Part shown: piece by piece, positions 1 through 32,000 of the stretch | How positions within the stretch are numbered: position 1 is the first letter of the stretch | Layout: each line of letters starts with the position of its first letter | Source of the DNA: Delftia acidovorans NBRC 14950 | Lineage (GTDB): Bacteria; Pseudomonadota; Gammaproteobacteria; Burkholderiales; Burkholderiaceae_C | Length of the DNA: 32,000 nt | Assembly: GCF_001598795.1 (NCBI RefSeq) | Contig: NZ_BCZP01000042.1 | Span: 2,237-34,236 of the forward strand | Direction of reading: 5' to 3' | Made by a program: the position numbers and the translations under genes | The notes under the pieces: model-generated | Database searches by the model: none | What the model saw: the letters and a program-made list of their open reading frames with translations, nothing else | What the model was told of the DNA's origin: nothing

Positions 1-709
1 CCACCAGGGCCAGGGCGCCTGTGACGTGGTTGCACTCGTGCCAGGCCACGGGCTGCTCGGGCAGGCCGGCCATCACCTGGTCCAGCAACAGCCGGTTGCC
101 GCTCTTGTGGGAGACGGAGACCAGGCGCTTGCCCGCCAGCTCGGCCCATTCCACCTGGCTGCGCCCGGCCCAGGCGTGGCTGCGCGGCATGGCCAGCACA
201 TAGCGCTCGCGCGTGAGCGCCTCAAAGCGCAGCGATGGCTCCTGGCTGCCCGTGAAGCTCAGGCCAAAGTCCGCATCCCCGCGCAGCACGGCCTCCACAA
301 CCTGCTGCGCGCTCTCGTCGATGACGTGCACCTGCACATCGGGCTGCTCCACGGCAAAGGTCTTCAGCACGGGCGGCAGCAGATTGGTGGCCACCGAAGG
401 CACGCAGGCAACCGTTACGCGGCCACGGCGCAGCTTCAGCTGGTCATCCACGCGCTGCACGGCCTCGTCCAGGCCGGCCAGGGCCCTGCGCGCCTCCTGC
501 AGGAATTCATGGCCCACCTCGGTCAGTTCCACACGCCGCGTGGTGCGCTCCAGCAGCCGCGCGCCCAGCACGGACTCCAGCCGCTCCACCCGCCGGCTCA
601 AGGCAGGGGGCGACAGGAAAAGCGCTTCTGCGGCCAGGCGAAAGCTGGCTTTCTCGGCCGTGGTCACGAAGGCGATCAGTTCCCCCATGTCGAATTTGAT
701 GCGCTGCAC
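1..709 (-). CDS. LysR-family transcriptional regulator, C-terminus cut by window edge
   Basis: Absent from the ORF track because it has no stop inside the window. My minus-strand translation from GTG 709 (alternative ATG 688) reads VQRIKFDMGELIAFVTTAEKASFRLAAEALFLSPPALSRRVERLESVLGARLLERTTRRVELTEVGHEFLQEARR... This is a LysR winged HTH followed by a co-inducer domain. It is divergent from the Bug gene at 821. The + ORFs 26..760 and 213..746 are antisense shadows. Confidence 0.85.
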   Translation of the reverse strand, partial: MQRIKFDMGELIAFVTTAEKASFRLAAEALFLSPPALSRRVERLESVLGARLLERTTRRVELTEVGHEFLQEARRALAGLDEAVQRVDDQLKLRRGRVTVACVPSVATNLLPPVLKTFAVEQPDVQVHVIDESAQQVVEAVLRGDADFGLSFTGSQEPSLRFEALTRERYVLAMPRSHAWAGRSQVEWAELAGKRLVSVSHKSGNRLLLDQVMAGLPEQPVAWHECNHVTGALALV

Positions 710-733
710 GCAACAGTCCTTCCAAAAGTTGCA

Positions 734-744
734 ATTCACAGAAT
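734..744. promoter_or_regulatory. ATTC-ACA-GAAT inverted repeat in the LysR/Bug divergent intergenic region (possible LysR box)
   Basis: Small dyad in the AT-richest part of the 710-820 intergenic region. The position is typical for LysR autoregulatory/activation sites. Sequence observation only. Confidence 0.25.
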
Positions 745-820
745 AACACCCTCTGCATAGGATGGCGCCCTTGATAACGCTGCCCCCTGCGGGCAGACAA
801 GACCAACAAACGGAGACGAC

Positions 821-1795
821 ATGCACCAACGCAGACTGATCGCAGGCGGAGCCCTGGCCGCCCTTCTTTCCCTGGCCGTGGGCACTGCCCAGGCCCAGGA
901 CTTCCCCCCCAAGAAACCCGTGGTCATGGTGGTCGGCTTCGCCGCAGGCGGCTCGGCCGACATTGCCGCGCGCATCATCGCCAAGAAGCTGGGCGAGAAC
1001 ATCGGCCAGAGCGTGGTCGTGGAAAACAAGCCAGGCGCGGGCGGCAACCTGGCCCACACGCAGGTGGCCAATGGCCCGTCCGACGGCTCGGTGCTGCTCT
1101 TCGGCTCCATCGGCCCGCTGGCCATTGCGCCGCACTTCATGAAGATCGGCTACGACCCGCTCAAGGACCTGGCCCCCATCACCATGGGCGTGAACTTTCC
1201 CAACGTGCTCGTCGTGCCTGCCGCCACCGGCATCAAGACCCTGGGCGAATACGTGGCCAAGGCCAAGCGCGAACCCGGCAAGCTGGACTTCGCCTCCACC
1301 GGCCCCGGCTCCGCATCCCACCTGGCCGGTGAACTGCTCAACGATGTCGCCAAGATCGACACCCTGCACGTGCCCTACAAGGGCGGCGCGCCCGCCCTGC
1401 AGGACGTGCTAGGCAACCGCGTGACCTCCTTCTACGCAGCCCCGCCCACAGCCCTGCCCCACATCGAATCGGGCAAGCTGATCCCGCTGGCCACCACGGG
1501 CCTCACGCGCCCGGCCTACCTGCCCAACGTGCCCACCGTGGCCGAAAGCTTCCCCGGCTTCAACGCCACCAACTGGTATGCCTTCGTGGCATCCGCCAAG
1601 ACGCCCAAGCCCTTGCTGGACCGCTGGAACACCGAGCTGGTCAAGGTGCTGAACACCCCCGAAGTGCGCGACAACCTGCTCAAGCACGGCCAGACCGCCG
1701 CCCCGGGCACCCGCGAGGAGCTGGGCCAGTTCATTGCCGCCGAGCACGCCAAGTGGGGCCGCATCATCCGCGAGCGAAAAATCACCGCCGATTGA
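821..1795 (+). CDS. Bug-family (TctC-like) tripartite tricarboxylate transporter substrate-binding protein
   Basis: ATG start and signal peptide MHQRRLIAGGALAALLSLAVGTAQA. Bug hallmarks are present: VVGFAAGGSADIAARIIAKKLGE..VVVENKPGAGGNLA and YDPLKDLAPIT. Confidence 0.9.
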   Translation: MHQRRLIAGGALAALLSLAVGTAQAQDFPPKKPVVMVVGFAAGGSADIAARIIAKKLGENIGQSVVVENKPGAGGNLAHTQVANGPSDGSVLLFGSIGPLAIAPHFMKIGYDPLKDLAPITMGVNFPNVLVVPAATGIKTLGEYVAKAKREPGKLDFASTGPGSASHLAGELLNDVAKIDTLHVPYKGGAPALQDVLGNRVTSFYAAPPTALPHIESGKLIPLATTGLTRPAYLPNVPTVAESFPGFNATNWYAFVASAKTPKPLLDRWNTELVKVLNTPEVRDNLLKHGQTAAPGTREELGQFIAAEHAKWGRIIRERKITAD

Positions 1796-1850
1796 TCCCC
1801 CTCGGCAGCCGTTAGCCGTTCCCCAACCATAAAAAACCAGGAGACAAACC

Positions 1851-2696
1851 ATGACCGCCATCCGTTCCACCCCCCTGCAGTCCTCCGTGCCATCCACCCT
1901 TCGCCGCCGCACCCTGGGCGCGCTGCTGGGCGGCGCCCTCAGCCTGGGCCTGGCCCTGGGCGCTGCCACGCCCTCCACTGCCGCCGCAGATGAAATCCGC
2001 GTGGTCACCTCGGGCGGCTTCTCTGCCGCCTACGACCAGCTGATACCCCTGTACGAGCAGGCCACGGGCCACAAGGTCGTCACCTCGCGCGGTGCCTCCA
2101 TGGGCAACGCGCAGGACTCCATTCCCAGCCGCCTGGCGCGGGGCGAGCAGTTCGATATCGTCATCCTCGCGGATGGAGCCTTGGACAATCTGGCCGCCCA
2201 AGGCAAGGTGGAAGCGGGCAGCCGTGTGGACCTGGCGCGCTCCATGATCGGCATGAGCGTGCGCAAGGGCACGCCCAAGCCCGACATCAGCACCGTGGAC
2301 GCGCTCAAGCAAACCCTGCTGGATGCCAAGACCATTGCCTACTCGGCCAGCGCCAGCGGCACCTACCTGGCCAACGAACTGTTCCCGCGCCTGGGCGTGG
2401 CCGAGCAGATGAAGGGCAAGGCCACCCGCATCCTCAGCGAGCGCGTGGGTGCCGTGGTGCTGCGTGGCGATGCGGACATCGGCTTCCAGCAGGTCAGCGA
2501 ACTGCTGCCGTTCAAGGAACTGGAATTCGTCGGCCCCCTGCCCGATGAAGTGCAGCAGCGCGTCTTCTTCTCCGCAGGCGTGGCCACCGGCGCCAAGAGC
2601 CCTGACACGGCGCGCCACCTGATCCGCTTCCTGGCAGCCCCCGCCGCAGCGCCCATCGTGCGCAGCACCGGCATGGAGCCGGCGGCCAAGCCCTGA
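1851..2696 (+). CDS. Periplasmic substrate-binding protein, ModA-like (SBP_bac_11 type)
   Basis: AGGAGA Shine-Dalgarno at 1839-1844. N-terminus is Tat-like (LRRRTLGALLGGALSLGLALGAA). The body reads EIRVVTSGGFSAAYDQLIPLYEQATGHKV...FDIVILAD, typical of molybdate/sulfate-like type 2 binding proteins. Confidence 0.75.
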   Translation: MTAIRSTPLQSSVPSTLRRRTLGALLGGALSLGLALGAATPSTAAADEIRVVTSGGFSAAYDQLIPLYEQATGHKVVTSRGASMGNAQDSIPSRLARGEQFDIVILADGALDNLAAQGKVEAGSRVDLARSMIGMSVRKGTPKPDISTVDALKQTLLDAKTIAYSASASGTYLANELFPRLGVAEQMKGKATRILSERVGAVVLRGDADIGFQQVSELLPFKELEFVGPLPDEVQQRVFFSAGVATGAKSPDTARHLIRFLAAPAAAPIVRSTGMEPAAKP

Positions 2697-2860
2697 CGGC
2701 AGGCCCCCGAGCCCTCAAGGCTCTCTAGGCACTCAAGGCCCTCAGGGCCCTCGACACACAGGGGGCCTTCACCCCTCCCCGGTTCGACCTCCATTCAGCG
2801 GCGCTGCAACGGCACTGCTGCGGCATGCCGCTGCCCAGCCCTATCACCCTCGCCACACCC

Positions 2861-3928
2861 ATGAACACCAAAACCCTGGTGCTGATCACCCTCGCCGCCG
2901 CACCGCTGTCCGCCCTTGCGCAATCCAGCATCACGCTCTACGGCATTGCCGATACCGGCGTGCGCTACACCAGCGGCCTCACCGCCGCCAACGCGGCCAG
3001 CAACACCTCGGGCGCCGCGCTGTCCAGCGGCGTCAACACCACCAGCCGCTTCGGGTTTCGCGGGCGCGAAGACCTGGGCGGCGGCATGTACGCCCTGTTC
3101 AACCTGGAAACCGGCCTGAACCTGGACACCGGCACCACCGCCAACTCCAGCAAATTCTTCGACCGCGCGGCCATCGTGGGCCTGGGCGGCAGCTGGGGCC
3201 AGGTCACGGCCGGGCGCCAGACCAACCTGCTGGCAGATGCCATCAGCCCCGTGGACCCCGTGGGCATGCGCTTCGCCGCCTTCAACCCCAACATCGCCAC
3301 CGCCGCGCTCAGCAGCCACGGCCTGGGCGTGGAATACGGCAGCGCAGGCGCCACCACCGGCTCATACCGGCTGGACAACTCGGTCAAGTACACCGGCCGC
3401 TTCGGCGGCCTCACCGCCCGCGCCATGTACAGCTTTGGCGAGACGGCGCAAGGCGGCTCCGCCCGCTCATCGGCCGGCGCAGGCCTGGCCTATGGCACGA
3501 AAACCTGGACGGTCTCCGGCGCCTACCAGCGCTTCAAGACCGCAGACCAATGGGAGCTGAAAGCCGCCACCCTGGGCGCCAGCTACAAATGGGACAACCT
3601 GCGCCTTGCACTGAACACCGCGCGCAGCGACGGCCAGACCAACGCCACCACCGCCCGCACCGTGCAGCGCGTGCACTCGCTGGGCGCCACCTGGTCCGCC
3701 CGCAGCACGCTGGACCTGACAGCCGCCCTGTACCGCGTGGAACGCGAACGCAGCGGCCGCGCCGCAGACGGCTACACCCGCGCCCTGCTGTTTGCGGAAT
3801 ACAAGCTCTCGCGCCGCAGCAAGCTGTATGCGGAACTGGACCGCACGCACTGGAGTGGAGGGTTTCAGGGCGGGCAGAACAAGGATGTGGCTACGGGGGT
3901 GACTGCGGGGTTGATGCATAGTTTTTGA
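2861..3928 (+). CDS. Gram-negative general porin (Omp32/OmpC-like)
   Basis: From ATG 2861 the N-terminus is MNTKTLVLITLAAAPLSALA|QSSITLYGIADTGVRY, a signal peptide followed by the classic porin start. The protein is Gly/aromatic-rich with beta-strand periodicity and ends in a terminal Phe (GLMHSF). The track start 2825 adds 12 uncharged residues and is less likely. Confidence 0.9.
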   Translation: MNTKTLVLITLAAAPLSALAQSSITLYGIADTGVRYTSGLTAANAASNTSGAALSSGVNTTSRFGFRGREDLGGGMYALFNLETGLNLDTGTTANSSKFFDRAAIVGLGGSWGQVTAGRQTNLLADAISPVDPVGMRFAAFNPNIATAALSSHGLGVEYGSAGATTGSYRLDNSVKYTGRFGGLTARAMYSFGETAQGGSARSSAGAGLAYGTKTWTVSGAYQRFKTADQWELKAATLGASYKWDNLRLALNTARSDGQTNATTARTVQRVHSLGATWSARSTLDLTAALYRVERERSGRAADGYTRALLFAEYKLSRRSKLYAELDRTHWSGGFQGGQNKDVATGVTAGLMHSF

Positions 3929-3938
3929 GGGGTGCTGC
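3778..3938. repeat. Direct repeat copy 1 (porin 3' end plus 10 nt past the stop)
   Basis: 161 nt align base for base with 6020..6180. I count 5 mismatches, all C/T transitions. Confidence 0.95.
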
Positions 3939-4008
3939 AGCGACCCGCAGCGCCCACTTTTGAGGTGCTTGTGGAGGGTTGCTGCAGGCCGACCCAATCC
4001 CCTCAGAC

Positions 4009-4030
4009 GCAGGCACCAAGTAGTGCCTGC
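4009..4030 (+). terminator. Stem-loop downstream of porin (gcaggcac-caagta-gtgcctgc)
   Basis: 8-bp perfect stem 80 nt after the porin stop, followed only by a weak T tract (ctcttgt). Confidence 0.3.
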
Positions 4031-4367
4031 CTCTTGTCCACCGGCATTGATTACAAGCTACTCTGGCCTGGCCAAGCGCGGGACGGACAGCGAATGGGCT
4101 GGCCGCTCAGCCCTCGGCGATCTCCAGGCAGACTTCTACGGCAAAGACTTCGAGCGTGAAGGATTTGAGGTTCGCGTGCTTGCTGGCCAAAAGACCAAAG
4201 GCAGTGGACAGGCGCGCCGGCGCGCCCACGTGCTTGATGGCTTCCGCCTTGACGGTGACTTCTACAGAGCCGCGCTTCAAACTGCTTCATTGACCGGCTG
4301 ACTACACCGCCAAAAGAGATAGGTTGGCGCTGAGGCAGAATTAACCTATTTCCTGGCTGAGTGCGCA

Positions 4368-4625
4368 ATGGATCAAGACATCTGCTTTTTCTATTCTCAA
4401 GACCGCCAACGTCGCATCGCGCTTTTTCGTCGAGAGGTGGGAAGTTTTGGATTTGTCGAACAGTATTACTTCGACAACGAAGCCGCCGGCATCGAGGGGT
4501 GGGCCTCCTGCCCGTCAGAGTCATCCTTCTACGCTGACTTGGAGACTGCCAAGAAGGAAGCGGTACAAGGAATCCGATGGGCTGCGAGCGAAGATGGATT
4601 TGTCGCTGCCGGAAATGAGGTTTAG
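4368..4625 (+). CDS. Hypothetical small protein (85 aa)
   Basis: ATG ORF in an AT-richer segment. The translation is protein-like and acidic (MDQDICFFYSQDRQRRIALFRREVGSFGFVEQYYFDNEAAGIEGW...). No family recognised. Confidence 0.5.
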   Translation: MDQDICFFYSQDRQRRIALFRREVGSFGFVEQYYFDNEAAGIEGWASCPSESSFYADLETAKKEAVQGIRWAASEDGFVAAGNEV

Positions 4626-4741
4626 TCGCTGGGGGCGGACGATCCGCCTCGTTGCTCGACCTGCAGCTTGCGACCCGAAACGGAAGCAGTGACCGCAGGA
4701 AAGCGGACATTCAAGCGCAACAATTGCTACGTGTCTCAGGC

Positions 4742-5137
4742 TTACGTGGAGTTGGACTTTGGAAACTGCCTGGCATATGCCGCCACATGAGCCGGAAACA
4801 GCTCTTCGTAGATGGGATACGCAATTCCCAATACGCTTAGCTCCAAGCCTTCTGGCCCGAGCTCAAACGAATGGTCTTCGAGATGAATGGTGCCGCCGCC
4901 GGGCAGAGGCGAGCCGTTCGTTAGCCTTACTGAGAGGAAGAGGTGGTCCTGGCTCCCTCCAGCAGATTCGACGACTGCCTTCTGAACGTTGACGTATGCT
5001 GGGAGGGGAACGAAGCGCCCGAAGGCGACGTTCACCCCATACCGGACCTTCCACCGCCCGATAATTGACGCATGAACCCCTGGAAGCATGTCATCGCGAA
5101 GTTGTCCGACACTGGACCTCTTTTGGCTCACTGGCAT
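4742..5137 (-). CDS. Hypothetical protein (131 aa as drawn; true start uncertain)
   Basis: Protein-like translation (..GTIHLEDHSFELGPEGLELSVLGIAYPIYEELFPAHVAAY..). The 5' end overlaps the divergent ORF 5072..5395 by 66 nt, so one of the two starts must lie further in. No clear SD. Confidence 0.45.
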   Translation of the reverse strand: MPVSQKRSSVGQLRDDMLPGVHASIIGRWKVRYGVNVAFGRFVPLPAYVNVQKAVVESAGGSQDHLFLSVRLTNGSPLPGGGTIHLEDHSFELGPEGLELSVLGIAYPIYEELFPAHVAAYARQFPKSNST

Positions 5138-5395
5138 CTTTACTCGGGCGTAGCGTTCTACATGTACGTGCCGAGGAAGTCAGACATCGGCTCGGAGACT
5201 ATCAAGCCCGACTCCGAAGTGCGCTTTGAGGAAATAGCGCGGCTGGACATCATGCGCTCCCTGCGCCTTGGAGGCTTGGAGGCAACAAACGACCTCGACG
5301 TATGTCAACGTGCTGTTGCTTCAATTCCGGAAATAGCCTTGCAGGAAATCGAAGGCGGCATTCAGCTGAGTCTGCGCGGCACCGAAGTCCGCTAG
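5072..5395 (+). CDS. Hypothetical protein (107 aa; start uncertain)
   Basis: ATG ORF with protein-like sequence (..SEVRFEEIARLDIMRSLRLGGLEATNDLDVCQRAVASIPEIALQEIEGG..). Overlaps the 5' end of 4742..5137. Confidence 0.4.
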   Translation: MNPWKHVIAKLSDTGPLLAHWHLYSGVAFYMYVPRKSDIGSETIKPDSEVRFEEIARLDIMRSLRLGGLEATNDLDVCQRAVASIPEIALQEIEGGIQLSLRGTEVR

Positions 5396-5494
5396 TGGCC
5401 GAAGCCGGGCCTAGCTACTTGTGAGCGCAGCACCGCAAGGCTGACTGTAAGCGTCCGGTAAAGGCATCCGGCTGACGCCAGTCCCGCTCAAGCG

Positions 5495-5848
5495 TCAGAG
5501 TCGCTCCACCTCTTCGGCGCCCAGCTTGAACCGCTGGCCCGTGGATTCGGTGCCATGCACCTCGAATTCCGTTGCAGCGTCTCTGAGCGAGCTGCGGATG
5601 CTGCGAAGCAGCTCAACGGGCATGCCGCGATCCGGATCACTGGTATATCGGCACACCGACGTCTGCGTCTCGCTTGCTGGCACGAGATGGGTTCGAGCAA
5701 TGTCGATGTCGTTGAAGTCCCCTAATGTGCCCAGTGCCCACTCGTATTCGTTCTCAGCGTCGAACTCGACGGGGGCCAGCCCGATTCGTTCGGCAAGCTC
5801 CTCGAGCGAGAGCCCGGTTCTGAAGCTGATCGACAGGTATGTCTTCAT
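5495..5848 (-). CDS. Hypothetical acidic protein (117 aa from ATG 5848)
   Basis: MKTYLSISFRTGLSLEELAERIGLAPVEFDAENEYEWALGTLGDFNDIDIARTH... The track ORF (to 5980) adds 44 Cys/Arg-rich residues that run into the IS66 remnant and are unlikely to be real. Confidence 0.5.
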   Translation of the reverse strand: MKTYLSISFRTGLSLEELAERIGLAPVEFDAENEYEWALGTLGDFNDIDIARTHLVPASETQTSVCRYTSDPDRGMPVELLRSIRSSLRDAATEFEVHGTESTGQRFKLGAEEVERL

Positions 5849-5870
5849 CGAGTAAGTTGTGTTGTTGACT

Positions 5871-6019
5871 TCACTCTTGACATTCTCCTCGCCAGCAATG
5901 GGGCAGGAGCTCATTGATGCGGCTGGCCGGCTGCGTCGGCAGCAGTTCCAGCACGTCGCGCAAGTAGGCGTAGGGTTCAAGCTCGTTGAGCTTGGCCGAG
6001 TGAATGAGGCTCATCACGG
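5871..6019 (-). mobile_element. IS66-family transposase C-terminal remnant (pseudogene fragment)
   Basis: Minus-strand translation ..SLIHSAKLNELEPYAYLRDVLELLPTQPASRINELLPHCW matches the conserved extreme C-terminus of IS66 TnpC transposases (..AKLNGxxPxAYLxDVLxRLPxHPxxRIxELLPxNW). About 45 aa remain. No N-terminal part, tnpA/tnpB or terminal inverted repeat was seen. Confidence 0.7.
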
Positions 6020-6170
6020 CCGCGCCCTGCTGTTTGCGGAATACAAGCTCTCGCGCCGCAGCAAGCTGTATGCGGAACTGGACCGCACGCATTGGAGCGG
6101 AGGGTTTCAGGGCGGGCAGAACAAGGATGTGGCTACGGGGGTGACTGCGGGGTTGATGCATAGCTTCTGA
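6020..6170 (+). pseudogene. Orphan 3' fragment of a porin gene (last 49 codons plus stop)
   Basis: Encodes ALLFAEYKLSRRSKLYAELDRTHWSGGFQGGQNKDVATGVTAGLMHSF, identical at protein level to the C-terminus of the intact porin at 2861..3928. It abuts the IS66 remnant directly at 6019/6020. Confidence 0.9.
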
Positions 6171-6180
6171 GGGGCGCTGC
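6020..6180. repeat. Direct repeat copy 2
   Basis: See copy 1 (3778..3938). Confidence 0.95.
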
Positions 6181-6202
6181 GAGCGCTCGCCCCATTGCCA
6201 AC

Positions 6203-6481
6203 TCAGCCGCCCAGCTTTTTGAACGGAGTGTCGGAAGTGATCCAGCCCTTGCCTTGGGGGCAGATCACTTCCTTGTAACGCAGCTCTTTTTCAAAGCTCC
6301 ACTGCTGGCCAAGTGCGCAAACGTCCCCTGAGTTGAGGACAAATGCCACTGTCTGTGGATCGCCTTTTTTCAGCAGAACATCGACGCTTTGCGTCGCTTC
6401 CCACCGCCCACTCGGTGACTGGCTGCATCCCAGAGTTGCCAGCAACGCCGTGATCGCTGCCCCTCGCAGTAGGTTTTTCAT
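6203..6481 (-). CDS. Putative lipoprotein (92 aa)
   Basis: ATG 6481 is preceded by AAAGG. N-terminus MKNLLRGAAITALLATLGC carries a lipobox (L-A-T-L-G-C). The track start 6484 is a TTG one codon upstream. Confidence 0.7.
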   Translation of the reverse strand: MKNLLRGAAITALLATLGCSQSPSGRWEATQSVDVLLKKGDPQTVAFVLNSGDVCALGQQWSFEKELRYKEVICPQGKGWITSDTPFKKLGG

Positions 6482-6817
6482 CAACTGCCTTTCTGGTAGT
6501 TGTTGCGCGAAGACTTCCGAGCGACGGCTTCAGGCTGGTTGCCGACGTTCAGCGGAAACAATCAGACGACGGTTCTCGACCCAAAGCGGACATTGGTAAG
6601 TGCCCAAAAGTGGGCTCAGCTCGTTATGAGCGCATTTGCCAGACTGGTGCCTTCTGCCTGCGGAGCCACAGTCTTGCTTTCAGTTGGCATTTAGCCGGAT
6701 GGACACGGAGAGGGTCTTGAACAGCGGATGCCCCTGTCGTGCTTCCCAAGCAGCAGCTTCGCCGCTGAACTCGCGTTGATGCCGAAATAGATGGTGCTGG
6801 CCCCAAACCAAGGAGGC

Positions 6818-7204
6818 TCAGCACGGGAAATGGGGCGCATCGCCAGGCTTGCCGGCTTCGACCCATGCCAGCTTCTCGGTCAAGAAGGTGAGAGCTGCAT
6901 CGAGTGCTGCGCGCTGCGATTGCAACTTGTCTATCTGGTGCCGCAGGACCTGCCCCGTGCGTGCGGCGGACTTTGCACCCTGCCGGTACTCGCGGTTGAG
7001 CGCCGAGATCTCGCTCAACGTATAGCCCAGCGATTTCTGCAGCTGAATCATCCGCACCGCGGTCACGTCATCGGCAGAGAACACTTGGTACGGGTTGCTG
7101 CCACCCAGCACGCCGCGACGCGGCTTCAGCAGGCCCTTCCCCACATAGAAGCGGACCGTCTCGGGCGACAACCCCACCTCCTTCGCAAACTCCGACAACA
7201 GCAT
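6818..7204 (-). CDS. MerR-family transcriptional regulator
   Basis: MLLSEFAKEVGLSPETVRFYVGKGLLKP..YQVFSADDVTAVRMIQLQKSLGYTLSEI is a canonical MerR HTH plus wing, followed by a coiled-coil. Divergent from the AKR gene. Confidence 0.9.
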   Translation of the reverse strand: MLLSEFAKEVGLSPETVRFYVGKGLLKPRRGVLGGSNPYQVFSADDVTAVRMIQLQKSLGYTLSEISALNREYRQGAKSAARTGQVLRHQIDKLQSQRAALDAALTFLTEKLAWVEAGKPGDAPHFPC

Positions 7205-7213
7205 GCCGTCTCC

Positions 7214-7244
7214 TTGACCACGTAGTTAACTACGTGCTTATAAC
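7214..7244 (+). promoter_or_regulatory. MerR-type promoter/operator: TTGACC - 19-bp spacer containing a perfect 16-bp palindrome - TATAAC
   Basis: -35 TTGACC is at 7214-7219. The palindrome ACGTAGTTAACTACGT is at 7220-7235. -10 TATAAC is at 7239-7244, giving a spacer of exactly 19 bp (7220-7238). It lies 10 nt from the merR-like start codon. Confidence 0.75.
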
Positions 7245-7272
7245 AATGATTTTTCCACCTGGATCCAACGCC

Positions 7273-8256
7273 ATGCAATCTCCTCCCACAAAACTCCCTT
7301 GCGTTCATCTCGGCATAGACGGCCCACTCGTGGGCATCCAGGGTCTAGGCTGCATGGGTATGAGCGAATTTTATGGCGCCACTGACACCGAAGAGGCACG
7401 AGCAACACTGGAACGGGCGCTCGCCTTGGGTGTGACGCTGTTCGATACCGCAGACATGTACGGTCTGGGCGCCAACGAATCGTTCCTCGCGCCGTTTGTG
7501 AAGGCCAACCGGCAGCGCGTGGTGATCGCCACCAAGTTCGGCTACACGCGTACGGTCGAGAGGCCCGATGACTGGAGCCTCAGCAATCGCCCAGACTACA
7601 TCCGGCATGCGGTCGATCAATCGCTGCGGCGTCTTGGTATTGACACCATCGACCTCTACTACATGCACCGCCGCACACCTGACGTGCCCATGGAAGATTC
7701 GGTGGGCGCGATGGCGGATCTGGTGAAGGCCGGTAAGGTTCGGGCGCTCGGCTTGTGCGAGGTCAGTGCTGAAGAGTTGCGTGCAGCGCATGCCGTCCAC
7801 CCCATCGCCGCGATGCAGTCTGAATGGTCGGTGTTCAGCCGCCAGATCGAGCAAGAGATCGCACCGCTGGCGGCATCGCTGGGTGTCGCGATCGTGCCAT
7901 TCGCCCCATTGGGGCGGGGTATCCTGACCGGCGCTACGTTCGGCAAGCAGTTGGCAGCAGACGATTTCCGCCGACACTTCCCGCGCTTCCAGTCAGACAA
8001 CCAGGCGTCGAATTCGAGGCTGGTGGCGAGGTTGGAAGCGCTTGCCAAAGCCCGTGGCATCTCGACGGCGCAATTGGCGCTCGCCTGGCTGCAGACTCGC
8101 GCCAGGCAGTTCGACGTGACAGTCGTGCCTATTCCCGGCACGCGCCGTAGAGCGCGCCTCACCGAGAACGTGGCGGCTGCCTCCGTAGCATTGGATGAGC
8201 AGGAGATGTCGGCCATCGAGCCGCTGGCGGCGGCAGTTCAGGGCGTTTCGCTCTGA
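7273..8256 (+). CDS. Aldo/keto reductase (AKR11/13-like oxidoreductase)
   Basis: GIQGLGCMGMSEFYGATDTEEARATLERALALGVTLFDTADMYGLGANE... and a typical AKR C-terminal half. Start set to ATG 7273 because the track start (GTG 7234) lies inside the operator palindrome, upstream of the predicted -10. Confidence 0.85.
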   Translation: MQSPPTKLPCVHLGIDGPLVGIQGLGCMGMSEFYGATDTEEARATLERALALGVTLFDTADMYGLGANESFLAPFVKANRQRVVIATKFGYTRTVERPDDWSLSNRPDYIRHAVDQSLRRLGIDTIDLYYMHRRTPDVPMEDSVGAMADLVKAGKVRALGLCEVSAEELRAAHAVHPIAAMQSEWSVFSRQIEQEIAPLAASLGVAIVPFAPLGRGILTGATFGKQLAADDFRRHFPRFQSDNQASNSRLVARLEALAKARGISTAQLALAWLQTRARQFDVTVVPIPGTRRRARLTENVAAASVALDEQEMSAIEPLAAAVQGVSL

Positions 8257-8297
8257 GCATGGCGGCCTGCCGCACATTTTGACGCTGCACCCCAAAT

Positions 8298-8333
8298 CAA
8301 TTAATATCCGTCCAGTCGGAAATAAATTAATTG
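8298..8333. promoter_or_regulatory. AT-rich inverted repeat CAATTAAT-N20-ATTAATTG upstream of the TetR gene (candidate operator/promoter)
   Basis: 8-bp perfect arms at 8298-8305 and 8326-8333. The inner dyad is tccg-tccag-tcgga. It is the only AT-rich stretch in this intergenic region and ends 4 nt before the ATG. Confidence 0.35.
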
Positions 8334-8336
8334 CTT

Positions 8337-8924
8337 ATGGGACGCACGCGTGTAATAGATCAGGACAAGCTGCTGGACGCGGCAGAAGTCGTTGTGGCTC
8401 GGGACGGGCCTGCGAAGCTGACGCTGGAGTCCGTCGCCACCGAAGCTGGCGTTAGCAAGGCGAGCGTGCTGTACGACCACCGGTCCAAGCAGGCTCTGAT
8501 CCAGGCGCTCGTTCAGCGGGCACTGGTCCGGGACAACGCCTTCAACTCCGAAGCGGCGGAGCGTCTCGGCGAGATCGATTCCCGGACTGTCCGCGGGCGG
8601 ATTGCCGCGGCCGCCGCTCCGCTGCCAACAGCACAACGTGCCGTTGCCCTGAGCCTCAGCGCCGCGCTGGTGCAGGACGCAAGTCTGCGCGAGTCGATGC
8701 AGGCGAATCAGGCTGCCGTCATCGACGCAGTACAGAGTGACGCGGCGCAACCAAGGGGCGCGCTGCTTGCCTACTTGGCGCTGGAAGGGCTCAAGCTGTT
8801 GGAGAGCTTGGACTTCCACACATTCCCGAAGGCGGAGCGAGATCGCTTGCTGCGCGAGATCGAAGGGCTGGTCGACCGGCCTGTCGCACTTGATTCATTC
8901 GTGAGACCTCAGCGGCCCCGCTGA
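8337..8924 (+). CDS. TetR/AcrR-family transcriptional regulator
   Basis: MGRTRVIDQDKLLDAAEVVVARDGPAKLTLESVATEAGVSKASVLYDHRSKQALIQALV is a TetR N-terminal HTH. The track start 8331 is a TTG two codons upstream. Confidence 0.85.
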   Translation: MGRTRVIDQDKLLDAAEVVVARDGPAKLTLESVATEAGVSKASVLYDHRSKQALIQALVQRALVRDNAFNSEAAERLGEIDSRTVRGRIAAAAAPLPTAQRAVALSLSAALVQDASLRESMQANQAAVIDAVQSDAAQPRGALLAYLALEGLKLLESLDFHTFPKAERDRLLREIEGLVDRPVALDSFVRPQRPR

Positions 8925-9007
8925 GGCGCTCTACCCCATATCAATTCCCATCCCGCCCGGGCCGACAAGACGGCCCGCGGACTAACCACGTCAGTACGTA
9001 TCGAGTC

Positions 9008-10066
9008 ATGAACGCTGTTGTCTCTAAATTGCCTGAATCGCATCCCGCACGATTGCCAGCCCGCCTGTTCCTGACGGGGGGAAGCGGCTATGTCGGTCGC
9101 AACCTGATCCGCCACTTCGTCTCGCAAGGTGTCGAAGTCATCGCGCTGGCGCGCAGCCCCGCTGCACAGGACACGATTCGCGCGTCAGGGGCGAATCCGT
9201 TCGAGGGAGATCTGCTGTCGGAGAATCTAGCCACCGGCATGGCGGGCTGCGATGCCCTGATTCACGCCGCAGCGGATACGGACCACGGTCTCTCCACGGA
9301 CGCACAGTTTCAGACGAACGTCATAGGTACGCGCCACGTGTTCGCAGCTGCTGCGCGAGCAGGCGTGCGGCGGGCTGTGCACCTGAGCACGGAGTCAGTG
9401 CTCCTAGACGGAAGCCCACTGGTGGACGCCGAAGAAAGCCGATCCATCCCCACCAGACCGGTCGGCGGCTACTCCGCCACGAAAGCTCTGGCGGAACGCG
9501 AGGCGATTGCCGCTGCGCGGCACGGACTAGACGTCGTCATCGTCCGCCCGCGCTTCATCTGGGGACGCGACGACACGACCGCGCTTCCGCAACTGCTGCA
9601 GGCTGTGGATGCTGGGAAGTTCGCCTGGATCGATGGTGGCCGCTATCGCACGTCAACGACGCACATCGGTAATCTGGTGCACGGTATCGAGCGCGCGCTG
9701 ATCGCTGGCGAGACGGGCGCCTGCTACTTCATCACAGATGACGACATCGTGGAGTTTCGTGCATTCATCAGCGCATTGCTACAAAGCCAAGGACGCTCTG
9801 TCCCGACCAAGGAGGTTCCGGGCTGGGTGGTACGGGCCGTGGCCAGCGTCTGCGAACGTCTGTCGTCACTGACCGGCGGACGGTGGCGCCCGCCGGTCAC
9901 CCGGCAGGCACTGGCGCCCTCGGCCGTTGAGGTGACGTTGAACATCGACAAGGCTCGACGCGAACTGGGCTACCAGCCGCAAATCTCGCGCGCGCAAGGG
10001 CTTGAGGAACTAACGCTCGAGGACCGAGGTGAAAAGGGGCACCTGACAAGGAGTAAGCTGACTTAG
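9008..10066 (+). CDS. NAD-dependent epimerase/dehydratase-family (extended SDR) protein
   Basis: Rossmann motif LFLTGGSGYVGRNLIRHFVSQGVEVIALARS. YSATK fits the catalytic YxxxK. Length of 352 aa is typical. Confidence 0.8.
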   Translation: MNAVVSKLPESHPARLPARLFLTGGSGYVGRNLIRHFVSQGVEVIALARSPAAQDTIRASGANPFEGDLLSENLATGMAGCDALIHAAADTDHGLSTDAQFQTNVIGTRHVFAAAARAGVRRAVHLSTESVLLDGSPLVDAEESRSIPTRPVGGYSATKALAEREAIAAARHGLDVVIVRPRFIWGRDDTTALPQLLQAVDAGKFAWIDGGRYRTSTTHIGNLVHGIERALIAGETGACYFITDDDIVEFRAFISALLQSQGRSVPTKEVPGWVVRAVASVCERLSSLTGGRWRPPVTRQALAPSAVEVTLNIDKARRELGYQPQISRAQGLEELTLEDRGEKGHLTRSKLT

Positions 10067-10161
10067 CCGATTCAATACGGCCGGATTGTTGATTTCCACG
10101 CACCCCCAGATTGCTTCGGTACTAACATGAAGCATAAAGGTGCTCTGAGGGCATCTTTTTG

Positions 10162-10446
10162 TCACTTGAGAATGGCAGCTTTGCAAGCTAGGAACTGAGG
10201 CCGAGTGAGGATTCCAGCCTGCCTAAGCATTTCCATGGCTTGTATTGCTTTGGCTGTCTGAGCGGCAGGTGATGCTTGGGAAGGTTGTACTACAGCTTTT
10301 TTCTCTGAAGATGACTTCCTTGGCTGATCCCCGAAATCGATGTACTTGACCTGCCATGGCGCGTATCCAACTGCTGCAGCCTCTGCAATTTCATCTGCAG
10401 AGTAGCCTTGGCTATGCATGTCATGTAGAAAGTCCCAGTCGCTCAT
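10162..10446 (-). CDS. Hypothetical small protein with SHOCT-like C-terminal motif
   Basis: ATG is preceded by AGAGGG. The C-terminus MEMLRQAGILTRPQFLACKAAILK resembles the SHOCT short C-terminal oligomerisation motif. Lies in an AT-richer segment. Confidence 0.5.
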   Translation of the reverse strand: MSDWDFLHDMHSQGYSADEIAEAAAVGYAPWQVKYIDFGDQPRKSSSEKKAVVQPSQASPAAQTAKAIQAMEMLRQAGILTRPQFLACKAAILK

Positions 10447-10474
10447 GTTGCGCCCTCTAGTTTTGGCTCTTTAC

Positions 10475-10503
10475 AGCGTACAGGATGCTTGGCGGATCGT
10501 CAA
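10475..10503 (-). promoter_or_regulatory. Candidate sigma-70 promoter for 10162..10446 (TTGACG-17 nt-TACGCT on the minus strand)
   Basis: -35 is at 10498-10503 and -10 at 10475-10480 in plus coordinates, with a 17-nt spacer, about 30 nt upstream of the ATG. Confidence 0.3.
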
Positions 10504-10679
10504 AATTGACCACAGCTAGCTTCAATGTCTGGAGGATGGCTGATCTTCAACTGTCACAGATCGCCCCTATGCTGACGTTCGAGTCTCGATGAGCAATGTC
10601 TGCTTTGCAGCGGTTGCAGCCGCTTATTGCAGCTGGGCGAACTACCGCTCACCTAGTCATAGCGCTCTTTCAGAGCGCC

Positions 10680-10708
10680 AAAACAGTCACTTCCCCAATG
10701 ACTGTTTT
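10680..10708. terminator. Perfect 10-bp hairpin AAAACAGTCA-(9 nt)-TGACTGTTTT, bidirectional terminator-like
   Basis: A4/T4 flanks form part of the stem. It lies 134 nt downstream of the stop of the 10843..11466 gene on the minus strand. A second hairpin (gcgctct-ttc-agagcgc) sits at about 10661-10677. Confidence 0.5.
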
Positions 10709-10842
10709 CAGGTCCGCAGCAGCCCCTCGCTAACAGGCAGTCACTGGGGATGCAGGAAGTCCGCTATCTCGGCCCGCGAATGAGTGCTGTCGACCCTTTC
10801 CTGACAAACGCTCTTGCCCAAAGCGGTCATTGGCGTCGCTCG

Positions 10843-11466
10843 TTAGCGGTCGTTCGACGTAAAGAGCGTTTGGTCGCCGGGATCGGTTACAACCGAAATC
10901 CCGGCCGCGTCGACCATTACCAGAAAGCCTTCAGGCAATACCAATGCCGCCGCGAGCTCGGGTCGCATCTTGAGCAACTGAAACGCGAAAACGGCTTCGA
11001 GCGCTGGAGCCAGCTCGCGAGGCCCTTGCTGGCCGATGAACCAGCCAGAATCGCCGTCGGTGGGACTGGGTGCGCTACGCACCATGAACAAATTGTCCGC
11101 ACTGAGGCATCCCTGGTCGATGACCACCTTGTCTTGAAAAGTGGTAGGAACGGGTTCGACGTCAATCTTCTTGGCGAATGAGATTTGATTGAAAAGGACC
11201 TGCAGCGCGTTGCTCACATCGGTCGTCTCGTCTTTGAACGGGTCCGCATCGACATCTGGCACGCAAACCGCGAGTTCATTTGAAGGCAGGCGTCGAAAGG
11301 ACATGAGCATGCTACCGACCTGCAGTCGCACTTCCTCGCCTACGCTTTGCCCAGACCCGTGGAGACGAGTCAGGCAGTCGAGCAACCATTCGGCGTGAAC
11401 AGCCATGCTGTCCGCACAAGCAACGGTTACCACCTCATCGCCGATCGCTGCATGTTTCTGAAGCAC
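10843..11466 (-). CDS. Hypothetical protein, C-terminal half DSGW-motif domain (possibly Imm33/DUF2185-like immunity-type domain)
   Basis: GTG start is preceded by GAAGGA at 5 nt. The C-terminal region reads ..SAPSPTDGDSGWFIGQQGPRELAPALEAVFAFQLLKMRPELAAALVLPEGFLVMVD. The family assignment is from memory and tentative. Confidence 0.6.
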   Translation of the reverse strand: MLQKHAAIGDEVVTVACADSMAVHAEWLLDCLTRLHGSGQSVGEEVRLQVGSMLMSFRRLPSNELAVCVPDVDADPFKDETTDVSNALQVLFNQISFAKKIDVEPVPTTFQDKVVIDQGCLSADNLFMVRSAPSPTDGDSGWFIGQQGPRELAPALEAVFAFQLLKMRPELAAALVLPEGFLVMVDAAGISVVTDPGDQTLFTSNDR

Positions 11467-11790
11467 TTCAATCCTTCATCTTCTGAACACAATGTCTGCT
11501 GTTGGCCGAATTCTGCCTCACGCGTCGGGGGCTACGCGCCCGGACCGGCCATCGATGTCCGTTCTTTGAACGTCGGCAACCGCTGCAAAGCCGCCACACA
11601 CAACCCACAGATCAGCATCACCAAATGGGTCGATATCAGATCAGAAGCTAGACGACTGGCCAAGCCAGCGGATCAGTTCCGAGGGAGAGCCCAATTGCTT
11701 GGCTCTGCGACTGACCCATTCCAAGCGTATGCACAAGGCATTCAAGTTCCCGCGACGGATGAAAGATTCAGCCATCAAGACAGGACAGAC

Positions 11791-12450
11791 TCAGAGCTTG
11801 GCCCCGACCCATATGGCTCGCCCTTGCACCAGGCCCTCAGCCTTCCCGGCAATGACGATATCCGGGTGCTCGCCCTTATCAGCGTTGTCGGCCACGGCAT
11901 GCCAAACATCGCCCACCCGCTGAAAGCGCCGCACAAGCATCTGCCCTTCCCACGCGAATGCATAGACGCTGCCACGGCGCGGCGTTTGATCCGCACGATT
12001 GAGCAAGAGCACGGCACCGTCCCGGATCGTGGGCTCCATGCTGGTTCCTGCCACATGGACGAGGGCCGCGTTCACCGGGCTGACGCCGATAGCACGCAGA
12101 AAATCGCGTCGGAACTGGAGAGCCCCGAGTTCCTCGACAAGATTGGTTTTTCGAGAGCGTTCGGGCGCGGCTTCAGCATCCAGGCGGACGAGTTGGATGA
12201 AGTCCTCACCTTCCGCGACACGGCCTCGCAACAAGGTATCGACGTCCACGCTGAAGTAATCAGCAAACTTCTGCAGTGACTCCATTCGCACGCCAGTTTC
12301 CCCGCCAACGATGCGCTGCAAAGTGCCCTGCCCGATGTCGAATCCAGCATTCTTCATGTCACTACGCAGGCGCCCGATCGCCTTGCCCTTGATCATCAGG
12401 GCAGCGTTTTCGGCCAATGTTGCGTTCACGAAGCTGCGCATGGGCAGCAT
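11791..12450 (-). CDS. CI/LexA-like repressor 1: XRE-type HTH + peptidase S24 domain
   Basis: The N-terminus carries an HTH (..GFDIGQGTLQRIVGGETGVRMESLQKFADYFSVDVDTLL). The C-terminus is S24-like (VHVAGTSMEPTIRDGAVLLLN ... GQMLVRRFQRV). Confidence 0.85.
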   Translation of the reverse strand: MLPMRSFVNATLAENAALMIKGKAIGRLRSDMKNAGFDIGQGTLQRIVGGETGVRMESLQKFADYFSVDVDTLLRGRVAEGEDFIQLVRLDAEAAPERSRKTNLVEELGALQFRRDFLRAIGVSPVNAALVHVAGTSMEPTIRDGAVLLLNRADQTPRRGSVYAFAWEGQMLVRRFQRVGDVWHAVADNADKGEHPDIVIAGKAEGLVQGRAIWVGAKL

Positions 12451-12465
12451 TCTTTGGTCTTGCTA

Positions 12466-12479
12466 TACCGATTTCGGTA
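12466..12479. promoter_or_regulatory. Inverted repeat TACCGA-TT-TCGGTA, 16 nt upstream of the repressor 1 start (candidate operator)
   Basis: 6-bp perfect arms. On the minus strand it abuts a TATAGC -10-like hexamer. It shares the 11-mer CCGAAATCGGT with 14090-14100. Confidence 0.4.
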
Positions 12480-12634
12480 CGATAGAGTTAGTGCAAATTC
12501 ACTTGAATTCGCCAGTTTTGAAGAGCCAGCCTATGGCTCAACTTAAAACTTCTCATACCGCGTTCGGTGAAGCTGTCCAAACTCTGGATCAACTTGGCCG
12601 CACAAGCTTCAACTAGACGCAGACGCCTACATCC

Positions 12635-13351
12635 ATGCACATCACCCACCACTTCACCCCTGGCCTGCGCTTCGCTGCGCAATGGAAGTACGCCGCCCGC
12701 GCGCCATCGGGCCGGGCCTGTTGGTCGCGGCTGCCGCTGGGGCAGCCTGATGCGGGCAGGGCTGATCCGCATGGCGCCTGGTGGTGTGTGCGGCGCTGCG
12801 CTGCCGTGCTGCGGCGGGAGATGTGGCAGTCGGTGAATCTGCCTTCAGACATACCTTTGCGGCCGGGGCCGGAAGATGTGGCGCTGGCCCTGAACGCGCT
12901 GATGCCGCGCTGGCAGGTACAACTGAGCGCAGGGGCCGGGCACATGTCCATGCAGTCCTGCACCCAGGCAGTGATGGCCGGGGGCGGAGCGGTGCTGCAA
13001 CTGCAGTCAGAGGCGCTGCACCAGCGGCCGCAGAGCACGTTCTGGGCCTGGGTGATTGGCGTGGAGATGCATCAGAAGATGCGGCCCGCGCCGGTGAAGC
13101 CATGGCCCGCAAGCCGCGCGCCCCGCCCTGTCGCGCTGCTGACCATTCCCTTTGGCTGGAGCATGCCCTGGGCCTGCGGCTATGCGGCGCGGGTGCAGAT
13201 GAACAGCGACGGGCGCTGCGATGTGGATGGCATTGACGGGCAGTGGCGCGAGTGCCGCTGCCTTGCCGCCGTGACGCTGTCGCCCGCGCAAGACGTGCAA
13301 CGCGGCCAACACGGCCATGCCGGCCTCCTGCAGGGGTACCCACTGTGTTGA
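12635..13351 (+). CDS. Unknown-family paralog A (238 aa)
   Basis: ATG ORF. Aligns along its full length with the products of 14391..15104, 15142..15885 and 15908..16594. Shared blocks include GLRF..W.Y, DP.GAWWCVRRCAAVL, FWAWVIGVE, ALLTIPFG and CLAAVTL. Confidence 0.8.
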   Translation: MHITHHFTPGLRFAAQWKYAARAPSGRACWSRLPLGQPDAGRADPHGAWWCVRRCAAVLRREMWQSVNLPSDIPLRPGPEDVALALNALMPRWQVQLSAGAGHMSMQSCTQAVMAGGGAVLQLQSEALHQRPQSTFWAWVIGVEMHQKMRPAPVKPWPASRAPRPVALLTIPFGWSMPWACGYAARVQMNSDGRCDVDGIDGQWRECRCLAAVTLSPAQDVQRGQHGHAGLLQGYPLC

Positions 13352-13440
13352 TGCCTGCCCGCGTCGGAAGATTTTCCCAAGCCGCTTGTCGCTTGCCACC
13401 ATCCATGAACCACGGGCGCGGTGCCAGGGCTTCGGCCCTG

Positions 13441-14106
13441 CTACCTGGCCTGGAGCCGCCGGCGATGCTCCACCACGGTGCCGCGCAACTGCAGTGCCTG
13501 CTCGTCGCTGCACAGTGTGGGATGGTCTTCGTTGAGCGGCACCAGCTCGAAGATTTCCGCACCGGCCTTGTCCAGGCCGCGCACCCGGTACTTGCGCAAG
13601 ATGGACTGTTGCCGGCAGTCGGTGGCCAGCACGCAGTCCCCGGGCCGCGGCGTCAGGGCTGGATCGATGAGCACGCGGTCCCCTTCCCGGATTTCCGGGG
13701 CCATGGCGTTGTCTTCCAATCGCACGAAGAACGCACGAGGCGATGCGTTGTCGCTGGCGACTTCGATGCCCAGGAACTGCTCGTCGTCGGCATCGCCCAT
13801 GGCGTCTTCTGCGCTGCGGCCGCCGGCCTGCTGCAGGCCAAGCAGCGGGTAGCGGCGTGTGCCCTGGGGCAGTTGGCGCTGCAGCGCTGCGGCATCGGCC
13901 GACATGGGGCCCTTGCCGCATTCCAGCCACAGGGCCGAGACACCGCACAGGGACGCGAGCGTGGCTGTTTTGGAGGTGCCGCTTCCGCTTCTCTCAAGGT
14001 CAGCAATGGTCGATTGCCCCATGCCCGCCTGGCGGCCCAGCTGCGCTTGGGTAAGACCCGCGAGACTGCGAGCGCTTTTGAGACGTTGGCCGAAATCGGT
14101 TGACAT
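13441..14106 (-). CDS. CI/LexA-like repressor 2: XRE-type HTH + peptidase S24-like domain
   Basis: MSTDFGQRLKSARSLAGLTQAQLGRQAGMGQSTIADLERSGSGTSKTATLASLCGVSALWL is an XRE HTH. The C-terminus reads FFVRLEDNAMAPEIREGDRVLIDP ... SILRKYRV, which is S24-like. Confidence 0.85.
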   Translation of the reverse strand: MSTDFGQRLKSARSLAGLTQAQLGRQAGMGQSTIADLERSGSGTSKTATLASLCGVSALWLECGKGPMSADAAALQRQLPQGTRRYPLLGLQQAGGRSAEDAMGDADDEQFLGIEVASDNASPRAFFVRLEDNAMAPEIREGDRVLIDPALTPRPGDCVLATDCRQQSILRKYRVRGLDKAGAEIFELVPLNEDHPTLCSDEQALQLRGTVVEHRRRLQAR

Positions 14107-14170
14107 GCTCCGTAGCTTACGGAAAACCGATATGTCAAATTCGATTGTAAAAAAATCGACTTTTCGATAG
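14090..14170. promoter_or_regulatory. Switch region between repressor 2 and the Cro-like gene: dyads and repeated TCGA half-sites
   Basis: CCGAAATCGGT at 14090-14100. CCGTA-gct-TACGG at 14110-14122. TCGATT-N7-AATCGA at 14141-14159. Further half-sites are aaccgata at 14126-14133 and tttcgata at 14162-14169. This 73-bp intergenic region is the AT-richest stretch locally. Confidence 0.45.
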
Positions 14171-14179
14171 CATGAAACT

Positions 14180-14413
14180 ATGGAATGGAAAGACTACCTC
14201 GCCAGACTTGCTGCGAAGGGTGTCAGTCAAAGCCAGATCGCCCGCGAAGTGGGCTGCGGTCAAGCAACGATTTCTGACCTCGCATTGGGCAAGACCAAAG
14301 AGCCGCGCACATCCCTGGGTATGGCGCTCATGCGCATCGGGGACCGCTGCGGCATCAAGACTCCGTACGGTGCCCCGCCTTCGGCACACGATGATGAGAG
14401 GTCCTGTGGCTGA
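14180..14413 (+). CDS. Cro-like small HTH DNA-binding protein (77 aa)
   Basis: MEWKDYLARLAAKGVSQSQIAREVGCGQATISDLALGKTKEP.. is a single HTH of the Cro/YdaS type. It is divergent from a CI-like repressor, the classic immunity-switch geometry. Confidence 0.75.
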   Translation: MEWKDYLARLAAKGVSQSQIAREVGCGQATISDLALGKTKEPRTSLGMALMRIGDRCGIKTPYGAPPSAHDDERSCG

Positions 14414-15104
14414 GACCACGCACCTCACCCACCGCTTCACCCGAGGGCTTCGCTTTGACGGACTGTGGACCTACTCGGCGCTCACGCCTTCAGGCCGAGC
14501 CTATTGGGCACGACTGCCGGCAACCCGGGCAGGCGGCATGGCTGCAGCAGATCCACAGCGGGCCTGGTGGTGCGTGCGCCAGTGCGTTGCAGTGCTCAAT
14601 CGCAGGCCCTGGCGTTCCGCGCATCTGCCCTCGGGCCTGCCTGCGCAGCCGGAATGTGGCGATGTGGCGCTGGCCCTGGGCGCAATGCTTGCGGACTGGA
14701 ACGTGAAGGTGCTCGATGACCCCTCGACACAGGCGCCGCTGCTGCGCAGCACCGATGCGCTGCTTGCCGGTGGCTGCTCTTTGCTGCAACTGCAGACCGA
14801 GGATTCAAGCGATGGCGTGCAAGCCGTTTTCTGGGCCTGGGTGATCGGCGTGGAAATGCACGAGAGGTTCCAGCGCGCCAAGCGCATTTCAGCCTTTGAC
14901 ATGCCCGGGCGTCCTAGCGCGCTGCTGATCTGGCCCTTCGGCTCGCCCCTGGCATGGAATCACGCCTTGAGGGTGACGGTGGATGGCGAGGGGCTGTGTG
15001 ATGTGGATGGCCTGGATGCGCGCGCAAGCCGGTACCGCTGCACGGCGGCCATCACGCTGGAGCCACTGAGCAACGACATTGCCATCAACGGCAGCTTCTC
15101 CTGA
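14391..15104 (+). CDS. Unknown-family paralog B (237 aa from ATG 14391; alternative GTG 14406)
   Basis: Homology to paralog A begins at THLTHRFTRGLRFDGLWTY. AGAGG lies just upstream of GTG 14406. The start overlaps the end of the Cro-like gene. The track ORF start 14172 is an out-of-frame overlap with the Cro-like gene and is rejected. Confidence 0.8.
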   Translation: MMRGPVAETTHLTHRFTRGLRFDGLWTYSALTPSGRAYWARLPATRAGGMAAADPQRAWWCVRQCVAVLNRRPWRSAHLPSGLPAQPECGDVALALGAMLADWNVKVLDDPSTQAPLLRSTDALLAGGCSLLQLQTEDSSDGVQAVFWAWVIGVEMHERFQRAKRISAFDMPGRPSALLIWPFGSPLAWNHALRVTVDGEGLCDVDGLDARASRYRCTAAITLEPLSNDIAINGSFS

Positions 15105-15136
15105 CCGGCTTTTTCTGACCGGCTTTTCCTGACCCG
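15101..15136. repeat. 14-bp tandem repeat x2.5: CTGACCGGCTTTTT / CTGACCGGCTTTTC / CTGACCCG
   Basis: Read directly from the sequence. The first TGA (15102-15104) is the stop of paralog B. TGAs at 15102, 15116 and 15130 fall in all three frames. Confidence 0.9.
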
Positions 15137-15141
15137 ATGAA

Positions 15142-15885
15142 ATGCAGAACTCCAATCTCACGCCAGAGCAGTACGAGCGGGAAATTCCGCTGGAGCCAAG
15201 TAGTCCCGGTCAACGCCTCATCAGCGGCCTGCTCTTTGATGGTCACTGGCAATACATAAGGCGTGCGGAAGCCGGCAAGACCAGCTGGACACAGCTGCCG
15301 ATGGCCTCCGACCTTGCTGGCCCGGCCGACCCTTATGGCACCTGGTGGTGCGTTCGCCGGTGCGCCGTGGTTCTGGAGCAGCACCACTGGTTGTTCCTGC
15401 GGCTGCCCGTTCACCTGCCCCCGCTTCCCGACGTGGAGGAGCTGGCGCAGATCCTTGATGTGCTGCTGCCCGATTGGGACGTGCAGGCACCTGCGGAATG
15501 CGCCCGGACGCCCTTGCTGTGCGCCCAGGCAGTCGAGCAGGGAGGCAGTGCCTTGCTGATGCTGGAGTCACCGGAATGCGAAGGGCCCAAGCCGGGCATT
15601 TTCTGGGCCTGGGTGGTGGGGTACGAGCCGGAGCTGCCGTTGTCGTGCACCGACGATTGCGTTGCGTCCGAAACGTTGCCGTCAGCGGGTGCGCAGGCCA
15701 TGGCGCCTCCCAAGGCTTTGCTTGCCATGCCCTTTGGCTCGACCCTGCCCTGGTCCAGCGGGTACGCCACCCGGATCCAGGTGCAAGCCGACGGGACCTG
15801 CCTCCTGCATGATGCGGGCGGCCCCTGGCACCCATGCCAGTGGCTTGGCACGGTCACGCTTGCAGCCAGGCCCGCACCGGACTGA
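15142..15885 (+). CDS. Unknown-family paralog C (247 aa)
   Basis: Same block structure as the others: GLLFDGHWQY, DPYGTWWCVRRCAVVL, FWAWVVGYE, ALLAMPFG, CQWLGTVTL. Confidence 0.8.
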   Translation: MQNSNLTPEQYEREIPLEPSSPGQRLISGLLFDGHWQYIRRAEAGKTSWTQLPMASDLAGPADPYGTWWCVRRCAVVLEQHHWLFLRLPVHLPPLPDVEELAQILDVLLPDWDVQAPAECARTPLLCAQAVEQGGSALLMLESPECEGPKPGIFWAWVVGYEPELPLSCTDDCVASETLPSAGAQAMAPPKALLAMPFGSTLPWSSGYATRIQVQADGTCLLHDAGGPWHPCQWLGTVTLAARPAPD

Positions 15886-15907
15886 CGCTGGTGACTCTGC
15901 AGCCGCA

Positions 15908-16594
15908 ATGCACATGCCCAGGTCTCCAATTCGTACCTTCATGCCCGGCCTGCGCTTCGATACGCAATGGCGCTACGAGGTGGGTACACAGACGCGCAAG
16001 ACGCGCTGGGCCACACTGCCCACGGTTCCCGATGCCCAGTGCCTGCCCGATCCGCTGGGCGCCTGGTGGTGTGCACGGCGATGCGCTGCCGTGCTGCGGC
16101 AACGGGCATGGCTGCAGGTGCAATTGCCGCTGCAGTTGACGCCACAGCCCGGCCCGCAAGAGCTGGCGCAGGTTCTGGCTTTGCTGCTGCCCGGCTGGAA
16201 AGCGCAGCTTGAGAATTTCCCCGCCCTCGCTCCGCTGCGTTGTGCCCAAGCCATGCAGCGGGGCGGCAGCGCCATGCTGCTGCTGGAAATGCCAGGTCAC
16301 AGATTTCGCCACCCGGCGCTCTTCTGGACCTGGGTGATCGGCATGGAGCGATCACCGCTGCGCCTGCGCTCTGCAAAAAATCTCACGCGCCTCGAACCCT
16401 ATCCACCAGCGCAGCCGCTGCCCGAAACCTTGCTGGCCATGCCCGCCCGCCGCTCAAGGCCCGGCGCCAACCGCCACGTCACCCGCATCCAGATGGACGC
16501 CGCCGGGCGCTGCATCTCGGATGACGCCGCCTGGCCATCGGATGGATGCAGGTGGCTGGCCTGCATCACGCTGGAGCAGTTGGGCGGGGGTTGA
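15908..16594 (+). CDS. Unknown-family paralog D (228 aa)
   Basis: From ATG 15908: MHMPRSPIRTFMPGLRFDTQWRY, DPLGAWWCARRCAAVL, FWTWVIGME, LLAMP, CRWLACITL. The track start 15662 overlaps paralog C out of frame and is rejected. Confidence 0.8.
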   Translation: MHMPRSPIRTFMPGLRFDTQWRYEVGTQTRKTRWATLPTVPDAQCLPDPLGAWWCARRCAAVLRQRAWLQVQLPLQLTPQPGPQELAQVLALLLPGWKAQLENFPALAPLRCAQAMQRGGSAMLLLEMPGHRFRHPALFWTWVIGMERSPLRLRSAKNLTRLEPYPPAQPLPETLLAMPARRSRPGANRHVTRIQMDAAGRCISDDAAWPSDGCRWLACITLEQLGGG

Positions 16595-16633
16595 GCTGTG
16601 GTCGCGGCAGCCAGGCGCCCTGCGCTGCACGCC

Positions 16634-17812
16634 TCAGGTCGGCGTATCCACGTCATCCCAGTCATTGCCCTCGAAGCGCACCAGCCAGTTCAGCGCATGG
16701 TGGCGTTCCATGAGCACGTCGGCGCTCAGCCCGGCGGGCGCGGGCTGCTGTTGCACCTGGGCCTGGCGCACGATCCAGTGCAGGCGGTAGTGCTGGTCCA
16801 GGGCGTCGAGGATTTCGCTGTCGGGCCGCATGCGTGCGGCATGCAGGGCGCCTTGCAGGTCGCCCGCCTGCAGCAGGGTGCGCGAGGTGAGCGGCACATC
16901 GCAGATGGCGTCGGGGAACGGCAGCGCATCGACCAGGCCCAGCGCCCATTCCAGCAAATACGCGGCTTCGTAGCGCCAGCCGAACTTGGCGATGGCCTCT
17001 TCGGAGGGCTGGGCAGTGGCCATGAATTCGCGCTCGTTGGGGGTGAGCGCAGCCTGGGCGGCCGGCAGGCGCTGGAACAGCTGCTCGGGCGTGAGCGGTT
17101 CGCCACTGGTCAGTGCTTCGTTCAGTGCGTCGTTCAGTGATTCGGCGCGCACGGCCACGGCCAGCAGGGCAAAGGCACGGGCGGCGATCTCGTCGGGTGC
17201 GCGCATGCGCAGTTCGGGCTCGGAGATCAGCGGCGGCAGGCTGGCCGCTGGCGTGAAGCCGCGCTGCGCCAGCACCTGTTCGCTGCGCTGCTTGCGATGC
17301 CAGGCCTGCTGCGGATAGGGCAGCGCAGCCTGGTCATCAGGCTCGGCGCCGCTGGCATCCAGCAGGATGCGGCCCTGCGGGTCGCGGATGCTGCCGTCCG
17401 TCAGAAAGGCGATGGCGTTGGCGCGCTGTGCCCAGCCGGCAAAGGCATCGAGCTGGGCCGGCGCAATGCCCAGGCTCAGGTGCTGCTGCACGCGCTGGAT
17501 GTGGCGCATGGCGTGGTAGCGGTTGCGCGTCATCTGCCCATCGCCGCGCCCCAGCACATAGCCGACAAAGCCTGAAAGATGCGATGCCAGTTCGGGGTCC
17601 GACAGATCGCGGCGCCCGGCCAGCGTGTGCGCAAAGTCAAGCGCGGGAAGGTCCCAGACGGTGCAGTAGGCGTTGATGAGTACTTCGTCTTCTGCGGCAT
17701 CCGACTGGGGTTCGTGCGGCTGGTGCTGGTTTTGCGGGTGTTCCTGTTGGCGAGCGGGCTCGGGGGCGGGCTTGCTGAATGCGGTCTTGAGGCGGGTGAG
17801 GAGGTTTTTCAT
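16634..17812 (-). CDS. Hypothetical two-domain protein (392 aa), C-terminal half possibly DUF4272-like
   Basis: Start at ATG 17812 (MKNLLTRLKTAF..). A low-complexity Q/P/H linker is followed by a globular N-domain. The C-terminal half reads ..KFGWRYEAAYLLEWALGLVDALPFP...ILDALDQHYRLHWIVRQA...VLMERHHALNWLVRFEGNDWDDVDTPT. The DUF4272 resemblance is from memory and tentative. The track start (GTG 17887) adds a PNPGTNPGT stretch encoded by a DNA tandem repeat. Confidence 0.7.
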   Translation of the reverse strand: MKNLLTRLKTAFSKPAPEPARQQEHPQNQHQPHEPQSDAAEDEVLINAYCTVWDLPALDFAHTLAGRRDLSDPELASHLSGFVGYVLGRGDGQMTRNRYHAMRHIQRVQQHLSLGIAPAQLDAFAGWAQRANAIAFLTDGSIRDPQGRILLDASGAEPDDQAALPYPQQAWHRKQRSEQVLAQRGFTPAASLPPLISEPELRMRAPDEIAARAFALLAVAVRAESLNDALNEALTSGEPLTPEQLFQRLPAAQAALTPNEREFMATAQPSEEAIAKFGWRYEAAYLLEWALGLVDALPFPDAICDVPLTSRTLLQAGDLQGALHAARMRPDSEILDALDQHYRLHWIVRQAQVQQQPAPAGLSADVLMERHHALNWLVRFEGNDWDDVDTPT

Positions 17813-17822
17813 GTTCACGGGC

Positions 17823-17846
17823 TTGGTTCCGGGGTTGGTTCCGGGA
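17823..17846. repeat. 12-bp tandem repeat TTGGTTCCGGGG / TTGGTTCCGGGA (plus partial TTGGGA)
   Basis: Read directly. It lies 11 nt upstream of the 17812 start codon, in the 96-bp gap before the sigma-54 activator stop. Confidence 0.85.
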
Positions 17847-17908
17847 TTGGGAGCGGCAGGAATCACCCCGCCTCTTGGCCACAGCACGGCCTGCAGGCGG
17901 CGGGTGAC

Positions 17909-19450
<1,542 letters not shown>

Positions 19451-19512
19451 CCTAGCGGAGTCGCCTTGGGTCCCCTTGAGATCCCTTTTGGCAGCCTGCG
19501 GGTCTGCCGCGC

Positions 19513-19833
19513 TCAGCCCTGCGCGATGGCGACCTGGGCGCAGATGGCGCGGCACATCTGCGCCGCCTGCGCGTTGGCGATGAAGTAGTAGATGCTGACG
19601 CCTTCGCGACGCCGGCCCAGCACGCCGGCCTGGTACAGCGTGTTCAGGTGCTGGGACATGTTGGGCTGCGTGGTGGTGATGTCGGCGAGCAGTTCGGTCA
19701 CGTTCTTCTCGCCATGGCACAACACGCTGATGATCTTCAGGCGCACGGGCGCCGCCATGGCACGGAACAGCTCCGCAGCGCTCTCGAACACGCTGTCGTC
19801 GCTCAGGTCCATGCTGTCATTGCGGCTGTCCAT
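19513..19833 (-). CDS. ArsR/SmtB-family transcriptional regulator
   Basis: ELFRAMAAPVRLKIISVLCHGEKNVTELLADITTTQPNMSQHLNTLYQAGVLGRRREGVSIYY is a typical ArsR winged HTH. Confidence 0.85.
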   Translation of the reverse strand: MDSRNDSMDLSDDSVFESAAELFRAMAAPVRLKIISVLCHGEKNVTELLADITTTQPNMSQHLNTLYQAGVLGRRREGVSIYYFIANAQAAQMCRAICAQVAIAQG

Positions 19834-19898
19834 AGGCGTCTGTCATCCTGGTAATGGCGGGTGGGCGGGTTGGCGGGCCGGCATGCTCGCCGCCCCAT

Positions 19899-19917
19899 CG
19901 GGCTAGTTTATAGCCCG
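19899..19917. promoter_or_regulatory. Inverted repeat CGGGCTA-gttta-TAGCCCG about 70 nt upstream of the arsR-like gene (candidate operator)
   Basis: 7-bp perfect arms with an AT-rich centre. The position is compatible with an autoregulatory ArsR-type operator. Confidence 0.3.
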
Positions 19918-20104
19918 CAGGGCGGCAGCGCAGGCTCGGCCCGGCTCGGGCTCGGCTTGATCTACGGCAAGGCGCCGTGTCATCGCTCAGAAATCAACCG
20001 TGGCCGACAGCAGGACTTGCCCAAGGCAGGCCGCACAGCGGCATCGGAGCCATCGCTCCGATGTCCAGGCTCAAATCTGCAAACCAGCTCTTGCCGGTTC
20101 ACAG

Positions 20105-21418
20105 CTAGCGCGGCAGCAGGCCCGGCAGTATGGCATTCAGATCCACCGCATCGGCCATGGCGCGGTTGCCTTCGTCGCCAGGATGCAGCCGGTCGCCCGA
20201 GTCGAAGCGCGCCGCCATGCGGGAGGGATGGGCGCCATCGCGCAGCACGGCGTCGAAGTCGATGACGGCATCGAAGGCACCGCCCAACCGTATCCATGCA
20301 TTCACCTGCCGGCGCAGGTCGTCCTTTTCGGCCTGGTAGTAGTCGTCCAGCGGCGTGCCTGGCAAGGCGCCCTCGAAGGGCGGCAAGGTGGCGCCGATCA
20401 CGCGCAGGCCGTGGCTGCGCGCCCTGGCAACCAGCTGGCGATAGCCCTCTGCCATGTCCTGCAGGGTGGGACGCGGCGCCTGCCGCGCAAAGGCCGTGCC
20501 GGGCCAGGAAATATCGTTGATGCCCAGCAGCACGATGAGGCTGCGCACACCGGGCTGGGCCAACACATCACGCTCCAGCCGCGCCAGCGCATGCTCGCCC
20601 ATGCCATCCGACAGCAGGCGCGCGCCCGAAATGCCGGCATTGACCACCGCCGCGCCGTGCGGCGCAAGGCGCGCGGCCAGGAAGTCCGGCCAGCGGCTGT
20701 CCCGGTCCAGGCTGGCCGTGGCGCCGTCGGTGATGGAGTCGCCCATCACCGCTACCACGGGCACCGCAGGCTCCGCGAGGTCGGCCTCGACCTGAATACC
20801 CGCCAACAGCGGGCGGGCCGTGCTGCTGATTGCGCCAGGGTCCGAAGTCCGCAGCGCCGCAGCAGAGGACTGGTCGCCCGCCACGATCCAGCCGGTCTGG
20901 CGCCCATCCCAGTGAAAACTCTGCACAGGCGTGACGCCGGGCAGGTACAGGCTCACGGCCACCTGCGACAGCGAGGCCAGCGGCAATGCCACAGGGTCGC
21001 TGACCAGGGATGCGCCTGCGGCAATGGTGGCTTGCGCGCTGCCGCCAAAAGTCACGGCCTGCAGGCTGCCAGCGTCAATGGCGCCCTCCGGCAACGGCTT
21101 TGCCACGGTCGCCCTGCCCACGGTCACAGGCTGGCCGCCATAGGCGTTGGACAGCACGATGCGCAGGCGCGGCCCGCCCAGGCTGATGCGCGCCACCTGG
21201 CGCACGGTCTGGTCCTGCAGAACGGCGGGCAGGTTGGTAGGAAAGAGGAAGTCCGCCCCCCAGACTGGCTGCGGGCTGGCCTGCCACGTGGCAGCCCAGT
21301 TGGAGGCTTCAGCCGAACCCGCCGGCACCGTCGAATCCGCCATGGCTGGCGTGGAAATCAAAAGCGCCAGAAGGACTGCGCCCGAGGCCGTGGAAAGCGA
21401 TGGAAAAAGTTGCCGCAT
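20105..21418 (-). CDS. Secreted SGNH/GDSL-family hydrolase with N-terminal beta-rich domain
   Basis: Signal peptide MRQLFPSLSTASGAVLLALLISTPAMA. Block I VAVMGDSITDG. Block V GDRLHPGDEGNRAMA (DxxH). Confidence 0.8.
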   Translation of the reverse strand: MRQLFPSLSTASGAVLLALLISTPAMADSTVPAGSAEASNWAATWQASPQPVWGADFLFPTNLPAVLQDQTVRQVARISLGGPRLRIVLSNAYGGQPVTVGRATVAKPLPEGAIDAGSLQAVTFGGSAQATIAAGASLVSDPVALPLASLSQVAVSLYLPGVTPVQSFHWDGRQTGWIVAGDQSSAAALRTSDPGAISSTARPLLAGIQVEADLAEPAVPVVAVMGDSITDGATASLDRDSRWPDFLAARLAPHGAAVVNAGISGARLLSDGMGEHALARLERDVLAQPGVRSLIVLLGINDISWPGTAFARQAPRPTLQDMAEGYRQLVARARSHGLRVIGATLPPFEGALPGTPLDDYYQAEKDDLRRQVNAWIRLGGAFDAVIDFDAVLRDGAHPSRMAARFDSGDRLHPGDEGNRAMADAVDLNAILPGLLPR

Positions 21419-21528
21419 GAAAGAAACCCGATGTCTGTCGATGGCGGGATCATGGATTCAAGGGCTGCGCGGGACTAGACGGTCTGCTGGAACACCATCT
21501 ATGAATGGAAGGCATCAACCAGCGGACG

Positions 21529-21560
21529 AAAAAAAAGCCCCTGCCTCGGAAGGCAGGGGC
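21529..21560 (-). terminator. Rho-independent terminator of tctCBA
   Basis: On the minus strand: GCCCCTGCC-ttccga-GGCAGGGGC followed by T8. It lies 60 nt after the tctA stop. Confidence 0.8.
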
Positions 21561-21619
21561 TGTCAGGGGCCCGGGGCGCCATGCGTGACACCGCCGGGCC
21601 GGCTAGCAACGGGTTGGCA

Positions 21620-23128
21620 TCAGCCGGCAGCCGCCTCCGGCGAGGGCTGAAGGCGCTTGAGCACGCGCGGCACGATAAGCACGCAGGCCACGATGATGAT
21701 CAGCGTCAGCGACATGGGGCGCTGCAGGAAGATCCACCAGCTGCCTTCGCCGATGGACACGGCATTGCGCATCTGTGCCTCGGCCAGGGGGCCCAGGATC
21801 ATGCCGACCACGACGGGCGCGGTGGGGAAGTCGAAGCGGCGCATGATCACGCCCAGCACGCCGATGCCGTACAGCAGGAACAGGTCGAAGGCGCTCTGGC
21901 GCATGCCGTAGGCACCCACGGTGGCGAAGATCAGGATGCCTGCGTACAGCTGGGGACGCGGGATCTTGAGCAGCTTGACCCACAGGCCCACCATGGGCAG
22001 GTTGAGCACCAGCAGCATCAGGTTGCCGATGTACAGCGAGGCGATCAGCGCCCAGACCAGGGCGGCGGACGAGCTGAACAGCTGCGGGCCGGGGTTGATG
22101 CCGTAGTTCTGGAACGCACCCAGCAGCACGGCCGTGGTGTTGCTGGTGGGAATGCCCAGGGTCAGCAGCGGGATCAGCGCGGCGGTCACGGTGGCGTTGT
22201 TGGCGGCCTCTGGGCCGGCCACGCCTTCGATGGCGCCCTTGGTGCCGAACTCGGCACGGTTCTCACCCTTGGCCAGCTTCTTTTCGGTGGCGTAGCTCAG
22301 GAAGGTGGGGATCTCGGTGCCGCCGGCAGGGATGCAGCCGAAGGGTGTGCCGATGACGGTGCCGCGCAGCCAGGCGGGCCACGAACGCTTCCAGTCGCGG
22401 CCGGTCATGTGCACGCGGCCCATCTTGTTTTGCGTATCGACGACCTTGCCTTCGTACATGGCGGCGTACAGCACCTCGGCCACGGCGAACAGGCCCACGG
22501 CCACGAGCACGATGTCCACGCCGTCCAGCAGTTCCATCTTGCCCATGGTGTAGCGCGCAGCGCCCGAGATCTGGTCCATGCCGATGCAGCCCAGCGCCAG
22601 CCCCAGGAACAGGGCCGTCATGCCGCGCAGCGCGCTTTGGCCGAGCACGGCACTGACGGTGGTGAAGGCCAGCACCATCAGCATGAAGTACTCGGGCGGG
22701 CCCAGCTTGACGGCAAAGTCGGCCACCGACGGCGCGAACAGCGTGACGACCACGGTGGCCACGGTGCCGGCCACGAAGGAGCCGATGGCGGAGGTGGCCA
22801 GCGCGGCGCCCGCGCGGCCGCTCTTGGCCATCTTGTTGCCCTCCATGGCCGTGACCATGCTCGCGGTCTCCCCGGGCGTGTTCAGCAGGATGGAGGTGGT
22901 GGAGCCGCCATACATGGCGCCGTAGTAGATGCCCGCGAAGAAGATCATCGAGGCGGTGACCTCGACCTTGGCAGTAATGGGCAGCAGCATGGCCACGGCC
23001 ACGGCCGGGCCGATGCCGGGCAGCACGCCCACGGCCGTGCCCAGGGCGCAGCCGACCAGAGCCCACAGCAGGTTGGCGGGTGTGATGGCGGTGGCGAAGC
23101 CCGCCATCAGTGCGTCAAAGATTTCCAT
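21620..23128 (-). CDS. tctA: Tripartite tricarboxylate transporter large permease TctA
   Basis: [42 protein letters not shown].. is highly hydrophobic and typical of TctA. ATG 23128 overlaps the tctB stop as TAATG. The track start 23137 is a GTG three codons upstream. Confidence 0.9.
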
Positions 23129-23697
23129 TACAGCCACCCTGTCTCAGTCAGGCCCGGCAGGTTGATTGCCAGGAATTGCGTGAAGGCCCAGAACACGGGC
23201 GCCGAGATGAGCAGCCCGGTGACCACGTCCTTGACCCAGGTGATGGGTGCGCCCGCCTGGGCCTGGCCGCCAGCACGGCGCAGGCCCTGCACGGCCAGCA
23301 CGTAGCAGATGGTGCAGCTGACGATGAAGCCCGCCGTGCCGATCAGTGCGGCGTTGACCATCAGGCCGGCCGACACCCAGACGAAGGCGCCGATGTCGGC
23401 GCGTGGATGGCCGCCAGGTGCGGAGGCTTCGCGGTAGCCGCCCGTGCGCGCCTCCCAGACCAGCCAGGCGCCGCAGACCGCGAGCACCACGGCGCATAGC
23501 CAGGGCAGGAAATTGGGGCCGACGCCGCCGTAGCCGGAGTCGGAAGGAATCTGCAGCGCGCCGAAGGCCAGGCCTGCAGCGACGAGCAGCACGCCAGAGC
23601 CGACGATGGTCTGCGCGCGAACCGAGGGAAAGCCGCTGGGCTCTTCGGCCTGGACGGCATCCGTGGCAAGTGGATTGGGTTGTGAGGACTCGGACAT
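23128..23697 (-). CDS. tctB: Tripartite tricarboxylate transporter small subunit TctB
   Basis: Small hydrophobic 4-TM-like protein located between tctC and tctA. Confidence 0.75.
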
Positions 23698-23913
23698 GGT
23701 CAGTTCCTGGCCGCAGCGGAACCGGCGACCGGGCCAGCCACCGCTGCAGACGTGGGGAAAAAATTAAGCCGCCGGGGCCTGCGGGCCGCTGGCGCGGCGC
23801 GCGGGCATCTTCCGCTTCTTGAAGCAGGCGCTGCGACTGGCGCCTGCCGTGGCCCGCAGGAGTGCAGGCCTGTGGCCGCACCAGCCCCGCAAGAGGCCGG
23901 TGCGGCCGTGCGA

Positions 23914-24873
23914 TCACACCATGCCGGACTTGACCATGGTGGCGCGCAGGCTCGCGAACTCCTGGTCCACGAACTCGCCGAAGGCATCGCCGGCCAGCCA
24001 CGCGGGCGTCCAGTCGTTCTTCTGCAGAGCCTCGGCCCAGGCCTTGCTCTTGGTGGCCTTCTCCAGCATGGCGACCAGCGCGTCGCGCTGGGGCTTGGTG
24101 ATGCCGGGCGCGCCGTACACGCCGCGCCAGTTGCCGATCTCGACGTTGATGCCCTGCTCCTTGAGCGTGGGCACGTCCACGCCCTTCAGGCGCTGGCCCG
24201 AGGTCACGCCGATGGGCTTCATCTTGCCGGTGCTGATGTACTCGGCGAACTCGCTGAAGCCGCTGCCGCCCACGGTGACGTTGCCGCCCAGGATGGCGGA
24301 GATGGCCTCGCCGCCTCCACGGAAGGCCACGTAGTTGATCTTGGAGGGATCGACGCCGACTTCACGCGCGATCATGGCCGCCGCAATGTGCTCGGTGGAG
24401 CCGCGCGAGCCGCCGCCCCACTTGACGGAGCCAGGGTCCTTCTTGAGCTGGGCGATCACCTCGGCCATGTTCTTGAAGGGCGAGTTGGCGGGCAGCACGA
24501 ACACGTTGTATTCGCTGGTCAGGCGCGCCAGCGGCGTGGCCTGCGTCAGGTTCACGGGCGGCTTGCCCGTGATGATGCCGCCCAGCATGACGGCGCCCAT
24601 GACCATCATGGCGTTGGGATCGCCCTTGCTGCCGTTGACGAACTGCGCAAGACCGATGGCGCCAGCGGCGCCGCCCTTGTTGTCATAGGTGACGGAAGCA
24701 GCCTGACCAGCGTCCTGCAAAGCCTTGCCCAGGGCACGGCCCGTGGTGTCCCAGCCGCCGCCGGGGTTGGCCGGCAGCATCATCTTGACGGCGACCGCAG
24801 CCTGAGCAGACAGCGGCAGGCTGCCTGCGGCGGCCAGTGCGGCCAGCGACTTCAGAAAAGTATCACGACGCAT
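23914..24873 (-). CDS. tctC: Tripartite tricarboxylate transporter substrate-binding protein TctC (Bug family)
   Basis: AAGGAG SD. Signal peptide MRRDTFLKSLAALAAAGSLPLSAQA. The body reads ..PGGGWDTTGRALGKALQDAG...YDNKGGAAGAIGLAQFVN. Heads the tctCBA operon, divergent from tctDE. Confidence 0.9.
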   Translation of the reverse strand: MRRDTFLKSLAALAAAGSLPLSAQAAVAVKMMLPANPGGGWDTTGRALGKALQDAGQAASVTYDNKGGAAGAIGLAQFVNGSKGDPNAMMVMGAVMLGGIITGKPPVNLTQATPLARLTSEYNVFVLPANSPFKNMAEVIAQLKKDPGSVKWGGGSRGSTEHIAAAMIAREVGVDPSKINYVAFRGGGEAISAILGGNVTVGGSGFSEFAEYISTGKMKPIGVTSGQRLKGVDVPTLKEQGINVEIGNWRGVYGAPGITKPQRDALVAMLEKATKSKAWAEALQKNDWTPAWLAGDAFGEFVDQEFASLRATMVKSGMV

Positions 24874-25009
24874 GGTTTGACTCCTTGTGTTGTAAGGCTG
24901 TCGATGATCGGTTCGCTACCTGTCAAATGGCTGTCCAAACCCCTAGGGGAATCCCTAGATCGCTCTTGGCGCGATGGCCTGCATCGCGCCCGGTGCTAAC
25001 GTGCGGGCC

Positions 25010-25696
25010 ATGCAATTGCTGCTCGTAGAAGATGACAACGCCATGCGCACCACGCTGCAGCGCACGCTGATCCGGCGCGGCATCCAGGTGGAGACGGCGG
25101 CCGACGGCCCCTCGGCCCTGGCGCAGTGGCTGGTGCGCGAGCCCGACGCCGTGGTGCTGGATTTGAGCCTGCCCGGCCTGGACGGCCTGCAGGTGCTGGA
25201 GCGTGCGCGCGGCCAGGGCCTGCGCACGCCCGTGCTCATCCTGACTGCGCGCGGCACCGTGGGCGACCGCGTGCTGGGCCTGAACGCCGGCGCGGACGAC
25301 TACCTGGCCAAGCCCTTCGACCTCGACGAGCTGGAGGCCCGGCTGCGCGCCCTGCTGCGCCGCAGCAGCGACAGCTTCGCGCCCAAGCCGCCGCCCGAGA
25401 CCATTGCCATGGGCGCGCTGCGCTACGACAAGACCAGCGGCGCCATCCACCGCGATGGCGAGATCATGGAGCTGACGCCCCGCGAGCTGGCCCTGATGCA
25501 CGCCCTGCTGGCGCGCCCCGGCCATGCCGTGGCCAAGGAGCGGCTGTTCGCGCTGGTGTTTCCCGGTGAGTCCGACGTGCAGTACGAGGCCGTGGAAGTC
25601 GTCGCCTACCGGCTGCGCAAGAAGCTGTCGGGCACAGGCGTGCAACTGGTTACGCTGCGCGGGCTGGGCTATCTGCTCAAGGCCGAGTCAGCCTGA
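25010..25696 (+). CDS. tctD: OmpR-family response regulator TctD
   Basis: MQLLLVEDDNAMRTTLQRTL..VVLDLSLPGLDGLQVL..LILTARG is a receiver domain, and the C-terminus is a winged helix (LTPRELALMHALLARPG). ATG 25010 is preferred over the track start 24974. Confidence 0.9.
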   Translation: MQLLLVEDDNAMRTTLQRTLIRRGIQVETAADGPSALAQWLVREPDAVVLDLSLPGLDGLQVLERARGQGLRTPVLILTARGTVGDRVLGLNAGADDYLAKPFDLDELEARLRALLRRSSDSFAPKPPPETIAMGALRYDKTSGAIHRDGEIMELTPRELALMHALLARPGHAVAKERLFALVFPGESDVQYEAVEVVAYRLRKKLSGTGVQLVTLRGLGYLLKAESA

Positions 25697-25726
25697 CGCA
25701 TTGCCGCATTCCTGCACCGCAAGCCC

Positions 25727-27214
25727 ATGCGCGACCCCGGTCTTCCCCTTCCCGCCCCCGCCCGCGCGCGCCAGCCCTGGTCGCTGCGCCGCCAGCTGCT
25801 GACGGGCATTCTCGTCCCCGTCATTCTGTTCATTGGCTTCAATACCTGGAGCCTCTACCACCAGACGCTGGCTGCGCTGAACACGGCCTATGACCGCACG
25901 CTGCTGGCATCGGCCAAGAGCATCAGCGAGCAGCTGGATGTGACGGGCTATGACGAGTCCGCCCAGTTGCATGCCATCGTTCCCTACTCGGCGCTGGAGA
26001 TCTTCGAGGCCGACAACCAGAGCCGCATGTTCTACCGCGTCTCCACGCTGGACGGGGAAATGGTGTCGGGCTTTGGCGAGCTGCCCATGTGGCACGGCGT
26101 CATCCCCCAGCGCCCGCCCTACGCGGCCCTGGTCGATTTCTATGACGCACAGTTCCGCGGCAGGCCCGTGCGCATGGCCGTGCTGCTGCAGCCCGTGGCC
26201 AGCGCCAAGGGGCGCGGCATGGCCGTGATCCAGGTGGCCGAGACGCTGGAGCTGCGCGAGACCCTGGCCCTGCAGATCCTGCGCACCACGCTGGCACGCC
26301 AGGCCCTGCTGGTGGCTGCCGTGGCGCTGATCGTGATCTTTGTGGTGCAGCGGGCCACCCAGCCCGTGCGCCAGCTCAGCAGCGACCTGCGCTCGCGCCC
26401 GCGCGGCGACCTGAGCCCGCTGTCGGCCCCCGCTGCGCCGCGCGAATTGCAGCCGTTGCTGGAGGCCATCAACCAGCTCATGCTGCGGCTGCGCCAGCTG
26501 CTGTCGGACCAGAAGCGCTTTGTGCGCGATGCATCGCACCAATTGCGCACACCGCTGGCCGTGCTCAAGGCCCAACTGCAGTCGGCCCAGCGCGGCGATG
26601 TGCCGGCCGAGCAGGCATTCGAGGAAATCGGCGCCACCGTGGACCGCGCCACGCGGCTGGCCAACCAGATGCTGGCGCTGGCCAAGGTCGAGCAGCTGCG
26701 GCAGGAAGACAGCGCCGAGCCGGCGTCGCCCGCCCCCAGCCTGCTGGACGAAGTGGTGCGCGACGTGGCCATCGAACTGTCGCCGCTGATTGCCGAGCAG
26801 GACATCGATTTCTCCATAGACACCGAGCCCTGCCCCGTGCCGGCCCATGAATGGATGCTGCGCGAGCTCACGCGCAACCTGCTGCACAACGCCATACGCC
26901 ACATGCCTGCGGCCGGCAGCCTGCACATCAGCGTGCACCAGGCCGGCAGCCAGGCCGTGCTCAGCCTGCGCGACAGCGGGCCGGGCATAGACAGCGATCT
27001 GGCCCAGCGGCTGTTCCAGCCGTTCTCGGCCGGCAATGCGCGCAGCGGCTCGGGCCTGGGGCTGGCCATCTGCCACGAGATCGTGCAGACGCTGGGCGGT
27101 GCCATCGAACTGCGCAACATCTACCGGCAAGGGCTGGTCTGCGGTCTGCACGCGCACGTGGCGATTCCGCTGCAACCGGCCACTGGCAAGCACCCCGCGC
27201 CGCGCGCACAATAA
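25727..27214 (+). CDS. tctE: Sensor histidine kinase TctE
   Basis: Two TM segments flank a periplasmic domain. H-box FVRDASHQLRTPLAVLK. N/G boxes LLHNAIRH and GSGLGLAICHEIV. Confidence 0.9.
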   Translation: MRDPGLPLPAPARARQPWSLRRQLLTGILVPVILFIGFNTWSLYHQTLAALNTAYDRTLLASAKSISEQLDVTGYDESAQLHAIVPYSALEIFEADNQSRMFYRVSTLDGEMVSGFGELPMWHGVIPQRPPYAALVDFYDAQFRGRPVRMAVLLQPVASAKGRGMAVIQVAETLELRETLALQILRTTLARQALLVAAVALIVIFVVQRATQPVRQLSSDLRSRPRGDLSPLSAPAAPRELQPLLEAINQLMLRLRQLLSDQKRFVRDASHQLRTPLAVLKAQLQSAQRGDVPAEQAFEEIGATVDRATRLANQMLALAKVEQLRQEDSAEPASPAPSLLDEVVRDVAIELSPLIAEQDIDFSIDTEPCPVPAHEWMLRELTRNLLHNAIRHMPAAGSLHISVHQAGSQAVLSLRDSGPGIDSDLAQRLFQPFSAGNARSGSGLGLAICHEIVQTLGGAIELRNIYRQGLVCGLHAHVAIPLQPATGKHPAPRAQ

Positions 27215-27218
27215 CGCC

Positions 27219-27668
27219 ATGACCGATATCGAATCCATGCGTCTGGACAAATGGCTGTGGTGCGCGCGTTTCTACAAGACGCGCAGCCTGGCGGTAGAAG
27301 AGATCGGCAAGGGCCGCATCACCGTCAACGGAGCCCTGGTCAAGCCCGCGCGCGAGGTGCGCTGCGGCGACACCGTGGTGCTGCGCCAGGGCCAGATTCC
27401 GCGCACCGTGGTCATTCGTGGCCTGTCCGGCATGCGCGGCCCCGCGCCCGTGGCCCAGGCCCTGTACGAAGAAACCGCCGCAAGCCTTGCCGAGCGGGAG
27501 CGCCTGGCCGAGCAGCGCCGGCTGGCGCCCGAGCCCGCCAGCAGCATTGCCGACCAGCACGACGGCCGCCCCACCAAGCGCGACCGCCGCCAGATTGACC
27601 AGGTGCGCGAGCGCGGCAACTGGGACAGCCGCTGGAGCGCATCCATCGACGACCTGGACCGGCGCTGA
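27219..27668 (+). CDS. hslR: Ribosome-associated heat shock protein Hsp15 (S4 RNA-binding domain)
   Basis: MTDIESMRLDKWLWCARFYKTRSLAVEEIGKGRITVNGALVKPAREVRCGDTVVL is an Hsp15-type S4 domain, followed by a basic tail. The track ORF start 27036 lies inside tctE. Confidence 0.85.
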   Translation: MTDIESMRLDKWLWCARFYKTRSLAVEEIGKGRITVNGALVKPAREVRCGDTVVLRQGQIPRTVVIRGLSGMRGPAPVAQALYEETAASLAERERLAEQRRLAPEPASSIADQHDGRPTKRDRRQIDQVRERGNWDSRWSASIDDLDRR

Positions 27669-27704
27669 ATACCGCGGCCCTGCCCGCCTCACGCCTCTTC
27701 CAGC

Positions 27705-27740
27705 AAAAAGGCCATGCGCAACCACTGCGCATGGCCTTTT
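27705..27740. terminator. Bidirectional rho-independent terminator between hslR and the permease gene
   Basis: A5-GGCCATGCGCA-accac-TGCGCATGGCC-T4: an 11-bp perfect stem between convergent genes. Confidence 0.8.
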
Positions 27741-27774
27741 CTCATGGGTTTGCGGCCGCAGCCCCCTGCGGCGT

Positions 27775-29148
27775 TCAGACCACCTGGTCCTTGGCCGGTG
27801 CGTCGTCCCCCTGCGCACGCGGCAGGATGAGGTTCATCACCATGGCGGCCATGGCCCCCACGGTCACGGCCGAGCCCAGCAGGTACTGCAGCATGTCCGG
27901 CAGGGTCTGGACCCAGTCCTTGGGAGCCAGCGTGGCGAAGAACGAGCAGATGATGGGCACGCCCACCACCAGCATGGCGCGCTCGTCCAGGCGCACATGG
28001 CGCAGGATGCGGATGCCCGCCATGGCAATGGTCACGCAGACCACGGCGAACATGCCGCCGATCACGGGCGAGGGAATGGCCGCAATCAGCGCCGAGAACT
28101 TGCCCAGGAAGCCCAGGCAGGCCAGCACCAGGCCGGCTGCAATGAAAACCATGCGGCTGGCCACGCCGGTGATCGAGATCACGCCGGCGTTGGTGGAATA
28201 GCCGGTGACGGGCGTGGCGCCTATCAGGGCGGCCACGCTGCAGCTCAGGCCCTCTCCCACGGCGCCACGGTCGAGCTGGCGGCTGGTGATGGGCTGGTTG
28301 ATCACGGCCGATACCGCAAACCAGGTGCCCGTGGTTTCCGCCATGACCACCAGATAGATCACGACAAAGGTCAGCACGGCAGGCAGGCTGAACTGCAGCG
28401 GGTAGTCGATGCCGGCCAGCTTGGGCAGCGTCAGCCAGGGCGCATCCACAACCGGCTGCCAGGCGAACAGGCCCATGGCCCAGGCCACGGCCGTGCCGCC
28501 GGCCAGCGCAATGATCACCGACGACAGGCGCATCCAGCGGCCCAGCCGGTTGTCAAAGCGCAAGCCCAGCATCATGGCCGCGATCAGCAGCGCCGCCGAT
28601 ACCGATGCCAACGCAATCGACTGGTTGACCGTCATGCCGCCATGGACCGAGAACACGTTGGCGCTGAGCGCAATCGGCAGCAGCGACAGCCCCACCACGA
28701 GGATGATGGTGCCGCCGACGATGGGCGGCACCAGCCAGCGGATCACGCGGTGGAACCAGCCCAGCGCCCCCAGCGCAATGACGATCAGCGCTCCCGGAAT
28801 CAGCGCGCCATAGACCGCTCCCATGCCGCCGAAGCCACCGCCCGCGCCAAAGGCCACGGCCAGGATGGCACCCAGCGGAATGTAGGAAGGCCCTTGTGCC
28901 ACGGGCATGCGCATGCACCAGGCGGTCTGGATCAGCGTGCCCAGTCCCGCTGCGAGAAAGGTGGACTGGATCATGGACGCCGCATCGGCTTGCGACAGCG
29001 CCAGGGCCGAGGCAATGATGAAGGGCACGACATACACGTCCATGGCCATCACATGCTGCAGGCCCAGCAACAGGGCCTGTGACAGCGTGACGCGGTCGTC
29101 GGGGCGGGCGATCAGGCGCCCTTCGTAGGAGGAGGTCGGTTCGGTCAT
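27775..29148 (-). CDS. NCS2-family nucleobase:cation symporter (xanthine/uracil/purine permease)
   Basis: From ATG 29148: MTEPTSSYEGRL..LGLQHVMAM. NCS2 signature-like IPSPVIGGMFAVVCVTIAMAG. Also GYSTNAGVISITGVASR. About 12-14 hydrophobic segments. Confidence 0.85.
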   Translation of the reverse strand: MTEPTSSYEGRLIARPDDRVTLSQALLLGLQHVMAMDVYVVPFIIASALALSQADAASMIQSTFLAAGLGTLIQTAWCMRMPVAQGPSYIPLGAILAVAFGAGGGFGGMGAVYGALIPGALIVIALGALGWFHRVIRWLVPPIVGGTIILVVGLSLLPIALSANVFSVHGGMTVNQSIALASVSAALLIAAMMLGLRFDNRLGRWMRLSSVIIALAGGTAVAWAMGLFAWQPVVDAPWLTLPKLAGIDYPLQFSLPAVLTFVVIYLVVMAETTGTWFAVSAVINQPITSRQLDRGAVGEGLSCSVAALIGATPVTGYSTNAGVISITGVASRMVFIAAGLVLACLGFLGKFSALIAAIPSPVIGGMFAVVCVTIAMAGIRILRHVRLDERAMLVVGVPIICSFFATLAPKDWVQTLPDMLQYLLGSAVTVGAMAAMVMNLILPRAQGDDAPAKDQVV

Positions 29149-29195
29149 GGGACGGAAAAATGCGGAAAACGGCCGCAGCGCAAAGACTGCGGCGC

Positions 29196-30623
29196 TCAGA
29201 CAGCAGTGACAGCGCCGACCGCGCCGGCGGCCTGGCGCCGGTGCACGCACTCGCCCTGCACCCAGGTGCTGGCCACATTGGCGCGCGTGGCGTGGTGGAT
29301 GATCTTTTGCAGAATGTCGACCGGGCCATCCGCGCCGGGCCAGATCTGGACATTGGAGTCAGGCCCCTGGCAGTCGATGGCCAGGGCGTCCATGGCGTGG
29401 CCGGGCTCGATGCGGCCAATCGGCAGGTCCAGCGCATCGCCCCCCGCCGCCGTGGCCAGCCACAGCGCAAAGACGTGGTCGATGCGGGCCTGAACGCCCT
29501 GCCGCGCCCTGCCGCGCTGCGAAGCGTCCAGGGCCGGGTCCACCCCCTCATGCAAGGCCAGCGAGGCCGTCATGGCGTGGCGGCAGGCATCGAACATGCT
29601 GGGGCTGTAGCCGCCCGAGATATCCGTGGCCAACCCCATGCCCAGGCCCTGCTCACGGCCGCTACGCGCGGGGAAAACGCTGTTGGCGAAATAGAAGTTG
29701 GACAGAGGGCAATGCGCGACCGAGGCGCCCGTGCGCGCCATCAGCGCCACGTCATCGGCCGTGAGGAAGTTGGCATGGGCCACGACCGTGCGGCGTGTGA
29801 GCAGGCCGAAATCATGCAGCGCATGCGCATCTGTGCGGCCCTGGCGTTCCAGCACATGGGCATGCGCCCAGTCGCTCTCGGAGCAATGGGTTTGCACATG
29901 GGCGCCGGTGCGTCCAGCCAGGTCGCCCAGCCCGCGCAGCAGCTCGTCGGTGCATGAAGGAATGAAGCGCGGCGTGATCACCGGCAGCACGCGCTGCTGC
30001 GCGTTGTCCGGATGCTGGCGCAGCCAGTCGATGAAGCGCGCCGTCTCGGCAATGCCTTCGGCGGCGCTGGCGTCCTTGTAGTACGGAGGACATTGCGACG
30101 GCTCGTCCATCGCCACCTTGCCTACCAGGGCACGCTGGCCCAGGGCCAGGCAGCGCTCGGCCAGCACCTGGTTGCCCACGGCGTGGATGGTGCCGAAGTA
30201 CATGGCCGTCGTCGTGCCATTGGCCAGCAGCGTGCGCACCACGCTGTCGTAGACCGATGTGGCAAAGCCGGCATCGCCGTAGCGCGCTTCCAGGGGAAAG
30301 GTGTACTCCTGCAGCCAGGTTTCCAGCGGCACATCCAGGGCCTTGCCGCTTTGCGGCCATTGCGGTGCATGCACATGCAGGTCCACCATGCCGGGCAAAA
30401 GGTACTGGCCCTCGGGCAGGCGCTGCAGCGTGCCTGCGGCCGCATGCGCGGCCTCCAGAGCGGCGCGGCGGGGATCATCGCGCTCCAGCACGGCATCGAT
30501 CATGCCGCGGCCATCCACCACGATCAGCACGTCCTGCTGGATGCGCAGCGCATCCGGCATGGGCGCATCGAAAGCAGTGCACAACAGGGCCCAGCCCCGG
30601 CCAGGGTCAGCACAATTCATCAT
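29196..30623 (-). CDS. guaD: Guanine deaminase (amidohydrolase superfamily, long GDA type)
   Basis: MVDLHVHAPQWPQSGKALDVPLETWLQEYTFPLEARY, ITPRFIPSCTDELLRGLGDLA..HVQTHCSES and LATDISGG parallel the conserved blocks of GDA-type guanine deaminases. Lies upstream of a purine permease. Confidence 0.75.
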   Translation of the reverse strand: MMNCADPGRGWALLCTAFDAPMPDALRIQQDVLIVVDGRGMIDAVLERDDPRRAALEAAHAAAGTLQRLPEGQYLLPGMVDLHVHAPQWPQSGKALDVPLETWLQEYTFPLEARYGDAGFATSVYDSVVRTLLANGTTTAMYFGTIHAVGNQVLAERCLALGQRALVGKVAMDEPSQCPPYYKDASAAEGIAETARFIDWLRQHPDNAQQRVLPVITPRFIPSCTDELLRGLGDLAGRTGAHVQTHCSESDWAHAHVLERQGRTDAHALHDFGLLTRRTVVAHANFLTADDVALMARTGASVAHCPLSNFYFANSVFPARSGREQGLGMGLATDISGGYSPSMFDACRHAMTASLALHEGVDPALDASQRGRARQGVQARIDHVFALWLATAAGGDALDLPIGRIEPGHAMDALAIDCQGPDSNVQIWPGADGPVDILQKIIHHATRANVASTWVQGECVHRRQAAGAVGAVTAV

Positions 30624-30642
30624 GGAAACGCGGCCCCCTGCC

Positions 30643-31392
30643 TCACTTGGCCTTGAGCTTGGCCAGGTCCTCGGCCGTCAACCATCGCCACTGGCCCGGC
30701 TGCAGGTCCTCGGTGAGCTCCAGCTCGCCGATCTTCCAGCGATGCAGGCCCTCGACGCGGTTGCCAACGGCCGCGATCATGCGCTTGACCTGGTGGTACT
30801 TGCCTTCGGTCAGCGTGAGGTCCAGCACATGCTCGCTCACCTGCTCGCAGGCAGCGGCCTTGACGGGCTTGGGGTCATCGTCGAGCACCACGCCGTCGAG
30901 CAGGCGCTGCACCTGGCCGGCATCGACCGGATGCTTGGTGGTCACGCGATAGATCTTGGGCACATGCTTCTTGGGCGAACTCATGCGGTGGATGAACTGG
31001 CCGTCATCGCTGAGCAGCAGCAGGCCCGTCGTGTCCTGGTCCAGCCGCCCCACGGCCTGCACGCCCTGCACGGCACCCTTGTTCGGGCGCAGCCGCAGCG
31101 GCAAGGGCAAAAGCGAGTAAATGCTCGGATAGGTCGAAGGTTTTTGCGAGCACTCCGTGCCCGCCGGCTTGTGCAGCAGCACATAGCCCAGTGCGTGATA
31201 GGCCCACTCCACGCCCTGCACGCGATAGCGCAGGCCTTCAGGATCGATGTCCTGCGTGGAGTCGAGGCAACGCACCCAGTCATTGGCCTCGGTGTCCCAC
31301 AGTTCCACCCAGCCCTGCTGGACCAGTCCGGAACACACGCGGCGGATGCCGAACCCTTGGGAATACAGAATGTCTTGCAGTTGCATGTTCAT
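30643..31392 (-). CDS. rsuA: RsuA-family rRNA pseudouridine synthase (S4 domain + catalytic domain)
   Basis: GRLDQDTTGLLLLSDDGQFIHRMSSPKKHVPKIYRVT and EGKYHQVKRMIAAVGNRVEGLHRWKIG match RsuA motifs (GRLDxDTxGL, EGRYHQVKRM). The exact specificity (RsuA versus a paralog) is not certain. Confidence 0.8.
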   Translation of the reverse strand: MNMQLQDILYSQGFGIRRVCSGLVQQGWVELWDTEANDWVRCLDSTQDIDPEGLRYRVQGVEWAYHALGYVLLHKPAGTECSQKPSTYPSIYSLLPLPLRLRPNKGAVQGVQAVGRLDQDTTGLLLLSDDGQFIHRMSSPKKHVPKIYRVTTKHPVDAGQVQRLLDGVVLDDDPKPVKAAACEQVSEHVLDLTLTEGKYHQVKRMIAAVGNRVEGLHRWKIGELELTEDLQPGQWRWLTAEDLAKLKAK

Positions 31393-31469
31393 CTTTCAAG
31401 CCGTCTGCGCCCACCATGGCGCACGCACATCGCGCAGGCGACGATACAAGTACTTCTGCGCAAACAAGC

Positions 31470-31500
31470 AAAAAACCCCGTAGCTTTGGGCTACGGGGTT
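31470..31500 (-). terminator. Rho-independent terminator of the rRNA operon
   Basis: Minus strand: AACCCCGTAGC-ccaaa-GCTACGGGGTT followed by TTTT. It lies 16 nt downstream of the 5S 3' end. Confidence 0.8.
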
Positions 31501-31515
31501 TCTTGGGCTGTAAGA

Positions 31516-31630
31516 GCCTGACGATGACCTACTTTCACACGGGAACCCGCACTATCATCGGCGCAAAGTCGTTTCACTGTCCTGTTCGGGATGGGAAGGA
31601 GTGGTACCAACTTGCTATGGTCATCAGGCA
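31516..31630 (-). rRNA. rrf: 5S ribosomal RNA
   Basis: The reverse complement reads TGCCTGATGACCATAGCAAGTTGGTACCACTCCTTCCCATCCCGAACAGGACAGTGAAACGACTTTGCGCCGATGATAGTGCGGGTTCCCGTGTGAAAGTAGGTCATCGTCAGGC, a canonical bacterial 5S. Ends are accurate to about 2 nt. Confidence 0.95.
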
Positions 31631-31752
31631 TAACTTGTTGTCGTGCTGCTCATGGAGCAACACAACGAATTCATAGAGTCTGTAAATCAGCTTTGTATTT
31701 TGACTGCGCCTTACTTGGCATAACCACCTTGATGATCACGTCATCAAAGTTA

Positions 31753-32000
31753 TAGGGTCAAGCCTCACGAGCAATTAGTATCAGTTAGCTTAACGCATTA
31801 CTGCGCTTCCACACCTGACCTATCAACGTCCTGGTCTTGAACGACTCTTCAGGGGGCTCAAGGCCCCGGCAGATCTCATCTTGAAACGAGTTTCCCGCTT
31901 AGATGCTTTCAGCGGTTATCTCTTCCACACTTAGCTACTCGGCAATGCCACTGGCGTGACAACCGATACACCAGAGGTGTGTCCACTCCGGTCCTCTCGT
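31753..32000 (-). rRNA. rrl: 23S ribosomal RNA, 3'-terminal ~250 nt (continues beyond window)
   Basis: The reverse complement begins ACGAGAGGACCGGAGTGGACACACCTCTGGTG (sarcin-ricin loop region). It runs through ..GCTGAAAGCATCTAAGCGGGAAAC.. to ..CTAATTGCTCGTGAGGCTTGACCCTAT, matching the conserved 23S 3' end. The 3' boundary is approximate. Confidence 0.95.

Follow-up and report, generated by a model that had tools for sequence, protein, structure and literature searches.

A repressor-linked array of four paralogs with a predicted papain-like fold in Delftia acidovorans: a possible pseudo-peptidase cassette of mobile-element origin

The window considered here, a stretch of 32,000 nucleotides from Delftia acidovorans NBRC 14950, carries two divergent regulatory modules and four paralogous genes, A–D, below called the cargo (Table 1). 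The original prediction, read from the DNA letters, had proposed two repressors, a Cro-like gene and the four paralogs, and every one of these ORFs was found in its place. According to Pfam, both minus-strand genes encode HTH–Peptidase_S24 proteins (PF00717, E = 6.5e-14 and 7.9e-11), whereas the small plus-strand ORF of module 2, the Cro-like gene, codes for an HTH_3 protein whose PHROG matches are transcriptional regulators (phrog_6831, E = 4e-13). One start codon has to be moved: paralog B, previously thought to start at ATG 14391, more likely begins with GTG 14406, given its Shine–Dalgarno sequence GAGAGG and the fact that in strains lacking the Cro-like gene homology to the window restarts at 14407. 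Inspection of the translation signals bore out the weak Shine–Dalgarno sequences of A, C and D, and a search of 11400–17000 yielded no sigma-70 consensus promoter. The noted absence of integrase, replication, structural and lysis genes is true of the selected ORFs between 4.3 and 17.9 kb covered by our profile scan.

Table 1. Features of the repressor–cargo region, in window coordinates.
Feature	Coordinates	Strand	Basis or remark
R1, CI-like repressor	11791..12450	-	weak HTH_26 N-domain and Peptidase_S24 C-domain (Pfam; PHROG phrog_4; LexA alignment)
Putative R1 operator 1	12466..12479	.	perfect palindrome TACCGA-TT-TCGGTA
Putative R1 operator 2	12556..12568	.	TACCGCGTTCGGT, ~65 nt before the start of A
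Paralog A, 238 aa, predicted papain-like-fold family member	12635..13351	+	
1.1-kb segment (A tail, R2 and Cro-like gene)	13292..14406	.	megablast breakpoints; L017 junction
R2, CI-like repressor	13441..14106	-	HTH_31/HTH_3 and S24 (Pfam; lambda CI 3bdn alignment)
Inverted repeats across the start codon and 5' leader of R2	14095..14138	.	ATCGGTT/AACCGAT, TTGACAT/ATGTCAA, TCCGTA/TACGGA
Putative module-2 operator	14141..14159	.	TCGATT-N7-AATCGA, directly 5' of the Cro-like gene
Cro-like small HTH protein, 77 aa	14180..14413	+	found together with R2-type repressors
Paralog B	14406..15104	+	probable GTG start; alternative ATG 14391
Paralog C, 247 aa	15142..15885	+	cluster contains Daci_2535 of strain SPH-1
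Paralog D, 228 aa	15908..16594	+	

Both divergent intergenic regions contain operator-like palindromes that are unique within the window. The pattern of R1 operator 1, for which 0.09 occurrences are expected in the window, is conserved in locus L005, and the core AGCTTACGGAAAACCGATA of the inverted repeats at the R2 start is kept in four orthologous loci. The putative operator of module 2 differs in sequence between orthologous loci and retains its symmetry, e.g., ACCGCT-N9-AGCGGT in L001 and ATCGTT-N8-AACGAT in L006.

The four cargo proteins indeed form one paralog family, as their full-length alignment has 45 invariant columns, at pairwise identities of 37–49% (47, 40, and 38% to paralog A for the other three copies). 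Orthologs of A–D from other Delftia/Comamonas assemblies are separated by dS of up to 0.39 with dN/dS of 0.12–0.55 (NG86), and thus A–D are real genes under selection and not GC shadows, as had been argued earlier; dN/dS of the Cro-like gene is 0.10–0.38. The four copies in the Delftia chromosome are old. Near-identical database members, numbering between 206 and 264, carry the annotation of hypothetical proteins of Delftia, and the family has no match in Pfam, NCBIfam, PHROGs, PADLOC and PDB sequences, nor in IMG/VR and phage and plasmid records, PADLOC and IMG/VR giving no match that would back a defence or phage role. A literature search for SPH-1 locus tags around Daci_2535 found no citing paper. 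These observations support a genuine, selected protein family that is both unnamed and undescribed.

The family had previously seemed impossible to place in any domain, but two independent AlphaFold models, one of paralog B (AF2; pLDDT 85, pTM 0.83) and one of a distant member based on a separate alignment (pLDDT 82.5), relate it to papain-like cysteine peptidases. The best PDB matches of the B model are staphopain A/B/C, IdeS/IdeC/Mac-1, TDE_0362, the PCAT1 C39 domain, and UfSP2; the second model matches IdeC, IdeS/Mac-1, TDE_0362, BtaeB CTD, and UfSP, with E-values down to 1.9e-5. The TM-scores are modest (0.40–0.46 on the query), sequence identity within the structural alignments is 4–17%, and a sequence-profile match of the cargo to papain-like peptidases was not obtained. 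The predicted overall alpha+beta fold is that of staphopain (C47), IdeS/Mac-1 (C66), and UfSP (clan CA); as in these, the first core helix bears Cys or another small residue at its N-terminus and precedes a beta-sheet. In the B model, C61 is near the N-terminus of helix 58–69, and the N-terminus of the core helix is the classic nucleophile position in papain-like peptidases. Unlike the clan CA peptidases, the cargo lacks the catalytic His, the Delftia clade lacks the conserved Asn/Asp, and an additional four-strand N-terminal beta unit is predicted.

Over 41 family members, only W148, G153, E155, and L179 are invariant, and no His is conserved. The place expected for it, as judged from motif comparison with the papain H-x5-G spacing and from strand order, would be F147, next to W148, and residue 147 varies across the family. 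Since, in addition to the missing His, the nucleophile position is occupied by C, S, A, or G, the cargo family looks like a pseudo-peptidase. The 22 members of the closer clade all keep W59, W60, C61, R63, and C65, and there the cysteines of WWCxRxC could bind a metal or support a genuine Cys-dependent activity. In the latter case the Delftia/Comamonas proteins would be active non-canonical enzymes (protease, deamidase, or transferase) relying on C61 with another partner such as E155 or R63; once derepressed, they would modify a target in the cell or the invader in an abortive-infection or toxin-like manner. We find this reading unlikely. The family-wide invariance of E155, the modelled location of C61, and the presence of papain-like toxins among the structural neighbours (BtaeB CTD, a T6SS effector, and the 9l5u toxin) are consistent with it, and a toxic product would suit tight repression; however, in addition to the His, many relatives have lost the Cys to Ser, Ala, or Gly with the rest of the fold kept, the Asp of distant members (ALLLLD) is Pro in the Delftia/Comamonas clade, and four toxin genes without an immunity gene would be unusual.

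Turning to the regulators, their description as CI/LexA-like holds for the architecture, the HTH N-domain and S24 C-domain being shared with lambda CI and LexA, but not for LexA-like, RecA-stimulated self-cleavage. R2 can be aligned with lambda CI over its full length (3bdn, E = 4e-5), including the Ala–Gly region, where it keeps the cleavage-site-like motif QQAGG; R1 has no Ala–Gly at the aligned site. The Ser motif GTSMEP is kept in R1, and the nucleophile Ser is replaced by Ala in R2 of the window (EDNAMAP) and of loci L014 and L001, other R2 orthologs retaining Ser. The catalytic Lys position (LexA K156, lambda K192) is occupied by Arg in both repressors (MLVRRF in R1) and, overall, in 25 out of 25 R1/R2-type sequences covering that region. 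The Ser–Lys dyad is thus not intact in either protein, in contrast to lambda CI and LexA and similarly to the Gifsy repressors, which are non-cleavable and inactivated by antirepressors (PMC3121763).

The same residues bear on the possibility that R1 and R2 are self-cleaving LexA/CI-type repressors, in which case DNA damage (RecA*) would switch on the cargo to act in defence or as a toxin or bacteriocin-like effector. The S24 domains of both proteins, QQAGG of R2, GTSMEP of R1, and the Ser of some R2 orthologs agree with it, and the layout is reminiscent of Pseudomonas AlpR/AlpA and PrtR/PrtN. Nevertheless, we consider it quite unlikely: an SOS-inducible reading fails on the Arg at the Lys position, the Ser-to-Ala replacement in R2, and the LexA box CTGT-N8-ACAG, absent from both intergenic regions, and the missing Ala–Gly of R1 also counts against it, although R1 and the R2 orthologs with Ser may retain some residual or trans cleavage. 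The cargo proteins appear cytoplasmic, and no lysis gene was seen beside them; as far as the sequences can be read, neither a signal peptide or long hydrophobic stretch nor a partner immunity gene was seen, which makes a bacteriocin unattractive.

A divergent HTH–S24 repressor recurs, as predicted, at every Delftia/Comamonas-type locus covering the upstream side, even next to cargo proteins only 43–46% identical, and R1 and R2 with the Cro-like gene are interchangeable ahead of the same cargo. The claim that the array is gated twice stands only in part: both modules are present in the window, but this arrangement is a minority and derived one, the common form being one regulator and contiguous A-B-C-D. 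In a few strains, a 1.1-kb segment with the second module has replaced the 66 nt that most strains have between the aligned blocks. The cassette site is a hypervariable chromosomal hotspot of D. acidovorans, and some strains carry truncated copies (a B fragment in L007, L030, and L031), which, together with the weak translation signals, might suggest that a prophage or island has decayed and left non-functional remains that persist only by chance or through addiction to the repressor. This is very improbable, as all four genes have dN/dS well below 1, different strains conserve the A-B-C-D set (at 97–99% in several assemblies, ~70–87% in more divergent ones), and ~45 positions have stayed invariant despite the low identity of the paralogs.

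Linkage to HTH/S24 genes does not extend to distant homologs. In this wider of the family's two settings, the homologs sit at the end of DUF932/YqaJ/Gp3-like operons, a type of operon known from integrative islands and plasmids. In twelve loci the family member follows these genes, with overlapping stop and start codons before it in the called genes of L002–L004, L011, and L012. YagK/YfjJ and H-NS genes neighbour the operons, a setting that resembles CP4-57-type islands. YqaJ matches the RecE-like exonuclease phrog_434 (E = 3e-82), and in lambda Red the third, inhibitor-type partner is Gam; the cargo could similarly assist the exonuclease/Gp3-like recombination module, for example as a nuclease inhibitor or as a cofactor of the Gp3-like protein, and would be domesticated in the Delftia array to modulate recombination or repair. 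All of these operon genes are missing from the window, where the Delftia copies are under apparent CI-type control. We find the accessory-factor reading unlikely: no YqaJ or Gp3-like gene lies near Delftia-type cassettes, and where Pseudomonas and Acinetobacter plasmids carry a Gp3-like gene, unrelated genes fill the slot behind it, so that the slot is variable and not reserved for an obligatory partner.

By layout, the locus resembles known prophage remnants, the closest analogues being Qin dicA/dicC/dicB and Rac racR/ydaST. Like dicA/dicC/dicBF of the E. coli Qin prophage (PMC10448788), it is a chromosomal remnant with a CI-like repressor, a divergent Cro-like gene, and a non-structural, potentially toxic cargo operon; in Qin, derepression occurs via an antirepressor (Rem) or spontaneous switching, not repressor self-cleavage (PMC10448788). 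In contrast to Qin, the S24 domain is degenerate here, the cargo is an array of four paralogs unrelated to DicB and DicF, and no other prophage genes are left nearby. In Rac racR/ydaS/ydaT, too, the repressor gene is transcribed away from a small HTH gene and from cargo described as toxins, the repressor being the de facto immunity (PMC5700377, PMC5700373); the Delftia cargo, whose toxicity is hypothetical, is of an unrelated family, and module 1 has no Cro-like gene.

Taking all this into account, we favour, with a probability of about 0.45, a mobile-element-derived cassette of repressor-silenced pseudo-peptidase paralogs. The family would have arisen on integrative islands and related elements, where it closed a DUF932/YqaJ-exonuclease/Gp3-like operon, translationally coupled to the gene before it; its Delftia/Comamonas branch would have been captured behind interchangeable CI-like regulators and amplified to A-B-C-D. 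The cassette lies in the hypervariable hotspot. R1, and R2 with its Cro-like partner, would bind the palindromic operators and, as phage-type repressors, hold the operon of four diverged paralogs silent. Since the S24 domains lack the Ser–Lys dyad, derepression probably does not proceed via RecA-stimulated self-cleavage; it is more likely to depend on an antirepressor or on the Cro-like partner, by analogy with the Gifsy prophages and Qin dicA/dicC/dicB. Once produced, the pseudo-peptidases would bind a target without cleaving it, and their likeliest role is in mobile-element or phage–host conflict, such as exclusion, anti-defence, or growth-inhibiting takeover. Thus, we infer that the cargo of Delftia acidovorans is probably a family of binding proteins used in conflicts between mobile elements.

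The reading frames described for the two modules were all confirmed in the sequence at their positions, and the end-to-end homology claimed for the four tandem cargo paralogs A–D holds over a full-length alignment with 45 invariant columns, among them the WWCxRxC, FWxWVxGxE and LL..P blocks. B is 47% identical to A, C 40% and D 38%, all six pairs falling within 37–49%. Paralog B probably starts at GTG 14406, given its GAGAGG ribosome-binding site and the observation that in strains without the Cro-like gene the homology to the window picks up again at 14407. The exact proteins are recorded in public databases as Delftia acidovorans hypothetical proteins (QQB51976-81; locus tags DR66_1741-45), and Daci_2535 of strain SPH-1 belongs to the cluster of paralog C.

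Features of the repressor-cargo cassettes (positions in the window)
Feature	Position	Strand	Motif	Remark
A	12635-13351	plus		
C	15142-15885	plus		
D	15908-16594	plus		
Cro-like ORF	14180-14413	plus		small HTH_3 protein, matches PHROG regulators
1.1-kb segment	13292-14406			R2 and Cro-like gene; elsewhere 66 nt between aligned blocks
Putative R1 operator	12466-12479		TACCGATTTCGGTA	R1-A intergenic region
Putative second R1 operator	12556-12568		TACCGCGTTCGGT	R1-A intergenic region
Putative module-2 operator	14141-14159		TCGATT-N7-AATCGA	R2/Cro-like intergenic region; unique in the window

Comparison with eight other loci gave dN/dS values of 0.12–0.55 for A–D, as expected if these are selected coding sequences rather than shadow ORFs, 0.20–0.35 for the repressors R1 and R2 of modules 1 and 2, and 0.10–0.38 for the Cro-like gene; all of these genes are selected coding sequences evolving fairly fast. 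Between paralogs, dS is near saturation (mostly 0.84–1.05; 1.65 for the B–D pair).

The original prediction could place the family in no known domain, which stands for sequence profiles, none of which matched credibly, but not for the predicted fold. No match to A–D was found in Pfam, NCBIfam or PADLOC, the last giving nothing below E 0.03 for A–D or for 25 distant members, and neither Pfam on 41 family members nor NCBIfam and PADLOC on the 25 distant ones returned anything credible. The sole marginal match for A–D, that of C to phrog_5050 in PHROGs (E 0.0027, 25 residues), was taken as noise. A sequence-profile search of the PDB produced no matches even at E 10, Foldseek against the viral structures of BFVD none below E 0.001, the IMG/VR scan no relative, and tblastn no match for paralog A in phage and plasmid records or for a distant member in plasmid records. 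Literature searches on the SPH-1 locus tags, DUF932 with YqaJ, PF18897 and Delftia S24/SOS found nothing relevant. The family comprises 28 clusters in a set of 5.8 billion proteins and 71 representatives in one of 1.84 billion; the genomes that represent 185,579 species contain five loci, all in Delftia, Comamonas or Acidovorax, and traceable members come from Comamonadaceae or from unassigned metagenome contigs.

The fold was approached with two AlphaFold2 models compared with the PDB by Foldseek. The model of B, built on a 22-sequence alignment (pLDDT 85, pTM 0.83), has as its best neighbours staphopains C, A and B, IdeS/IdeC/Mac-1, TDE_0362, the C39 domain of PCAT1, UfSP2 and two papain-like toxins; the model of an island-type member 22% identical to B, built on a separate alignment (pLDDT 82.5), matches IdeC, IdeS/Mac-1 and TDE_0362 at E 1.9e-5 to 6.5e-4, followed by the BtaeB CTD and UfSP. 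For both models nearly all top matches are papain-like peptidases, with probabilities of up to 1.00 and TMq of only 0.40–0.46. Since two independent models share matching PDB neighbours, the predicted papain-like fold is robust, modest as the TM-scores are.

Apart from the nucleophile position, the catalytic apparatus is missing. In the model of B, Cys61 lies near the N-terminus of helix 58–69, and the nucleophile of papain-like enzymes is placed at such a helix N-terminus. This cysteine is invariant in the 22 members of the closer clade, and in distant members the position varies among Cys, Ser, Ala and Gly. The only invariant residues in the 41 sequences are Trp148, Gly153, Glu155 and Leu179, and no histidine is invariant or near-invariant among them; by motif spacing to the conserved glycine (papain H-x5-G) rather than by coordinates, the expected catalytic histidine corresponds to Phe147, a position that adjoins Trp148 and is variable across the family. 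The Asp of the ALLLLD motif of distant members is Pro in the Delftia clade. From the missing histidine, the C/S/A/G alternation at the nucleophile, the variable residue 147 and the Asp-to-Pro change we conclude that the cargo family is a predicted pseudo-peptidase lineage. The WWCxRxC block, invariant in the closer clade, could have gained another role. An ImmA-like protease acting on its own repressor was also considered as the identity of the cargo and was rejected, there being no catalytic histidine.

Members of the family occupy two genomic settings. Distant and intermediate members follow, in this order, a DUF932 gene, a YqaJ/RecE-like exonuclease gene and a Gp3-like gene (PF18897, “recombination directionality factor-like”), and by the gene calls the start of the family member overlaps the Gp3-like stop at several loci. 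Neighbours in loci of this type (L002-L004, L009-L013, L032, L035, L037, L038) include a YagK/YfjJ-type protein and an H-NS gene, and in L002 also IS elements and metal-resistance genes; these loci are integrative islands. On Pseudomonas, Acinetobacter and Psychrobacter plasmids the same DUF932/Gp3-like backbone is followed by unrelated genes, and hence the slot after the Gp3-like gene is variable and accessory. The DUF932/(YqaJ)/Gp3-like backbone is common among plasmids of Gammaproteobacteria, in which the Gp3-like gene bears the annotation “hydrolase or metal-binding protein”. A convergent XRE HTH gene ends the module in L010, L013 and L040 (a P. frederiksbergensis plasmid), its place being taken by an AlpA gene in L041 (an A. 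baumannii plasmid).

In the second setting, that of Delftia, Comamonas and relatives, a divergent S24 repressor is present in every locus covering the upstream side, either of the R1 type alone or of the R2 type with a Cro-like gene, and this link holds for cargo merely 43–46% identical to A. The S24/HTH linkage about which the original prediction asked thus recurs in all cassettes that cover the upstream side but does not extend to the island-type members, which follow DUF932/YqaJ/Gp3-like genes. The common cassette consists of one regulator and contiguous A-B-C-D, the regulator being R1 in L015 and L017 and R2 with the Cro-like gene in L019-L021 and L023; three cargo copies are found in L024-L027, and the D. 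tsuruhatensis type strain has A and a truncated B. The two-module layout of the window recurs in L005 and L014. Because in these three loci the 1.1-kb segment replaces the 66 nt found elsewhere, the double gating described in the original prediction is a recombinant variant of the usual single-regulator form rather than the design. Regulators are exchanged freely: in L006 an A-type gene with 89% DNA identity lies behind R2 and the Cro-like gene. R1-type repressors of L015, L007, L030 and the window (11791-12450) have near-identical S24 C-terminal domains and two unrelated N-terminal DNA-binding domains, and one ORF (6235-7266) of L008, a Comamonas MAG, carries both. This points to specificities being exchanged by domain swapping, much as happens in the immunity regions of phages.

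The cassette site, which has porin and sigma-54 activator genes on either side, is hypervariable. The cassette is flanked in the window by an Imm33-like gene (10843-11466, minus; PF24719, E 6.6e-16) and a DUF4272 gene (16634-17887, minus; E 1.5e-72). The latter is the usual right neighbour in Delftia and is replaced in L014, L022, L023 and L026, so it looks like a part of the hotspot rather than of the cassette. Two contigs of one JGI metagenome (3300042598; L001 and L042) carry single-copy cassettes, one with R2/Cro-like/cargo amid ordinary chromosomal genes and the other with R1-type/cargo and a DUF4272 gene some 5 kb away, so a related organism may have the cassette at more than one place in its chromosome. 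The 3′ end of the porin gene (2825-3928) is present twice, as a direct repeat of 161 nt (97%; 3778-3938 and 6020-6180) around a 2.08-kb lower-GC insert of unknown ORFs. This insert is missing from D. tsuruhatensis NBRC 16741, and at its right end an IS66 C-terminal remnant (ORF 5871-6161, minus; PF13817) extends into the right-hand repeat copy. It resembles the remains of an integration event at the 3′ end of the gene, with the integrase lost. Between 4000 and 12000 GC falls from ~68% to 53–64%, and this stretch mixes regulator/enzyme pairs, namely MerR plus an aldo-keto-reductase-like ORF and TetR plus an NAD-dependent epimerase, with a number of small ORFs that have no family match.

Both repressors, encoded on the minus strand, have the S24 C-terminal fold (PF00717; E 6.5e-14 in R1, 7.9e-11 in R2) and hit phrog_4, the “transcriptional repressor” family of PHROGs; their N-terminal HTH is HTH_31/HTH_3 in R2 and a weak HTH_26 in R1. 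S24 peptidases self-cleave by a Ser–Lys dyad. Aligned to lambda CI (3bdn, E 4e-5), R2 has EDNAMAP over GNSM, the nucleophile Ser being replaced by Ala; R1 retains GTSMEP, so that of the two only R1 has the nucleophile (LexA S119, lambda S149; G-x-S-M motif). Among R2-type sequences, those of the window, L014 and L001 have Ala here and the others Ser. At the catalytic Lys, R2 ILRK(Y) aligns to lambda TFKK with Arg at K192, and R1 MLVRRF has Arg in the K156 column; an Arg in this K156/K192 column is found in 25 of the 25 R1/R2-type sequences covering the region, in a 28-sequence alignment with E. coli LexA. A one-residue shift of R2 would bring the neighbouring Lys into that column, but at the cost of an Arg facing the core. 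In the linker, where self-cleaving repressors have an Ala-Gly or Cys-Gly scissile bond, R2 has LQQAGG aligned to lambda VQAGMF, and R1 lacks AG at the aligned position. Given the dyad requirement, self-cleavage would be excluded for the window's R2 and is doubtful for R1. No CTGT-N8-ACAG LexA box is present in either regulatory region, and LexA-box matches overall were below chance; together with the Arg at the catalytic Lys and the Ser-to-Ala change in R2, this removes the “LexA-like” label given to the repressors. Non-cleavable CI-type repressors are known from Gifsy prophages, where antirepressors free them (PMC3121763), and from DicA with its antirepressor Rem (PMC10448788).

Symmetric candidate operators lie in both intergenic regions. 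The TACCGATTTCGGTA/TACCGCGTTCGGT pattern, expected 0.09 times in the window, is absent elsewhere in it, and both sites are kept in L005. The R2 and Cro-like genes diverge from a 73-nt region containing the putative module-2 operator, and this trio is conserved in L001, L005, L006, L014, L019-L021, L023-L025, L028 and L029; module 1 is without a Cro-like gene. Orthologous loci have at the same position ACCGCT-N9-AGCGGT (L001) and ATCGTT-N8-AACGAT (L006). Symmetry kept with a changed sequence is expected of heteroimmune repressor operators, to which the repressors would bind. Nested inverted repeats at 14095-14138 span the R2 start codon and ribosome-binding site, with the core AGCTTACGGAAAACCGATA conserved in four orthologous loci, and could serve as an operator for autoregulation or form an mRNA structure that governs R2 translation. 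A sigma-70 promoter scan of 11400-17000 gave nothing, and terminator-like sites did not exceed chance. A small ORF in the R1–A intergenic region (12534-12616) was rejected, since it differs from its L005 counterpart mostly in ways that alter the amino acid.

Several other identities were weighed. A Type II toxin-antitoxin module does not fit, as repressor and cargo are transcribed divergently and not as an adjacent co-transcribed pair; the R2 HTH resembles HipB-type antitoxins at the domain level only (TIGR03070, E 5e-9, below cutoff). A bacteriocin or secreted effector was rejected because no signal peptide, long hydrophobic stretch or immunity gene was seen. The Imm33-like neighbour prompted the idea of an orphan polymorphic-toxin immunity array, likewise rejected, against which stand the flanks, varying among loci, and the recombination operon as ancestral context.

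In the mechanism considered likeliest the repressors would keep the A–D operon off until an antirepressor, the Cro-like partner or a stochastic switch relieves the repression. The cargo would then be cytoplasmic, non-catalytic papain-like proteins working by binding. A role in conflicts that set mobile elements, phages and the host against one another is suggested by their origin in the accessory slot of the island's recombination operon, fairly fast evolution and the retention of four members. A more specific reading, unlikely as a whole (roughly 12% for all its parts jointly), is that the cassette is a chromosomal tripwire, in which an incoming phage or island would, through its antirepressors or Cro-like proteins, switch off the non-cleavable CI-like repressors, whose DNA-binding domains are exchanged from strain to strain. 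Four diverged pseudo-peptidases would then be released as decoys, and each would bind and neutralise its own target, either an invader protein or a component of the host. If true, this would be a new class of defence/exclusion effectors recruited from the accessory slot of the island recombination operon.

The Qin dicA/dicC/dicBF (PMC10448788) and Rac racR/ydaS/ydaT (PMC5700377, PMC5700373) loci have the same kind of architecture as the Delftia cassette, which by this analogy is already known in kind; new here are the cargo family, its papain-like pseudo-enzyme character and the four-paralog tandem expansion behind swapped dyad-less S24 repressors. For a previously undescribed protein family, a predicted fold, a clear regulatory partner and two conserved genomic contexts are now at hand, which opens it to experiment. 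The cassette is a betaproteobacterial addition to the few remnant CI/Cro switches governing non-phage cargo, with the twist of S24 repressors without the Ser–Lys dyad. If the cargo acts in mobile-element conflicts, the tandem four-paralog array with its regulator swapping would be a compact model of the domestication and diversification of mobile-element accessory genes.
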